From the IMG/VR virus record IMGVR_UViG_3300011113_000784, positions 32,001 to 96,000 of that record: DNA of 64,000 nt, one strand, 5' to 3'. The position numbers and the translations under genes are program-made. Positions within the stretch are counted from its first letter, which is position 1; the number at the start of each line of letters is the position of its first letter. The stretch is from a virus. A model generated the notes under the pieces. The model was not told where the DNA came from. It saw only the letters and a list, made by a program, of their open reading frames with translations, and did no database searches. Of this stretch, positions 1 through 64,000 are shown piece after piece.

Positions 1-12
1 CCTGATAAAAAT

Positions 13-237
13 ATGACAAAAGATAAATCTTCTCGTTATATTCGTAACAAAATCAAAGAAACTATTCTTGAGAAGAAGGAAATTTCTTTTTCTCAAATTT
101 GCAAGATGTTTTCTAGTTTTAATTATTCTATTCCGGGTTTAAACAATAATTTTAAATTGGCAAGACAAGAGCTTGAATCAGATGGCTATAACTGCGTTCG
201 TTTAAAAAGAGGTGTCTATAGATTGGAAGGCAGATAA
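13..237 (+). CDS. hypothetical protein (small, basic)
   Basis: 74-aa ORF abutting the next gene. Confidence 0.55.
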   Translation: MTKDKSSRYIRNKIKETILEKKEISFSQICKMFSSFNYSIPGLNNNFKLARQELESDGYNCVRLKRGVYRLEGR

Positions 238-726
238 ATGAATGAGCAAATAATCGTCAACCGTGTAAACGGCTTAAAAGAAGCTGTCAAATATGGAAGG
301 TTGATGGGATATGTGCTACAAGATTATTCAAATTTAAAAGGAAATCCCGATCTAGAGTTGGCAACAAAAGAATTTAAAACATGGTTGTTTAACATCGACG
401 GATACGATGTTCAATTTTATTTCAATAGTGTTAAAACTGATTATTTTGAAGAAGAAATCAATATAATTGAAACATTACAAATATGGTCTGAAGATTTATT
501 TTTTTTACCTATTTCTGTTGCAATAAAAGTTGCTATTGCTTTTTTCGGTTCTAATAATATAATTTTAACTCAAATACTCACGCCTAATAAATTTATATAT
601 TGTTGGAATAAAATGTATTCAGAAAATGGAGAAAGTTTAACTCCTAACAATCGAACTTGTATAATAAAGAATTTTTCAAAGTATAGTTATTATTTGATAA
701 AAGATGTTCCATCATTTATAGAATAA
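238..726 (+). CDS. hypothetical protein
   Basis: 162-aa ORF, starts directly after the upstream stop. Confidence 0.65.
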   Translation: MNEQIIVNRVNGLKEAVKYGRLMGYVLQDYSNLKGNPDLELATKEFKTWLFNIDGYDVQFYFNSVKTDYFEEEINIIETLQIWSEDLFFLPISVAIKVAIAFFGSNNIILTQILTPNKFIYCWNKMYSENGESLTPNNRTCIIKNFSKYSYYLIKDVPSFIE

Positions 727-784
727 GTGGCTATTTAATAAATATTTATATTCCTCTGGAGCAGCAATAACATGCTGAAACATT

Positions 785-1099
785 ATGACAAATCAAAAGC
801 CATCAACCAGCAGGATTCAGGCATCTCTTATAAAACATTTGGAAAAATACGGGTCAATTCAATTACAATTGCCCGATAATTTTGTTGTAGAGATAGGAAT
901 TACTAATGAAGATGATGCAGGGAATATTAAAAAATCTGAAAATTATTGCTATGTAATTGTTAAAAATGATCTTAGAGCAACAGTGATTGATAAATATAAT
1001 ATTGGTATCCGTTGTGAAGACAATGATAAAGCAGTTATTCTAGATGATAAATTTGTTGACAATGATGGTAATAAAGTTCGTTCTATAAATGTTGTTTAA
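785..1099 (+). CDS. hypothetical protein
   Basis: 104-aa ORF. Confidence 0.65.
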   Translation: MTNQKPSTSRIQASLIKHLEKYGSIQLQLPDNFVVEIGITNEDDAGNIKKSENYCYVIVKNDLRATVIDKYNIGIRCEDNDKAVILDDKFVDNDGNKVRSINVV

Positions 1100-1122
1100 T
1101 AACTAATTTAATTAGGGTATCA

Positions 1123-1404
1123 ATGTTATTTGAGGATTTGATTGTGAAAAAGATTCCTTCTTTTTTTGTTAAGATGAGTGATTATGATTTAACATACCTT
1201 TATACAAGGTTGTTACATCGTTATCAAGATGATTTGGTTCAAGCTTTTGATTTGATTGGAAAGAAATTTTTAGAAATTAATGAGTATTTAACAAATGTAG
1301 ATTGCTCATCTGATTTCCATTCTAACTTGGAAGATTTTACTGTGTTAGTTTTTAATGAGGTCAAACGCCGAAAAATAGCAGACCCTGTTCTAAACCCGTC
1401 TTAA
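1123..1404 (+). CDS. hypothetical protein
   Basis: 93-aa ORF with AGGG upstream, followed by a terminator. Confidence 0.65.
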   Translation: MLFEDLIVKKIPSFFVKMSDYDLTYLYTRLLHRYQDDLVQAFDLIGKKFLEINEYLTNVDCSSDFHSNLEDFTVLVFNEVKRRKIADPVLNPS

Positions 1405-1429
1405 GGGGGTGATTTCAAGGGTTGGAACT

Positions 1430-1461
1430 GTAACCCACCAGAAATGGTGGGTTACTTTTTT
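1430..1461 (+). terminator. Rho-independent terminator
   Basis: GTAACCCACCA-GAAA-TGGTGGGTTAC perfect 11-bp stem followed by a T run. Confidence 0.9.
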
Positions 1462-1501
1462 ATTTTATACAAATATATAAAATTCAAACATAATTATAAT
1501 T

Positions 1502-2362
1502 ATGACAATTGATGAGATTGAAAAATTATTTGTTATTTATTTGTGGAGAAAACCTCATAAAGGCGATATAGAATATCATATTCATAAAAATCCAAATGAT
1601 TTTAGAAAAGAAATAGAAAATTGCTCTGAAAGAAAACAACTTGTATCTGGACCTAGAATAATAAACAAAAACAATTATCCTGATAATAAACCAATTGATG
1701 AAAATGAAGTTAAAATAATAATTGGAAGTAATGAAAATTTTTATAAAAAAACAATTCCAGTGATAGTGCCATCTTTATTGATGGCTGGAATAAAAAGAAG
1801 CAACATAATAGTTTTCATAGCAGGCAGTCATGTGAAATATCAAGAAATTATTGGTGATATTAATTTCAGATTTCTTAATCATAATTCTTTTGAAAATTCT
1901 GCTTTAATTGATATTGTAGAATCTGATCTAACAAGTAAATTTTGGTTTTTTATTCATGATACATGTAAAGTTGGAAAAAATTTTAAAAATATTATGCTTG
2001 ATATTCCTACCCATATTGAAAAAGTAGCTTTACGAAGTTTTCCATCTATGTCAATAGGTTTATACTCACATGAATATTTGTTAAAACATAAAGATGAGAT
2101 AATGAAAACAAAAAACACAATTTATGATTACGATGTTTTGGTTGAAAGGAAATTGTGGGGAATACCTAATGAAGATTTATTTTTGTGGCTAATTGAACCA
2201 GAAAAAACATATTGTTATAATTTCGGCAATTGTCGCATTATAGATAACAATAATTGGTATGGAGAAAAAACAAAAAGATTCACAGAATATTATCCAGATC
2301 TTGATTTATACAAGAATAAATCAAATTGGCATTCTTACTTTGGCAAAAACTTGGAATTATAA
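1502..2362 (+). CDS. putative glycosyltransferase-like (GT-A) protein
   Basis: 286 aa; FWFFIHDT DxD-like motif and NED motif. Confidence 0.4.
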   Translation: MTIDEIEKLFVIYLWRKPHKGDIEYHIHKNPNDFRKEIENCSERKQLVSGPRIINKNNYPDNKPIDENEVKIIIGSNENFYKKTIPVIVPSLLMAGIKRSNIIVFIAGSHVKYQEIIGDINFRFLNHNSFENSALIDIVESDLTSKFWFFIHDTCKVGKNFKNIMLDIPTHIEKVALRSFPSMSIGLYSHEYLLKHKDEIMKTKNTIYDYDVLVERKLWGIPNEDLFLWLIEPEKTYCYNFGNCRIIDNNNWYGEKTKRFTEYYPDLDLYKNKSNWHSYFGKNLEL

Positions 2363-2384
2363 AATTCAACAAGTTAGTTCAAAT

Positions 2385-2412
2385 TTGACAGGCAATTTAT
2401 AATACATATAAT
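2385..2412 (+). promoter_or_regulatory. sigma70-type promoter of the helicase
   Basis: TTGACA-16 nt-TATAAT. Confidence 0.75.
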
Positions 2413-2413
2413 A

Positions 2414-4201
2414 ATGGACATGATAACTTTGACTGAAGAAACCGAAGAAAAGGATTCTTCTTTATTTTCATATTACAAATATCCCTTTGAAAAATTCAAT
2501 GTTGTTCAAAGCACTGTCTTAGAACATTATCAAACTCCTAATAATTTTATTATCGCTTCTGCCACCAACAGTGGAAAAACTGTCATGGCAGAGTTTTTCT
2601 TGTTCGACGCTTTAACTGCAAAGAATAAAAAAGCCATTTATTTGTGTCCTCTTAAGTCTCTTGCAGCTGAAAAGCATACTGCTTGGTCAGATGAGTCTCA
2701 TCCATTCCACAAAAGCAAAATCAGACTTATGGCAGGAGATGAAGAAAAGACACATACCGGCAATCTTATTGTCGCAACTATTGAAAGTTTTTGTCACAAG
2801 GTCAGAACAGAACCAAATTGCTTTGATGATGTGGAAGTCATCATTGTAGATGAAGCCCACATGCTTGGCACTGATGATCGTGGTGCTACACTTGAGTTTG
2901 CTCTAACAGAATTTGCTAGAAAGAATAGTGCCAAGATTGTGTTCTTAAGCGGCACATTGCCAAATGCTAATCAAATAGCAGAATGGCTATCTGTCCTCAA
3001 TAAAAGAAAAACAATGGTTCTTAATTCCACATATAGGGCTGTTCCTCTCAATATTCATTATCGAAGATATGACACTTCCTTGAATCAAGGAACTAATCCT
3101 ATTGATATGTTTGATTCGATAATCAAAATTTGTGATAAGAACAGTTCAGACAAAATACTTGTTTTTGTTCATTCTAAAAATTTGGGGAAAAGGTTGGTTA
3201 AATACATTGGCGAAAGAGGCTTAGAAGCAAAGTTTCATTCCGCCGATCTTGTTGCTTCTAAAAGAAAGGCGCTTGAGAAGGAATTCAAAGAAGGCTCTCT
3301 CCGATTACTTGTTGCAACAAGCACTCTTGCTGCGGGCGTGAATCTTCCTGCCAGAAGGGTAATTATTGCTGGTGTTGTGAGAGGAAATCAATTAGTAGAA
3401 AAGTCTGAAATATTTCAGATGATTGGTCGTAGTGGCAGAAAAGGAATTGATGAACAGGGCGATGCTTATATCTTTTTTCCTGACAACAAAATCACTTTGG
3501 TAAATGAATACAAAAAGGTTGATAATGTTGTTTCAAAGTTATTTATAACAAATGATGATCTTGAATATCATAAGCTTGCTGGTCACATTCTTTCTTTAAT
3601 CTATTTAGAGAAAAAACTTAGCTTTAATAAGATATGGAATGTTTTAAACAATACATTTGGTGCTTGCTCTGGCAAGATGAAATCTGATTACTTGCAGAAC
3701 ACATTAGATCGATTAGTATCAATGAAATTCATTGAACTTATAAATGATGATTACAAGATAAGAAAGCTAGGAATTCCAAGCGTATTGTTTTTCATTGACC
3801 CCTATGACATGAATGTTTGGGTTAAAAGTTTTTCTCGTTATTTTGCTGGATCTTTGAGAAAAGACTCTTTAGTCACTTATTATCTTTCGTTGATACCATC
3901 TAATACAAAATCATTTATTACAGAAGAAGAGAAATTGTTCTGTCGTCAATATTCTGACAGGCTTCGTGAGTTGCTTGGAAACAATTTTATTGAAACTTCT
4001 GCAATAAAATATGGTTATCTTTATTATTGCCTATTAAACAATAGATCTACAGCAATGTTGTCTCCTTTGATTCCTGCTGCGGCTAAGGATTTTGGCAGGA
4101 TTTGTGCTTGTTTAAACATGCTTTCCAAGATTTGTCAATGGAAGTGCGAAAACAATTTCTTCACAGATCTTAAGGAAAGATTTCATCGCAAAAAAGTTTA
4201 A
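2414..4201 (+). CDS. Ski2/Hel308-like SF2 DEAH helicase
   Basis: ATNSGKT Walker A, DEAH, SGT, TSTLAAGVNLPA and QMIGRSGR motifs; the start may be ATG 2420. Confidence 0.9.
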   Translation: MDMITLTEETEEKDSSLFSYYKYPFEKFNVVQSTVLEHYQTPNNFIIASATNSGKTVMAEFFLFDALTAKNKKAIYLCPLKSLAAEKHTAWSDESHPFHKSKIRLMAGDEEKTHTGNLIVATIESFCHKVRTEPNCFDDVEVIIVDEAHMLGTDDRGATLEFALTEFARKNSAKIVFLSGTLPNANQIAEWLSVLNKRKTMVLNSTYRAVPLNIHYRRYDTSLNQGTNPIDMFDSIIKICDKNSSDKILVFVHSKNLGKRLVKYIGERGLEAKFHSADLVASKRKALEKEFKEGSLRLLVATSTLAAGVNLPARRVIIAGVVRGNQLVEKSEIFQMIGRSGRKGIDEQGDAYIFFPDNKITLVNEYKKVDNVVSKLFITNDDLEYHKLAGHILSLIYLEKKLSFNKIWNVLNNTFGACSGKMKSDYLQNTLDRLVSMKFIELINDDYKIRKLGIPSVLFFIDPYDMNVWVKSFSRYFAGSLRKDSLVTYYLSLIPSNTKSFITEEEKLFCRQYSDRLRELLGNNFIETSAIKYGYLYYCLLNNRSTAMLSPLIPAAAKDFGRICACLNMLSKICQWKCENNFFTDLKERFHRKKV

Positions 4202-4238
4202 TCATGCTCCTTTAGTTAAAGGCTTTTAGGAGCAATTT

Positions 4239-4862
4239 ATGTCAGCAGAAAAGTTTTACACAGGAAAATTGGTAAAGCCCAAGCTGATTAAGTTCACCCA
4301 TGAAAATTCAGAAAAAATTGCTTATAAAGTTTGTATAGAAGCAGATGAATATAATCTTTGTGTAGAAAGTGCCCGTAATATGTGGGCTAATAAGAAAAAA
4401 GGATCATATGGTAAAGGATTGGTTAATACCGAAGATGATCCCTATCGTACAGAAAGAACGGGAAAACTTGGAGAAATGGCTTTTTCTAAGATATTTCAAT
4501 TTCCTGTAGATCTCACCTATCGTGAAGGTGGAGATGACCAAGACTTTCTTTGTAATGGAAAGAAGATCAACATCAAAACCAGTACGAAGAAACCTTGGTA
4601 TGCCGCTGGCTTGGTCACTGCTGGACATTATCGAGGACAAGACTTTGTGCCTTTAGAAATCAAACATGATTATTATGTGTTTGGTTATATCGAAATGGAA
4701 GACAAAAAAGCCAACATCGCTTCAGTTGTGTTTGTTGGAGGTTGTGATAAAAACACATTAATCAATAGAGAAATTAAAAGAGCGATTAAAGGGCATCACA
4801 TGAACTATCAGATTTCTTATTCTGAATTAACAGACATTAATAAGATTTCTTTTAATCAGTAG
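4239..4862 (+). CDS. putative PD-(D/E)xK-fold nuclease
   Basis: GKLGEMAF...D.DF...INIKT pattern; AGGAG SD. Confidence 0.45.
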   Translation: MSAEKFYTGKLVKPKLIKFTHENSEKIAYKVCIEADEYNLCVESARNMWANKKKGSYGKGLVNTEDDPYRTERTGKLGEMAFSKIFQFPVDLTYREGGDDQDFLCNGKKINIKTSTKKPWYAAGLVTAGHYRGQDFVPLEIKHDYYVFGYIEMEDKKANIASVVFVGGCDKNTLINREIKRAIKGHHMNYQISYSELTDINKISFNQ

Positions 4863-5091
4863 GTTTTCCGAAAAAGTTTTCTGGATATTCCATTTTAACT
4901 ACTTTTTCGCCTTTGACTTCTTCTTCCCAAAAGCGTACCTGCTCCACAGGTACGCCTAGTTCAATATAATGACAATTGTCGTTTGCGTTAACTGGCATGT
5001 TAACATTTTTGCCTTCATATAATATGTTTACTTTGCAAGTTTTATTGTTTTTGTCGAAACAAAAACAATTTTTGCATTTTTTGTTATTCAT
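4852..5091 (-). CDS. small Cys-rich hypothetical protein
   Basis: CxxCxxF...C...C motif. Confidence 0.55.
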   Translation of the reverse strand: MNNKKCKNCFCFDKNNKTCKVNILYEGKNVNMPVNANDNCHYIELGVPVEQVRFWEEEVKGEKVVKMEYPENFFGKPTD

Positions 5092-5167
5092 GACTAGTGT
5101 AGTCTGAGTACACGCTTCTCATTTATTTATGATAGTGTGTCAAAGTAAAAAGTCAAAGGGTTTCAAC

Positions 5168-5815
5168 ATGAAGAACATCATTATTGGTTTGTTCGGACAA
5201 GCAGCTTGTGGCAAAGACACGATTGCTAACATTTTGACACCAAGGCTTTGGCAATATATTGATTATGAAAAGCCATTAGTTAGAAAAGTAGCTTTTGCAT
5301 ACAATGTCAAAAAAATATTTTGCGATTATTTCGATGTTGACATGGATTTTATTGAGCAATGGAAAAGGAATCCAGAACCACCTCCCGGTTTTTTGATGAA
5401 TGTTAGGCAATCACTTCAGATGATTGGTGATGGATTCAGAAAGATCAAAAGTTCTATATGGATTGATAAAGTGATCGACAAAGTAGCAAATGTTGTCATC
5501 ACAGATGGTCGCTATCTTAACGAAGCAAATACTATTAAACAAAAAGGTGGAATAAATATTTTAGTTAATCGCCCTTCACATAGAAATAATGACCAAAATG
5601 ATAGCGAAAAGATTATGGGAGAAGTATCGGAATATTTTACAACCAAGAATGTTTGCGGATATTTAGTTAGTGAAAAATATCCAATGTTTGATTACTGTTT
5701 GAACAATAATGGAGACATACAAGACCTTGAAAAAAAGGTTGTCAACAGCTTGATTCCTTTTATTATTAAAAAATTTGAATTAGAAGAGGTTTTACTTGTG
5801 GAAAAGGGCAAGTAA
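5168..5815 (+). CDS. deoxynucleoside monophosphate kinase (T4 gp1-like)
   Basis: IIGLFGQAACGKDT P-loop, RQSLQMIG, W.DKV and ITDGRYLNE motifs; start moved to ATG 5168. Confidence 0.85.
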   Translation: MKNIIIGLFGQAACGKDTIANILTPRLWQYIDYEKPLVRKVAFAYNVKKIFCDYFDVDMDFIEQWKRNPEPPPGFLMNVRQSLQMIGDGFRKIKSSIWIDKVIDKVANVVITDGRYLNEANTIKQKGGINILVNRPSHRNNDQNDSEKIMGEVSEYFTTKNVCGYLVSEKYPMFDYCLNNNGDIQDLEKKVVNSLIPFIIKKFELEEVLLVEKGK

Positions 5816-6439
5816 TTATTTTAACTTTTTCAAAGCGTTTTCAGTCATGACGATGAATTCCCAATTTCTTTTTTTGCAGTAGATATTTGCTGCTTTCCAT
5901 TTGGCAATGTTTTTATCCCATTTTGTTTGTGATTTAGGTTTTATTTCCCACAATTCTATTTTACCGTCAACATATTCTACTAATATATCAGGAATATAAT
6001 TGTGTGTTCCTCCATTGAAGGAATATTCTATTTGTAAGCTTTCAGCTTTGTATCTTTTTACTTTTTTGTTCTTTTCTAAATGTTTTATGAATTTAAGTTC
6101 TAAGCCGCTTCGAAAAAAGATATCGCAATGGTTTTTTTCTGAATAGAAATTTCCTTGCTTAAATTTAGTGATCTTTTTGCCAGTCTTTTTTCCTTTTTTT
6201 TTTATATCACGAATGATAAGCGCCCTTGTTTGGGTTCCGGGCGGGATGACTTCGCTTATGTGTTTGGAACGGTAATGAGCAATTAAATCTCTTGTGGGTA
6301 TTTCACAAGAAGGACAAATAACATAATCATCGCCTTCTTTATGTTCGGTGACAATATGTGCCCTGAGAAGATCTAATTGATCGTAACTTTGTTCACAAAC
6401 GAAACAACAATAGTTTCTATTTAGAATTTTTTTGTCCAT
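5816..6439 (-). CDS. TnsA-like / T4 gp4-like head-completion nuclease with two N-terminal C2H2 zinc fingers
   Basis: FRSGLE...YIPD...EIKP...N.AKW.AA...F.VMTE; CxxC-12-HxxxxH and CxxC...HxxxxH at the N-terminus. Confidence 0.75.
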   Translation of the reverse strand: MDKKILNRNYCCFVCEQSYDQLDLLRAHIVTEHKEGDDYVICPSCEIPTRDLIAHYRSKHISEVIPPGTQTRALIIRDIKKKGKKTGKKITKFKQGNFYSEKNHCDIFFRSGLELKFIKHLEKNKKVKRYKAESLQIEYSFNGGTHNYIPDILVEYVDGKIELWEIKPKSQTKWDKNIAKWKAANIYCKKRNWEFIVMTENALKKLK

Positions 6440-6457
6440 GTAATAATATATATTTCT

Positions 6458-6823
6458 GTGAAAACTTTTATCCAATATATTACCGAAGAAAGAAAGAATT
6501 CAGACTTTATGACAAGTTTGAATCTTTTGAACATTGATCCTAAAACAGCGGAAAAAGCTATTGAAAAAGTACCTTCTGTATTTTCACAAGCTATTTATGG
6601 TGATGATGAAATTGGCACTTCCGTTTTTGATGTGAAAAAAGTTGGTAAAAACTACATCATGAAAAACAGAAATGTTTTTGGTAATTTAACTTATAAAAAT
6701 CATGTTCCATCAAAATTGAAAATTAACACAATAGTAACGCCAACTTTTGTTGATTATTTGAAAAACCAAGGAATTGTTGGCGCTGAAAAATATAATGATT
6801 TTTTAAAAGGTAAGAAAGCATGA
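6458..6823 (+). CDS. putative internal head protein
   Basis: GTG start; N-terminus MKTFIQYITEE resembles the T4 capsid-targeting sequence (CTS). Confidence 0.55.
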   Translation: MKTFIQYITEERKNSDFMTSLNLLNIDPKTAEKAIEKVPSVFSQAIYGDDEIGTSVFDVKKVGKNYIMKNRNVFGNLTYKNHVPSKLKINTIVTPTFVDYLKNQGIVGAEKYNDFLKGKKA

Positions 6824-7032
6824 CAGGGTTTAAAAAATGGTTACAGGTGGATGAAGTGGCTACTAGCACAGCAGATGTAGCTCATTTTGCTATGCCTATC
6901 GGTGCTGGCATGATAACCAGAAAATTCCCTCAGTTTTTTAGTGTTGGACAATATGGATTTGGCGGACCTCTTCAACAATTGACCGATACGGATTATGTCA
7001 AACCAAAGAAAAAGAAGAAAGGCAATTCATGA
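6820..7032 (+). CDS. putative internal head protein
   Basis: MTGFKKWLQVDE CTS-like start, basic tail, ATGA coupling. Confidence 0.55.
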   Translation: MTGFKKWLQVDEVATSTADVAHFAMPIGAGMITRKFPQFFSVGQYGFGGPLQQLTDTDYVKPKKKKKGNS

Positions 7033-7652
7033 GAAGTTTTATTGATTTTATAGAAGATAAAGACATTAATCAAATTTCTGAAGAAATTTTGCATCATTTG
7101 GCTTATCAGAGCAATTTTGTTAACATTTACAATGTTCTTGAAGAGATATTTGTCGCCCAATATGGCGAAAAGAACAAAATACATATTGTTGAAGCATTTG
7201 AAAATCAGCCATCTGCTGCTTCACAAATGGGTCGTGGTGCCCTTGGTTTAGGAAAAGCTGCTTTAGGCGGTCTTGGCGCTGGTATTGGCGGTTTTGCAGG
7301 CGGTATCGCAGGCGGCATAGGTGGTGCCCTTGGTGGCGCTTATAGAGGTATGTTTGGCGGTAAAAGCCAACCAGAATCAAAAGGAGGAGTAGCCGCAGGA
7401 GCCGCACCCGGTATGCGTATGGCAAAAGCTGGTATAGAACAAGCTAAAAAATCATGGCAAAAACTTGGTATGCAAGAAATGATTGGAAAGTATAGAATTG
7501 CTGCTAAAGCTTTGTCAGATTATCAAATGGCTTTGAAGAACATGCCAAATATAGAAGGATTGAGAAAGCAAATAATTGATTTAAAAAATCAACTTGTTTA
7601 TGTGACAAGCAATATTGAACAATCACTCAAAAAACAAGGTCTTTTAGATTAA
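7029..7652 (+). CDS. putative internal head protein with glycine-zipper segment
   Basis: MRSFIDFIE start; long GxxG/GGxAG run. Confidence 0.6.
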   Translation: MRSFIDFIEDKDINQISEEILHHLAYQSNFVNIYNVLEEIFVAQYGEKNKIHIVEAFENQPSAASQMGRGALGLGKAALGGLGAGIGGFAGGIAGGIGGALGGAYRGMFGGKSQPESKGGVAAGAAPGMRMAKAGIEQAKKSWQKLGMQEMIGKYRIAAKALSDYQMALKNMPNIEGLRKQIIDLKNQLVYVTSNIEQSLKKQGLLD

Positions 7653-7765
7653 AATTATTTGAGTTGCTGCATACATAATTATGGAGGTTTCGATCTCCGT
7701 AATGTTAAAATCTTAATAAAAAATACTTAGAAAATTTTACAATTAGTCATATGACAGGTTTCTTG

Positions 7766-7798
7766 GCGGGGGTTCCTAAAAACCCCCGCTTTTTTTTT
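7766..7798 (+). terminator. Rho-independent terminator
   Basis: GCGGGGGTT-CCTAAA-AACCCCCGC followed by T9. Confidence 0.9.
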
Positions 7799-7824
7799 GC
7801 ATTGTTTCTTTACTATGCTATAAT
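7797..7824 (+). promoter_or_regulatory. sigma70-type promoter of thyX
   Basis: TTGCAT-16 nt-TATAAT with an extended -10 TGn. Confidence 0.65.
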
Positions 7825-7848
7825 GTCGAATCTACAGAGGATTATGTA

Positions 7849-8718
7849 ATGGATGCTTTTTCGCTTCTGCCCACCACCAAAATTGATTGTTTGGACAAAG
7901 GGTTTGTCCAAATTGTTGATGTGATGCCACGGGAGATCCCCGAAGGTCAAACCTGCGATTACGCAATCTGTCAAGCTGCAAGAGTTTCGTATGGAGATGG
8001 AACTAAAACTGTAAATGAAGATAAAGGATTAGATCGTTATTTGATGAGACACAGCCATACGACTCCAAATGAAATGATTGTTTTTAAATACAGAATTAAA
8101 GTTCCCATTTTTATTGCTAGACAAATGACACGGCACAGAATGATTTCGCTGAATGAGGTGTCAGGAAGATATTCCGTTATGAAAGATGATTTCTATATTC
8201 CAAGATCTGAAGAAATAAGGGCACAATCAAAAACAAATAAACAAGGATCTGATGGCGCACTAGAAAAAGATCAAGCAGAAATTTATGCTCAATCTATTGA
8301 AAAACATTGTCGTGATTCATATGATATTTATTTGAAAATGATTGAATCTGGCGTATCGAGAGAACAAGCAAGAATGGTTTTACCTTTAAATTTGTATACT
8401 GAATTTTACTGGAAGCAAGATTTACATAATTTATTGCATTTTTTATCGTTAAGAACAGATTCACATGCTCAATACGAGATTCAAGTTTACGCCAATGCTA
8501 TGTTAGATTTAATAAGACCTCTCGTTCCTTGGACAATTGAGGCATGGGATGATTATCATGTCATGCGTGGAGCTGTTAAATTAACACGATTGGAAAAGGA
8601 AGCTTTAATTGAATTTATGCAAAACAAAAATTGTCAGGCTCCAGATATAAAAACGGACAACAAAAGAGAACAGGCTGAATGGAAAGAGAAAGCAAAAAAA
8701 TTAGGATTCAGTGATTGA
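7849..8718 (+). CDS. thyX: flavin-dependent thymidylate synthase
   Basis: AARVSY, H.TP.E, ARQMTRHR...S.NEVSGRY, EQARMVLP and LR...HAQYEI motifs. Confidence 0.95.
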   Translation: MDAFSLLPTTKIDCLDKGFVQIVDVMPREIPEGQTCDYAICQAARVSYGDGTKTVNEDKGLDRYLMRHSHTTPNEMIVFKYRIKVPIFIARQMTRHRMISLNEVSGRYSVMKDDFYIPRSEEIRAQSKTNKQGSDGALEKDQAEIYAQSIEKHCRDSYDIYLKMIESGVSREQARMVLPLNLYTEFYWKQDLHNLLHFLSLRTDSHAQYEIQVYANAMLDLIRPLVPWTIEAWDDYHVMRGAVKLTRLEKEALIEFMQNKNCQAPDIKTDNKREQAEWKEKAKKLGFSD

Positions 8719-8770
8719 TTTTTGCTATATACAATAATTCCCCTAACTAATTTAGTTAAGGGGAAAAATT

Positions 8771-9199
8771 ATGAGCTTTGATAATTTCTATCGATATGTT
8801 TCTCTTGGTTTAAGTTCATTGACGCTTTTTGGTGTTATGATCTTGGTAAGCGCCAAGATGCCAAATAATTCTGGTTCAAAAATTAGTGAAACAGAATTAC
8901 AATCTCAACTTGCAACAAAAACATTGTATCTTGACAATGTAAACTGGATTCTTTCTAAGAATCCAGAGATTACAATTGTTGACAATCAGGTGTCAGATGG
9001 AATCAATGTCATATTTCATGAAGTGAAAGACACAAAGAATATTAGACTTGCTGATCCTAAGTTTTCCATGAAAGAAGATGATAAGACCGATAATGTTTTG
9101 GTTAAGATGCGAGCTTTTTGTAAGTCTTTAGCTGAAAATGTAAAGGGAAGGATGATTGTCACTAAGACATCTGTTATTGATTCAAGAATTTCAGAATAA
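8771..9199 (+). CDS. membrane-anchored hypothetical protein
   Basis: N-terminal hydrophobic helix. Confidence 0.6.
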   Translation: MSFDNFYRYVSLGLSSLTLFGVMILVSAKMPNNSGSKISETELQSQLATKTLYLDNVNWILSKNPEITIVDNQVSDGINVIFHEVKDTKNIRLADPKFSMKEDDKTDNVLVKMRAFCKSLAENVKGRMIVTKTSVIDSRISE

Positions 9200-9228
9200 T
9201 TTTGCTGACCAGCAAAGGATTACTATGG

Positions 9229-9513
9229 TCATGTCGGGCACAATAGTTTGGATTTGTTTTTCTTAAAATAATATTTGGAGGAAGATGGACGATTTTGAAG
9301 AGGAAGAAAGTTTTGAGAATTATTTAATTGTGATGGTTCTGACTTTTCTTTTTTGGCTTCTTCTTCTTTACTCTTTGCATCAAGTGTTTTGATCAACTCT
9401 TTGATTTCAGCTTTTTCAATTTCCTCTTTGCTAGGAAATTTTACGACTGGTGGCTCTTGAGCTAAGCAAATGCTTGATGCAAAGAGACATGTAAGAATTA
9501 TTCTATTTATCAT
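9229..9513 (-). CDS. secreted hypothetical protein
   Basis: signal-peptide-like N-terminus. Confidence 0.55.
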   Translation of the reverse strand: MINRIILTCLFASSICLAQEPPVVKFPSKEEIEKAEIKELIKTLDAKSKEEEAKKEKSEPSQLNNSQNFLPLQNRPSSSKYYFKKNKSKLLCPT

Positions 9514-10793
9514 TCCTCGATGCCTTCAACGGCATTTGTCACAGTTTTTACTATCGCATCAAGAATGTCTTGACCATACAATTCAACTATTTTTGGCAGG
9601 ATGTTTTTAACTACCAGCTTTAGAAGCACGGTAGAAATTCCACCCATCTTTTGGTCTTTGAGCATTTCTTGCACTTGTTCTTTGCTAAGGGCACTAGCAC
9701 CCAAAGTTTTTTCGGTTTGATAATTAGCTTGCATTTTGATTTCAGACAACATGCTGAGTAAGAAATCAAGCACATTTGGACCAAATTTCTTAATCATTTC
9801 CATGATGAAGGATACAGAAAAATTACTTCTTAATCCTTCAGCAATAGTTGAAAGAACTTCTGGACCATATTTGCCCACTAAATCGGTCACATCGCTTGCT
9901 GCCATGCCTTTGCTGATGGCATCGTTCTTAAGGTCTTCTACTTCATTTTCTGGATAAAAGTACTTCGTAGTTGACATGTCTGACTCCATAGAGGTTTTAA
10001 CTACTGGAACATCATCTGCTTTGTTTGGATCGTTTGGATCATCCAAAACTCCTTGGAATGCAAAACAATCTAGCTCTCTACCACCAAAAGCTTCTTTTCT
10101 TAGATAGCAATAGCCTTTGATACCAAAATTAGAACCCCAGCTATTTTGGACTTTTACTAACCAGCCATACTTGGGGTGGTTTTTTAAACCACAAGCAAGC
10201 ATTGAGTGTCCACCAAGAACACCTCTAGCAAGAGGAGCAATGCCTTCTGAATCTACGCTAGTAAAATTATCGCCAACATTGATTCCTATGTTGACGACAA
10301 AGCCAAGATTCAAGGCTTGACAAATTTGATTAAATGATGTGCATTTATAGGCTTGATCTAGTTTAAATCTTGCTGCATTATCATATGCTGCCTTGGTCAA
10401 GCTTTTCTTGTAATAAACTTTATCACTTGGGAATGCATCGGTCTCACAAATGCCATATTTCATAGATGCGCTCATGGCATCAGAAATATAAGCACCATCA
10501 TCTGCTCCACCATTAATCAATGCATACATGAAAAATGGGTTGAAATTCTTTTCAACATTTTGACGCTGCTTATAAAGTATTTCCATGCCTGTAGCTGTGG
10601 CATGAGCTACGCAACTACTTGTATTTCTTTGATTTAAAATTCGGTGGCTTTCCCAAGACAGATCAATATCTCTAAGGGGCAAGGGATCTGCACCCATGAA
10701 AGTTGTGCCGAATAGAGGCAAATCATTTTCTGGGCTAGGCTTATAAGAAAGTACACGATAATATCCATCAAAAAATATTGCTGGAAAACTCAT
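9510..10793 (-). CDS. papain-like C1A cysteine peptidase with C-terminal helical repeat extension
   Basis: NQ..TSSCVAHA, GGHSML and QNSWG catalytic Q/C/H/N motifs. Confidence 0.85.
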   Translation of the reverse strand: MSFPAIFFDGYYRVLSYKPSPENDLPLFGTTFMGADPLPLRDIDLSWESHRILNQRNTSSCVAHATATGMEILYKQRQNVEKNFNPFFMYALINGGADDGAYISDAMSASMKYGICETDAFPSDKVYYKKSLTKAAYDNAARFKLDQAYKCTSFNQICQALNLGFVVNIGINVGDNFTSVDSEGIAPLARGVLGGHSMLACGLKNHPKYGWLVKVQNSWGSNFGIKGYCYLRKEAFGGRELDCFAFQGVLDDPNDPNKADDVPVVKTSMESDMSTTKYFYPENEVEDLKNDAISKGMAASDVTDLVGKYGPEVLSTIAEGLRSNFSVSFIMEMIKKFGPNVLDFLLSMLSEIKMQANYQTEKTLGASALSKEQVQEMLKDQKMGGISTVLLKLVVKNILPKIVELYGQDILDAIVKTVTNAVEGIEE

Positions 10794-10794
10794 T

Positions 10795-11556
10795 TTATTC
10801 TCCCTTTGTGATCTTGTTTAGGACTTTGATTACATCTGCATCAGTCTTTGGGATTGCGCTGTAATACAATACTGTTCCGTCACTTTTCTGAACAACAAAC
10901 AAAGTGTTGCCAGTCTTTTTCAAAAGCGTGTCCATATTTTTTTCTTTTACAATTTTGCTATTAATGTCATAGACTTTATAAAAACTTTTAGTGTTATTGA
11001 TAATATCTCTTATTTCTTTGCTGTTTAACACAGATGCTATTTCAGGAGAAGATTGGTTGTAATCCGTTAGGAAGGTTACATGTATGCCTTCTGTTACTTT
11101 TTCAGGAGTTACTTCTGGATCAACTGGTACTGGCTTAACAGGATCAGGCTTAATAGGATCGGGTTTTACAGGGTCTGTTCCTTTAATAGTAATGTCTGTT
11201 CGTGCAAATTCAGTTAATTTGCCATCAGCTAAAGCAATTGCAAAAACATTAACAACGCCAGATGGTGGTACGGAAACAATTAGACTGTTGGTAACATCAT
11301 TTGCAACAAATTTTACTTTGCTATTTCCGATTACAAACCATTTTACTTGACCCTTTGATTTCGCTTGAATAAGCATAAATCCTTCATTTGGATCAACTGT
11401 AACTGGCTCAGGCAGTTCTAATCCTTCAACTTTATTGGGTACGGAGTAAATTGGTGATTTGGGTACGGCTGGAGGTTCTGATGGTGCAAGAACACCATCA
11501 GCGAAAATATTTGTAGCTAAAGTTAATAAACAAAAAATTCGAAGCAGAATATTCAT
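10795..11556 (-). CDS. exported protein with Pro-rich (KPDP) linker
   Basis: signal peptide, DPVKPDPIKPDPVKP linker, GGAG SD. Confidence 0.65.
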   Translation of the reverse strand: MNILLRIFCLLTLATNIFADGVLAPSEPPAVPKSPIYSVPNKVEGLELPEPVTVDPNEGFMLIQAKSKGQVKWFVIGNSKVKFVANDVTNSLIVSVPPSGVVNVFAIALADGKLTEFARTDITIKGTDPVKPDPIKPDPVKPVPVDPEVTPEKVTEGIHVTFLTDYNQSSPEIASVLNSKEIRDIINNTKSFYKVYDINSKIVKEKNMDTLLKKTGNTLFVVQKSDGTVLYYSAIPKTDADVIKVLNKITKGE

Positions 11557-11652
11557 AGCATCTCCAAATTATTGGATTATTCTTTCGATAACACAAAATA
11601 ATTGCGTTAATCTAATCGTAGTAATGTGTGCCTAGATCATACTGCTGTTAAT

Positions 11653-13014
11653 TTAGTGTGTTTCTTTATTAAATAACCACTCAGAAAAATTAAAATTTTT
11701 ATTTTCTTTTAGTTTTTTCAGTAGTTTTTCTCCACCTTTTTTGCCTTCGGGGGCACATTTTTTAGGATTTCTTTCACAGAAGGTATCAAAATATCTCGAT
11801 ACCTGTCTCAATGCAGCAATTAATTTTTTCCATTCAGGATTTTTCCCCAAATCTCTTACCAAGCCAGTATAGTAACCTCCAATTTCATAAACTTCATTGA
11901 AGGTATCAATAATAGCTTTGTCATATTTTTCATTTCCAAAATTGCATCCATTTGTTTTTAAAATGCCCACAACATCGTTCATAATTTTTTTCCAGTTGTT
12001 TTTTCCTAAATGCTTTATATTTTCAGGATGTTCTTCATAGTAAGACATTTTACGAGGTAATGCTTTAAATTTGTATAATCTCTTTATAGTGTCTAAAACT
12101 GAGAACGGAAATTCTTTGTTGGAGACTTTATCTAATATTTGCACTGCCATGTTGTCAAAACTACTTATAAAGTTTTTACCAACTGTCCCGCTCATAATTT
12201 TTTCTTCTTCTGGTTCAGGTGCTGGTCCTTTACGGAACATTTCGCCAGCAATTGGTTCACCAGCAGCCAGAGCCCTTCTTCTTTCTTCTTCTTCAGCCAC
12301 TTCTCTTTCTTCTGCTTCTCTTCTTTTTTCTTCAGCTTTTTTAACCTGCTCTTTTCTCTTTGTTTCTGTTTCTGTTTCTTTCTCTATTTCATCTTCTGCT
12401 TTTGGCTTTTCTAATGCATAAGCATATGGAGATATTCTTTCTGGGAAACCAGCACCAGTTCTTATGTCTGGAGCGCCATAACCTTTCATTTCTGGTTTTG
12501 ATTCTGGTTTTGATTCCTTGGGTGTTTGCACATCTTTTTTAGTTGATGCAGTGCTACTACTAGCAGATCTTGTTGTTGTCTTTCTTGTGCTGGTTGGAAT
12601 TGTTTCAGATTGCTTTTCAACTTCTGCTGGTTTCAGACTTTTCTTTTGTATTGAATATGTGACAAAATTATCTGTATTGTTTCTCAAATTTTGCAGAACT
12701 GTCTGGGCTTGCAATTTGTCGCCAGTATATTTTTCCACACTGTTGGCAAATGTTCTATAAGCAAAATCTAATTGATTTCTTAATGTTTGTTCTGCTTGGT
12801 CGATATCAGCAGTTCCATAACCTGCTCTGAATCCATGATAAAGACCTTTTAACGCACCACCAATACCACTAAAAATATCTTCTGATAAAATTGCACCAGA
12901 ATTTATTTGTTGTGATAATTTCAATAAATGTGAAGGATGAATTTTTTTCTCCACCAAAAAATCAATAAATTTTTTGTCGAATACTTTTTTATCTAAAGCG
13001 TTAAGCATTTTCAT
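11653..13014 (-). CDS. putative virion/internal head protein
   Basis: 453 aa; charged linker, Gly-rich amphipathic segment, C-terminal LKE..FSEWL motif. Confidence 0.55.
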   Translation of the reverse strand: MKMLNALDKKVFDKKFIDFLVEKKIHPSHLLKLSQQINSGAILSEDIFSGIGGALKGLYHGFRAGYGTADIDQAEQTLRNQLDFAYRTFANSVEKYTGDKLQAQTVLQNLRNNTDNFVTYSIQKKSLKPAEVEKQSETIPTSTRKTTTRSASSSTASTKKDVQTPKESKPESKPEMKGYGAPDIRTGAGFPERISPYAYALEKPKAEDEIEKETETETKRKEQVKKAEEKRREAEEREVAEEEERRRALAAGEPIAGEMFRKGPAPEPEEEKIMSGTVGKNFISSFDNMAVQILDKVSNKEFPFSVLDTIKRLYKFKALPRKMSYYEEHPENIKHLGKNNWKKIMNDVVGILKTNGCNFGNEKYDKAIIDTFNEVYEIGGYYTGLVRDLGKNPEWKKLIAALRQVSRYFDTFCERNPKKCAPEGKKGGEKLLKKLKENKNFNFSEWLFNKETH

Positions 13015-13041
13015 ACCTCTGTCTATAACTCTATTTACTTT

Positions 13042-14424
13042 ATGGACAGATTTTTTTCTAATTTTTTTGATAAGCTTTATTCGTCAAATTTAACGATAAA
13101 TGTCATTGGCGATGTGTTAATTGATGAATATTATCAGGTAGAAGTTGATCGTATTAGTCCAGAGTTTCCAATCCCAATACATTCTTCCCAAACAGAGGAA
13201 GCCTCCAAAATTCTCTGTGGTGGTGCTGCAAATGTTGCCGCACAATTTAAAAATTTTGGCGTTAAAGTTAATCTTATATCATTGATTAATCCAAAAACTC
13301 AAGAAATATGTGAATTTAGTGGAATCAACACAAATAATTCAATTGTTGACCCATTAATTAAAAATCCTATTAAAAAGAGATTCTATAAAGATTTTCATCC
13401 TTTAATCAGATGGGATGTAGAACAAATCAATTTTGGTTTACCCAATGTTGGCGATTATCTTGAAAAAATTGATATTCCTGATGCGGATATTAATATTTTT
13501 TCTGATTATGACAAAGGTTTGTTTGCCACAAATTGGCATCAAAAGTTTTTCAAGAAAACAAAGTCTTTAGTTGATCCAAAGAAAAAATTTAATATATGGG
13601 AAAATTGTTATTTGTTCAAACCCAATGCTATTGAAGCTCAAAGTTTTGTATCAAAAAATAATGTGGAAGATCAATTAAAGTGGATAAAATCACTTCTTAA
13701 TTGCGAAAATGTTGTAATTACTGATTCTGGAAATGGTGTAAGCGCAATAGACGATAATGATAATTTGTATTATGTGACTCCACATAAAAAGGTTATAAAG
13801 CCAGAATCAGTTATTGGCGCTGGTGATTGCTTTATGGCTTTTCTTGCCATGTCAATTGGATTGAACATCGATTTGATGGATTGCTTAAGCATAGCATTTG
13901 AAGCTGGAACTAATTATGTGGCAAACAGATACAATAAGCCGCTAAATCCTTGTGATTTCTTTTTAGAAGATAAAGTCATCACTAATCCTGCCATTTTGAA
14001 AAACAGAGATTTTAATTTAGTGTGGAGTAATGGTTGCATGGATATCATGCACAGCGGACATATTCATTCTTTAAAATATGCAAAATCTTTAGGAGACAAG
14101 CTTTGTGTCGGAATTAATTCTGATGAAAGTATTAAACGATTGAAGGGCAATAATCGTCCTATTGTTTCTTTGCAAAACAGAATTGAAATGTTGAAGGCTC
14201 TTGATTGTGTTGATTTTATTGTTGTTTTAGAAGATGATTATCCACAAAAAATAATAGAACAAATAAATCCGAATGTTTTGGTAAAAGGAGAAGATTGGAA
14301 AGGTAAAGATGTAGCGGGTGCAAACATTGTTGATCGTGTTGAATATTTCCCCTTGGTTCAGGGGATGTCAACAACCAGCATAATTGAAAAAATTATTGAT
14401 GTTTATGGACAAGGTGATTCTTAA
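13042..14424 (+). CDS. hldE: bifunctional heptose-7-phosphate kinase / heptose-1-phosphate adenylyltransferase
   Basis: VIGD..IDEY...RISPE.P, GGAANVA, SDY.KG and GAGD kinase motifs, then NGCMDIMHSGH, NSD.S..RLKG..RP, KG.DW and STT. Confidence 0.92.
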   Translation: MDRFFSNFFDKLYSSNLTINVIGDVLIDEYYQVEVDRISPEFPIPIHSSQTEEASKILCGGAANVAAQFKNFGVKVNLISLINPKTQEICEFSGINTNNSIVDPLIKNPIKKRFYKDFHPLIRWDVEQINFGLPNVGDYLEKIDIPDADINIFSDYDKGLFATNWHQKFFKKTKSLVDPKKKFNIWENCYLFKPNAIEAQSFVSKNNVEDQLKWIKSLLNCENVVITDSGNGVSAIDDNDNLYYVTPHKKVIKPESVIGAGDCFMAFLAMSIGLNIDLMDCLSIAFEAGTNYVANRYNKPLNPCDFFLEDKVITNPAILKNRDFNLVWSNGCMDIMHSGHIHSLKYAKSLGDKLCVGINSDESIKRLKGNNRPIVSLQNRIEMLKALDCVDFIVVLEDDYPQKIIEQINPNVLVKGEDWKGKDVAGANIVDRVEYFPLVQGMSTTSIIEKIIDVYGQGDS

Positions 14425-14521
14425 TAAATGGGCAATAGTGACATTGTCCAATAATTGTGGCAGTAATGCCAGTGAAAAGACCAAGAATAAAGGCAACTAA
14501 CAAAGTAATAAGCGTTTTCAT
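14393..14521 (-). CDS. small membrane peptide (42 aa, not in ORF track)
   Basis: GGAGGAG SD; MKTLITLLVAFILGLFTGITATIIG... Confidence 0.55.
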   Translation of the reverse strand: MKTLITLLVAFILGLFTGITATIIGQCHYCPFIKNHLVHKHQ

Positions 14522-14549
14522 TTTTGTCTCCTCCATTCTAAATATAGAT

Positions 14550-14873
14550 ATGTTATCATTTAAACAGTTTTTAAATTATATTGAAGAACAGACAACTACT
14601 GTTCCTGTTGTTCCGACTAAACCTACTTCTACTGGAACAAAGCCAGCAACAACAGCACCTAAGATTCCTGATGCTACAAGAAAAAAATTAGATTCTGCTG
14701 CCGTCCGCAATACTGCTGCTATTAGGTTATATCAAACAGGCAAAACACAACAAGCAGTCGATGCATTGAGAAAAGACCCAAATTTTTTGCTGGCAATGCA
14801 AGATTTAACTAAGACAAGCGCCCCGGCTACCGCTTCTCAGTTGGTAAATGTTGCATTAGGTGGAAATCCATGA
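14550..14873 (+). CDS. putative internal head protein
   Basis: MLSFKQFLNYIEE CTS-like start just after CTAAATA. Confidence 0.6.
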   Translation: MLSFKQFLNYIEEQTTTVPVVPTKPTSTGTKPATTAPKIPDATRKKLDSAAVRNTAAIRLYQTGKTQQAVDALRKDPNFLLAMQDLTKTSAPATASQLVNVALGGNP

Positions 14874-15016
14874 CTTTTAAAGAATTTTTAAAATTGGAAG
14901 AAGCTAATGGACATGGAGGAAAACGCCATAACTCTTTCACTGTTCTAAGGATGAATTATCGTAATCCTCAACCGACTTCTGCTAAAAAGCAAATGAAAAA
15001 ACTATTTAAGATTTAA
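14870..15016 (+). CDS. small putative internal head protein (48 aa, not in ORF track)
   Basis: MTFKEFLKLEE start; ATGA overlap upstream and TAATG overlap downstream. Confidence 0.6.
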   Translation: MTFKEFLKLEEANGHGGKRHNSFTVLRMNYRNPQPTSAKKQMKKLFKI

Positions 15017-15603
15017 TGCTTCTCTTTCCAAAACAAAATTATCAAAAGTTTAATTTGGGTATTATTGTACCTCCTCGTAAGCCCCACGATATTCTTTCGT
15101 TTCTTTGTTGGTTCTCATTTTTTAAGTTTTTGCCAAAAGTAAAACCAATTATTATTGTTGCAGGTAATCCACCTGTTGACTTTGCATCTTGGGCTAGAAA
15201 ACTTAATTTTCCTGTTTTTTATGCACACGAATGCTTTCATCCAAATCAAATAGTAGATCTCGATATATGGGATGAATCATATGCAATAGTTATTTCTAAT
15301 GTTTTTTGCATGAGGAAGTTCCAATTAAATAAAAATTTTGATAGTGATTTTATGGTTCTTAGATCAAAAACTCCAAATAATAAGGATTTTTTGATAGAAG
15401 ATATAAAAAATAACAATTATTGTCATGCTGTTTTCTGGGATATCAAAAATAATTTTGAAGAAGTTAGAGATAGTCTAATAAATAATATCGGCATATTCCC
15501 TAAAGATAAAAGTTTAAATCAAATTAAACTGGAATCTATATGGGAAGATGCGAAAAACATAAGAACTCTTTTAAATCAGGAGGTTCGCCATGAAGAGATT
15601 TGA
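15016..15603 (+). CDS. hypothetical protein
   Basis: 195-aa ORF. Confidence 0.6.
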   Translation: MLLFPKQNYQKFNLGIIVPPRKPHDILSFLCWFSFFKFLPKVKPIIIVAGNPPVDFASWARKLNFPVFYAHECFHPNQIVDLDIWDESYAIVISNVFCMRKFQLNKNFDSDFMVLRSKTPNNKDFLIEDIKNNNYCHAVFWDIKNNFEEVRDSLINNIGIFPKDKSLNQIKLESIWEDAKNIRTLLNQEVRHEEI

Positions 15604-15862
15604 GTTTACTTATGGCGATGGCGAGTTCGATGATGAGGACGAAGATCAAGAAGATCAAGAAGGAAACTTTATTGATTCTCAAATGCTTGCCATGCAGATG
15701 GAACAAAATGTTCTTATAGAACAAGAAATACAAGCAAAGCTTTTAGAAGAAGCTTATAAAATTTGTAAAGGATCTTGGATGTGGTCGTTTATGTCGATAC
15801 CTTCCAGAATGAAAAAAGTAAAAATTGTATACGAGGAAATAAAAAAAATTATTAACGAATAA
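15590..15862 (+). CDS. acidic hypothetical protein
   Basis: AGGAGG SD; D/E-rich N-terminus. Confidence 0.7.
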   Translation: MKRFEFTYGDGEFDDEDEDQEDQEGNFIDSQMLAMQMEQNVLIEQEIQAKLLEEAYKICKGSWMWSFMSIPSRMKKVKIVYEEIKKIINE

Positions 15863-15908
15863 ATTTTTTAGACTATATTAATTTAATTATGGTCTAAGGG
15901 TTATAATC

Positions 15909-16235
15909 TTGCCTACATATAATTTCGAATGCAAGAACTGCAATAAAATCTATGAGACACTAGCATCATTCGACCAAACAGGCAAGTATGCTAGTGTCTC
16001 TTGTCCTCATTGCAATTCTAAGAAAAAGAAAAAATTGCTTAATGACGCTAATATCAAATTTGCTCAACCAAAAGATACGAGCAAGTTTGATAATTTCAAC
16101 TATCGTGCAGGCTATAACTTAGAACAAGCACAGAATCTTCGTAGGGATGCACAAGCTGCATCGCACATGGGCACAGATCCATATAGAGCGATTGATGATA
16201 TTAACAGTGGTGAAAATTTTGGCGAAGTGAAATAA
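15909..16235 (+). CDS. FmdB-family zinc-ribbon protein
   Basis: MPTYNFECKNC...CPHCNS. Confidence 0.85.
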   Translation: MPTYNFECKNCNKIYETLASFDQTGKYASVSCPHCNSKKKKKLLNDANIKFAQPKDTSKFDNFNYRAGYNLEQAQNLRRDAQAASHMGTDPYRAIDDINSGENFGEVK

Positions 16236-16263
16236 TTGACACTAATTTATGGTGCATTATATT
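16236..16263 (+). promoter_or_regulatory. sigma70-type promoter of the prkA operon
   Basis: TTGACA-16 nt-TATATT. Confidence 0.65.
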
Positions 16264-16304
16264 AAGTTTAAGTATTCTTGAATTACACGGAGAGGTAAAT
16301 CGAC

Positions 16305-18380
16305 ATGGTTACTTTGAGCCAATTTGTAGATAAGAGCAAGTTAGAACAATTTAATAAATTAAATGAAGTGATTGGTTTTGAGGAGTACCTTAACAGGTGC
16401 TATGCTAATCCAAAACTTGTCAGAAATTCACATCAAAGAATTTATGACATGATTGTCTCGCAAGGCACATCTGAAATTGAAAAATATCGCAAGAAGGTGA
16501 CAGTTTATAACTTCTTTGAAAAGCATGAACAAATTAAAGTGTTCGGCATCGAAGAGCAACTTGAATCACTTGTTGCTCACTATAAGGGCGCTGCTGGTAG
16601 CTATGGACCAGAAAAGCGCATTCTTCTTCTCTGCGGTCCTGTAGGATCTGCAAAGTCTACAATCGTTCGTCTCATCAAGCGCAGCATGGAAGATTATTCT
16701 CAAACTGATGCTGGCACATGGTTTACCTATCGCTGGATTAATCTTCCTACTGGTGGCGATGGTATTTACACATCTGACACTTGTGAATGCCCAATGAATG
16801 AAGAGCCTTTAAAGCTTCTTCCATTTGATGTTCGCAAGAAGATTCTTGATGAACTTAATGCTATTCACAAAGAGCAAGCTGACGCATCCCAGCGCACAAC
16901 GCTCTACTCACTTGATGTTAAAGGCGAAATTAATCCTAAGTGCAAGTTCTTCTACGACAAGCTTCTTGAAAAGTATAACGGTGATTGGTCACAAGTTATT
17001 TCTAATCACATTGAAGTAGTTCGTAAAACTTACAATGAAGCCAAGCGTGTCGGTATTGCTTCTTTCCAACCAAAAGATGAGAAGAATCAAGATAGCACTG
17101 AATTGACTGGCGATATTAACTTTGCGTTGCTTCCAACATTTGGTAGCGATTCTGATCCAAGGTGTTTTAACTTTGATGGTGAGTTTGAAGTTGCCAATCG
17201 TGGCATCATTGAATTCATCGAAATGTTAAAGCTTGAAGTTGCATTCCTTTACGATCTCTTGGGTGCTTCACAAGAGCAATCTATTAAGCCCAAAAAGTAT
17301 TCTCAAATTTCAATCGATGAGTCGATCATCGGGCATACAAACATGCCTGAATATGAAAAGTTAAAGAATAACCAGTTCATGGAAGCTCTCAAGGACCGTA
17401 CTGTTCGTATTGAGATTCCTTATCTCCTTGAATGGAGCAAAGAACTCAAAGTTCTTGAGCAAGATTATAACTCCGATAAGATTAAGCAGCATATTGCTCC
17501 TCATACTCTTGAAATTGCTGCTTTGTTTGCTGTCCTTACCAGACTTGAGGACGATAAGGACAACAAGATCACTATTACGGAGAAGGCTGATCTTTATGAT
17601 GGCAAGATGCTTCCCGGTTGGACTGTAGATAGAGTTAAGGAACTACGAGACAAGAACCCAGCCGAAGGCATGGTCGGGCTTTCTGCTCGTTATGTTCAAG
17701 ACAAGGTTTCTTCTACTTTGTCTAGCCGACATGATTATATTAATCCATTCATGGTCCTTAATGCTCTTAAGAGCGGTCTTGATAACCACTCGTTGATTAC
17801 AAACAAGGATCTTGTTCGCAAGTATCAGAACTGCATTACTTTGGCTACAAAGAAGCTAGATGATATTCTCAAGAATGAGGTTCAAAAAGCCTTGGTTGGT
17901 GACGAAGAAGCTATCGTGAGGTTGTGTGCTAACTATATCGATAACCTCATGGCTTATATCAACAAGGCAAAGATCCTTAATAAGATTACTGGCAGGGAAG
18001 AAACTGCTGATGAAAAGTTGATGCGATCAATTGAATCTAAGATTGATGTGCCAGAATCAACCTGTGATGACTTCCGTAGAATGATTGCAGCTTTCATCGG
18101 TGACCTTGCGGTTAAGGGCAAGACTTTTCGATGGGATAGCAATCCCCTTCTTAAGAGAGCTTTGGAATCCAAGTTGTTTGAAGATACAAAGGATCATATT
18201 AAGCTAAGTGCTTTTTCTTCTGGCGCAAGTACAGTTGATCCTGATGTTCAGAAGAAAATTGATGCTGTAAAGCAGCGTTTGGTTGATAAATACGGTTATA
18301 ACGATCAGTCTGCCACAGATGTTCTAGATTATGTTTCTAGCATCTTTGCCAGAGGCGATCTTGCAGACGATAACGACTAA
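16305..18380 (+). CDS. prkA: PrkA/YeaG AAA+ serine kinase-family ATPase
   Basis: KRILLLCGPVGSAKST, F.PKDEKNQDSTELTGD, SDPR.F.FDGE...ANRG..EF.E, G.SARY. Confidence 0.93.
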   Translation: MVTLSQFVDKSKLEQFNKLNEVIGFEEYLNRCYANPKLVRNSHQRIYDMIVSQGTSEIEKYRKKVTVYNFFEKHEQIKVFGIEEQLESLVAHYKGAAGSYGPEKRILLLCGPVGSAKSTIVRLIKRSMEDYSQTDAGTWFTYRWINLPTGGDGIYTSDTCECPMNEEPLKLLPFDVRKKILDELNAIHKEQADASQRTTLYSLDVKGEINPKCKFFYDKLLEKYNGDWSQVISNHIEVVRKTYNEAKRVGIASFQPKDEKNQDSTELTGDINFALLPTFGSDSDPRCFNFDGEFEVANRGIIEFIEMLKLEVAFLYDLLGASQEQSIKPKKYSQISIDESIIGHTNMPEYEKLKNNQFMEALKDRTVRIEIPYLLEWSKELKVLEQDYNSDKIKQHIAPHTLEIAALFAVLTRLEDDKDNKITITEKADLYDGKMLPGWTVDRVKELRDKNPAEGMVGLSARYVQDKVSSTLSSRHDYINPFMVLNALKSGLDNHSLITNKDLVRKYQNCITLATKKLDDILKNEVQKALVGDEEAIVRLCANYIDNLMAYINKAKILNKITGREETADEKLMRSIESKIDVPESTCDDFRRMIAAFIGDLAVKGKTFRWDSNPLLKRALESKLFEDTKDHIKLSAFSSGASTVDPDVQKKIDAVKQRLVDKYGYNDQSATDVLDYVSSIFARGDLADDND

Positions 18381-18395
18381 TATGAGGACTAACAA

Positions 18396-19589
18396 ATGCC
18401 TCGCCGTATTGATTCTGACCATAAAGACTTCAGAGATGTAGTCAGTGGCAGAATTAGAAAAAATCTAAAAAAGTTTATCAAGAGTGGCGAAATATTTCGC
18501 CACCGTGGTAAAAATGGCAAAGTATCAATAAAGATTCCTGCAATTGATATCCCTCACTTTCTTCACGGCAAGAACCCTAATGGGGTAGGTCGTGGAGAAG
18601 GACAAGAAGGAGATACTGTTGGCAAGGACAAGGGGCAAGGTCAAGGACAAGGAAACGGCGCTGGTCAGGATGAAAGCGAAGGCGTAATTGTTCAGCTAGA
18701 TATGGAGGACATCCTTCACTTCATGAAGGATGAATTGATGCTTCCTAATCTCAAACCTAAGCAACAAGCCAACCTTGAAGATGTAAAAATTAAGTATAAT
18801 AATATCTCTCTAGTTGGTCCAGAATCACTTAGGCATACTCGTCGCACAATGTTAACTGCGATGAAGCGCCTTTGCGGTACTGGCGAAATCAATAATTTAT
18901 ATGAAATTCCCGGCATTAAAGATAAAGTCAAAATGATCAATCCGATTAATTCGGATAAGAGATATCGTCAATATAAAGAGATTAGATTTCCTTCCAGCAA
19001 TGCTGTTGTTATTTTTGCTCGTGATGCCAGTGGATCAATGGATGATCGTAAAGTGGCAGTTGTTTCTGATATGGCTTATTGGATTGATGTTTATATTAGG
19101 AATTTCTATGAACGAGTTGAGAGGCTTTATGTTTGGCACGATGTAGCTGCCCATGAAGTTGATGCAAAAGATTTTTATCGAATCAGAAATGGTGGTGGCA
19201 CTACTTGTTCTACTGCTTTAGAATTAGTTGCCAAACAATTTGAAAACAGATTTCCTCCTAAAAATTGGAATATTTATTTCTTTTATTTCACTGATGGTGA
19301 AAATTACGATAATGACAACGATGTTTTTACGACTTTGTTAAAGAAAGAGTTTCCTCAAAATATTGTTAATCTTGTTTCTATAACTCAAATTGGTGCTTAT
19401 TCTTACAAAAACAGTGTTGCTGAGGTAGTTGAAAAAGAAATTGTTGAAGGTGGCTTAGATGATAATGTAATTGTTACAGAAATTCCATTTGATGCAATTA
19501 ACAATGAAGAAAAAAGAAATGAAGCTATATTAAAAGCAATAAAAGATATATTGGGCAACCCGTTTAAAAGCGCCAATGAGGTTTTCTAA
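18396..19589 (+). CDS. yeaH: YeaH/YhbH (DUF444) vWA-like protein
   Basis: P F.HG...GVG.G.G, L.LPNL.PK, D.RYR, DASGSM, GGGT..S, FTDGEN. Confidence 0.9.
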   Translation: MPRRIDSDHKDFRDVVSGRIRKNLKKFIKSGEIFRHRGKNGKVSIKIPAIDIPHFLHGKNPNGVGRGEGQEGDTVGKDKGQGQGQGNGAGQDESEGVIVQLDMEDILHFMKDELMLPNLKPKQQANLEDVKIKYNNISLVGPESLRHTRRTMLTAMKRLCGTGEINNLYEIPGIKDKVKMINPINSDKRYRQYKEIRFPSSNAVVIFARDASGSMDDRKVAVVSDMAYWIDVYIRNFYERVERLYVWHDVAAHEVDAKDFYRIRNGGGTTCSTALELVAKQFENRFPPKNWNIYFFYFTDGENYDNDNDVFTTLLKKEFPQNIVNLVSITQIGAYSYKNSVAEVVEKEIVEGGLDDNVIVTEIPFDAINNEEKRNEAILKAIKDILGNPFKSANEVF

Positions 19590-21184
19590 TGTCAGACAAA
19601 TTCTTATTTGGTTCGCCTGTTCTTTTCGGATCTGCTACTACTCCCGGCGTACCTATTCCTGAAGAACTCAACAAACATATTCCAACTATTTTTCAAGCTT
19701 GTAAAGATTTTGGACTAGATTTTTATCCAACAATTGTCCAGATGCTTTCTCATGACGAAATGAGTGAAGTTGCAAGTTATGGTGGATTTGCATCGAGATA
19801 TCCACATTGGAAGTTTGGTGCTGAATATGAAGAGATGCAAAGAGGTTATCTTCACGGAAATCATAGAATATATGAAATGGTGGTAAATTGTAATCCGGCT
19901 TATCTATATTGCCTGAATTCGAATACATTGCTTGACAATATTACAGTAATTGCTCATGCGCTTGGTCATGTTCATTTCTTTAAGAATAATATTCATTTTT
20001 CTAGAACAAATACAAATGCACATAACGAACTGGCAAATAACGGTTCTAATGTAAGAAAGTATATGTCTCGTTATGGTAGAGAAACTGTAACAGAATTTAT
20101 GGATCATTTGTTCCGAATTGAAACTCTTGTTGATCCAATGAATATCTGGAAAGAAAGAAAAGCTAAAGAAGTTGTCATTAGGGACAAAAAAGACTATGTA
20201 TTTCCTAAAAGGATTAAGACAAATCAAGATTATATGGAAAACTGGATTAATACTCCAGAGTTTATAGAAGCTCAAAATAAGAAAATTGAAGAACAAGAGA
20301 TCATGAGAGATCTCAATGCATTCGCTTCTCCTGAATCAGATATATTTGGATATATCAAAGACAATGCGCCATTCAAACCTTGGCAGCGTGATATTGCTGA
20401 GATTTTGTACAATGAAGCTATTTATTTTAGTCCACAAGGCAAAACCAAGGTAACTAATGAAGGTTTTGCTAGTTATTGCGATTATCATCTTATCGCTAAA
20501 CAAGGATACGCTTCTTTAGGACAAGATAATGAGGATGGGGGTATTGTTGAGTACTCTATTCATAAAGCTGGTGTATTGGGCGGCAAATATAGCATGAATC
20601 CATACAAGCTTGGATTTATGTTATTAATGGATATCGAAGAAAGATGGAACAAGGGTAGATTTGGATCAGATTATGCCAATTGCACTAATCCAATTGAAAG
20701 GGAAAATTGGGATCTTAATCTTGGACTTGGTAAGGAAAAAGTTTTTGAGGTTTGCAAGAACTACGATGATTATCAATTCATAAATGAATTTTTTACCAAG
20801 GAGTTCTGTGAAAAGAATGAGTTCTTTGAGTACAAGCGTTATCCGACTGGTGAAATAAAGTTGGAAAGCAGAGATTACAAAAAGATCAAAAGAGAGTTGT
20901 TGCGTAAGCATATTAATCGTGGTTTGCCAAATATTAAGCTTGTTGAGCCTAGATTTAAAGGCAACATGTTTTTCATGGAGCATAAGTGGCAAGGTGTAGA
21001 ACTTTATAAACCTTATGCTTACGAAGTGATGAAGTCTATTTGTTATCTTGTGAGACAACCTGTTGTATTGCAAACCAAGAATCATAATGGGGATGAAGCA
21101 TTTTATTATTGCCAAGATTTGAACGGGGATTATGCTGCGGCTGATCCTAAATCTTTAACAAGAGATCAATTGAATAAACTATGA
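19589..21184 (+). CDS. spoVR: SpoVR/YcgB family protein
   Basis: RYPHW.FG..Y, IYE.V.N..P, AHA.GH.HFFKNN, TKV.NEG.AS, NPY.LG. Confidence 0.92.
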   Translation: MSDKFLFGSPVLFGSATTPGVPIPEELNKHIPTIFQACKDFGLDFYPTIVQMLSHDEMSEVASYGGFASRYPHWKFGAEYEEMQRGYLHGNHRIYEMVVNCNPAYLYCLNSNTLLDNITVIAHALGHVHFFKNNIHFSRTNTNAHNELANNGSNVRKYMSRYGRETVTEFMDHLFRIETLVDPMNIWKERKAKEVVIRDKKDYVFPKRIKTNQDYMENWINTPEFIEAQNKKIEEQEIMRDLNAFASPESDIFGYIKDNAPFKPWQRDIAEILYNEAIYFSPQGKTKVTNEGFASYCDYHLIAKQGYASLGQDNEDGGIVEYSIHKAGVLGGKYSMNPYKLGFMLLMDIEERWNKGRFGSDYANCTNPIERENWDLNLGLGKEKVFEVCKNYDDYQFINEFFTKEFCEKNEFFEYKRYPTGEIKLESRDYKKIKRELLRKHINRGLPNIKLVEPRFKGNMFFMEHKWQGVELYKPYAYEVMKSICYLVRQPVVLQTKNHNGDEAFYYCQDLNGDYAAADPKSLTRDQLNKL

Positions 21185-21927
21185 ACCACCCCTCTTTTAG
21201 GTTTGTTTTTCAAAATGCTCCCGGTTTGCCATTTACTAAGTGGTACAAACAATTTGATGAAAGTTTAAGTGATAGAAATTCTAAAACATTTTTATTTGCT
21301 GACAGGTCAATTGCAAATTCTTGTTTTGTCAAAAGTATTCTTAGCCACAAAATATTTTTGAATATTTTTTGTTCAGAAAATATATTTGAAGAATTATCTT
21401 TAATACAAGAAAATATTAAGAAGCATTGCGAATCAATGCTTTTGAGAGGTATGTTTTCTGAATGTAAAATTGATTTCAATAGTGAAAAACATAAAGATTT
21501 TGTTTTAAGAGATTATAATCAAATTAATATAGGTGATATGTTTGGAGAAGAGTGGCAATTTTACTCTCAAAACAAAGCTAGATTGTTTTACAAACTAAGT
21601 GATTATTATTCAAATCTTTCTTTTGGATATATTTGGTCTTTCTTTTTTACAGAAAGTGATACAGAAGCACTTGTAGCAGACGAGTATGTAAAAAAGAATT
21701 TACATATTTTCAGTCGTCATATGAAATTAAACTATGAACCAGAAAACAATAAAAAATATAAAATAATTTATTTGGATACAATGGGTAAGAGAATAAATAT
21801 CAATACATTTATGGAAAAATTGGAGCAAAATGGTTTGTTGTTATTAAAAAACCTTGATGTTGAAGGACCAAACATGGTAGGATGGCGTGATCTGAAAAAT
21901 AAAATGATTGGACTGGTGAAGATTTAA
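21181..21927 (+). CDS. hypothetical protein
   Basis: 248-aa ORF, ATGA-coupled to spoVR. Confidence 0.55.
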   Translation: MNHPSFRFVFQNAPGLPFTKWYKQFDESLSDRNSKTFLFADRSIANSCFVKSILSHKIFLNIFCSENIFEELSLIQENIKKHCESMLLRGMFSECKIDFNSEKHKDFVLRDYNQINIGDMFGEEWQFYSQNKARLFYKLSDYYSNLSFGYIWSFFFTESDTEALVADEYVKKNLHIFSRHMKLNYEPENNKKYKIIYLDTMGKRININTFMEKLEQNGLLLLKNLDVEGPNMVGWRDLKNKMIGLVKI

Positions 21928-21928
21928 A

Positions 21929-22039
21929 ATGGCACAACTTATGTTAGAATATGTTTTATTTTTAATTTTAGTTTCTGCAATGTTAGGTTTTATTGCGTAT
22001 TTTTCCTATCAAGATAGAAGGAGAGATTTAGATGAATAA
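21929..22039 (+). CDS. small membrane peptide (36 aa, not in ORF track)
   Basis: single hydrophobic helix; fills the intergenic gap. Confidence 0.45.
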   Translation: MAQLMLEYVLFLILVSAMLGFIAYFSYQDRRRDLDE

Positions 22040-22373
22040 TAAAAAAGAAATTAGTTATCAAGATCTCGATGAAATGGAAGAAATTATCGAAGCGTCTACG
22101 GATGGACCGTGGGAGATTTCTTCTCCAGAAGGAGAAGAATGGAGGCAACAAGCTAAAGATTTTGCTTTTATTGCAATGGCTAGAAATGAAATGCCTCGTT
22201 TAATCAAACAGTTGCGCTTGTATATGAAATGCAATGAAGAATTGCAATCATTAGATGGAATGCAACAGATGGCAATCGAAAGACTCAATAAGGAAGTTTC
22301 TCTTCTTCGTGAATCTTTGCGTGTACTTGAACAGCAACATAAATTGATGCTTGTGCAACAAGCAGGCTTGTAG
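22032..22373 (+). CDS. Ead/Ea22-like phage protein
   Basis: AST.GPW...D..FIA.AR...P.LI..LR motif followed by a coiled coil. Confidence 0.55.
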   Translation: MNNKKEISYQDLDEMEEIIEASTDGPWEISSPEGEEWRQQAKDFAFIAMARNEMPRLIKQLRLYMKCNEELQSLDGMQQMAIERLNKEVSLLRESLRVLEQQHKLMLVQQAGL

Positions 22374-22379
22374 TATAAT
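22351..22379 (+). promoter_or_regulatory. sigma70-type promoter of dnaE part A
   Basis: TTGTGC-17 nt-TATAAT. Confidence 0.6.
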
Positions 22380-22415
22380 TATCGAATACTAACCCTCTTT
22401 CTAACGGTGACGATC

Positions 22416-23800
22416 ATGGAAGAATTGAACAAGGAAGGAGGGCAGCACAAGCAGATGAAGATTGTTGGTTATGAACATCTTCATCTGCACTAGGTCAAAC
22501 AGAATACTCTGTCCTCGACGGTTTTGGTAGCGTTCAGGATTATATTGATAGGTGGTCACCGCATGGCGATTATCTCTGTGTAACAGATCATGGATTAATG
22601 GGTGCTATACCAAGCTTAATCACAAAAACAGAACAAGCAGAAAAGAAATTAAAAAGTTTGTACGGGTGCGAATTGTATGTGAACCCAATTCACAATGAAC
22701 CAACTGAGACTGAAGAAGCTAGAGACAAATTTATAAAAAACTTGTCACCACAAGAATTTGAAGATTTCAAAGTCTCTAGCCACATATTAGCAATTGCCGT
22801 AACCAATAAAGGTTATGAAAACCTAACAAAATTGTGTAGTCTTGGCTGGAGCCAAGGATTTTATCGTAAGCCTAGAGTCAATCACAAAGTTCTTCAACAA
22901 TATAAAGAAGGCATTGTTTTCACTTCTTGTTGTTGTGCTTCTGAAGCAGCAAGAGCTTTGCGTGTACATGGCAAAGAAGTTGCTGAAGCGACTATTCTTA
23001 AATACAAGCAAATGTTTGGAGATAACTTCTATCTTGAAATGATGCTTCTCGATTTTGAGTATCAACATGAGTATGATCAATTTTTAGTTGAGATGCACAT
23101 CAAACATCAAATTCCAATGATCATTACCAATGATGTTCATTACGCATATCAAGAGGATAGCAAGTATCAAACATTAATGATGTTGGTTAATACCAAAAGG
23201 ACATTGGCTGAGATTGAGAAGTTAAAAGCTGAGAATGCTGATGTGTTTGAATTGCAAGATAGAAATTTGTGGATGAAAACAGAGGAAGAATTGAATCAAA
23301 AGTGGGCTGAAAAGTATTCCGATGTAATTCCTTTAGAAATTTATGAACAAGCTAAAATGAATACTGTTAAGATATGCAGAATGGCATCTGGCTTAAAATT
23401 AGATAGAAGTGTAAAACTACCAAGGCTCAATGATGATGAAGGCGTTTTAAAAGATTTGGTTTTAAGAGGAATGACATATAGGGGAATATCAAAATCTAAT
23501 CGTATTTACACAAAGCGTATTGCAGAAGAATTAGATCTTATTTTTAGGAAACAGTTTGCTAGTTACTTTCTCATAGTTAAGAGTTTTACAGATGAAGCTA
23601 GAAGAAAGTGTCAAGAGATTACTGGGTTGGATGGCGTTTATGCGGTTGGACCCGGTAGAGGGTCTGGTGCTGGTTCTCTTGTGTTATATCTTCTTGGCGT
23701 TACTGATGTAGACCCAATAAAGCATGAACTTCTGTTCTCACGATTCTTATCGGAGAACAGAGGTTCACAAGCAGTATTAAAATTTAGTCAAGGTGACTGA
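22416..23800 (+). CDS. dnaE: DNA polymerase III alpha, N-terminal part (PHP domain and first palm segment); reading frame interrupted by 8 nt at 22491-22498
   Basis: 22416-22490 encodes ...YEHLHLH; 22499 onward encodes TEYSVLDG...TDHG..G...GCE...H...GY.NL...F..KPR...TNDVHY...GPGRGSGAGSLV.Y.LG.T.VDP....LLFSRFL. Confidence 0.88.
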
Positions 23801-24077
23801 CTTCATAGTCATCAAAGTTACTTCCTTTAGAGAAGTCAACATTTGGTGTTCCAAGATCGCCAAAAGGTTTGTCAGTATTATAACCTTTTGCACGATATGC
23901 TTGGCTCTTTTTGCCTTGTAGTGGGAAGCTATAATGCTTTCCTTTAACGCCAGTATCTTCAGGGGCTTCTGGTTGGGGGAAAGCATAAGATTTCATGATA
24001 TCTTGAAGTTTTTTCTGAGAATCGCTAATTTCTAGATCTTTTTTATATTGCTCTAAAGTCTTAATTTTCTTTGCCAT
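23784..24077 (-). CDS. hypothetical protein on the opposite strand between the dnaE halves
   Basis: GAGGTG SD with CTAAATA upstream. Confidence 0.65.
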   Translation of the reverse strand: MAKKIKTLEQYKKDLEISDSQKKLQDIMKSYAFPQPEAPEDTGVKGKHYSFPLQGKKSQAYRAKGYNTDKPFGDLGTPNVDFSKGSNFDDYEVSHLD

Positions 24078-24108
24078 GATTCACCTCTACTTTATTTAGA
24101 TTTTCACA

Positions 24109-24136
24109 TTGATTTTTACCGCTAAATGCTTAAAAT
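24109..24136 (+). promoter_or_regulatory. sigma70-type promoter of dnaE part B
   Basis: TTGATT-16 nt-TAAAAT; ATG 7 nt downstream. Confidence 0.5.
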
Positions 24137-24142
24137 CATGGT

Positions 24143-26614
24143 ATGAATACCATATCTGTCGAAGATTTTAATAAAATTATCAACAATCAATTCAAGAAAT
24201 TTCCTTTTCATGATGATCCACGATATCAATTCAGGCTTAGATATGAGCTTTTAGAAATAGAAACACAAAATTGTTGTGATTATTTTATAGATTTGGTCAA
24301 ACAAAAGAAAAAATTTCTTAATGAAAACAATTTACTTGTCCCAGTGTTACTGGGAATTTGCAATGAATTCAATATTGATGAAATGCCCAAAACTAAAACA
24401 AATGAATTCCCCGATGTTGATATCGATTTCTTGGCAGATGTTCGTGATTATCTAAAAAACGAATATGCTCCCAATCAATATAAAGCTGAAAATACATGCT
24501 CTATTGGTACTTACGGCAGATATGCTTTAAAGAGCGCCATGATTGATATGGCAAGAATCTATGGATATGACCGACAAGAAGTTTTAAATATTACAACAAA
24601 TTTGAGAATGAAAGACGAAGATGGAGATGAATTGACATATGAAGAAGCTTTAGAAATGTATCCTGAGTTGAAATCTTATATGGACAAGTATCCAGAATTA
24701 GCATTAGCTGTTCAAAAGCTTATTCACAGAGTACGCAATACCGGCAAACATGCTGGCGGTGTAATTGTTGCCAAGGACGAGATTAATAAGTTTGTTCCAT
24801 TGATGAAAACCACAGGTGGTGACCAGCTTGTATCACAGTTTGTAGAAGGTTTGGCTACACAAGAATTAGGACCAATAGGTCTGGTAAAATTCGACTTGCT
24901 TGTTGTGTCTGCGTTAGAGCAGACGGGTCACGCAGTAAAAATGATAAAGGATAGGCATAATATCAAATTAATTTCAGGTGACAATCACGATTGGGACAAC
25001 ACAGATTATTTGAATGACCCCAAGGCTATTGCGAATGCCAACGAAGCAGATTTGATTGGCATATTCCAATATGATAGCAATGGGATTAGAGAAGTTGTAA
25101 AAGCTTCTGGTATTGATAGTTTTGATGACTTGGTTGCGATTGTCAGTTTGTATCGTCCCGGTCCATTGAATGCAGAAATGGATCAAGTGTTCATCAGAAG
25201 AAAAACAGGACAAGAAGAATATACAATCAATCCCGTGCTTGAACCTGTTCTTAAATCAACTTATGGAATTATTATCTACCAAGAACAAGTAATGAGGATT
25301 CTGAATGTTGTTGGCAAAATCCCTCTGAAAGATTGCGAAACAATCAGAAAGGCTATTTCTAAAAAGAAGATATCAAGTTTCATCAAGTATAAAGAACAAT
25401 TCATTGAAAACGGTGTTAATGTTCTTGGAATTTCCAGAGAAGAAGTCGCTGATATATTTCAGAATATTGAATTCTTCTCAGCTTATGGTTTTAACTTAAG
25501 TCATGCCACCGCTTATACTTACATCAGCAGCCGACAATTATATTTGAAAACTTATTATCCATTAGAATTCTTTACTGCTTTGTTGATGTTGGAAGGTAGT
25601 GAAGAGAAGAAGCGCATTTATATTACAGATGCTCAAAATCATGGAATTGAAGTTCGGGCAGTTGACCTAAACACAAGCAAAGCCAATTTCTCGATACAAG
25701 ATAATGCCATTTACATTGGTTTTGGCAATATTAAAGGTATCGGAATGGATACTGCCAATAAGATTGTAGCCTTGCAACCGTTTAAAGACATAGATGATTT
25801 TCTTCGTCGGTTTGGCACAGACTCTAGTGTTTTGAAAGCACTGATTCCGTTGAAGGTCTTTGGAGAAGACACAAAGAGAGCTTACAACTATTGGCAAGCT
25901 TTTATGGCTAAGAACAAAAAGGTTGTTGACAAAAATAAGAGATCTAATAAGTCTTATCTCGATCTGAAGAAGACAGTGTTATATCTGTTGCCTGAAAAGT
26001 ATAGGAATTTGGAATTGTCTGAAGAATTGTTTTCAATTCTTAAATCAATTAATGATTCTGCTGATGTGAACAAGCTGCATAAGAAATGGGTGAGGATGAA
26101 TTCTAAAGAAGAAGCAAAGATTGAAATTTCTTATGAAGACTTTGATGATGATGACATTGTCATCGAAGATAAAGAGTTGCTGCTTGAATTAAATGATATT
26201 TGTGTGGCTGAGAGAAAGTATTATGGGTTTCAGTTTACTTGCAGACTAAGAATGCTAAAGATGTACAGTGAGAACTGTACATTTGACCGTGTTATTAATT
26301 CTCATGCCTTGGGTGCGACTAAGCACATGGTTCAAATTGAAATATTGGATGTCAATAAAAGATATTCAAAATCTGGTAAGCCCTATTGCCAGTTAGTTGC
26401 TATGGATAGTAATTTCAGAATTGAGAGGATTAATGTGTGGGAAGATGATTACGCTATATTCAAACATTTGCTTGAGGTTAACAAATGTTTGTCAATGCAG
26501 GTCAAACCACCTTCTAATGGATTTTCTACTTATAGCCTAAATTCTCCTCCTAAAAACAGGAGATATTTACTTCCATCATCAGAGATGGATTTCAGAATTG
26601 TTTTAATGGACTAG
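24143..26614 (+). CDS. dnaE: DNA polymerase III alpha, C-terminal part (catalytic palm, thumb, fingers, HhH, OB)
   Basis: PDVDIDF, GKHAGG, GLVKFDLL, GIFQ, LYRPGP, TYGIIIYQEQVM, YGFNLSHATAY, IKGIG. Confidence 0.93.
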   Translation: MNTISVEDFNKIINNQFKKFPFHDDPRYQFRLRYELLEIETQNCCDYFIDLVKQKKKFLNENNLLVPVLLGICNEFNIDEMPKTKTNEFPDVDIDFLADVRDYLKNEYAPNQYKAENTCSIGTYGRYALKSAMIDMARIYGYDRQEVLNITTNLRMKDEDGDELTYEEALEMYPELKSYMDKYPELALAVQKLIHRVRNTGKHAGGVIVAKDEINKFVPLMKTTGGDQLVSQFVEGLATQELGPIGLVKFDLLVVSALEQTGHAVKMIKDRHNIKLISGDNHDWDNTDYLNDPKAIANANEADLIGIFQYDSNGIREVVKASGIDSFDDLVAIVSLYRPGPLNAEMDQVFIRRKTGQEEYTINPVLEPVLKSTYGIIIYQEQVMRILNVVGKIPLKDCETIRKAISKKKISSFIKYKEQFIENGVNVLGISREEVADIFQNIEFFSAYGFNLSHATAYTYISSRQLYLKTYYPLEFFTALLMLEGSEEKKRIYITDAQNHGIEVRAVDLNTSKANFSIQDNAIYIGFGNIKGIGMDTANKIVALQPFKDIDDFLRRFGTDSSVLKALIPLKVFGEDTKRAYNYWQAFMAKNKKVVDKNKRSNKSYLDLKKTVLYLLPEKYRNLELSEELFSILKSINDSADVNKLHKKWVRMNSKEEAKIEISYEDFDDDDIVIEDKELLLELNDICVAERKYYGFQFTCRLRMLKMYSENCTFDRVINSHALGATKHMVQIEILDVNKRYSKSGKPYCQLVAMDSNFRIERINVWEDDYAIFKHLLEVNKCLSMQVKPPSNGFSTYSLNSPPKNRRYLLPSSEMDFRIVLMD

Positions 26615-26622
26615 TTTAATTC

Positions 26623-27060
26623 ATGGAAGATGACATTATAATTGATGATAGCAATTTTCATAAGTATTTTCGTAATACCAGAAATAGCAAAAAGCAAAAA
26701 AATGACATCGTTGTTATGTTCTATACTTCAGCTGTTTTTGCAACTGGGAAATTAAAGGAAGAAATTGTTGATTTGTTGGCAACAGAATTTAGCAGTGTGA
26801 ACAAATGCTTAGGCAAGTTGTTTAAATTTGCTTATGCGCCACATGTAGAAGGCATGAAAATTTGTAAAAGTATAATAAAAGATTATATCGATGGCATGTC
26901 TAAGGATGATATAATAAATAAAGAATATCCTTTTGTATTGCAGATGTTTTTTTACACGAAGGAGAAATATATTCCTAGGAATGATAGGCGTTGGTTGGTG
27001 GTTCCAGATGAATTCAGAAAAAATAATACGAATTTTGCTGCCCTACAAAGAAAAGACTAA
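26623..27060 (+). CDS. hypothetical protein
   Basis: 145-aa ORF. Confidence 0.6.
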   Translation: MEDDIIIDDSNFHKYFRNTRNSKKQKNDIVVMFYTSAVFATGKLKEEIVDLLATEFSSVNKCLGKLFKFAYAPHVEGMKICKSIIKDYIDGMSKDDIINKEYPFVLQMFFYTKEKYIPRNDRRWLVVPDEFRKNNTNFAALQRKD

Positions 27061-27550
27061 TGCTTTCAGCGTAGCGCTTTCTAAAAGAAATGATTTTTTT
27101 GTTGTAGAGCAATTCTACAATTGTAGGGAAATATTTCATGAAGACTTTCCTACAACTAAAAATTTGCTTATTTGTGTGCCATCTTATAAAAAAAATAGAA
27201 TTATAAAATTGTTTGAATATTTAGAAAACAAATTAAATGTTTTGAAAAAATCAAAAGTATTCATTACACAAAGAAAGAACATATTCTTTGTAAAACTAAG
27301 TGTTTTTTGGCAATCAAGAATGAAGTTCAGTTTATTAACACTTTTGATAAGGGCAGGATTAAGGATTTCTGATGGCTTGTCATTGGATAAAATTATGAAC
27401 AAGTCATCTTATTTAAAGAAAACTTCCAATGCTTTTTATGTTTTCTTTTCAGGAAATACTAAATATTCTGGAAAAAAAAATTCTTGGTTTAAAGAATTTA
27501 GAAATAAAAGCATGGAAGAATGTGAAAAATTGTTAAAAAAGAGGCGATAA
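27008..27550 (+). CDS. hypothetical basic protein
   Basis: ORF; start moved to ATG 27008. Confidence 0.55.
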   Translation: MNSEKIIRILLPYKEKTNAFSVALSKRNDFFVVEQFYNCREIFHEDFPTTKNLLICVPSYKKNRIIKLFEYLENKLNVLKKSKVFITQRKNIFFVKLSVFWQSRMKFSLLTLLIRAGLRISDGLSLDKIMNKSSYLKKTSNAFYVFFSGNTKYSGKKNSWFKEFRNKSMEECEKLLKKRR

Positions 27551-27565
27551 ATAATATATAAATGG

Positions 27566-28309
27566 ATGGAGGGCGATATGTCTGAAATTACTGAATGGGA
27601 AAAGCAAAAGAATTTCATCAAAGATCTTTGTGACACTTGGGAAAAGTCTAAGCAAGAGAAAACCGTTGATACAGATAAAATCGTTGAAAACAAAGCATAT
27701 TGCACACTCAAAGAATCATTTGATTACACCAGTGCAAATTACATGAGTGATTGGGACAGGATTTTCAATCATCAGTCAAAATTTATTTCAGAAGATGGCG
27801 ATGGCAGCATTCTTAATGAAGCAACCAAGAAATCCGCTAAAAAAAAAGTAAGTAAAAAGAAAGCTCCTTCAGCTAAGAAAGCTATCATGAAGGAGAATAA
27901 GCCAAATAAGAAACCTTATGATTTACTAAATCCAGATGCTTTCAAGTATGTGGATTTGAAATCAAGCATCGAAGAACCTTATTCCGATGACACTGCTCTT
28001 ACCCCCAAGGTTAAGAAGTTGGCTAATCTTCCTAACAAGGTTGATTCTTACACTTATGGCAGAGATGGTTCTGACAAGAGTGGCAAGACCAAAGTTGCTG
28101 CTGGTTGGACCGAAGATCCTAATATGCGTAAGTTAGAAGATCTCAAAAAGAAGCTTTATGATCTTGAGTGCAAGATGAGTAAACCAGATGGTCTTGATGA
28201 AGTAAAAGCAAAAAAAATGCAAAAGCAGTTTACTAAGTTAAATAATGACATCGCTGATTTAAGCGATAAGTTTGCTGGTGATTATAAGACCAATCATTAT
28301 TATGGATGA
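27566..28309 (+). CDS. hypothetical protein, possibly virion-associated
   Basis: K/A-rich linker, LKE/LNE sites, TAAATA upstream; start may be ATG 27578. Confidence 0.6.
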   Translation: MEGDMSEITEWEKQKNFIKDLCDTWEKSKQEKTVDTDKIVENKAYCTLKESFDYTSANYMSDWDRIFNHQSKFISEDGDGSILNEATKKSAKKKVSKKKAPSAKKAIMKENKPNKKPYDLLNPDAFKYVDLKSSIEEPYSDDTALTPKVKKLANLPNKVDSYTYGRDGSDKSGKTKVAAGWTEDPNMRKLEDLKKKLYDLECKMSKPDGLDEVKAKKMQKQFTKLNNDIADLSDKFAGDYKTNHYYG

Positions 28310-28502
28310 TTTAGAAAAAAAATTCATGATTCGTTGTTTGAAATGCCGGTGGGCTGAAACCTCCACCGGCATTTCTGCTGATTTGACTCATTTAACAGAG
28401 ATACCTCGTACATGCATGAATTGCGGTACTCCTCGTCAATTTAAATGTCCCAAATGCGGTCGTCCTGCCAAGATGATGCGGATCAAGAAAAGTGCCCCTT
28501 AA
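28302..28502 (+). CDS. small zinc-ribbon protein
   Basis: three CxxC motifs. Confidence 0.65.
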   Translation: MDDLEKKFMIRCLKCRWAETSTGISADLTHLTEIPRTCMNCGTPRQFKCPKCGRPAKMMRIKKSAP

Positions 28503-29631
28503 ATTCATTAAAAAAGAAACAAATAGAAAAATATTATTTAACGAGTTATCGTTTAATAAACATATTTTCAATGAGGAAAAAGATTTCCAAAAAAAGCTAT
28601 TTTATCTTTCATTTGGTGAATTCGGTTGTGAAACATTATTGCCATCATTTTTGATTCCAAGAGTTAATAATAATTTCCCTGAATACAGAAAGATAATTGT
28701 CGGATGGAGCAATAGGGAGTATTTTTATCGTGAGTTGTGTGATGAATATTGGGAATTAGACTCTAAGTACATGTCTTTGAAAGATTATTCATATGCTTTT
28801 GAAAGCACTGCTGTTGAAATTTTAAGTATTTATAAAAGACTTAGTCCTCTTGGCGTTGTAATCGATGGCACAAAGATTGGTAAATTGTGTGTTAGGGCTA
28901 AATGTAAAAAATGTGCTTTTGAATTTGAAGTTGATCGTGGAGATATTTATTGTCCAAAATGTTATTCAGATAATATTGAAAAGTCTTTGTTTCAAGGATC
29001 AAAAATTTATAGAAAGTACGCTGTTCCTTTACCACATATTAGCAAAAAATATGAAGATTTTGCCAATAATTATGTTCCAGAAAATACTGTTGCATTGTTT
29101 GCTAGAAATAGAAAAACATATAAAAGGAATTTGACTGTTAATCATTATGAAAAACTGATAAACATGATAACATCTTTAGGTTATAATATTGTTTTGCTTG
29201 GGGAAAATGTTTCTTCTTATAATTTGAAAAATGATAAAATAATTAATTTTATGGATCATCAATTAGCTGGCAATTTGGAAGCTGCTTTTGCAATTGTTAA
29301 TCGTTGTGTTTTTTCTTTGCAATTTTTTACAGCTTCAAGTCGAATTAGTAGTATGTTAGGAAAACCTTTTATTTTATTCGAATCAATTGATCAAATATAT
29401 GGAAGAGGTCAAGAGGGAATGAGATTATCTTTGATGACAAAAAACTATAATAATAAGAAGATAGTATTAGCTAATTTTTTAGATGTTTTTGAAAATACAG
29501 ACGAATCAATTGAATTAGCTAGAAAGGCTATACATGAATTGATCGTAGAGAACAATGCTAATGATTTGTTTTTGCGACCAAGTGCGTATGCCTCTTCAAT
29601 ACAAGAAAGCAGCATGAAAAGATTATGGTAA
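28492..29631 (+). CDS. GT-B / GT9 (heptosyltransferase)-like protein with zinc-ribbon insertion
   Basis: GEFG.E motif, R.....RN, ..LG, S...., and an internal CxxC...CxxC. Confidence 0.45.
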   Translation: MPLKFIKKETNRKILFNELSFNKHIFNEEKDFQKKLFYLSFGEFGCETLLPSFLIPRVNNNFPEYRKIIVGWSNREYFYRELCDEYWELDSKYMSLKDYSYAFESTAVEILSIYKRLSPLGVVIDGTKIGKLCVRAKCKKCAFEFEVDRGDIYCPKCYSDNIEKSLFQGSKIYRKYAVPLPHISKKYEDFANNYVPENTVALFARNRKTYKRNLTVNHYEKLINMITSLGYNIVLLGENVSSYNLKNDKIINFMDHQLAGNLEAAFAIVNRCVFSLQFFTASSRISSMLGKPFILFESIDQIYGRGQEGMRLSLMTKNYNNKKIVLANFLDVFENTDESIELARKAIHELIVENNANDLFLRPSAYASSIQESSMKRLW

Positions 29632-30770
29632 CACAAATTGATATCAAAGAAATTATTGAATCTGCCGCAGTTAGAGGTGATTTCAATAGAGAAAAGTTTG
29701 ATTCTAAAAACATACCTGACAATATGCAAAAAATTATTGTTATGCCAATATTTGGTGACATTAATCATGTGATTGTATTTGCCAATTTTATTTTTCCAAC
29801 TATTAGGAATGACATTAATCTAAAAGATAAATACATTATCATTGTTACTTGGAAGGGATTCTCAAAGTTCTTTGCTGATGCTGATGAAGTATGGTCTATT
29901 AAAAGCAATGAAAACATTGACAGGTTCTATGAGAAAAGCGAAGGATTTTTTAATAAATCTGAAATGTTAAATGTGGTATACAGAAGTCTCAACGAATTTT
30001 TTAGAAATGTAATTGATCCAGCAAAATTCTCCAATCAATTTCATTTTGGATTCAAAAAAGATAACATTAAGAATAAAAATGTTGAAATAATTAAAAATAA
30101 ACTGCCAAATCTTAATTATTTGAATCAAGCAATTCTCAATCAAATCAATAGTCTCGGTGATAAAAAAGTTTTTATAACTCCATTTAAATTCTTACGACAA
30201 TGGAACTTAGGAAAAGTTAATAATTATAAATTGTCTTCAACATTTTATATTAATGTAATTGATTCTTTAATAAAAAGAGATTATAAGTGTGTAGTAATTA
30301 AGAATTATTTAACTTTTGATGTATCAAATAATTATTTGAATAATCCTAATGTTGTTTTTGTGCAAGAAGATGATTGGTTCATGGTGATGGCATACATGCT
30401 TGCAACTAAAATGTATGTTGATTTGTTTTGTGGTTTGAATTCTCTAGCTATTTATTGTGGTTGTCCCAGTGTAACAGTGACTGAGAGGAATATGTATATT
30501 TCATCTAATCATAAAGAGATAGAAATGTGCATGAGTAATAAAATATTTGATCATAAAGTCTTTTCATTTTTTGAGTTAAATTACAATTTACTTGATAAAA
30601 AATTGTTTTTCATAGATAAATTAATTTGTCAAATTGAGGAAGCTAGTTCGAATAAGATTGATTTTGTTGAATCAAGATACAATATTGATCTTAATGCTGC
30701 TGTTGTTGAAAAAACAAAAAAGTTGCAGCCTAGATTTATTGGTTTGAATAAAAAGGTAATTGAGGATTAA
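29625..30770 (+). CDS. GT9-like (possibly degenerate) glycosyltransferase
   Basis: FGDI.H motif and C-terminal G...LA...G.PSV pattern. Confidence 0.4.
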   Translation: MVTQIDIKEIIESAAVRGDFNREKFDSKNIPDNMQKIIVMPIFGDINHVIVFANFIFPTIRNDINLKDKYIIIVTWKGFSKFFADADEVWSIKSNENIDRFYEKSEGFFNKSEMLNVVYRSLNEFFRNVIDPAKFSNQFHFGFKKDNIKNKNVEIIKNKLPNLNYLNQAILNQINSLGDKKVFITPFKFLRQWNLGKVNNYKLSSTFYINVIDSLIKRDYKCVVIKNYLTFDVSNNYLNNPNVVFVQEDDWFMVMAYMLATKMYVDLFCGLNSLAIYCGCPSVTVTERNMYISSNHKEIEMCMSNKIFDHKVFSFFELNYNLLDKKLFFIDKLICQIEEASSNKIDFVESRYNIDLNAAVVEKTKKLQPRFIGLNKKVIED

Positions 30771-30773
30771 AAT

Positions 30774-31049
30774 ATGTCACGCAAGGCTAATGTTAGGGTT
30801 GTTTCAAAAGATAACGGTTATGATGATAACAGAGAGAAATCATTTAAATCTCTTCTTAGTGCATTTCGTCAAGCTGTAAACAAGGCTGGCATTTTGAGAG
30901 AGTATAGGCTTCGTGAATCTTATGAAAGTCCTGCTCAAAGAAGAAGGCGTAAGGAAAGAGAAAAAGAAGCTACTATTCTTAAAAATCAAATGCGTGAGAG
31001 TTTTCCTGTTAAAAAGAAAGAAAAGCCATGTCCGAAAAACAAAAAGTAA
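30774..31049 (+). CDS. rpsU: ribosomal protein bS21
   Basis: F..LL..F+..V.KAGIL.EY+.RE.YE.P...RRRK. Confidence 0.85.
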   Translation: MSRKANVRVVSKDNGYDDNREKSFKSLLSAFRQAVNKAGILREYRLRESYESPAQRRRRKEREKEATILKNQMRESFPVKKKEKPCPKNKK

Positions 31050-31339
31050 TTACTTTTGGCGTACCTGAATCCTTTTACCAAAAGGTAAATGATGCAGCCC
31101 TTTCAAGGGGTCAAAAAATTTCTGACTACATGAAGAAATTTGTTAATGATTATTTCAATGACGACATGACAGTTTCAAGAATTGTTTTGGATGTTCCTAG
31201 GGACAAGCGTGGTGACAAAGCTTATTTGAAAGCTTGGTTCAAACAAAAATCTGATTATTTAGTTGAGCATTTTTATCAACAATATCAAAACGAACAAAGT
31301 CCAAATAATACTCCAACGGCACATGAGGATGTGGGCTAA
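31028..31339 (+). CDS. ribbon-helix-helix DNA-binding protein
   Basis: ITFGVPE...KV...A...G..ISDY. Confidence 0.6.
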   Translation: MSEKQKVITFGVPESFYQKVNDAALSRGQKISDYMKKFVNDYFNDDMTVSRIVLDVPRDKRGDKAYLKAWFKQKSDYLVEHFYQQYQNEQSPNNTPTAHEDVG

Positions 31340-31593
31340 TGCCTCTTAGTTTAGCTCAAGTTTATGATATTTGTTTGGCAACAGATCCAGATGGCAAATG
31401 TTGTCGTTATCTGTCTCAAGATGGTCAAGGTTCTGATTATCATTGTTTAAAAAAATCAAAATTTAAAAAAGAAATAGATGAAGAGACAAGTAGCGGTGTT
31501 TTTAAAGGATTGAAAATTCCACAAGGTGATAATTGCGAAGGTTATCCTATTTTTTCTCATTTAGTTGTAGGATATGACATAAAAAATCCTTGA
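31339..31593 (+). CDS. Cys-rich hypothetical protein
   Basis: C...CRYL...C.K...GDNC.G. Confidence 0.6.
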   Translation: MPLSLAQVYDICLATDPDGKCCRYLSQDGQGSDYHCLKKSKFKKEIDEETSSGVFKGLKIPQGDNCEGYPIFSHLVVGYDIKNP

Positions 31594-31617
31594 CTTCGAA
31601 AATTTTCTTGTTAAACT
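31590..31617 (+). promoter_or_regulatory. sigma70-type promoter
   Basis: TTGACT-16 nt-TAAACT with TGn. Confidence 0.6.
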
Positions 31618-31657
31618 TCGGCAGTTATGAAGCGAATGGATTTGCGAGGGCTTTAGC

Positions 31658-32071
31658 ATGATGCACAGTCTCAAAAATGTGATGGTTATTGATTGCCAAG
31701 ATGATGTGGAATTCTATGCCGAAGGCAATTATTTAGAAGAAATGTTTGACAAAGTTTTTTTAAATTTAAACGATAGCGATGGAATTCCATTAAAAGGAAG
31801 AGCAAAATATAAAAATAATTTCAATGATATTCTTGAAAAGTGTAATATAGAAAATTCTATAGATTTGGTTTACAAACTTTTAAACAAACATGTTTCCAAG
31901 CAAGATGATGGATATTATGTGGATAATGATGAATCGGTTCCTTCTCCTGATGTATTAAAAGTTCTTGAATTTTTAAGTCATTTGCATGACAAGAAGATTC
32001 CTAAAAGATTTGTGGGTGGTTTTTTGATTCTTATGGTCAAATTTGTTTATTTTCCTTTAATTAATGTGTAA
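31658..32071 (+). CDS. hypothetical protein
   Basis: 137-aa ORF, GAGG SD. Confidence 0.6.
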   Translation: MMHSLKNVMVIDCQDDVEFYAEGNYLEEMFDKVFLNLNDSDGIPLKGRAKYKNNFNDILEKCNIENSIDLVYKLLNKHVSKQDDGYYVDNDESVPSPDVLKVLEFLSHLHDKKIPKRFVGGFLILMVKFVYFPLINV

Positions 32072-32080
32072 ATAATTAAT

Positions 32081-32422
32081 ATGGCATGTTTTGAAGAATA
32101 TAATCTTTTGTGGTTGAATTCTGATTTTGCCAGCAAAAAACCTGCAAAAGAACATTCATTTCTTTACAAGTATTTCAAAAATAAAATTCAAAAATTAGCA
32201 ATGGAGTATTTTTATGTGATGGGGGAAGAAAATATATACCATTTTCAAGATCATACAGGATACAAAGTTTCCCCATCTTTTTTATGCAAGCAATATTTTA
32301 AATTTAAAAGTTTAATGGGCATATATAATAAAGCAAAGAAAAACTTTGACTTTGAAGTTCTGCGTGATTTAGATCAAGGCAGAATCAAAATTAAAGATTT
32401 AGGAGAAAAAAATGCTAATTAA
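32081..32422 (+). CDS. hypothetical protein
   Basis: 113-aa ORF. Confidence 0.6.
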   Translation: MACFEEYNLLWLNSDFASKKPAKEHSFLYKYFKNKIQKLAMEYFYVMGEENIYHFQDHTGYKVSPSFLCKQYFKFKSLMGIYNKAKKNFDFEVLRDLDQGRIKIKDLGEKNAN

Positions 32423-32633
32423 GTATACTGATTGGCGAAAAATGCACGAATCATCACCAATGACCCGACAAAGGCTTGGCTGGGGCAGGATGGGTACTTA
32501 TCCGCTTAGAGCCGATTTCATGTCTCATAGCACTCCACCACCAGACATTATGAATAAATTAATAGATACTTTTGGGACTACAGACGGTAAAATTAAACCA
32601 AAGCACAAGAAACATAGGAAGAAACATGGTTAA
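32412..32633 (+). CDS. small putative internal head protein
   Basis: KYTDWRKMHE CTS-like start, basic tail, AGGAG SD. Confidence 0.55.
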   Translation: MLIKYTDWRKMHESSPMTRQRLGWGRMGTYPLRADFMSHSTPPPDIMNKLIDTFGTTDGKIKPKHKKHRKKHG

Positions 32634-33396
32634 TTGCAGGTATTTATCCAATTCGTTGACATCAACAAGCTGTGGTTGCAACACCGCAATCGCAGAAATG
32701 CCTATTTATGTTGTAAAACAACATAGCACATACCCTCCATTTAAAGTTGATGTTACAGATTGCAACGGTGAACCTTATGATTTGAAAGATTTAGTCGTTG
32801 AAGCTGCTATGTGGACAAATGCTAAATTAAAGACGGCATTAACAATTACAGATAATTTAATCAGATTTGCTGACAATATTGGTTATGATAGTGTTGGTCC
32901 TAATTCGATTCTTCATGTTTCAAATGGTAGAGATTTTGAAAGAATGTCAATTGTTGGATTTGACGATGTTAATAAAGTCATTCAGGTAAACAGAGGCGCT
33001 TGCTCAACTACTGTTCGTCCTTGGGCAAAAGGATCTTCTGTAAGAATATTAAGATTTTTCAATTCTCCAGCTTCTTCTGAGCTTACTTACTACGATAGAG
33101 AAAATATTGACGGAACAACAACGCAAAATGTTTTACAAAGAAGCACACTCATTTATGAATGGCAACCTGAAGATGTTTGTTTCATTGGCAAATATTACTT
33201 TGAGTTTAAAGTTTTGAAAATGAATTTGTTGGTTAATTTGAACGCTTATGATCCTGCGACTGTCAGTATCACACCAGTTAGCCAAATTGATTATCATTGT
33301 GATCTGGGTCTTGGTGTTGAATGGGCAAGAAGATTCCCAAATGATAAAGAAGGCTTTGTAATTGAAGTTACCAGTAGTCCAACAGCGGAGTGTTAA
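32626..33396 (+). CDS. putative structural (baseplate/BppU-like) protein
   Basis: K...T.P.....D..G.P.DL...YEW...D...G.Y..EF.V...FP pattern. Confidence 0.5.
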   Translation: MVNCRYLSNSLTSTSCGCNTAIAEMPIYVVKQHSTYPPFKVDVTDCNGEPYDLKDLVVEAAMWTNAKLKTALTITDNLIRFADNIGYDSVGPNSILHVSNGRDFERMSIVGFDDVNKVIQVNRGACSTTVRPWAKGSSVRILRFFNSPASSELTYYDRENIDGTTTQNVLQRSTLIYEWQPEDVCFIGKYYFEFKVLKMNLLVNLNAYDPATVSITPVSQIDYHCDLGLGVEWARRFPNDKEGFVIEVTSSPTAEC

Positions 33397-33399
33397 ATT

Positions 33400-33933
33400 T
33401 TGGTAGATATCAATCGTTTGCGTGTTAATTTTCATATTCGCATCCCACAAGTGAGAGTAATGCAAAATGGAGATCAGCTAGGCATTATGCCTACAGAAAA
33501 AGCTAGAAATTTAGCTTTTGATCAAGGATTAGATTTGGTTGAAATGGTGCCAAATGCTCATCCTCCAGTTTGTCATATTCTTGACTATTCCAAGTACAAA
33601 TATGAACAAAAGGTAAAGCATAAAGAGCATATGAAAAAACAGCGTGAGATGGTTCAAGCTGTTAAAGAAATAAGACTTTCTCCAGCAATTGGTCAACATG
33701 ATCTTGATATTAAAATCAAACATATTGTTGAATTTTTGCATGATGATAAAAAAGTGCAAATTTTTATGAAGTTTAGATCTAGGGAAATGCAACACAAGGA
33801 TGTTGGATTTGAAAAAATTAATCAGATCTTAGAAAAATGCAAAGAAGTGGCATCAATAGAACTTCATCCTAAATTTGAAGGATCAAAATTAATTTGTCGA
33901 TTAGCTCCTCAAAAAACAAAAGTTTCAAACTAA
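33400..33933 (+). CDS. infC: translation initiation factor IF3
   Basis: RVN..I..PQVRV...G.QLG.....A...A...GLDLVE..P.A.PPVC.I.DY.KYKYE, KEIRLSP.I..HD..K, FR.RE; start is TTG 33400 or ATT 33397. Confidence 0.95.
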   Translation: MVDINRLRVNFHIRIPQVRVMQNGDQLGIMPTEKARNLAFDQGLDLVEMVPNAHPPVCHILDYSKYKYEQKVKHKEHMKKQREMVQAVKEIRLSPAIGQHDLDIKIKHIVEFLHDDKKVQIFMKFRSREMQHKDVGFEKINQILEKCKEVASIELHPKFEGSKLICRLAPQKTKVSN

Positions 33934-33986
33934 TTTAAATTACATTGTGTTTCTAAGGGCAATGTAATAAACAGAGGATTATAAAA

Positions 33987-34301
33987 ATGAGTGAATTCGG
34001 TAAGGTAGTTGACTGTAAGCCTTGTGGTAATCAGGTTTTGATTGAGCTTTTAACTACTCAAGAAATGGCAAACACCAAGCTTATTCTTAACAATACGAAT
34101 AAGAAGCTTGGCGCAGAATTTCAAGCGATTGTGCTAGCAGTTGGTCCACAAGTAAATTTTGAATCTTTTGGTTTCAAGGTTGGTGATCGTGTTGTCATTT
34201 CTGGCAACGCTGTTCCTGCACCAGAATATGGACCAGATTCAGATCGTGAGAAGGTTCTTATCGATCCATATGCTATTAAAGCTGTAGTGGTTTGTAAGTA
34301 A
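33987..34301 (+). CDS. groES: co-chaperonin GroES-like protein
   Basis: KP.G..VL.E, VLAVGP, KVGDRV, I.AV. Confidence 0.8.
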   Translation: MSEFGKVVDCKPCGNQVLIELLTTQEMANTKLILNNTNKKLGAEFQAIVLAVGPQVNFESFGFKVGDRVVISGNAVPAPEYGPDSDREKVLIDPYAIKAVVVCK

Positions 34302-34740
34302 CTTTTTTGATTTTGTACATAGGGCGTAGGTAATCTGGACCTATAAATGACGATTCTATATCAATTATATTTGACGCACTCAAGCTGAAGTCTTTTCCTA
34401 AACGCTGGAAAACGACCTTCAGCTTGGTGAATTTAGGGACCAAGGGTGTTTCACCTTTTATTGTACGATATTGTGTTGGGCTAAAAAACAATTTGGTCCC
34501 ATCTTCTAATTCAACTTCAATGATTTTCGTTTTGTCAGATAATCTTTTTACTATGCCTTCTCTTGAAACAGTTGGTATATCGAATATTCCATTATTAATT
34601 GCCATGTCAATATCTGGAAGATGATTTGGATGACCAGTATAACCTAAAGTAGAAATAGCTTGTGATCCGGTGTCGCTACTTGTAACCATAGCACCGGGAA
34701 ATATCGACATGCTTTCTATAAATTTTTTAAAACCAATCAT
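34276..34740 (-). CDS. putative internal head protein
   Basis: MIGFKKFIE CTS-like start. Confidence 0.55.
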   Translation of the reverse strand: MIGFKKFIESMSIFPGAMVTSSDTGSQAISTLGYTGHPNHLPDIDMAINNGIFDIPTVSREGIVKRLSDKTKIIEVELEDGTKLFFSPTQYRTIKGETPLVPKFTKLKVVFQRLGKDFSLSASNIIDIESSFIGPDYLRPMYKIKKVTYKPLQL

Positions 34741-34785
34741 TTTTCACCCTATATTAATATGTATGTAAAATTATAAGGATTTTAT

Positions 34786-35178
34786 ATGGGAATTGAAAAC
34801 AACAAAGTGGATTTGCAAGCAAAACCAAAAAAATCAATGATGTCTGATAGAAATTATCTCATTAGAAATCAACCGAAACCTAAATATTTAACACATGATA
34901 TTGTGGCAAAATTTGTAAAAGATAATATTGTTGAAGAAGATATTAAACAAAAATTGCTTGAAAAATTGAAAAAATGCCCTGATGGCGCTTTACAAAACTT
35001 TATTGATAATATTGATAAAAAGATCGAAATTATTTTACAACAAATGGCTCCTAAAAATGATAAACAAAACTTGCAGAATAATTCGCAAGAGATTACAATT
35101 GAAGACATGATTTCTATGAGGAACAGGCTTTCAGAAGAGTCTATCAAGGAGTTTGAAAATGAACAGCCTCAAGGTTGA
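34786..35178 (+). CDS. hypothetical protein
   Basis: 130-aa ORF, AAGGA SD. Confidence 0.6.
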   Translation: MGIENNKVDLQAKPKKSMMSDRNYLIRNQPKPKYLTHDIVAKFVKDNIVEEDIKQKLLEKLKKCPDGALQNFIDNIDKKIEIILQQMAPKNDKQNLQNNSQEITIEDMISMRNRLSEESIKEFENEQPQG

Positions 35179-35602
35179 AATAGTTTGCGAAGATAATGAA
35201 TTCATGCCAGTAAGATCAACCGCAGGGGCTCTTGGTCTTGATTTAAAAGCAAAGCTTGATTCGGATGAAATTCTTTTAAATCCATTAGAAACCACTAAAA
35301 TCAAAGCTGGTTTTTCAATTGGCATTCCAGATGGTTATCATGCCAAAATTGTTTCCAGAAGCGGCATGTCAAGCAAAGGAATTATCGTTACCAATGCACC
35401 GGGGATTATTGACTCCGACTACTCTGGTGAAATTTGCATACTTTTAACAAATATTGGCAAGCAACCTTTTAAATTAGAAAACAAGACAAGAGTAGCGCAA
35501 ATGTTTGTAGAAAAAAATATTGATATTGAATTTGTGCATGTAAACAAGTTAAAAGAAACAGAGCGGGGCGCAGGAGGATTTGGTTCTACCGGAATGAAAT
35601 AA
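35153..35602 (+). CDS. dut: trimeric dUTPase
   Basis: GLDL, RSG, NAPGIIDSDYSGEI, RVAQ, RGAGGFGSTG. Confidence 0.95.
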   Translation: MKMNSLKVEIVCEDNEFMPVRSTAGALGLDLKAKLDSDEILLNPLETTKIKAGFSIGIPDGYHAKIVSRSGMSSKGIIVTNAPGIIDSDYSGEICILLTNIGKQPFKLENKTRVAQMFVEKNIDIEFVHVNKLKETERGAGGFGSTGMK

Positions 35603-35698
35603 TTTATAGTCTTATAGAAAAAAACAATGTTAATTATACTAATGTAAATTAGAAAGAAACATGTCCTCAGATGACATGGATCAACCGGGGTTAGATAA

Positions 35699-35908
35699 TT
35701 GAAAGCTTATATTGTTGTTAGTGTGGCAATGGAAATTGAAGGCAGGCTTACTGCCGTAAAACTTGAAAAAGGTTTCACAACTTCTGAAGCAGCACAAAAG
35801 TATATGGATAGTGTCCCTAAGACTTTCCCCGACCAAATTAAAACAGGCACTTCTACAATTAGTTGTTGGTGCGAACGGAATGTTCAAGAATTAGAAATCG
35901 AGGGATAA
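35699..35908 (+). CDS. hypothetical protein
   Basis: 69-aa ORF, TTG start. Confidence 0.55.
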   Translation: MKAYIVVSVAMEIEGRLTAVKLEKGFTTSEAAQKYMDSVPKTFPDQIKTGTSTISCWCERNVQELEIEG

Positions 35909-35909
35909 T

Positions 35910-36638
35910 ATGCAAGCGAATGTTGCTGAAGTCAAGAATGAGATTAAGATTGATTTAGCTAAAGCAAATGTTCAAGACTCTGTGTCGGTTGTAATCGTTC
36001 ACAAAGACAAACCAGAATATTTGAATATTGCTTTGCAATCAATTGCAGTTAATTCTATCAACAATAATTATGAAATTATTGTTGTTGATAATGCAAGTGG
36101 ATCTGATACACAAGCATTTCTAGATGATCTTGAAAAGGACATCAAGATAGTTCGATCAGACAAGAATCTTTATTTTAGCGCAGCAGCTAATCTTGGGTTT
36201 CGTCATGCTGACAAGAATAGCAAGTATATTCTTTTCTTGCATCATGATATTGTTGTACTTAATCCAGCTTGGATTGATTTGATTATCAATGTTGCTGAAG
36301 CAAATAAGAGCGGATTTGTTGGTGTTGAAGCTGGATCATATTTTATCGGAAATCAAAAAGCAGAATTTGTGCAAGAATGGTGTGTTTTATTATCAAGGCA
36401 ATGTTTTGAAAAGATTCATGGTTTCCCAGAGCAGCTGCCTTTGGTTGGTAATGCTTTTATTGCAACTCTTAAAGCGCAGCAAGAAGGATTTAAGCCACAA
36501 GTGATGAAGAACAATATTATTCACCATTACAAGAACTTCGCAATTGATGTTAATACATTTGAAAAGCTTTCAGAGGAAGCAATGGCTCTATTGCCAAAGA
36601 TTGTGAGTCAAACACAAAGCAGATCAGTTACCAATTAG
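35910..36638 (+). CDS. GT2-family glycosyltransferase-like protein
   Basis: VSVVI, EIIVVDNAS, N..F..A.N.G, FLHHD. Confidence 0.8.
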   Translation: MQANVAEVKNEIKIDLAKANVQDSVSVVIVHKDKPEYLNIALQSIAVNSINNNYEIIVVDNASGSDTQAFLDDLEKDIKIVRSDKNLYFSAAANLGFRHADKNSKYILFLHHDIVVLNPAWIDLIINVAEANKSGFVGVEAGSYFIGNQKAEFVQEWCVLLSRQCFEKIHGFPEQLPLVGNAFIATLKAQQEGFKPQVMKNNIIHHYKNFAIDVNTFEKLSEEAMALLPKIVSQTQSRSVTN

Positions 36639-36646
36639 GAGATATC

Positions 36647-37102
36647 ATGAAAGTTAGTGAATTTTTTAAGTCACTTGATTCTATTTCAGATGATTGTAAT
36701 ATCTTGTTTAAGTCTCCAGATTGCAAGTTACTTCCGTTTCATTTTCATATAACTGAAGCAGCTACTGTCAACAAGAAGTTTGTTGATTGTGGAGGAACTG
36801 AGCGAGAAGAAAATTACGCATCAATTCAGTTGTGGACTGCAAATGATTATAACCACAGAATCACAACAGGAAAACTTAGGAAAATTATTCTCAATCATTT
36901 ATTAGAAAACAATCAAGATATGGAAATTTTTCTTGAATGCGATGAAACAAGTCTGACTACTTATACAATTGAAAGCTCTGAAGTAATTGGAACTACGATT
37001 ATTTATGCTTTGGGCAAAAAAACCACACAGTGTCTTGCACCAGATCAATGCGGGGTTAAAGAAACGCCTAAAAAATCTTGTTGTAAAGGTAAATGTTGTT
37101 AA
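36647..37102 (+). CDS. DUF6428-like protein
   Basis: HFHITE...FVDCGG..R....IQLW...D..HR...T.CLA.D.C...CC. Confidence 0.7.
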   Translation: MKVSEFFKSLDSISDDCNILFKSPDCKLLPFHFHITEAATVNKKFVDCGGTEREENYASIQLWTANDYNHRITTGKLRKIILNHLLENNQDMEIFLECDETSLTTYTIESSEVIGTTIIYALGKKTTQCLAPDQCGVKETPKKSCCKGKCC

Positions 37103-37533
37103 GCAAGATTCTTAATAAAAGCGGTTAATTTTGGCTGACTGTATGTTTTTACATGATGGTTTGCATAAACAGACGCAAAAAACATACAAAATAACTCTTC
37201 TTCATTCATTTTGGGCTTGTTCTTGTATAAAGGAGCAAGCCTTTTCCATTCTTTTTTTTGGTCCTCTGTAATTAGTTTTTCCCAAATAAGATGAGCTACT
37301 TCGTGCAAAAATGTAAATTCTCTTCCATAGTTCCAAGGTGCTGCCACTTCAATATCAAATTTGTGTATAACTCCGATATGGTCTTTATCGCCATTTAATG
37401 TGTTTTTACAAGTTAATTTTATATTGAAATTCTTTAATAATTTTTGATATTTTTCGGGCAATTTTGCAATTGTTTTTTGGAGGTTTTTTTCCTCCTCACT
37501 TTTTTGTTCTACGAACTGAATAAAACTTCTCAT
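37099..37533 (-). CDS. HExxH zinc metallopeptidase-like protein with CTS-like N-terminus
   Basis: MRSFIQFVE start; FTFLHEVAH and EE.FC motifs. Confidence 0.65.
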   Translation of the reverse strand: MRSFIQFVEQKSEEEKNLQKTIAKLPEKYQKLLKNFNIKLTCKNTLNGDKDHIGVIHKFDIEVAAPWNYGREFTFLHEVAHLIWEKLITEDQKKEWKRLAPLYKNKPKMNEEELFCMFFASVYANHHVKTYSQPKLTAFIKNLA

Positions 37534-37548
37534 GCCCTATATATGGTT

Positions 37549-38235
37549 ATGAAAAGAAGAAAAAAAACCAAGGCTGAAGAAATTCAGAAACCAGTTCATG
37601 CCTCTCAGAAGGCAAAATCCGTTTTTCATATTGAGTTTTTAAATCCCGTACAGAAAAAATGTTGGGAAACCATAGAAAACAATGATATTGTTTTTCTTCT
37701 TGGCAGTGCTGGTAGCGGCAAGACATTTTTATCCACGGCATACGCTGTTTTTAGTTTGTTGAAAAAACAAGTTCAAAAAATTATGATTACTCGTCCAACT
37801 GTTGAAGCTGGCGCAAGTATTGGTTTTTTACCCGGTGGCGCAGACGAAAAACTTCATCCTTACATGCTACCAATTTATGACACTTTGGATGATTTGATTG
37901 GCAGAGATGGTACACAGCGTAATTTTGTTAGTAAATCTTTAGAAGTTGCTCCTATAGGTTATTTAAGGGGTCGCACGGTAAAAAATGCAGTATTTTTGCT
38001 AGATGAAGCACAAAACTGTACTTACACACAAATTAAATTGTTTTTGACTAGAATTGGTCAAAACGGCAAGTTGATTATCACGGGCGACCCCAAGCAATCT
38101 GATTTGCCCGGAAGAATTGCTTTACTTGAAATTGTGGATAAACTCAAAGATGTAAAAGGAATAGGCATTGTTGATTTGCCAGATTCTTCAATTGTAAGGC
38201 ATCCTTTGATAGCTTCAATAGTTGAAAGAATATGA
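37549..38235 (+). CDS. phoH: PhoH-family ATPase
   Basis: GSAGSGKT, TRP.VEAG..IGFLPG, YLRGRT, DEAQN, TRIG, GD..QSD, VRH. Confidence 0.95.
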   Translation: MKRRKKTKAEEIQKPVHASQKAKSVFHIEFLNPVQKKCWETIENNDIVFLLGSAGSGKTFLSTAYAVFSLLKKQVQKIMITRPTVEAGASIGFLPGGADEKLHPYMLPIYDTLDDLIGRDGTQRNFVSKSLEVAPIGYLRGRTVKNAVFLLDEAQNCTYTQIKLFLTRIGQNGKLIITGDPKQSDLPGRIALLEIVDKLKDVKGIGIVDLPDSSIVRHPLIASIVERI

Positions 38236-38236
38236 A

Positions 38237-40870
38237 ATGGCTCTTACTTATAAATATTCTACTTCTGGAGGTTTAAAACTATCAGGATCGGCTGATAATT
38301 TGTCAAGTATTTTACATTATTATCAATTTGAAAACAATAATTTAGATAGTTTTGGTTTTTTTGATCTAGTTGGCAATAATCAATATCAAGCCGGTGTTGT
38401 AAATGAAGCTGCTTTAACTTCTAAATTTTCTACAATACAAGGAAATGCAAATAAAAACGGCGCATTTTATAATGGCAATTCTTTCACATTTTCTATGTGG
38501 TTCAAAATAGGCACAACTACTAAAGACCAAAATATATTTTATCTTGATAGCCCAGATGAAGATTTTGTAATTAAATACGATGCAGCAAGCAAGAAGATAT
38601 ATTTTAATTCATTAAGCAATCCTATTTCTTCTGCAATATTATCTGGAACAACATGGTATTTTGTTTGTATAAGAAAAAATGGTTCTAATGTTTATGTTCA
38701 GTTAAACAATCAACCAGCGGTAAGTTATTCTTATAGTTATTTGCCAATTAGGTTTAATTCTGTTGTTGCAACAAATTTAGATGTTGTTGCTCCTTCAAAA
38801 TATTCTGCTTTATTTTGGGACGATGTAAGATTTTATAAAAATTATTTAAGATCAGAAGAAGTAAGTTATGTTTACAATAATGGTAGTTCCAAGCCAATAT
38901 CTGGTGGGGATCAAGCAAACTTATGGAATAAACAAAATCATTATTATGCTTTTGATGATTCTGCGAATGATAGTTCTGGATCTGCAAATTTAGTATTAAC
39001 TCAATACAGTATTTCAGGCGGAACTAGTCCAATACTTGCTGGAAAATTTAATAACGCACTACAAATTGGAAACACTTATAGTTTAAACAGCTATCTTGGT
39101 TATGATTATTATGGATACACATCTTATAATGGAAATATTTTAGGCACTGCTGGAGAAAGTTATTCTTTATCTTTTTGGGTTAAAAGATTTGCCGACCCTC
39201 TTGAAGAAATAGTTAATCAAATTTCTATTCTTTCTATTTTGACATCTGCAAACAATAATATAATTCAATTTGGCTATGGTGGAAAAAATTTATTTAAAGT
39301 TGATGACGGAACAGTATCTGGTGCCACCATTGAAGTTCCAGCTACTTTAACTAATTGGAATCATTTTGGTGTTGTCTACAACGCAGATCAAGGTAGATAT
39401 GCATTTTATTTAAATGGAAATATTTTTGGAGAAATTAAAGCAACAAGAAGTTTGATAAATGCGGGAAGATTTTATCTTGGATGGGATGGAACAACATATG
39501 AATCTGGCAATCCATATTTATGCCAAGATGCTTTAATAGACGATTTAAGAATTTATAATTTTGCAATTACAGGGTGGGACTTTGTTGCTCTTTATGCATT
39601 AGGATCGTTTAACACTTTAGAAAAAAGTTTGAATATTAATTTTGCAATGGGAACTTTGCCGCTTAAAACATTTCAAGTTGAATCATATGATTTTTATGAA
39701 GATAGTTCCACAACTCAAATTGTCATACCTAATGCACAACATAAATTAAGAACAATAATTCAACAAATATCAGCAACTGATATCAATGAAGTTTGTAAAA
39801 AAATAAAAGATATTAATTTTTTCATGAACATAAAATCAATTGCTGAATGGTCAAATAATTTGTTTGGTCCTTATGGTGGAGGAAAAGCAGGAAGAGATCA
39901 ATACGGATCTTATGTTGATATACCAAATTTTTGTGAAAATGCAGAATGTGTTGATTTTTGTCTTGGAGTAAATGCCATAGTTTCTATAGCAGGAGTTGCC
40001 TATGCCTCCAGTGAATACAATGCTGTCGTTGGTTCCGGTGGTGCTAATTTATATGGAACGGCTTCAGCCTTATTGAACAAATATCAGTATGCTACTTCTG
40101 GTTATTTTGAATTGGCTGGTAGCGCCATTGCTTCTCAAGTAGGTGGCGCTACTGGTAATCCTTATTCTGGAGGCGGAAGTTTTGAATTGGGAGGATCGGC
40201 TGGTCAACGGTCTTCAGATCAAGGCAATATAGTTGTAGAAACAGAACTGAGCATGTCTGTTACACAAATTACTGCTTTATTGAAAACAGATCCCGGTTCT
40301 GCTTTGACAGGCACGGCTGTTTCCTCAAGACAAAGTATATGTGATTGTAAAAATGTCCCCCAACAAATTTCATTGCGTCATAATTTAAACAAATCAAGCG
40401 AATTGACTAGATTTTTGACAAGAAACAATTTGACCATACCGTCAATTGTTACAATGCTTTATAATAAAAAGATAGACAAGTATTCTGCAAATATAAACTT
40501 AGAAGGTTTTTCTTCATTCGTAAATGCAAAAGAATATTGGAATATAATTTTTACCATGTATTGCACAGGAGAGTACAACTCATTTGCAGGAAGATATAAT
40601 TGGATTTTAAACATGAATATAAGAAGAAGCACAGTTGGGTTTGGAGATAAAGAAACAAATGTAATAACTTATCTTTTAAGCAGTTATATTTGCCCTCAAT
40701 TTGATGCAAGCAAATTTAATTTTAAGGTTAATATCAATTTGAACACATTGATCGTTCAGGTTAATAATTCGTCTTTCATTAACTCTGTTAATATCAATGA
40801 TGGAATTGGCTTATTTTTATCTGATGCGTGGAAAGCTGATCCAAATATTACGATGGCGGTTGGAGCTTAG
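38237..40870 (+). CDS. LamG/concanavalin-A domain virion protein
   Basis: two LamG-like units (FTFSMWFK...WYFV...DDVRFY; SLSFWVK...W.HF.V.Y...IDDLRIYN). Confidence 0.75.
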   Translation: MALTYKYSTSGGLKLSGSADNLSSILHYYQFENNNLDSFGFFDLVGNNQYQAGVVNEAALTSKFSTIQGNANKNGAFYNGNSFTFSMWFKIGTTTKDQNIFYLDSPDEDFVIKYDAASKKIYFNSLSNPISSAILSGTTWYFVCIRKNGSNVYVQLNNQPAVSYSYSYLPIRFNSVVATNLDVVAPSKYSALFWDDVRFYKNYLRSEEVSYVYNNGSSKPISGGDQANLWNKQNHYYAFDDSANDSSGSANLVLTQYSISGGTSPILAGKFNNALQIGNTYSLNSYLGYDYYGYTSYNGNILGTAGESYSLSFWVKRFADPLEEIVNQISILSILTSANNNIIQFGYGGKNLFKVDDGTVSGATIEVPATLTNWNHFGVVYNADQGRYAFYLNGNIFGEIKATRSLINAGRFYLGWDGTTYESGNPYLCQDALIDDLRIYNFAITGWDFVALYALGSFNTLEKSLNINFAMGTLPLKTFQVESYDFYEDSSTTQIVIPNAQHKLRTIIQQISATDINEVCKKIKDINFFMNIKSIAEWSNNLFGPYGGGKAGRDQYGSYVDIPNFCENAECVDFCLGVNAIVSIAGVAYASSEYNAVVGSGGANLYGTASALLNKYQYATSGYFELAGSAIASQVGGATGNPYSGGGSFELGGSAGQRSSDQGNIVVETELSMSVTQITALLKTDPGSALTGTAVSSRQSICDCKNVPQQISLRHNLNKSSELTRFLTRNNLTIPSIVTMLYNKKIDKYSANINLEGFSSFVNAKEYWNIIFTMYCTGEYNSFAGRYNWILNMNIRRSTVGFGDKETNVITYLLSSYICPQFDASKFNFKVNINLNTLIVQVNNSSFINSVNINDGIGLFLSDAWKADPNITMAVGA

Positions 40871-40872
40871 TT

Positions 40873-41205
40873 GTGCTTATTGAATTGCTTCTAATTATCA
40901 ACTTGGTTTTTTTACTTATTTTCTTTTTCTCTGTAGTATATTTTTTAAGATATTTGTATCTTGTGCTTCAAGATACAGCCAATGCATTTCAAATGCTTAC
41001 TGAATTCATTAAGAAAAATTTTGAGAAGAATTTAGAAGATCATGAAAATATTATTAAAATAATTGGTGATAATGATGAAAAAGTTGTTTTAAATTTGACT
41101 GAAAATGATCAGAAAATTGTAGATATGATTTCTGAAAATCAAAAAAACCTTATAAACTTGGCTATGTTTTTGGGCTATAGACCAAGAAATTTAGAAGATC
41201 TTTAA
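40873..41205 (+). CDS. membrane protein with coiled coil
   Basis: N-terminal TM helix. Confidence 0.55.
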   Translation: MLIELLLIINLVFLLIFFFSVVYFLRYLYLVLQDTANAFQMLTEFIKKNFEKNLEDHENIIKIIGDNDEKVVLNLTENDQKIVDMISENQKNLINLAMFLGYRPRNLEDL

Positions 41206-41247
41206 ATTAAACAATGCTCTATTAAATTGAACTAGTGGGGCTTTGAT

Positions 41248-42213
41248 ATGCGTGTGCAATATAAAAAATTCAGTTCAACACGCAATTTTGGAGTTGAGCT
41301 TGAAGTGGGGAATGAATATCCAAGGAGTTTTATATCTAGTTTGATAAAAAACTCCACTAATATGAAAGTTAATATTTCAAACTACACACAATCTGTTAAT
41401 AATGCTCACTGGGTTGTGAAAACAGATGCTTCTTGTGGAAGAAGAGTTAGAAGCAATGGTATAAATGAAGGTGGATACGAAATTGCTTCATATGTTGCTT
41501 CAGGCATAGACGATATAAACAAAATTTCTAAAGTTGCTTATGACCTTAAAAGAGGCGGCATAAGAACAAATAATAATTGTGGTTATCATATTCATATTAA
41601 TGTTTCAGATTTTAATGAAGAAGAGATGGGAAGACTTATTAGCTATTGGCTATTAATTGAAGATGTATTTTTCAACATGGTCCCATTTAGAAGAACTGTT
41701 AATCGTTATTGCAAAAAAATAAAAATTAAAAATAATGTTTATGAAAAAGCATTGAAAGTTATTAAAAATAGTTTGAAAATTTGGGAAATGTATAAACCCA
41801 GAACAATTAATATTAGAAACCCAGCTGAGAAAAGATATTCTCTCAACTTATTGAATTTTTATGCTGCTTCAAAAACAAAATTCAAGAGAAAAACAATTGA
41901 ATTTCGCTTTCCTGAAGGAACTCTTTGCCACAAAACAATAAAAAATTTCATATTTATATTTTTGAATTTTGTCGAAAATATGAAAGTTACAAAATCGCCA
42001 AAGTCTAAAATAATGAATATAGATTATTTTCTTAACATTTGTGGATTTTCTGATAATAATACATTTTGTATTTTAGATAATGATTTAATCAAAACAAAGA
42101 TATGGATGTTAAAAAGATTGGTCAGATTTGGCAAGGTTCAAGATTACAAGAACCAAGCTAAAAAGTTGCTCGTTAGGATTTATAGGGGATATGGTAATGC
42201 CAAAAGCTTCTAA
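41248..42213 (+). CDS. amidoligase-2 family (COOH-NH2 ligase-type) protein
   Basis: FGVELE, W....D.S, E..S, CGYHIHI, R....YC, +RY.LN, TIEFR...GT. Confidence 0.85.
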   Translation: MRVQYKKFSSTRNFGVELEVGNEYPRSFISSLIKNSTNMKVNISNYTQSVNNAHWVVKTDASCGRRVRSNGINEGGYEIASYVASGIDDINKISKVAYDLKRGGIRTNNNCGYHIHINVSDFNEEEMGRLISYWLLIEDVFFNMVPFRRTVNRYCKKIKIKNNVYEKALKVIKNSLKIWEMYKPRTINIRNPAEKRYSLNLLNFYAASKTKFKRKTIEFRFPEGTLCHKTIKNFIFIFLNFVENMKVTKSPKSKIMNIDYFLNICGFSDNNTFCILDNDLIKTKIWMLKRLVRFGKVQDYKNQAKKLLVRIYRGYGNAKSF

Positions 42214-42400
42214 AACAAACCGTCAAATGTTTGATGCCTTTGCAAGTAAATACGAGGATGTTCCTGCCGTATTTATTGCTAGAACTTTAGACTATTTAGA
42301 AAATTATGGAAATTGTTTTGATGCAATTCTTGATTACAAGCCAATTGCTATTCAGGAATTTAATACTGAAAGAAACAAATGGCAAAACAAAAAACTATAA
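42197..42400 (+). CDS. hypothetical protein
   Basis: ORF with AGGGG SD; start moved downstream. Confidence 0.55.
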   Translation: MPKASKTNRQMFDAFASKYEDVPAVFIARTLDYLENYGNCFDAILDYKPIAIQEFNTERNKWQNKKL

Positions 42401-42480
42401 AAAAAATATTGAAGGATAATAAATATTTATTGGTTCACAATCCCAGCAATCTTGGTAATTTAATAAAAAAAGGTGATATC

Positions 42481-42783
42481 ATGGCAGAACAAGATGCAAA
42501 TGTTCCTGTTACGCCTGCAACTAAAATATTATATTATTTATATGGTTTTGTAAATTTTATATTGATGTTATTCAAAAGTACAGTTGTTTTTTTGTGTGGC
42601 ATTCTTGTTGGAATGGGAGTTATTATTAAAAACCCTCCTGCCGACAAAACAAACATTGCCATTATTGAAAAATTAGAATCTGAAAATTCTGCTCTCAAAG
42701 ATTTAATCAAAAAAAAGAATAGCGAAGAAATAAGACTTGCTTCTCCAGAAGTAGTTCAAAATGGTTTTGTAATGCCTCGCTGA
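42481..42783 (+). CDS. membrane protein
   Basis: AGGTG SD; long hydrophobic segment then coiled coil. Confidence 0.55.
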   Translation: MAEQDANVPVTPATKILYYLYGFVNFILMLFKSTVVFLCGILVGMGVIIKNPPADKTNIAIIEKLESENSALKDLIKKKNSEEIRLASPEVVQNGFVMPR

Positions 42784-42817
42784 AACTTATATTTGATTAT
42801 TCTATTAGTTTAGGAGA

Positions 42818-43063
42818 TTGGCAATGGATAAAAACTACATAAAAATGATTCAGGGATTTGAACAAGCTAGCGCCATGATGAAACCATTTGCCAATTTCAT
42901 TGGTGTTTATTTTAAAAATTTGATTGAAAATGGTTTTACTCGTCAAGAAGCATTAGCTCTTGTTGAAAATTATCAAATCATGATTTTCAATAGAGCTTTT
43001 GAAATGAATAATAACCAAAATATTGATTTTGGCGATATAGAAGAACAAAACAGCGAAGATTGA
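42818..43063 (+). CDS. hypothetical protein
   Basis: Y..LIE.GFT..EAL.L motif common in phage small proteins. Confidence 0.65.
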   Translation: MAMDKNYIKMIQGFEQASAMMKPFANFIGVYFKNLIENGFTRQEALALVENYQIMIFNRAFEMNNNQNIDFGDIEEQNSED

Positions 43064-43080
43064 TTTTCGAGGGTTTTGAC

Positions 43081-43332
43081 ATGAGTTTTCTTAACATTGG
43101 TAGTTCCAAGCATCAAATTGGACAATCATCTTGCGATGAATGCTTGAGCGGATACCCACGCAAATGTCGTTGTGGCGGAATGATTCACGCTGAATTTGGT
43201 GGTCAAAACTCACCATCAAAATATCTTTGTGACAAGTGTGGTGACCGATTTATCAGGAACACTTATGTTCCTAAGAATCGTAAACCATTTTACAAAAATA
43301 AGACCAAGATCAGAGCTAAAAATGACAGCTAA
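43081..43332 (+). CDS. zinc-finger protein
   Basis: CxxC, CxCGG.IH and CxxCG motifs. Confidence 0.6.
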   Translation: MSFLNIGSSKHQIGQSSCDECLSGYPRKCRCGGMIHAEFGGQNSPSKYLCDKCGDRFIRNTYVPKNRKPFYKNKTKIRAKNDS

Positions 43333-43903
43333 GCTTTATACTGGATACGGTGATAAAGGTTGCACTTTTACTAAGCGTAATCCTAAAACACCCAAATACG
43401 ACAAACTTATTCATCTTATTGGAGAAATAGATGATTTAAATAGTCATATTGGCTATTTGGTTTATTTGCTTGAAAAGAAATTCCATCAAGCAGAATATGC
43501 AATTTTTCAAAACAGAATTCAATCCCTTCTTTTTCATATTGGTGCTTTTTTAGGATATAACAGTCCAATAAAAAAAGAAGTGCTAGAAAGAGCTATTTCA
43601 ACAATCGAATATCAAATTGACGATCAAGAAAAGAAGAACGAACCTATTAAGAATTTTATTTTGCCATTTGGGACTCAAGCAGCTTCTTTTGCTCACATTT
43701 GTCGTTCTAAAGCAAGAACTGTTGAACGATTAGTTTGCGAACATCTGTCTCATCAGGATGAAATATCCGAAACCAATGGATTGATTCAAGTCTTATTTAA
43801 TCGTTTAAGCGATTACTATTTTAGCTTAGCTAGAACAATTAATCGCCTAAACGGGAAAAAAGATCTTGTTTGGAAGGCTGATTCAAGTGAATACGATTTC
43901 TAG
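43322..43903 (+). CDS. pduO: PduO-type ATP:cob(I)alamin adenosyltransferase
   Basis: KLYT..GDKG.T, G.IDDLNS.IG, IQ..LF.IG, FILP, AH.CR...R..ER, NRLSDY.F. Confidence 0.88.
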   Translation: MTAKLYTGYGDKGCTFTKRNPKTPKYDKLIHLIGEIDDLNSHIGYLVYLLEKKFHQAEYAIFQNRIQSLLFHIGAFLGYNSPIKKEVLERAISTIEYQIDDQEKKNEPIKNFILPFGTQAASFAHICRSKARTVERLVCEHLSHQDEISETNGLIQVLFNRLSDYYFSLARTINRLNGKKDLVWKADSSEYDF

Positions 43904-43940
43904 CTCCAAAAGACACGCTTGGTCCATAAATAATAAAGAG

Positions 43941-44567
43941 ATGGACCAAAAGCTGACTAAACCAGTCCTTGTCTTAAACAAGCATTGGATTGCTGTAGGA
44001 ACCACGCCGCTTTACAAAGCATTTAACCTCATATTTAACAACACACAAAACAAACATAAAGCAGAAATAATTGATATTGATTGCGCTCCTTATACTTGGG
44101 AGCAATGGAGTCTATTAAAACCAAATAGCAATGAAGAAACAATTAATACAGTTTCTTGTTCATTTAGAATTCCTCAAGTAATTAGACTTTATGGTTATGA
44201 TAAACTTCCACAACAAAGAGTAATATTTTGTCGCCATAATCTTTACAAAAGAGATAATTATCAGTGCCAATACTGTGGAGTTAAACCCGGAACAGAAGAA
44301 CTAACAATTGACCATGTTTTGCCAAGATGCAAAGGTGGCATGACCACTTGGGAAAATTGTGTTATTTGTTGTCCTGATTGCAACAAAATCAAAGGCGGAA
44401 GATTGCCAGAAGAAGTTAAACACCGTAAATTTCCCGGCGGTATGAAACTGCTTAAAGAACCAAAAAGACCAAAATATAGAGAAATTAGAATGCATACTGT
44501 TTATCCAAGTTGGAATCAATGGTTAACAGAAGCTTATTGGAACATAGAGTTAGAAAATGACAACTGA
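43941..44567 (+). CDS. HNH endonuclease
   Basis: VLVLN, P.VIRL, R.N...RD...CQYCG, TIDHV.P...GG...WEN.V..C..CN..K. Confidence 0.92.
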   Translation: MDQKLTKPVLVLNKHWIAVGTTPLYKAFNLIFNNTQNKHKAEIIDIDCAPYTWEQWSLLKPNSNEETINTVSCSFRIPQVIRLYGYDKLPQQRVIFCRHNLYKRDNYQCQYCGVKPGTEELTIDHVLPRCKGGMTTWENCVICCPDCNKIKGGRLPEEVKHRKFPGGMKLLKEPKRPKYREIRMHTVYPSWNQWLTEAYWNIELENDN

Positions 44568-45312
44568 AAGAAAAGGGTTTAACCCAGTAGTTAATATTAA
44601 ATTTCCGGTTGAAAAATTAATCGACATAATTGTTCCATTTCATGGATGCTATGAATCTGTTTCCAATTTGATTAAAAGTGTGTTCATGCATTCGCCACAA
44701 TTAGTAAATAAATTAATTTTAGTTGATAACGGTTCTGAAAATAAAGAATTTGGCTTAATGTATAGTGAACACCCTAAAATAAAAATTGTTAGAAGTGAAG
44801 AAAATTTAGGATTTGGTGGTGGCATCAATCTGGGAATGAAAAATGCTGAAAAAACAATTGCTATTGTCATGCACAGTGATTCTTATTTAGCTGATAAAAA
44901 ATCTTTATCTAATTTGTATAATGATTTTATCTCTATGAGAGATAAAGCTGTTGGCATGATGACAGCTGTTAGTAACAACCCTCAGACAAATGAAAAGATT
45001 TTACAAAGAAGCAGTGTAGTTGACGAAACCCCCCAAATAATTTCAAATAATTTTATACCAATGTATGGCTGTATTATTGATCTTGCAGCTTGGCTTAGTT
45101 GCCAAGGAGTCCCAGAATTTCCACTGGCTTGGTTTGAAGATGAAGCATTTTGTTACAAATTAAACAGACTCAAATATAATATTGCTGTTTCTTATAGAAG
45201 TTTTATAGGTCATAAGGGATCTGTAACAGTTAAAAGTCTTGTAAATAAAAATAAAAAAAATCTAGAAACAATGAAATCTAATATCAATCTTTTAAATAAA
45301 ATTAGAAAATAA
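44557..45312 (+). CDS. GT2-family glycosyltransferase
   Basis: IIVP, ILVDNGS, NLGFGGG.N.G, MHSD, WFED. Confidence 0.8.
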   Translation: MTTERKGFNPVVNIKFPVEKLIDIIVPFHGCYESVSNLIKSVFMHSPQLVNKLILVDNGSENKEFGLMYSEHPKIKIVRSEENLGFGGGINLGMKNAEKTIAIVMHSDSYLADKKSLSNLYNDFISMRDKAVGMMTAVSNNPQTNEKILQRSSVVDETPQIISNNFIPMYGCIIDLAAWLSCQGVPEFPLAWFEDEAFCYKLNRLKYNIAVSYRSFIGHKGSVTVKSLVNKNKKNLETMKSNINLLNKIRK

Positions 45313-45339
45313 TACTAAATATTTTAGGAGGAGAAAAAT

Positions 45340-45519
45340 ATGAATAATGTTTTTACTAATACCTTGGTTTGTTTAAAATCTGACAATACTACTGTTAATG
45401 TTGGCATTAGACAGTTTCCACCTAACTGCCCTAAAATTAATTACAACAATCAGTGCAGCACCCTTTACAGCGCATGGCTTCCTGCCATTACTGTTTGCCG
45501 TCAAGCTCTTTTTGTTTGA
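45340..45519 (+). CDS. small Cys-containing protein (59 aa, not in ORF track)
   Basis: CTAAATA, AGGAGGAG SD and ATG; MNNVFTNTLVCLK... Confidence 0.6.
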   Translation: MNNVFTNTLVCLKSDNTTVNVGIRQFPPNCPKINYNNQCSTLYSAWLPAITVCRQALFV

Positions 45520-46360
45520 TTTTTAATAATTTTTTCTTGGTTCTTGCAGGAATTTCACGAATCTTGCAAGAACCATCTTTATTTAAATTCTTCTGCTTTT
45601 GTTTTACAAATGTTGTGCTGTCTTTCTTGTCATAATCACTTATATTGTTATTCCCACCACTAGTGAATTTTTGAACATTATAATCAATATAAAATCTAGC
45701 AGCAGCTTTTGCATCGGGTTCTCCAGAATTAATCATTTTGCTGCTGACATTCCAATCAGATGTAAAGCTTTGCCTATGAATAGGCACAAGTTGAGCAATT
45801 GGAGTCTTATCATCTGGTTTGAATCGTAGTGGCTTAAATTTTTGTGTAAACACAAGATTTATCCAGATGTCGTATTGCATCCAATCTGTTTCTAAAATGC
45901 CTTCCATGACAAAATATGGTTGTCTTTCAGGAAAATTAATTGGGGACCGTATTTGCATACACCAATTGGGTGGTGTTTTGAAAATACAACCAGTGTACAC
46001 CTGAACAACACCAGCTTCCACTAAGCCATAAGTAAACTTCGATCTACCAATTCCAACATGATTCCATTTTTCTGATTTTGTTAATTCTGGTGCCCGTAAC
46101 ATGCTATGAACAATTCCGTAATCAGAATCATCATAATCTTCATAATTTTTATATGTAAAATCTTTACCTCCATGCCAAGTGATTTCAAAATCTATAGGAG
46201 GGTATACCCAAAAACCCATTTGATTCGCAATTTTGTAAGGCATGCACCACTTGATGCCGTTTTTATCTGCGGTGTCTTTTAGTGTTTTTTCTGCTTTTTC
46301 AATCCTGCTGGCTTTTGGATGTGTTTTAAAAACACTAAAATCAAGAATTTCTTCACGCAT
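45488..46360 (-). CDS. DUF6065-like protein
   Basis: C.P...AN..G.....P.D, G..ETDW, PIAQ..P. Confidence 0.65.
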   Translation of the reverse strand: MREEILDFSVFKTHPKASRIEKAEKTLKDTADKNGIKWCMPYKIANQMGFWVYPPIDFEITWHGGKDFTYKNYEDYDDSDYGIVHSMLRAPELTKSEKWNHVGIGRSKFTYGLVEAGVVQVYTGCIFKTPPNWCMQIRSPINFPERQPYFVMEGILETDWMQYDIWINLVFTQKFKPLRFKPDDKTPIAQLVPIHRQSFTSDWNVSSKMINSGEPDAKAAARFYIDYNVQKFTSGGNNNISDYDKKDSTTFVKQKQKNLNKDGSCKIREIPARTKKKLLKIKQKELDGKQ

Positions 46361-46401
46361 GTCCTTGCTCCTTTAATTTAATTGAGTGAGCCAAACAGCA
46401 G

Positions 46402-46430
46402 TTGACAATCCAAAATAGTTTTTTTAGCAT
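46402..46430 (+). promoter_or_regulatory. sigma70-type promoter
   Basis: TTGACA-17 nt-TAGCAT. Confidence 0.7.
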
Positions 46431-46476
46431 TGGCTTGGATGAGTAGGACTCATCATTAGGCTGAAAGGAGTTTGCT

Positions 46477-47727
46477 ATGCAGACGATTGATGTACAGACT
46501 GGTTTGACTCGCATTTCATTCAATTCTATCAAACCTGCAAAGGAATTTGATGAATTTGAATTTGGTTTCTTTAACCCTAGAATTCTCGATTCTAAAAATC
46601 GTGAAAACTATGGATTCTCTAAAGAAGAAATTGAAAACTTAAAGAATTCCATTAAATCCAAAGGTTTAATGGAAAACTTTCATGTTAACGCAATTGATGG
46701 CGAATATGTTCTGATTGATGGACATCGCAGACACGAAGCTATTTCACAATTGATTGCTGAAGATGCTCTTTGTTATGACAGGCATACTAATCAGTATGTC
46801 AATGCAAAAGAAATATATTCTGAAATTATTGTTGTTCTTCATAGAGGATTGAATCCTTCTCAATGCTTTAGCCGAGCATTTGAGAGCGATAGCAATAAGA
46901 TTTCTTTTGGTGAAAATGCCACCATTAGATTTATTGATTATTGCGTCAACTTTAACATGTCAGAAAACAAAATTATTGAAATGTGTGGAAGGAGTATTTC
47001 TTGGTTTCGTTATGCAACAAAATTGTTGCAAAAAGTAAATGGAGATTCCGATATCAAGGAAGCACTTCTTGATGGAAGAATTAATGCAACTGCTGCTAAT
47101 TCTTTGATGGATATTGCAGATGTAGAAGAAAGGCAGCGTGTATTTGAAAACGCTTTGCAAAAAGCAGAACAAGATTATGTTGAAAAGGTAAAGAAACAAG
47201 ATTTAGCTATCTCTAACACAAAGAGAAAGCTGAAAAAAGCTGAAAAGAAAAAGGAAGAAGCTGAAATCGTTGGTGATATTGAAGATGTCACCGATGCAGA
47301 TGCTTTGATTGAAAAACATACCGCAACGCTTGAAGATCGCAAGCGTGAACGCAACGAGATCACTCCTCGCATCAATAGCAAAAATATTGAAGAAGCTATT
47401 GATGATATCGATTCCTCAGAAATTGAAAACAGGTCTGAGGAAGAAACTCTTCCAACCAAGAGTAAGCTGCCCAAACTCACGATGAAATCAATTCGTGATA
47501 GCTGGACAAAGGATATTGATGCTGCTATTGCTAGAGGTCACATGACCGATGAGCATGAGGCTATTACTCCTATTCTCAACAATTGCTTTGCTGATATGAT
47601 CAAGGCAATGTTTGAGGAAAAAATTTCTTATCAGGATTTCGTTTATCGCTGGTCAACTCGTTTTGCAGAAGCTGGTCTTTCAGATAATGCGGGAGCTAAT
47701 GTTGACACTAACAAAGAAGTAGAGTAA
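46477..47727 (+). CDS. ParB/Srx N-terminal domain protein with HTH and coiled coil
   Basis: FNPR...I..L..SI...GL, LIDGHRR..A, G.S..W, G.I....A. Confidence 0.8.
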   Translation: MQTIDVQTGLTRISFNSIKPAKEFDEFEFGFFNPRILDSKNRENYGFSKEEIENLKNSIKSKGLMENFHVNAIDGEYVLIDGHRRHEAISQLIAEDALCYDRHTNQYVNAKEIYSEIIVVLHRGLNPSQCFSRAFESDSNKISFGENATIRFIDYCVNFNMSENKIIEMCGRSISWFRYATKLLQKVNGDSDIKEALLDGRINATAANSLMDIADVEERQRVFENALQKAEQDYVEKVKKQDLAISNTKRKLKKAEKKKEEAEIVGDIEDVTDADALIEKHTATLEDRKRERNEITPRINSKNIEEAIDDIDSSEIENRSEEETLPTKSKLPKLTMKSIRDSWTKDIDAAIARGHMTDEHEAITPILNNCFADMIKAMFEEKISYQDFVYRWSTRFAEAGLSDNAGANVDTNKEVE

Positions 47728-47735
47728 TATCTGAC

Positions 47736-47820
47736 TAACAGGTGGTGGGTAAAAAAAGGTGGGACTATCTCTCTGAAGTGCAGTGTCTTGTGACACAGGA
47801 GAGATACCCGCCACCTGTTA
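47736..47820 (+). ncRNA. candidate structured RNA directly 5' of the tRNA
   Basis: 16-bp outer stem TAACAGGTGGTGGGTA/TACCCGCCACCTGTTA, inner TATCTCTC/GAGAGATA stem, apical GTGTC-TTGT-GACAC. Confidence 0.55.
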
Positions 47821-47822
47821 TT

Positions 47823-47894
47823 GGTTCCTAAGCATAGATAACGATGCAATCGGCTTTTAACCGATTGAGGATGGTGTAAGTCCATCAGGAACCA
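47823..47894 (+). tRNA. tRNA-Lys(UUU), non-canonical D/T loops, CCA not encoded
   Basis: GGTTCCT/AGGAACC acceptor, GCAT/ATGC D stem, ATCGG-CTTTTAA-CCGAT anticodon arm, GATGG-TGTAAGT-CCATC T arm. Confidence 0.85.
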
Positions 47895-47917
47895 TTAACT
47901 AACAATTAATAAGAAGT

Positions 47918-48250
47918 GTGTCTACAATTGATACAGACACAATAAATACTAATATTATGCCAATCTTGAATTGTCCATTTTGCGGTGATTATTTACCATA
48001 TGTTTTAAACGAAGGAATTGTTTTTTGCGACCATTGTGAAAGAATGGTGGATAGTTCTTATAAAAACAAAATGCTTAGTGTATTCAGAATACTTAATAAA
48101 AATCAAGGCATGAAATATGATCACATCAAGCTTGAATACAAACTTGATGATAAATCATGGGAAATATTAACAAAGGCAATAGAAGATTGCCTTACGCATC
48201 AAGAATTTGAAGCCTTGTTAAAAAGAATATCATCATCTTCTTCAGAATGA
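47918..48250 (+). CDS. zinc-ribbon protein
   Basis: CPFCG...CDHC. Confidence 0.6.
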   Translation: MSTIDTDTINTNIMPILNCPFCGDYLPYVLNEGIVFCDHCERMVDSSYKNKMLSVFRILNKNQGMKYDHIKLEYKLDDKSWEILTKAIEDCLTHQEFEALLKRISSSSSE

Positions 48251-48435
48251 TTCTTATTCTTTTCTGGAATTAATTCTTCTCTTGCAATTACATAATTTTT
48301 GTCTGCATCAATTCCAATCTTGACTCTTCCTGATTTGCCATAACCTTGAATTCCACAAATAGTTAAGGCAATTTCCTTGCCTTCTGGGGTTGTGATATAA
48401 ACCTTTTCATAAAGTTTGCGAGTAAGTACTAACAT
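48199..48435 (-). CDS. csrA: carbon storage regulator CsrA-like RNA-binding protein
   Basis: MLVLTRK..E...I......I.....I......V+IGIDA.....I.REEL; AGGAG SD. Confidence 0.85.
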   Translation of the reverse strand: MLVLTRKLYEKVYITTPEGKEIALTICGIQGYGKSGRVKIGIDADKNYVIAREELIPEKNKNHSEEDDDILFNKASNS

Positions 48436-48535
48436 GTGCCTCTCCTTGGTTTTGTGTCTTTTTAAACACTTTCCAAATTAATTGAGTATGTGCGACTCAT
48501 TTAAATACGATTCTTTTAAAATTTGAGGGACCGTC

Positions 48536-48976
48536 ATGCGTAGCAATAAGAAAGTTCCTGTCTTTGTTTATGGCACTCTTAAGAAGGGCGAAAGAGCGCA
48601 TGATAAAATGCAAGGCTCTAAACTGATTGCAACCGCAGAATTACAACCAGAATACAAATTATTGAATTGTGGACGATATCCAGCCTTAGTTAAGGCAAAG
48701 AATGGTACAAATTATGTCCCCGGTGAAATTTATGAAGTCACAAAAGATGTGTTAAAAAATCTTCATGAATATGAAGGCGTAAGCAGTGGTTTATTTTATT
48801 TTGATTTTCTTGCCTTAGATAATTTCGAAATTGTAAATGAACCACAAAGCAATCTTACACACAAGATGCTTAATCGTGGATTGGTGTTTGGTTATTTGTT
48901 TGGCAATCAAAGAATTAATTTGCCAGAAATCACTCACTGGTCGATTGATTCTCTCTGTTATGCAGCCATTCCGTAA
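48536..48976 (+). CDS. gamma-glutamylcyclotransferase (AIG2-like)
   Basis: VFVYGTLK.G, YP.L, V.GE.Y.V, L...EG. Confidence 0.88.
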   Translation: MRSNKKVPVFVYGTLKKGERAHDKMQGSKLIATAELQPEYKLLNCGRYPALVKAKNGTNYVPGEIYEVTKDVLKNLHEYEGVSSGLFYFDFLALDNFEIVNEPQSNLTHKMLNRGLVFGYLFGNQRINLPEITHWSIDSLCYAAIP

Positions 48977-49928
48977 ATGTTGGCAAATTTTGTTCTTTTA
49001 GCATACCTTTGCGCCATGTGCCGCCATGTTGTTTGTACCACTTACTAGCCCAAGCATTCGCATAAGCAGAGTTTCCAGTTACGCATGGTTGATCATTAAT
49101 TTGTGTAATCCATGTACTTAATGGAGTCTGAGGACACCAAACCATCTCGTTACCAGATGGGTGTACTTCAAAATTAGTCAATAATGGTAAGCCTTCACCA
49201 ACAAACAATTTGGTATAGGACTCAAATCCCATTGTTTTTTCTAGCATTAAATTGCCATCTTGCTCAATTATCCATTTGTGATCGAGGGTAGATGTAGCAA
49301 AGTAATGACCATCGCTATATATCTCGTAAACAGGAGCGTTTTCATGGACATGAATTTTTTCTATTTTGACAAATTTTCTTACTCTTTCTTGCACATCGAA
49401 TGCCGCAATCTCATCACCTTCTTTTAATTCATTGTAATATTTCCAGCCATCTTTTGTTAAAGCTGGATATGAAATGGGTAAGCAAGGATAAACATCAAAT
49501 TTTTGTTTAGCTGCTGCTTTTGCCCTTGCCCATAGTGATGGGTTATTTGGCTTGTTTTTAGATGCCTCGTTTAATTCAATCATCTCTTGTTCTGTCATAA
49601 AGTCCTCCTTGAGATTTTCGTGACTAACCCAAACAGGCTTTCTGCCTTTGTGGTGGGTTTTCTTTTTCTCTGCTCTTCTTTTTTGTTCTGTAGCTTTTTT
49701 CTTAAGTTCAGGACTCATGGCAGCGGCTTTGGCAGCAGGACGACATTTGGGATAAGATTTCTTTTGATCCTTTTTCCGTTTGCCTTTTTTTGCAGAAGCG
49801 CCGCATTCAGGATGTTTGCCAGACTTGTCTTTGCGGGAAATATCTACCCACTTTTCAGCAAACCATTTGCCTAATCCAGAATCGCTATATGTTTCATTAA
49901 TATCCATAAAACTATATATTTTTCTCAA
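48930..49928 (-). CDS. DUF5872-like probable virion protein containing a mini-intein
   Basis: GL.KWF.EKWVD...CG...YPKCRP; KP.NP.LW...K......VYP|SAYAN.W..K.YK..GG.W rejoins once the insert is removed. Confidence 0.75.
   Translation of the reverse strand: MRKIYSFMDINETYSDSGLGKWFAEKWVDISRKDKSGKHPECGASAKKGKRKKDQKKSYPKCRPAAKAAAMSPELKKKATEQKRRAEKKKTHHKGRKPVWVSHENLKEDFMTEQEMIELNEASKNKPNNPSLWARAKAAAKQKFDVYPCLPISYPALTKDGWKYYNELKEGDEIAAFDVQERVRKFVKIEKIHVHENAPVYEIYSDGHYFATSTLDHKWIIEQDGNLMLEKTMGFESYTKLFVGEGLPLLTNFEVHPSGNEMVWCPQTPLSTWITQINDQPCVTGNSAYANAWASKWYKQHGGTWRKGMLKEQNLPTFTEWLHNRENQSTSE
49071..49484 (-). mobile_element. 138-aa mini-intein (no homing endonuclease)
   Basis: starts CL, block B T.DH.W, block F VWCP, ends TGN before extein Ser. 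Confidence 0.88.
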
Positions 49929-49934
49929 TGAAAA

Positions 49935-49942
49935 TATTTATA
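49935..49942 (-). promoter_or_regulatory. T4-like late promoter
   Basis: exact TATAAATA 6 nt upstream of the start codon at 49928. Confidence 0.55.
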
Positions 49943-49960
49943 AAATTAATATATATTATT

Positions 49961-50086
49961 GGATTCGTGTAGTGGTGGGCGTTTTTGCTGTTTCCTGCTC
50001 CGGTACACGATTAAGGATTGTCCTGAAGATTAACAGCGTCAAGGCATCCCCTTTAAACCGTAGTGCAAACTACGGTTTTATTTTTA
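49961..50086 (+). ncRNA. candidate structured small RNA
   Basis: GC-rich intergenic island; TCGTGTA/TACACGA stem, GCTGTT/AACAGC potential pseudoknot, ends in a terminator. Confidence 0.35.
50055..50086 (+). terminator. Rho-independent terminator
   Basis: AAACCGTAGT-GCAA-ACTACGGTTT followed by a T-rich tail. Confidence 0.8.
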
Positions 50087-50250
50087 TTCAAAAAATGAAT
50101 CATACCAAACATCAGATGATATCAAATTGTTCTCCCAATTCAAAGACCAAACTTCTTTGCAAAACATGCTAACACGCCAAAAACTACTAAATTCACGACT
50201 CAAATCAAAACAATTGCTTTTTCTCATTTGGTCAAAACCTTTCAATATTT

Positions 50251-51876
50251 TTAAGGTTTTATCATTTCTACAAACAAACTAATTTCTGGCAACATATCAA
50301 ATGTTTCTCTGACAATTTGATCATGTCCTTGTCCAAAATGTCTTTTTTCTACAATAAATCCAACTTTTTCTCCAATGGTTTTTAACCCTTGATAATCATA
50401 AGCAATCTTATGTCCTTCAAATAACAATGACCAAAGTTTTCCACTCTCAAACTCATTATTAGCACAATTGTCATTAATCTCATCAAACATGCTTAATTCT
50501 TTTGCTTGATAATAAGAGATTAATTTAGCTGCATCAGGCACAGCAATACGCAATACAGCACCTTTTTTCATACACCGATAACATTCACTAAGGAAATTAA
50601 TTCCCTCTTGAACAGTCAAATGTTCAATCATGTGACTACTATAAGCCAAATCAATTACTTCATTATTGAATGGCAAAGGATTTTTTGCATCAATTGGCAT
50701 AAACTTGTAACGATGCCTTGATGCAAATTCTTGCATATTAATAACATCGGTATTAATCCATCCATGATAAAACATGTTGATGAAACTGCCAAAATTGACT
50801 TTGATCTTGTTGTCCCCAAATGGGATGTGTAAAGCTACATTCCCTCTTTCCAATTCTTCTTTATCAACAACTTGTTGAGTTGCTGGCATTCTTTCTAGCC
50901 ACCACTCTTTAGTTCTCAGTGTGCAATGCGTTTTATCAAATCCATCATCGTTTTCACCAAAGTCAATGCCATGAATGCCTCGCTTAGATACACGATCAAG
51001 CTCTGCCAACACTGCTGGCAAATGTTCTTCTGGAATGTGTTCAAAGACAGCAGTAGAGAATGCTAAGTCAAACTCTTTATCATGGAAGCTCCAAGGAGTT
51101 TGACAAATGTCCCATTCAATTACATCGTTTGTAACTCTGGTTAATTGGCAGTGATGACTTATTTCCAAACCCTTGGCTTTTATGCCTGCATCATTGAAAC
51201 GCTTGGTCATATAACCCCTAGCGGCACCAATCTCAAGGATCGATGTAGGGTTATGTTCCATAATTTTATCGAAAGTCAACCAATGGACGGGATAATCCCA
51301 ATAACCTTCATAAGCGTAACCGCCTACTTTGCCACCGCCATTAAAATAATGCTTGTCAAATAACTTTTTACGATCTTCTTTTTCTGGTTTTGTCACTTCG
51401 ATTATCATGTCTGTCCCCAATGCTCCATGTGGTAAAATTATTACATTTTCAAATCCTGCTTCACGCATCAATTTAATTGCGTAAACAGGACAAAGGCTAT
51501 TTCTGTGAGTGTTTTCATCATAATTTTGATCACCAAATATGATGGATGAACTATCATCATTCCATTCTTCTTGATTCAAAACCCATTCCATTTGTCTTTT
51601 TGTGTTAGCAGTTACAAATACTGCTTTGCCATTTTCACGAAGTATTCTGAACACTTCTGAAATGAATAGTTTTACTTTGCGCCATGAAAGATGTTCAATA
51701 CAATAACAACTAAAAACGCCGTCATATGTGGCGTTAGTGAGTGGCAGAGGTTTGTTAAAATCTGCAACAATATCTACAGTAGGACCAGAACGAACATCAA
51801 CATTGGGTCGAAAATAAGGATTATCTCCACCACCTAGTTCAATAACATTTTTTGTAAATGGAAAAGTATAACTCAT
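50251..51876 (-). CDS. protein with three tandem class I SAM methyltransferase domains
   Basis: three motif-I/EH sets: ELGGG..EHL, EIGAARG..EHI, NFGS..EHL; ATGA-coupled start. Confidence 0.85.
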   Translation of the reverse strand: MSYTFPFTKNVIELGGGDNPYFRPNVDVRSGPTVDIVADFNKPLPLTNATYDGVFSCYCIEHLSWRKVKLFISEVFRILRENGKAVFVTANTKRQMEWVLNQEEWNDDSSSIIFGDQNYDENTHRNSLCPVYAIKLMREAGFENVIILPHGALGTDMIIEVTKPEKEDRKKLFDKHYFNGGGKVGGYAYEGYWDYPVHWLTFDKIMEHNPTSILEIGAARGYMTKRFNDAGIKAKGLEISHHCQLTRVTNDVIEWDICQTPWSFHDKEFDLAFSTAVFEHIPEEHLPAVLAELDRVSKRGIHGIDFGENDDGFDKTHCTLRTKEWWLERMPATQQVVDKEELERGNVALHIPFGDNKIKVNFGSFINMFYHGWINTDVINMQEFASRHRYKFMPIDAKNPLPFNNEVIDLAYSSHMIEHLTVQEGINFLSECYRCMKKGAVLRIAVPDAAKLISYYQAKELSMFDEINDNCANNEFESGKLWSLLFEGHKIAYDYQGLKTIGEKVGFIVEKRHFGQGHDQIVRETFDMLPEISLFVEMIKP

Positions 51877-52880
51877 GACTCTAACATTCCTCTCCAAGTT
51901 TGCACATATGATTCTCTTATATTCTTCCAATTATAAGTTTGGGTATGTCTAATTAGTTCTTCTCTAAAATCCCATGTATTGGTCTTATACCAATCAATAG
52001 CTTTTGCAATACAATCTGGATCTTTCTTCATTACAAGCTTGCAATTATTGTCTAAACAATCAGCAGCGCCTACACCATAAGACGCAATGACTGGTCTGCC
52101 AAATGTCATTGCTTCAAGAATCTCAATACCAAAACCCTCTGTAACACTTGGCTGAACATAAACAGTAATAGATTTGAAGAAATCATCTAAATTTTTCACA
52201 TAACCAAGTATGTTGTAATTTGCTTTACCACCAAATTGGCGAATCATGTTTATAAGATATGGAGATTGCGCTCCCGCAAATGTCAAAACAGCATCTTTGT
52301 AGTTTAATTTTGCCCAAGCTTCAATTAGATACTTTATTCCCTTATCAGGTCCGATTTGACCTAAGTATCCAACTGAAAAGGTTTTAGGATAAGAATAGTT
52401 AAAACCCTGATAACACCCATGTGGAATAATGGTTGTGTTTTTACAACCAAATTCTTGCATTATTTTGCTGCTATGTCTACTTGGACAAATCACAAGATCC
52501 GCATTTAGATAGCTAGATATATATTGATTCCATAGTGCAGGTTCAGTAATATGTGGAAAATCATAAGGAATACCAAGAATTTTAAATTCTTCTTGGCTTT
52601 CTTTGATGTCGTGTGCTGCTGCCGTGTAAGAAATCTTTACGCCTTTTTCTTTCAACTTTTTGGTTAGTTGAGGAAATGTTCCAGCATAAAAATGTGCCAA
52701 TTTATATTTTTCTAAATCTGGAATATCAATTCCAACTTCTGCTTGAAATGGATCTTGCGTAGGTTGAGGATTGATAATATCAACCGGACCTAATTTGTTT
52801 AATGCTTCTAATTCGTTTTTGGTGACTGTTCCACCACCAGTTCCATTTCCAATTCTGTCACAAGTTATGTAAAGAAACAT
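51873..52880 (-). CDS. GT4-family glycosyltransferase
   Basis: GQI.PDKG, V.PS..EGFGI..LEAM..G.PVI. Confidence 0.9.
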   Translation of the reverse strand: MFLYITCDRIGNGTGGGTVTKNELEALNKLGPVDIINPQPTQDPFQAEVGIDIPDLEKYKLAHFYAGTFPQLTKKLKEKGVKISYTAAAHDIKESQEEFKILGIPYDFPHITEPALWNQYISSYLNADLVICPSRHSSKIMQEFGCKNTTIIPHGCYQGFNYSYPKTFSVGYLGQIGPDKGIKYLIEAWAKLNYKDAVLTFAGAQSPYLINMIRQFGGKANYNILGYVKNLDDFFKSITVYVQPSVTEGFGIEILEAMTFGRPVIASYGVGAADCLDNNCKLVMKKDPDCIAKAIDWYKTNTWDFREELIRHTQTYNWKNIRESYVQTWRGMLES

Positions 52881-52937
52881 TTGTTTTCCTTTAAGTAAAT
52901 TCTGCTTAACTAGTTGTGTCTCTTAGTAAAGCTGATT

Positions 52938-53996
52938 TTACCAGCCACCTGTATCAATTGCCTCGTAGCACAGAGATTCGTATCGGTCCACCATGTTCTC
53001 GTATGAAAACTGTCTTGCCCATTCGATACAGTTTTCTGGCTTAATTGTGCTAACCGCATCTGCCCTTATTAGATTCTCCATCTCTTCTTGAGTCCTAACT
53101 AAGAACCCAGTTTCTCCATGTTTAACTGTTTCACGCATGGCACCATTATCCCATGCAATTACAGGCATTCCGCATAGTTGTGATTCTACAGGAGCAAGAC
53201 CAAATGGTTCCCTATAATGCAAGTTAGGATGCAATAAGGCTTTATTTGAATTAAACCATTCTACACATTCACTCCTAGTTTGATGTCCAATATATCTCAA
53301 ATGAGGAGAAATGACACATGCGTCTTTTATTCTTCTGAGAAGATCTGGTTCGCCAGTAATTCTATCATCGCCAACTAGATCAAGACTGACGCTGCAATTA
53401 TTGGCTACATTAACTGCAATGTGCGGTCCTTTGATTGTACTAATTCTTGCCAAGAACAAATATCTATTGTTTCTTGGTTTGTTGCTTCTAGAATAGAAAT
53501 TGACATCCACGCCATTGTAAGCAGTTCTTGAACTACATTTGAGATGTGTTGTGCATACTTCAGCTTGATCATGAGAAATACAAATTAAACATGGGAATGG
53601 TACAGGAGGAGCAGTGTGGTACATTGTTTCCACAGGAGCATGTAAGACACCCAAAACAGGTTGAGGAAGGTTACCTTCCATTTTCAGTATGTAAGACCAT
53701 TTTTCCCAACTATGATCAATAATTACATCAAATTGATTAAGTTTTTGCCAATAGCCACTATAAGCTTGTCTTTCAGATTCACCCAAAGTTGTTTCATGTA
53801 ACTTAGCATTAGTTTTTGATCCTCTTGGAGCAATAAGAGTTACATCATGACCTTTATTGTGCAGTCCTTCGGCACATTGCCAAGAGATCATTTCTAAACC
53901 GGCATAGCCATTTGGAGGACAAGGTAGAACTGTAGTAGAAATAACACAAATTTTAAGCTTATTTGTGTTCGTAGAAGGTAAGTGTGTCATTTTCAT
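52938..53996 (-). CDS. GT4-family glycosyltransferase
   Basis: PP.GY.G.E, GHDVTL, RI...KG, EPFGL..VE...CG.PVI. Confidence 0.9.
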   Translation of the reverse strand: MKMTHLPSTNTNKLKICVISTTVLPCPPNGYAGLEMISWQCAEGLHNKGHDVTLIAPRGSKTNAKLHETTLGESERQAYSGYWQKLNQFDVIIDHSWEKWSYILKMEGNLPQPVLGVLHAPVETMYHTAPPVPFPCLICISHDQAEVCTTHLKCSSRTAYNGVDVNFYSRSNKPRNNRYLFLARISTIKGPHIAVNVANNCSVSLDLVGDDRITGEPDLLRRIKDACVISPHLRYIGHQTRSECVEWFNSNKALLHPNLHYREPFGLAPVESQLCGMPVIAWDNGAMRETVKHGETGFLVRTQEEMENLIRADAVSTIKPENCIEWARQFSYENMVDRYESLCYEAIDTGGW

Positions 53997-54664
53997 GGTT
54001 TAATTTCCAAAGGCTTGTATCCTTCTAAAGAAGAACTTGCATAGCCAATATGGCTACATTGTATGCTTGTATCGACATGAATTTTAAATCCATGATTTCG
54101 TGCATGTTTGCAGAATGTGAAGTCTTCACTTGTTTTTTCTAGGTGAGGAAGATCAGTACGGTCGCATCGCCATTCAAACCAATGACAACGATTGCTTAAT
54201 GGAGGCAATGTTTTAAGAACATCTCTGTGTATCAGAAGACATCCAGAACCAACAAAATCTACTTCAATCAAGCTGTTTGCTGGGTATTCTGTGATCCATT
54301 GTGGTCCATTTGGACTGTCTTTTAACATTACAGGAGCTAAAGGAGGATATCTTCTGTAATAAACACCGCTAACAATTGGTTTATTATGGTTTATTAATCT
54401 AACTACAGTGTCTGGAGGGGCAATAACATCGTCATCAAGGAAGAATAACCATTCCCAACCTAATTCAATTGTTTTTAAACATCCTGTATTTCGTGCCATG
54501 TCGAATGGCATTCCGCTCAATGCTGTCCAAGCACCATTGGGCAAATACATATTCCTTAGTCCAAATGCCCAAGCTGTTGTTACTGTTTCTCTAGTTAAAA
54601 CACATCCAAGAACTCTATTTTGATTAACTGGTTGTGCGTTTATTTGTTCCCATGATCCCGGCAT
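53993..54664 (-). CDS. GT-A (GT2-like) glycosyltransferase
   Basis: ARN, FFLDDD, G.GCLLI.R, SED..FC, D.SI.C.H. Confidence 0.85.
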   Translation of the reverse strand: MPGSWEQINAQPVNQNRVLGCVLTRETVTTAWAFGLRNMYLPNGAWTALSGMPFDMARNTGCLKTIELGWEWLFFLDDDVIAPPDTVVRLINHNKPIVSGVYYRRYPPLAPVMLKDSPNGPQWITEYPANSLIEVDFVGSGCLLIHRDVLKTLPPLSNRCHWFEWRCDRTDLPHLEKTSEDFTFCKHARNHGFKIHVDTSIQCSHIGYASSSLEGYKPLEIKP

Positions 54665-54738
54665 TTTTATTACCTGATAAGATTATAATTTAACATAGAA
54701 CAAATTAATAAATTCTATATTAGGTTAAGGAGAAAATC

Positions 54739-55908
54739 ATGAGCGAACTTGTGCCAATCAATGAAAGAGTTAATAAAGCAATTGATTTAGTTAAGGAAAT
54801 GGAAGATGCTTTTCTTGAGATTCAGCAACCAAGAACTGCTTATGTCTTGGAAAAATTTGTCGTAGGACAACATGATCATGTCACACAAAGCTACGCACAG
54901 TGTGTATTGGAGCTTCAAGTAAAATATGATAATTTGAGGAGAGCAAAACTCAATAGAAGAAAACTTGAAATTAAGATTAAAGAATATGAAGACAAGGCAA
55001 CAGAATTGGATTTAATTGAGGCTGATCTTGTCCGTATTGACTTGGAAGAACAAGATCGTGCTGTTTTAGGTGCTTTGAGAGAGTTTGAAGCTCTTTATAA
55101 ACTTTGGAAGAATTTTCCTAAGAAATATACAAGGGCAGAGCTTGATGCTGCACAACCAGATTACTGGAAGGCAAGGCTTGAAAGACAAGCACAACAAGAC
55201 CTCCAAGCTACTGGAAGAATCGGTGTTGGCAATAATGAAGCATTGCGTCAGATTGGTTTAACTGGAACACCACAACTTGATCATATTAGAGAAGTTGAGA
55301 AGAAATATCTTGAAGTAGGAGATATCAAGGTTTTAGTTTGCGTACCGACTAGGGAAAAAGCTGAAAAGCTGCCTGTTCTTGAAAACTTGACAATTCCATC
55401 TGGTGTTCAAGTAAAGTTCTTGAATGTTTTCGGAAGGACTACTGCCGATGCCTACAACGAAGCTATTCAAACAGCTTTGAATGATGGGGCTGATTTTTTC
55501 CTCACTGTTGAAGATGATACTTTCCCACCAGATGATGCATTCTTTAAGATTTTGAAGCGTTATCGTGAATTAGGAGAACCTAAAGCTGTTATTGGTGGCT
55601 ACTACATTAAAAAATCACCTACTAGAGAAGGTGTTCACATTACTGTTGCAAATGGTAAGCGTCAAGCTCTTACACTTAGTCAGCAAGATCGTGGACTTTA
55701 TGAAGTTTATACTATCGCTCAGGGGTTTACTTTGTTCCCAATTCAATGCTTTTTGCAGACTGAATACCCTTGGACTGTAACTACTTCACATTTGACACAA
55801 GATAGTTTCTTGTCGCAAAAGCTTAGAGACAAGGGATTTAAGTTGTTTGTTGATGGCGATATTCGTTGTCGTCATTTGGATGTAACTACTGGCGAATATT
55901 ATGAATAA
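54739..55908 (+). CDS. coiled-coil domain fused to a GT-A glycosyltransferase-like domain
   Basis: N-terminal helical part (YW..RL..QA), then AYN...VEDD..PP...GFTL...QD..L...D..I.C.H. Confidence 0.7.
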   Translation: MSELVPINERVNKAIDLVKEMEDAFLEIQQPRTAYVLEKFVVGQHDHVTQSYAQCVLELQVKYDNLRRAKLNRRKLEIKIKEYEDKATELDLIEADLVRIDLEEQDRAVLGALREFEALYKLWKNFPKKYTRAELDAAQPDYWKARLERQAQQDLQATGRIGVGNNEALRQIGLTGTPQLDHIREVEKKYLEVGDIKVLVCVPTREKAEKLPVLENLTIPSGVQVKFLNVFGRTTADAYNEAIQTALNDGADFFLTVEDDTFPPDDAFFKILKRYRELGEPKAVIGGYYIKKSPTREGVHITVANGKRQALTLSQQDRGLYEVYTIAQGFTLFPIQCFLQTEYPWTVTTSHLTQDSFLSQKLRDKGFKLFVDGDIRCRHLDVTTGEYYE

Positions 55909-56494
55909 TAAAATTAACTGTGAATTAGTTTTTCCAACCACAATATTCTTCTGTGATCTTCATGATAGTTATCGTGAAGATCTGATTGATTACACAAGAT
56001 ATTGTCAAGCTGTTGATCCAATTGGTGTGGAAAAAACCAATATGGGTGGCGGTTGGCAAAGTAAGGACAATTGGCTTGATAATCCATCGTGCAAACTTTT
56101 AAAGGATGACTTAGAAAATGTGGTAAATAATATTTGTGAATCACTAAAAATAAAAGAAAAATTAAAGATTTATAATTCTTGGGTGAATGTAAATCCTACT
56201 GGTGGATATAATGTTGCCCATATGCATCCAAGGAATTTATTTTCTGGGTGTTATTATTTACAAACTCCTAAAGATTGTGGAAATATAATTTTTTATTCTC
56301 CTTTACATGCTAAGGAAATGATTGATGCTAGTTATAATGAAATGAGTATTATTACTGCAAATCATTTAATTTATCCAGCTATTGCTGGTCGTGTTTATTT
56401 GTTTCCATCTTGGTTGCAGCATAGTGTTCAAACCAATCTATCTTCTGAAGATAGAATTAGCATGAGTTTTAATGTGTTTTTTGAAAATTTTTAA
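55901..56494 (+). CDS. 2OG-Fe(II) oxygenase (TIGR02466-like)
   Basis: FPT, +N.GGWQS, W.N.N..G.YN..H.HP...SG.YY, FPSWL.H.V, RIS.SFN. Confidence 0.88.
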   Translation: MNNKINCELVFPTTIFFCDLHDSYREDLIDYTRYCQAVDPIGVEKTNMGGGWQSKDNWLDNPSCKLLKDDLENVVNNICESLKIKEKLKIYNSWVNVNPTGGYNVAHMHPRNLFSGCYYLQTPKDCGNIIFYSPLHAKEMIDASYNEMSIITANHLIYPAIAGRVYLFPSWLQHSVQTNLSSEDRISMSFNVFFENF

Positions 56495-59400
56495 CGCATA
56501 TTATATGGCAATGTGCCTTGGAATCCGCTTCTGATCATCATGGGGCTTGGCATTACAAAAAGTCCTCCACTCATGGCAACACCAATAGATTGTTGCATGT
56601 CTCCTGAAAGGAATGGTGCGCCCGAAGCTGCTCCTCCCATGAATCCGCTTCTGTTTACAATAAAACCACCTGATCCGACATAAAGTGGTTGTCCTTGAAA
56701 TCCTGATGCGACTTGACCTGAAACAGTTTGACCAACATATCCATAGTAGAAAACTCTGCCAGTCGTTCCACTTAGAATTGCACCACTTGTTACACCAATT
56801 GCGGGAAGTCTTAATCCGCTTGCTCTTTCTGCTCTACGAATGAGGTTACCAGAACCAATGCATACTGCTTTTATTCCAGAAATCAGTTCTCCTGCAAGGA
56901 AATAATCAAACATTGGTCTGTTTGTGTTTATTTGCGCTGTTTCTGCTAGGTTATAAGGGAATGCTGCATTTTGTCCACTAGCAGTTACCAATGTAATAGT
57001 ACCGGATGCTAATTTGCTGCTAGTAAGATAAGCTAATGAAGTATCACCAAGATGCACATTTCCAATTTGTCCGCTACCAATACTCACATATTGAATTACA
57101 TCTCCAAGAAATGCTGGGAAGTTGATGACACCGCTTCCAATATTGCCAGAAAGTATTGTGGCGTTTGCAAAATGAACTCTTGCAATTTCTCCTGATTGAA
57201 TGTTTCCACTCGCAATGCCTCGGTTTGAGAAGTTATTTGTGGTTCCATCGCTAAATACAACGCCTGAAACAATGTTTCCGCTTAATATTGAACCAGATGC
57301 TAAGTTAGTAAAACGAATTTTGTCTGCTGTTGTTGTTGTAATTTTTCCAGATATAATAATTGTGTTGTATGTGTATACAGGAGCAGTTCCTCCATCAACA
57401 CCATAACCAACATATCTAGATTGGCTTAAATTAGCAGTTGTTTGAGCGGCAGTGGTGTCTGTTGAATATGTTAATTTGTCTGCCAAAGAAACAATTCCAG
57501 TAGAAGGAAGTCCGCCAGCAAAATATCCTGCTATTGAAACATTAGAAACTCCAGCAGGTGCCCATCTTCCTTGGCTGAGATTTGCACTTGTTTGAGCAGC
57601 AGTTGTGTCAGTTGAAAATGTTATTTTATCTGCTGTTGCCAAGTAGCTTGTTGAACCATCGCCACCAGCAAAATAACCTTTTGTTATCCCTTCTGAAACG
57701 CCTGTTAAATAAACTCTTGTTTGACTAACATTTGCAGTTGTTTGGACAGCAGTTGTATCAGTTGAATATGTTAATTTGTCTGTCAAATCAGTGACGGCAT
57801 TATTACTAAATCCGCCAGCAAAATAACCTTTTGTGCCTTCTCCATTACATCCTGCTAAACCATATCTAGCAAGACTTAAATTTGCCGTTGTTTGAGCCAC
57901 GGTTGATTCATTAGAATATGTTATCTTATCAGCAATATTGCTAAAATTGTTACTATATCCACCAGCAAAATATCCTTTTGTTGTTCCTTCTGTAACTCCA
58001 GCCAAGCCCCATCTGTTTTGGCTTATGTTCGCACTTGTTTGAGAAAATGTTGTATCTGATAAGTATATTATTTTTTCTGTAGCGGCGGTATAATTTACAG
58101 CGGTAGTAAGACCGCCAGTAAAATATCCTTTTGTTCCTTCGCCAGAACATCCAGCTAAATAACCTCTTCCCAACCTTAGATTTGCGGTTGTTTGGGCAGT
58201 AGTTGTATCATTTGAATATGTAATTTTATCTGTTGTTGCAAAAAATAAGTTTCCATCTGAACCACCAGCAAAATAACCAGCTTTATCTGTAGATGAAATA
58301 TATGAAAAACAGTTTAAATTTATGGAGTTATTGTTAAACATGAATGCGGTTATACCGCCAGATACATATTGTGCTGTTGGAACAGTCCACAATCCGCTTG
58401 TTAAATTATCACTTGCTACACAGCCAAAGTTAAAACTTCCAGAAGATAAGGATGTATCTGCAAAATGACCGCTGTTTACTGCGGTTAATGCAATGCTAAA
58501 TTGATATATTTGTCCACTTGCAATAGCTCCACTTTCGACTCCGTTATTTCCTATAGCTGTATTTCCAATTATACCGCTTGCTATATCGCCACTTTGTATC
58601 GCATTGTTTGCAATCAAGTCATTAGAAATAATACTTGGCTCAAAGTTACCACTTAATACAGAGTTATTATCAGCGTATACAACAGAGCCAGATGCAAATT
58701 TTCCGCTTGCATTTATTGCACCAGAAGCAATGTCGAAATTATTGATTTCTCCGCTTGCTATATGCGGAGACACTATTCTACCACTTTGAATATCGCCACT
58801 ATTAACTGATTGGTTTGCAAAAGCAAAATTAAATAAAGCTCCTGATGACAATGCAGTTACAGATATACCACCACTATAAATAAGATCGCTATTAATGCTA
58901 TTATTAGCAAATGCTGCAACTGATCCGCTTGAAATAGAACCACTTATAACAGATGCTTCTCCTAATTCAAAACTGGTTACTGTTCCACTTTGAATGCTTC
59001 CTGAAACAACTGAATTATCAGCAAACATATCAGATGTAATTATACCAGATCCAAGCGTTCCTGAAACTAAATGAAAACGACTTATTTGACCGCTTGCGAT
59101 ACTACCACTTACTACTGAATTGTCACCAAATACATAAGAAAATTCTTGACCTGCTCCTACTAAATTATATCTTCCTTGGCTTAAATTAGCCGTTGTTTGT
59201 GCTGCAATTGTGTCATCTGAATAAGTTAATTTGTCTGTAGTTGTAGAAACAGTTGTTCCGTTATCCGTAGTGCCACCAGCAAAATATCCTTTGGTGGCTC
59301 CCTCAGTAACTGATCCAAGCACCCACGATCTTGGTTGACTTAAATTAAGAGTCGTTTGAGAAGATGTAGTATCTGTAGAGTAAATTATTTTATTTCTAAG

Positions 59401-62400
59401 TGACATAGCAGTGTTGTCAGAGGCTATTAAGTAACCTTTTGTTCCTTCACCAGAACATCCATATGGTCTTATTGCTGCCGTGGTCAAATTGGCAGTTGTT
59501 TGAGCAGCAGTTATGTCTGTCGAGTATGTCAGCTTGTCCGCTGTTACAACATATCCTGTTGTAGAATTTGTATTGCCACCAACAAAATAGCCTTTTGTAA
59601 ATCCTTCTGAAACTCCTATTAAAAATGATCTTGCTTGACTTAGATTTGCGCTTGTTTGAGCGGATGTTGTATCATTAGAATATGTTATCTTGTCAGTTGT
59701 CGCCAAAAATCCGCTAGTACCGCCTCCAAAAGTTGCACCTCCACCAAAATAGCCTTTTGATGAATATTGAGATATAGAAGCTAAATATGACCTTGCCTGA
59801 CTTAAATTTGCTGTTGTTTGAGCAGCACTTGTGTCTGAAAAATAAATTATTCTTTCTGTTGTAACAACTGGATTTCCACCACCAGCAAAATATCCTTTTG
59901 TTACTCCATTTCCAGAACATCCAGCTAATCCAGCCTTTGCCTGACTTAAATTTGCTGTTGTTTGAGCAGTAGTTGTTTCCGTTGAATATACTAATTTATC
60001 TGTTCTTGTTGTTACACCAGAGATAGCATCTGTTCTGCCACCAGCAAAATAACCTTTGCTTCCACCTCTAATTCCACGAAAAATATTAATTTGACCAATT
60101 ATATCGTTGATAATTATTGGTGCAATTTGTCCAGATCCAATATTTCCACTTGTTACTGCAACATCACCAATATTACCACTTTGAACAATTCCTGAAGGTA
60201 AATAATTAAAAGCAAAATGATATTGTCCTATTTCGTTACTTGATATATTCCCGCTATTGACGGAATTATTGCCAAAGTTACCACTTATAACTTGACCAGA
60301 TGAAATATCGTTATAACCAATTACTGAATATTGATTAACAGAAGCTAGTCCTCCTCTAGCTTGACTCAAGTTAGCGGTTGTGGATGCATTGGTTGTATCA
60401 TTTGAATAATTGATTTTGTCTGCATTAGGAGAAAATATAAATCCTGTAGATAATCCTCCTGCCACAAATCCCTTGCTTATGCCTTGAGAAACTCCAGTAC
60501 TTTGATATTGGTTGGTACTTAGATTTGCAGATGTTTGAGCAGAAACTACTTCTGTTGAATATATGATTTTATCTGCTGTTCCTAAAATATTGCCAGCTAA
60601 GTATCCACCTATGAAATAACCTTTTGTAGTTTCACCAGTAACACCAGATAAATATCCTCTATTTTGGCTAAGGTTAGCTACAGTTACACTAGAAGTAGTA
60701 TCATTAGAATATGTTATTCTATATACATCAGTTAGTTCATTGCCGCCACTATCATAACCACCAGCATAAAATCCTTTTGTGCTTCCGTTTGTAACTGCCG
60801 CCAATCCAAAAATGCCTATTGGTAAATCAGCGGTTGTTTGAGCCGCTGTTGTGTCATTAGAATATGTGATCTTATCAGAAGTAGTAAGTGCTGCACCTCC
60901 GCCAGTAAAATATCCTTTTGTTCCTTCGCCAGAACATCCGGCTAAATAACCTCTCGCTTGACTTAAATTAGATACAGTACTTGCAGAAGAAGTATCAGTT
61001 GCAAACAATAATTTATCGGCGTTTACTGTATCCCCACTAACTCCATCATAACCTCCAGCCAGATATCCTTTAGTTGTATTTTCAGACACACCAGCTAAAT
61101 TTATTCTTATTTGACTTAGATTTGCTGTTGTTTTTGCTATTGTTGTATCGTTTGAGAAATTTAGTTTATCTCCTGTTTGATATATGGCTAATGAATCACC
61201 ACCTGCAACAAAGTAACCTGCTCCATTGACACTTTGAGCAAAACATGTACTATTAATTTGTCCACTTGCTATGTTTCCTGAAACAATAGAATTATTACCA
61301 AAATTACCACTCTGAACTTGTCCAGAATTTAAAAATGTGCCAGAAGCAAAATGATTAATTCCTAATTGACCAGAAGAAATGTTACCAGAGCAAATGCTAT
61401 TTTGATCGAAAACATTTGTAAATTCTTGCCCAGCAGCAGCTAATCTTTCTATTGATCCAATAAGATTTGCACTTGTTTGAGCAGCAGTTGTGTCTGTTGT
61501 ATATGTCAATTTGTCTGCTGTTGATGTAGGTGAGCCTGTGTTTCCACCAGCAAAATAACCTTTTGTTGAACCTTGAGAAATTCCTGCTAAATAATTTCTA
61601 GCTTGGCTAAGATTAGCTGATGTTTGAGCAACATTTGTATCTGTTGAATATGTCAATTTGTCTGCCGTTGCAACAGAGCCACTAGTTTGTCCACCTGCAA
61701 AGTAACCTTTTGTTCCTTCGCCAGAGCATCCTGCTAAACTAAATCTCGCTTGGCTTAAATTTGCCGTTGTTTGAGCAGCAGTTGTGTCTGTTGAATATGT
61801 GATTTTATCTGCTGTAGAATATGAACTTGTACCAGTATCTGTAGTTCCTCCAGAGAAATAGCCTTTGTCTATTTCGTTTGAAATCCCAGCCAATGAGTTT
61901 CTAGCAAGACTTAAATTTGCTGTTGTTTGAGCAGCAGTTGTGTCTGTTGAATATGTGATTTTATCTGCTGTTGCAACAGGAACACTTGCTCCAGTTTTGC
62001 CTCCAGCAAAATAACCTTTTGTTTTTTCACCGGAACATCCAGCTAAGTAACTTCTTGCTTGACTAAGATTTGCGCTTGTTTGTGCATTAGTTGTTTCTGT
62101 CGAATATGTCAATTTATCTGCCGTTGCAACAAGAAGATTTGTGTCGCCGCCAGCAAAATATCCTTTCATATAACAATCTGAAACCGCTGCTAAACCAGAT
62201 CTCGCTTGGCTTAAATTTGCCGTTGTTTGAGCAGCAGTTGTGTCAGAAGAATAAATTATTTTATTGACAGCTACTAATAACTGTGAAAATATTTCATTAC
62301 CACCAGCAAAATAACCTTGATTACCGCCTCTTGTTGTCGTCAATATTCCAACATTAAAGTTATTTATGTGATATTGTCCAATTTGTCCAGAAGCTATATT

Positions 62401-62682
62401 GCCACTTGTTACTGCATTATTGCCAATAAATCCAGATGTTACCGATCCGCTGGTAATAGAAATGACACTGCCACCGCCACCAACACCACTTGCTAAATGA
62501 AAATTTCCTACTTGTCCCGATGGTATATTTCCGCTGAATACAACAGGAGTTCCTAATTGACCACTTGTAACTGCACCAGATGCACGAACAGATGCCCAAT
62601 ATGTTCCATTATAGATCCAACTTTGACTTAAATAGTCATATCGTTGACCGGATGATGGAGGAAATGGAAAGCTAATAGGCAT
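56491..62682 (-). CDS. giant tail-fibre/adhesin-like protein with four 6-repeat Kelch-like modules
   Basis: 2063 aa; 24 copies of GYFAGG...ADK.TYS.DTT.AQT.ANLSQ.R..LAG separated by SG.I.SG.I repeats. Confidence 0.8.
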   Translation of the reverse strand: MPISFPFPPSSGQRYDYLSQSWIYNGTYWASVRASGAVTSGQLGTPVVFSGNIPSGQVGNFHLASGVGGGGSVISITSGSVTSGFIGNNAVTSGNIASGQIGQYHINNFNVGILTTTRGGNQGYFAGGNEIFSQLLVAVNKIIYSSDTTAAQTTANLSQARSGLAAVSDCYMKGYFAGGDTNLLVATADKLTYSTETTNAQTSANLSQARSYLAGCSGEKTKGYFAGGKTGASVPVATADKITYSTDTTAAQTTANLSLARNSLAGISNEIDKGYFSGGTTDTGTSSYSTADKITYSTDTTAAQTTANLSQARFSLAGCSGEGTKGYFAGGQTSGSVATADKLTYSTDTNVAQTSANLSQARNYLAGISQGSTKGYFAGGNTGSPTSTADKLTYTTDTTAAQTSANLIGSIERLAAAGQEFTNVFDQNSICSGNISSGQLGINHFASGTFLNSGQVQSGNFGNNSIVSGNIASGQINSTCFAQSVNGAGYFVAGGDSLAIYQTGDKLNFSNDTTIAKTTANLSQIRINLAGVSENTTKGYLAGGYDGVSGDTVNADKLLFATDTSSASTVSNLSQARGYLAGCSGEGTKGYFTGGGAALTTSDKITYSNDTTAAQTTADLPIGIFGLAAVTNGSTKGFYAGGYDSGGNELTDVYRITYSNDTTSSVTVANLSQNRGYLSGVTGETTKGYFIGGYLAGNILGTADKIIYSTEVVSAQTSANLSTNQYQSTGVSQGISKGFVAGGLSTGFIFSPNADKINYSNDTTNASTTANLSQARGGLASVNQYSVIGYNDISSGQVISGNFGNNSVNSGNISSNEIGQYHFAFNYLPSGIVQSGNIGDVAVTSGNIGSGQIAPIIINDIIGQINIFRGIRGGSKGYFAGGRTDAISGVTTRTDKLVYSTETTTAQTTANLSQAKAGLAGCSGNGVTKGYFAGGGNPVVTTERIIYFSDTSAAQTTANLSQARSYLASISQYSSKGYFGGGATFGGGTSGFLATTDKITYSNDTTSAQTSANLSQARSFLIGVSEGFTKGYFVGGNTNSTTGYVVTADKLTYSTDITAAQTTANLTTAAIRPYGCSGEGTKGYLIASDNTAMSLRNKIIYSTDTTSSQTTLNLSQPRSWVLGSVTEGATKGYFAGGTTDNGTTVSTTTDKLTYSDDTIAAQTTANLSQGRYNLVGAGQEFSYVFGDNSVVSGSIASGQISRFHLVSGTLGSGIITSDMFADNSVVSGSIQSGTVTSFELGEASVISGSISSGSVAAFANNSINSDLIYSGGISVTALSSGALFNFAFANQSVNSGDIQSGRIVSPHIASGEINNFDIASGAINASGKFASGSVVYADNNSVLSGNFEPSIISNDLIANNAIQSGDIASGIIGNTAIGNNGVESGAIASGQIYQFSIALTAVNSGHFADTSLSSGSFNFGCVASDNLTSGLWTVPTAQYVSGGITAFMFNNNSINLNCFSYISSTDKAGYFAGGSDGNLFFATTDKITYSNDTTTAQTTANLRLGRGYLAGCSGEGTKGYFTGGLTTAVNYTAATEKIIYLSDTTFSQTSANISQNRWGLAGVTEGTTKGYFAGGYSNNFSNIADKITYSNESTVAQTTANLSLARYGLAGCNGEGTKGYFAGGFSNNAVTDLTDKLTYSTDTTAVQTTANVSQTRVYLTGVSEGITKGYFAGGDGSTSYLATADKITFSTDTTAAQTSANLSQGRWAPAGVSNVSIAGYFAGGLPSTGIVSLADKLTYSTDTTAAQTTANLSQSRYVGYGVDGGTAPVYTYNTIIISGKITTTTADKIRFTNLASGSILSGNIVSGVVFSDGTTNNFSNRGIASGNIQSGEIARVHFANATILSGNIGSGVINFPAFLGDVIQYVSIGSGQIGNVHLGDTSLAYLTSSKLASGTITLVTASGQNAAFPYNLAETAQINTNRPMFDYFLAGELISGIKAVCIGSGNLIRRAERASGLRLPAIGVTSGAILSGTTGRVFYYGYVGQTVSGQVASGFQGQPLYVGSGGFIVNRSGFMGGAASGAPFLSGDMQQSIGVAMSGGLFVMPSPMMIRSGFQGTLPYNMR
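57395..62321 (-). repeat. about 150-bp intragenic tandem repeats in four blocks of six
   Basis: recurring GCAAAATAACC/TATCC and GTTTGAGCAGCAGTTGTGTC; block limits are approximate. Confidence 0.85.
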
Positions 62683-62695
62683 AATTTACATCCAA

Positions 62696-64000
62696 TTAAA
62701 CATCATATGGTAAACTGTTTTGAAAACCACTTCTCATGACATAAAGATTTGGCATTACAAACATTCCACCACTTACTGAGACACCAATAATTTGTTGCAT
62801 GTCTCCAGAAAGGAAAGCAGCTTGTAAAGTGCCACCCTGAGTAAATCCACTCGTACTTACGACAATTCCACCAGAACCCACATAAAGAGAATTACCCTCA
62901 AATCCACTAGCTAACATGCCAGAAGCAGAATTGAATATTCTTCCATAAGAAACAACTGTGCAGGCAGTGCCGCTCAAAGCACCACTCATAGTTACACCAA
63001 TTGCGGGCAACCTAAGTCCACTAGCTCTTTCTGCTCGTAAAACAACACCACCAGAACCCATGCAAACAGCTTTAATACCAGAAATTAGTTCTCCAGCTAA
63101 AAATGATGTTGTTAGCAACCTATAAGCCTGTAATGCTATAGCAGTTGGTGCCAAATGTACCGTGTCAATTTGTCCTGATCCAATATTTGCAGCAATTATA
63201 GATGAACTTGCCAAATGGAATGTGCCAATTTGACCACTGCCAATTTGACTTGATGCCAAAGCACCAGATGATAAATGAATTGCTCCAATTATGCCGCTTG
63301 CTATGATTCCACTTACAAAAACTCCTGATGCCAAGTGAACACCAGCAACTTGACCTGATGCTATATTTCCACTTCTGACAGCGTTATTAGCTAGATGAAA
63401 TTGTCCAATTTGACCAGAGGCTATGGCACCGCTTGTGACGCTGCCTGAACCTAAATTTGTTGCAAAAATAACTCCAGAAGCGATGTTATTGTTAATTATT
63501 TGACCTGAAGCAATATTGAAGTTAAATACAGCACTATCACCAACCATGCCAGATTTTATATCACCTGACCTAATATTTGGAGTTGTAAATATACCACTTG
63601 CTAAATGGCTGCTAGCAATTTGTCCTGATGCAATGTTCCCGCTTACAATTGCACCACTACTAATTTTACCGCTTGTTATGCAACCTGATGCTAAATGGAA
63701 TTGACCGATTATGCCTGATGCTATATTGCCACTTCTAACAGCACCTGATGCCAGATGAAATTGACCTACTTGACCCGATCCTATTGCGCTACTTCTGATT
63801 CCACCGGCGGCAATATGTACTGTATCAATTTGACCACTTGCAATATTTCCGCTAGTTATTGCAAAATTACCTATTTTGCCACTTGTTACTGCACCAGAAA
63901 GAATGTGATAATTGGCAATTGCATTTTGATTTATATGATAGTTTTGAATAGATCCAGATGCTATATGTAATGATCCAATTTGTCCCGATGATATGTGGGC
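62696..64000 (-). CDS. repeat fibre protein (5' end outside the window), paralogous C-terminus to 56491-62682
   Basis: frame stays open from 63547 to the window end; SG.I.SGQI...H repeats; shared FLAGELISGIKAVC.GSG...RAERASGLRLPAIGV domain. Confidence 0.8.
   Translation of the reverse strand, partial: AHISSGQIGSLHIASGSIQNYHINQNAIANYHILSGAVTSGKIGNFAITSGNIASGQIDTVHIAAGGIRSSAIGSGQVGQFHLASGAVRSGNIASGIIGQFHLASGCITSGKISSGAIVSGNIASGQIASSHLASGIFTTPNIRSGDIKSGMVGDSAVFNFNIASGQIINNNIASGVIFATNLGSGSVTSGAIASGQIGQFHLANNAVRSGNIASGQVAGVHLASGVFVSGIIASGIIGAIHLSSGALASSQIGSGQIGTFHLASSSIIAANIGSGQIDTVHLAPTAIALQAYRLLTTSFLAGELISGIKAVCMGSGGVVLRAERASGLRLPAIGVTMSGALSGTACTVVSYGRIFNSASGMLASGFEGNSLYVGSGGIVVSTSGFTQGGTLQAAFLSGDMQQIIGVSVSGGMFVMPNLYVMRSGFQNSLPYDV

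Follow-up and report, generated by a model that had tools for sequence, protein, structure and literature searches.

Natural programmed bypassing is known in very few systems, namely the T4 gene 60 family, the mitochondria of Magnusiomyces and, as a candidate, the terminase of the Streptomyces phage PhiHau3. The T4 gene 60 bypass covers 50 nt and takes place within a MobA HNH homing-endonuclease element (Manning and Atkins, 2022, 10.1101/2022.08.31.505936; Wills et al., 10.1101/2024.12.09.627546), and according to the survey of Manning and Atkins nothing similar had been reported in other phages (10.1101/2022.08.31.505936). In PhiHau3, non-coding blocks of 10 nt (7 nt in a prophage) follow a rare UUA codon in the terminase genes g6/g7/g8, and the junction peptide was detected by mass spectrometry in Escherichia coli (Antonov et al., 2023, PMC10732093). 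Two further precedents are summarized in the 2022 survey: the mobile 'byp' inserts of Magnusiomyces capitatus mitochondria, of 27-55 nt, and synthetic 'stop-hops' in E. coli, which occur with low efficiency over a slow codon or a stop and yield one residue for 9 nt (10.1101/2022.08.31.505936). A literature search retrieved no publication on gaps in dnaE, the gene considered here.

The DNA analyzed is a stretch of 64,000 nt, hereafter the window, taken from a 110,967-bp IMG/VR virus record. CheckV gives this record a completeness of 23%, and on that basis its phage is probably a giant one. No match to the region 22300-26700 was obtained by megablast against GenBank phages; the nearest record by protein is an uncultured 595-kb phage (48% identity), and there is no cultured relative. 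G+C content of the window is 34% and the standard code (code 11) fits, with 50.7 of the 64 kb in ORFs of at least 150 aa. Stop reassignment or a suppressor tRNA was considered and is not indicated, given the fit of code 11 and the absence of a tRNA gene from the window.

The preliminary description of this DNA had placed an 8-nt, stop-containing gap within the PHP motif of dnaE, and the TAG at 22491, the two reading frames and the missing start codon were all found to be as described there (Table 1). The frame from ATG 22416, of 25 codons and shared by ATG 22455, ends in ...MKIVGYEHLHLH and is then closed by the TAG. Immediately after the gap, ACA at 22499 is the first codon of TEYSVLDGFGSVQDYIDRWSPHGDYLCVTDHGLMG..., a sequence in the -1/+2 frame that reads TEYSVLDG...CVTDHGLMG and extends over 433 codons, its stop being at 23800. 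On its 5' side this second frame is closed by TGA at 22472 and open from 22475, and its first ATG, GTG or TTG is the ATG at 22598; between the gap and this codon lie 33 start-less codons that hold PHP motifs I and II, and no Shine-Dalgarno (SD) element was found in the sequence before it. Reading through the TAG is unable to restore the frame, as had been pointed out. Pfam detects the PHP domain (5.9e-28) and positions 3-100 of DNA_pol3_alpha in the ORF that follows the gap, and, in a second ORF, the remaining palm positions, 98-259, together with the fingers and HhH, so that PF02811, PF07733, PF17657 and PF14579 (PHP, pol3 alpha palm, finger and HhH domains) appear in order across the two ORFs. 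This second split of dnaE, at 23800/24143, is found family-wide and was absent from the earlier account.

Table 1. Positions in the window of the features of the interrupted dnaE locus.
Feature	Positions	Strand	Remarks
Cassette block (leader, hairpin, gap)	22359..22498	+	No counterpart in the uninterrupted, 93%-identical sisters L015/L016 (BLASTN, MAFFT)
Upstream start candidate ATG	22416..22418	+	In frame; nascent chain at take-off would have 25 residues
Shine-Dalgarno-like AAGGAAGGAGGG in leader	22431..22442	+	AAGGAGG/AAAGGAG conserved in all class A loci (alignment)
12-bp hairpin	22451..22488	+	5' arm GCAGATGAAGAT 22451-22462 (holds ATG 22455), 14-nt loop, 3' arm ATCTTCATCTGC 22477-22488
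Proposed take-off codon CAC (His, last His of PHP motif I)	22488..22490	+	CAC or CAT in every class A locus
Coding gap TAGGTCAA, 8 nt	22491..22498	+	Stop TAG 22491-22493; proposed landing triplet CAA 22496-22498
dnaE N-part after gap	22499..23800	+	433 codons plus stop; PHP domain and first part of pol III alpha palm (Pfam)
dnaE C-part, separate ORF	24143..26614	+	823 aa; PDVDIDF catalytic motif, fingers, HhH (Pfam, translation)

The source being a single metagenomic contig, a sequencing or assembly artefact, or a gene that died recently, had to be considered. Logan contigs from four runs belonging to four studies (river 2019, a 2025 study, a 2018 virome and aquaculture 2022) cover positions 22250-22750 without a single indel, and the 8 nt are therefore present in reads. 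Three of these contigs are identical to the window (depth 18, 26 and 53) and the fourth corresponds to a variant strain with 6 substitutions; the source sample is possibly among the four runs, but it cannot account for all of them. Together with the presence of the same device in thirteen diverged relatives, these four indel-free studies refute the artefact, to which we give practically no credit.

The recurrence of the gap was analyzed by scanning IMG/VR and JGI metagenomes with the post-gap protein, which gave around 70 related loci. Thirteen of the 50 metagenomic loci in which the N-terminus was covered are interrupted at the same place or within a few codons of it, and DNA-pattern scans contributed six further interrupted loci. 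The type to which the window belongs, designated class A, comprises, besides the window, L017 (on the same contig as L002), L019-L022, L024, L044, L074-L078 and L088, these 13 relatives having 50-88% protein identity to the window. Common to all of class A are an upstream in-frame ATG, the SD-like AAGGAGG and the 12-bp hairpin, and then CAY with its stop and a gap of 5, 6 or 8 nt. Their 8-nt gaps consist of TAG followed by GTCAA, CTGAC, TTAAC, TTGAC, GTCAT, CTAAC, TTCTT or CCGTC, and shorter versions are found in L074 (TAG plus CTT, 6 nt) and L088 (TGA plus AT, 5 nt). A separate type is represented by L052, with a 10-bp hairpin that embeds the start, CAT, TAA and a 7-nt gap, and two more classes, B and C, have gaps formed by GC hairpins of 42 and 46 nt. 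The downstream ORF is intact, with 431-457 codons, in every interrupted locus that reaches a stop (that of L077, with 267 codons, runs to the locus end). Since the gap recurs at the same codon boundary in 13 other contigs, the interruption goes beyond chance. Two conditions that the preliminary description had named as refuting it, reads without the 8 nt and relatives that are all uninterrupted, are not fulfilled, because the reads contain the 8 nt and the gap is shared by relatives whose downstream ORFs are intact. A search of IMG/VR with an 18-mer of the 3' arm of the hairpin retrieved seven dnaE N-termini, in all of which a stop and a gap come after it, as well as 27 unrelated chance matches. 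Three truncated gene calls, P0006, P0007 and P0009, are likely to be further interrupted cases.

The 33 start-less codons were compared in two pairs of sisters sharing the cassette. L044 and L078 differ by 16 synonymous changes and 2 changed residues, and L075 and L077 by 18 synonymous changes and no changed residue. Such saturated synonymous change with few replacements fits translation of these codons in the post-gap frame and shows that they are under purifying selection. In addition, the HLHLH sequence 5' of the gap is intact in all interrupted loci, and excising exactly the gap regains the canonical PHP motif in every one of them. These observations bear on the main rival to bypass, according to which the two parts are never joined and a selfish element has left the gap behind as a scar that the phage tolerates, the products being a leader peptide of 12-25 residues and a DnaE started at Met 22598 and devoid of PHP motifs I-II, unless another polymerase is used. 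There is indeed an ATG at 22598, gene callers pick internal starts of this kind (P0006, P0007, P0009), a second polymerase cannot be excluded with only 23% of the genome in hand, and some bacterial DnaE proteins have a PHP domain without catalytic activity. We nevertheless consider the absence of joining unlikely, in view of the substitution pattern in the cassette-sharing sisters, the retention of HLHLH in all loci and of a full ORF wherever a stop is reached, the lack of an SD before 22598, and the existence of one dnaE only in the 111-kb record.

If the two parts are joined, the way in which this takes place is constrained by gap length. The gaps of 5 (L088), 6 (L074), 7 (L052) and 8 nt span all three frames; therefore, three different frame changes would be needed, which a frame-independent hop explains altogether and a single kind of frameshift cannot. 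A -1 (or +2) frameshift at or just before the stop would imply translation of the gap, giving HLHLH-LGQ-TEYS or HLHLH-GQ-TEYS with 2-3 extra residues. This would be consistent with the downstream frame being -1/+2 and open from 22475, and with a stop in the A site, a classic stimulator of frameshifting; moreover, one uninterrupted clade tolerates a single extra residue between HxH and YS-x-LDG (after HxH-T), which indicates that a short insertion at the site might be viable. However, a multi-residue insert between HxH and YS-x-LDG, such as the 2-3 residues required, is absent from all uninterrupted relatives, and the residues that the gaps would encode are not conserved (LGQ, LAD, LVN, LVD, LGH, LAN, LVL, LAV). 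There is no X XXY YYZ slippery heptamer in ACATCTTCATCTGCAC (22475-22493) nor a conserved 3' structure, and tRNA-His would be unable to re-pair at GCA or CUA. In L074, where the 6-nt gap is in frame, the -1 frame meets TAG, and L052 would require a +1 shift. For these reasons we regard frameshifting as quite unlikely.

A hop from the CAC codon to the last triplet of the gap, with decoding resumed at ACA, had been put forward in the preliminary description, and comparative evidence now favors it: a CAY codon with an adjoining stop, near-cognate last triplets, and gaps in all three frames. In all short-gap relatives a stop, be it TAG, TGA or TAA, is found directly 3' of the take-off codon. This stop is what is conserved of the gap among relatives, the other five bases being variable; TAG is the rarest stop in the long ORFs of the window (TAA 29, TGA 11, TAG 5; n=45). 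The last gap triplets of the 11 distinct versions are CAA, GAC, AAC, GAC, CAT, AAC, CTT, GTC, CTT, AAT and TAT, and 10 of them match CAY at two or more of the three positions (chance 0.25 each; binomial 8e-6, uncorrected for relatedness). The exception, GTC in L076, matches at one position out of three. Only L024, with CAT/CAT, has a fully cognate pair of take-off and landing triplets among these 11 versions, and the pair in the window, CAC/CAA, is unmatched and near-cognate. A cognate CAC is present in L017 2 nt past the predicted landing triplet, out of frame, and therefore scanning for the best match is not the rule and distance must matter. From these sequences, the landing point seems to be set by distance and not by best match.

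The upstream region contains additional elements. Neither the 12-bp hairpin 5' of the take-off codon nor a mobile origin linked to a homing endonuclease had been noticed in the preliminary description. The 3' arm of the hairpin ends 2 nt 5' of the stop, and the start codon embedded in its 5' arm is the ancestral one. In the 14 class A contigs there is, 8-14 codons 5' of this embedded ATG or GTG, another in-frame ATG; in the window this is ATG 22416, a candidate for the true start alongside ATG 22455, which the SD-like AAGGAAGGAGGG may serve. With respect to the sigma-70 promoter that had been proposed, a perfect TATAAT is present at 22374-22379, but the -35 element, TTGTGC, matches in only 3 of 6 positions and a consensus scan did not list the promoter.

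The minimum free energy of the 60 nt 5' of the stop ranges from -20.4 to -23.3 kcal/mol in class A, versus a median of -8 in 36 uninterrupted relatives (Mann-Whitney p=3e-7), of which a single one reaches -20. All 12 pairs are formed in 100% of the 11 distinct sequences. One pair shows a compensatory change, being AU in five sequences and GC in six (ATG/CAT versus GTG/CAC), and one other pair has turned G-U; the compensatory change is probably a single event, so that the support from covariation is modest. The 11 codons that precede the gap show 0-2 synonymous differences over 7 sites within subgroups and 4 across subgroups, as against 12-19 over 20 in the post-gap codons of the same within-subgroup pairs. 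In class A, variation is seen in the leader ahead of the hairpin, in the gap itself and in the codons that follow it, and the same pre-gap codons vary freely among uninterrupted relatives. A frozen block with variable flanks on both sides therefore points to a constraint on this block at the RNA level.

A 5' stem-loop able to re-form behind the ribosome is thus a feature of this locus, conserved and covarying. Other signals were looked for in the class A alignment, and no conserved structure 3' of the gap (RNAalifold) nor any conserved SD-like element near the landing site was found in it. When sequences were folded singly, the SD-like leader paired at long range with sequence beyond the gap, but the alignment fold gave this no support. 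The window has no take-off (A-site) stem-loop, whose 5' arm would contain the take-off codon, the 8-nt gap being too short for it; such a stem-loop is present in L042, a class C relative. The hairpin could have a different role, either in the control of initiation, by hiding ATG 22455, or in stabilizing the mRNA of the nuclease. Its strength and its position abutting the site could also suit a removal of the 8 nt from the mRNA before translation, by way of a micro-intron or of editing by an endonuclease plus a ligase, and there are no RNA data to exclude this. Yet the gap sequences lack any conserved boundary except the stop, and a stop opening every gap suits a translational signal and not a splice signal. 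We know of no splicing system in bacteria or phages that removes segments of 5-8 nt. Excision at the RNA level is, in our opinion, very unlikely.

The distribution of the gap is patchy. On a tree of the N-part (quick maximum likelihood, IQ-TREE, SH-aLRT support), class A requires at least six gains or losses. L019 has the gap and L023 and L018, which are about 0.005 substitutions per site apart from it, do not; L017 has it and its sister L015 lacks it. The nearest relatives of the window, L015 and L016 (93% identical), are uninterrupted, and their homology with the window ends near 22298-22358 and restarts at 22455, the 8 nt being a clean insertion. A similar arrangement is seen when L019 is compared to L023. 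Over more than 40 nt 3' of the gap the two do not differ; in L019 the 8 nt are cleanly inserted, and 5' of the gap its coding stretch has been replaced and a 1.2-kb insert is present. The protein encoded by this insert is 391 aa long, with Zn-ribbon repeats and an HNH motif at its C-terminal end, and matches PHROG 559, 'HNH endonuclease' (3e-22); Pfam gave nothing for this protein at E<=0.01.

An HNH nuclease (phrog_559/681) adjoins the cassette directly on its 5' side in L019, L052, L028 and L065. These nucleases belong to one family, the members next to the 7-nt gap (L052) and the 42-nt gaps (L028, L065) being homologues of the one in L019 (44-53% identity, E values of 1e-86 to 7e-101), and L047, the sister of L052, lacks gap and nuclease alike. 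Most class A loci, including the window, lack a nuclease next to the cassette, and L031 and L060 have one without being interrupted, which makes the link between nuclease and gap a loose one (Fisher p=0.07). The 111-kb record yielded no nuclease homologue, a result of little weight as the record represents about 23% of the genome. By analogy, the best reading of this distribution is a mobile translational-bypass cassette, a miniature one, like T4 mobA/gene 60. If the cassette is mobile, its similarity among loci may derive in part from recent transfer and not from selection.

Taking this evidence as a whole, we think it likely that ribosomes bypass the 8-nt gap, an inference from sequence for which RNA, protein, reporter and efficiency data are lacking, the host being unknown. 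Translation would initiate at ATG 22416 (or 22455) and the ribosome would melt the 12-bp hairpin. With CAC 22488 in the P site and UAG in the A site, where termination would be slow, peptidyl-tRNA-His would leave CAC and re-pair at CAA, the last triplet of the gap, and decoding would resume at ACA 22499. The product would have the canonical PHP motif HLHLH-TEYSVLDG, and the tryptic peptide across the junction would begin IVGYEHLHLHTEYSVLDG. The slide may be aided by re-zipping of the hairpin as its 3' arm exits the mRNA exit channel. Going by the general geometry of the ribosome, with CAC in the P site the 3' arm would be at about -10 to +1 in the exit path, the 5' arm and loop would be outside, and 8 nt of travel would allow some 6-7 pairs to re-form. 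In T4 gene 60, a 5' stem-loop and exit-side pairing of the mRNA have been proposed to act in the same role (10.1101/2022.08.31.505936; 10.1101/2024.12.09.627546). That the hop gates the synthesis of the PHP subunit, as was also suggested for this locus, remains speculation.

As for its origin, the cassette would probably arise and spread together with an HNH homing endonuclease of the free-standing kind, inserting immediately 5' of dnaE, and the gap, as in T4 mobA/gene 60, would perhaps destroy the target of the nuclease, an immunity function that we infer by comparison with that system. The window would then represent a cassette that has been kept and a nuclease that has not. The most complete version of this proposal is a minimal natural programmed bypass in which re-zipping of a hairpin at a stop drives a fixed slide of 5-8 nt, near-cognate re-pairing suffices, and an HNH element repeatedly invades the dnaE PHP motif of giant aquatic phages, as one of several independent gap designs (5-8, 42 and 46 nt) at a single site; we advance it as a tentative scheme, in which confidence is below even. 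Whatever probability these readings leave over is assigned to mechanisms that have not occurred to us.

By its logic, the closest described system is T4 mobA/gene 60, and by the size of the gap it is the PhiHau3 terminase. As in T4 gene 60, a stop directly follows the take-off codon, the interruption affects a conserved motif of an essential, split replication gene, and there is a 5' stem-loop that the ribosome could leave to re-form behind it; in some relatives the gene is adjoined by an HNH homing endonuclease, likewise free-standing, and the distribution is of the patchy, 'hit-and-run' kind seen for mobA/gene 60. The differences are also substantial, since the gap measures 8 nt (5-8 in the family) instead of 50 and cannot accommodate a take-off or A-site stem-loop, there is no SD-like element 5' of the landing site, the codons are near-cognate (CAC/CAA) instead of matched (GGA/GGA), the interrupted gene is dnaE and not that of a topoisomerase (II large subunit), the nuclease is 5' of the gene and not inside it, and the ancestral start codon lies within the hairpin. 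The dnaE locus falls outside the gene 60 family, being a different gene without a take-off stem-loop, with unmatched codons and with no homology shown.

The PhiHau3 terminase resembles this locus in having a short, frame-shifting gap in a conserved phage gene, a slow A-site codon after the take-off codon, a 5' stem-loop proposed as stimulator, and a conserved protein junction that favors bypass over frameshift. There, however, the slow codon is a sense codon linked to a host tRNA, with a regulatory reading, and at the dnaE gap a stop takes its place; the two systems also differ in gene and host, no link to a homing endonuclease has been reported for PhiHau3, and its bypass has support from mass spectrometry that the dnaE gap lacks. 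The Magnusiomyces byps are likewise mobile inserts tolerated by means of bypassing, with many independent insertions, but they belong to a eukaryotic organelle, are longer and GC-cluster-like and occur in many genes; the class B and C relatives, with GC hairpins of 42 and 46 nt, are nearer to them than the 8-nt gap is. The synthetic stop-hops share with the proposed event a short hop of peptidyl-tRNA across a stop onto a nearby similar codon, but they are unprogrammed and need matched codons, unlike the dnaE site, with its conserved hairpin and leader in natural essential genes. The efficiency of such hops is of the order of a percent.

If bypassing does occur at this site, the approximately 80-nt element would constitute a compact and naturally varied test bed for the questions of what makes a ribosome quit a codon, over what distance it slides and how stringent landing has to be, and the association between homing endonucleases and coding gaps would have been repeated independently of T4. 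For annotation, it would mean that dnaE calls regarded as 'truncated' in huge-phage genomes are probably whole genes.

Two further gap designs, here called class B and class C, were found near the site of the stop-initiated gap in related metagenomic phage loci carrying dnaE (L-numbers; coordinates are listed in the table). The class B insert, which is in-frame, contains a GC hairpin of 11-12 bp with arms GCCCCCGGCAT and ATGCCGGGGGC and a TAA in the loop, and it is adjoined by a free-standing HNH nuclease in three of the four loci. Possible take-off/landing pairs are GAC>AAC, ACA>AAA or the matched GCA>GCA, the last of which would mean seven extra residues. In the class C insert, the stem CUCUAG/CUAGAG has the take-off codon CUC plus UAG as its 5' side, with a 10-bp helix on top, a structure that resembles the take-off stem-loop of phage T4 gene 60. 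The dnaE gene of L043, the sister of L042, is uninterrupted.

Features in the window and in related loci
Feature	Locus	Coordinates	Strand	Remarks
SpoVR-like protein gene	window	19589-21184		Pfam 1e-96; just upstream of dnaE region
dnaE N-part ORF	window	22499-23800		
Split region	window	23784-24143		
97-aa ORF between dnaE halves	window	23784-24077	minus	no family match
dnaE C-part ORF	window	24143-26614		
Split region	L002	4289-6231		
550-aa additional ORF between dnaE halves	L002	within 4289-6231	minus	
Tandem array between dnaE halves	L023	3989-4747		unit ~83 nt
One copy of array unit	L019	3874-3975		
Class B insert	L028, L037, L065, L059	~2455-2500 in each		42 nt, after HLHLHTD
Class C insert	L042	2450-2500		46 nt, after ...TDYSLL; first codon TAG
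HNH nuclease homologue, directly 5' of uninterrupted dnaE	L031	338-1660		
HNH nuclease homologue, directly 5' of uninterrupted dnaE	L060	~1482-2453		

The second split of the window's dnaE falls immediately 5' of the catalytic PDVDIDF motif, and the C-part carries an N-terminal extension of 85 residues. This two-ORF arrangement is family-wide, with N-parts terminating in ...SENRGSQAVLKFS, and the gene is fused in the distant relatives L009, L010, L060 and L063. An intein domain is present in one related protein (P0120), and no intein motifs were seen in the two halves of the window's dnaE. As a separate observation, the copy in L019 matches at least seven places in L023.

The SpoVR-like gene near the dnaE region, an unusual phage cargo, is common to the window phage and L059. 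In ten sequencing runs (X11-X20), whose source studies sampled rivers and estuaries, lakes and reservoirs, sediment and wastewater, around one tenth of the words sampled from 22250-22750 were present; these partial matches may correspond to the conserved cassette block in other phages, and are offered only as a lead.

At the gap site, L031 reads HLHCH-SHYS. The presence of homologues of the same nuclease upstream of uninterrupted dnaE genes in this locus and in L060 indicates that the gap is not the sole state compatible with the nuclease.
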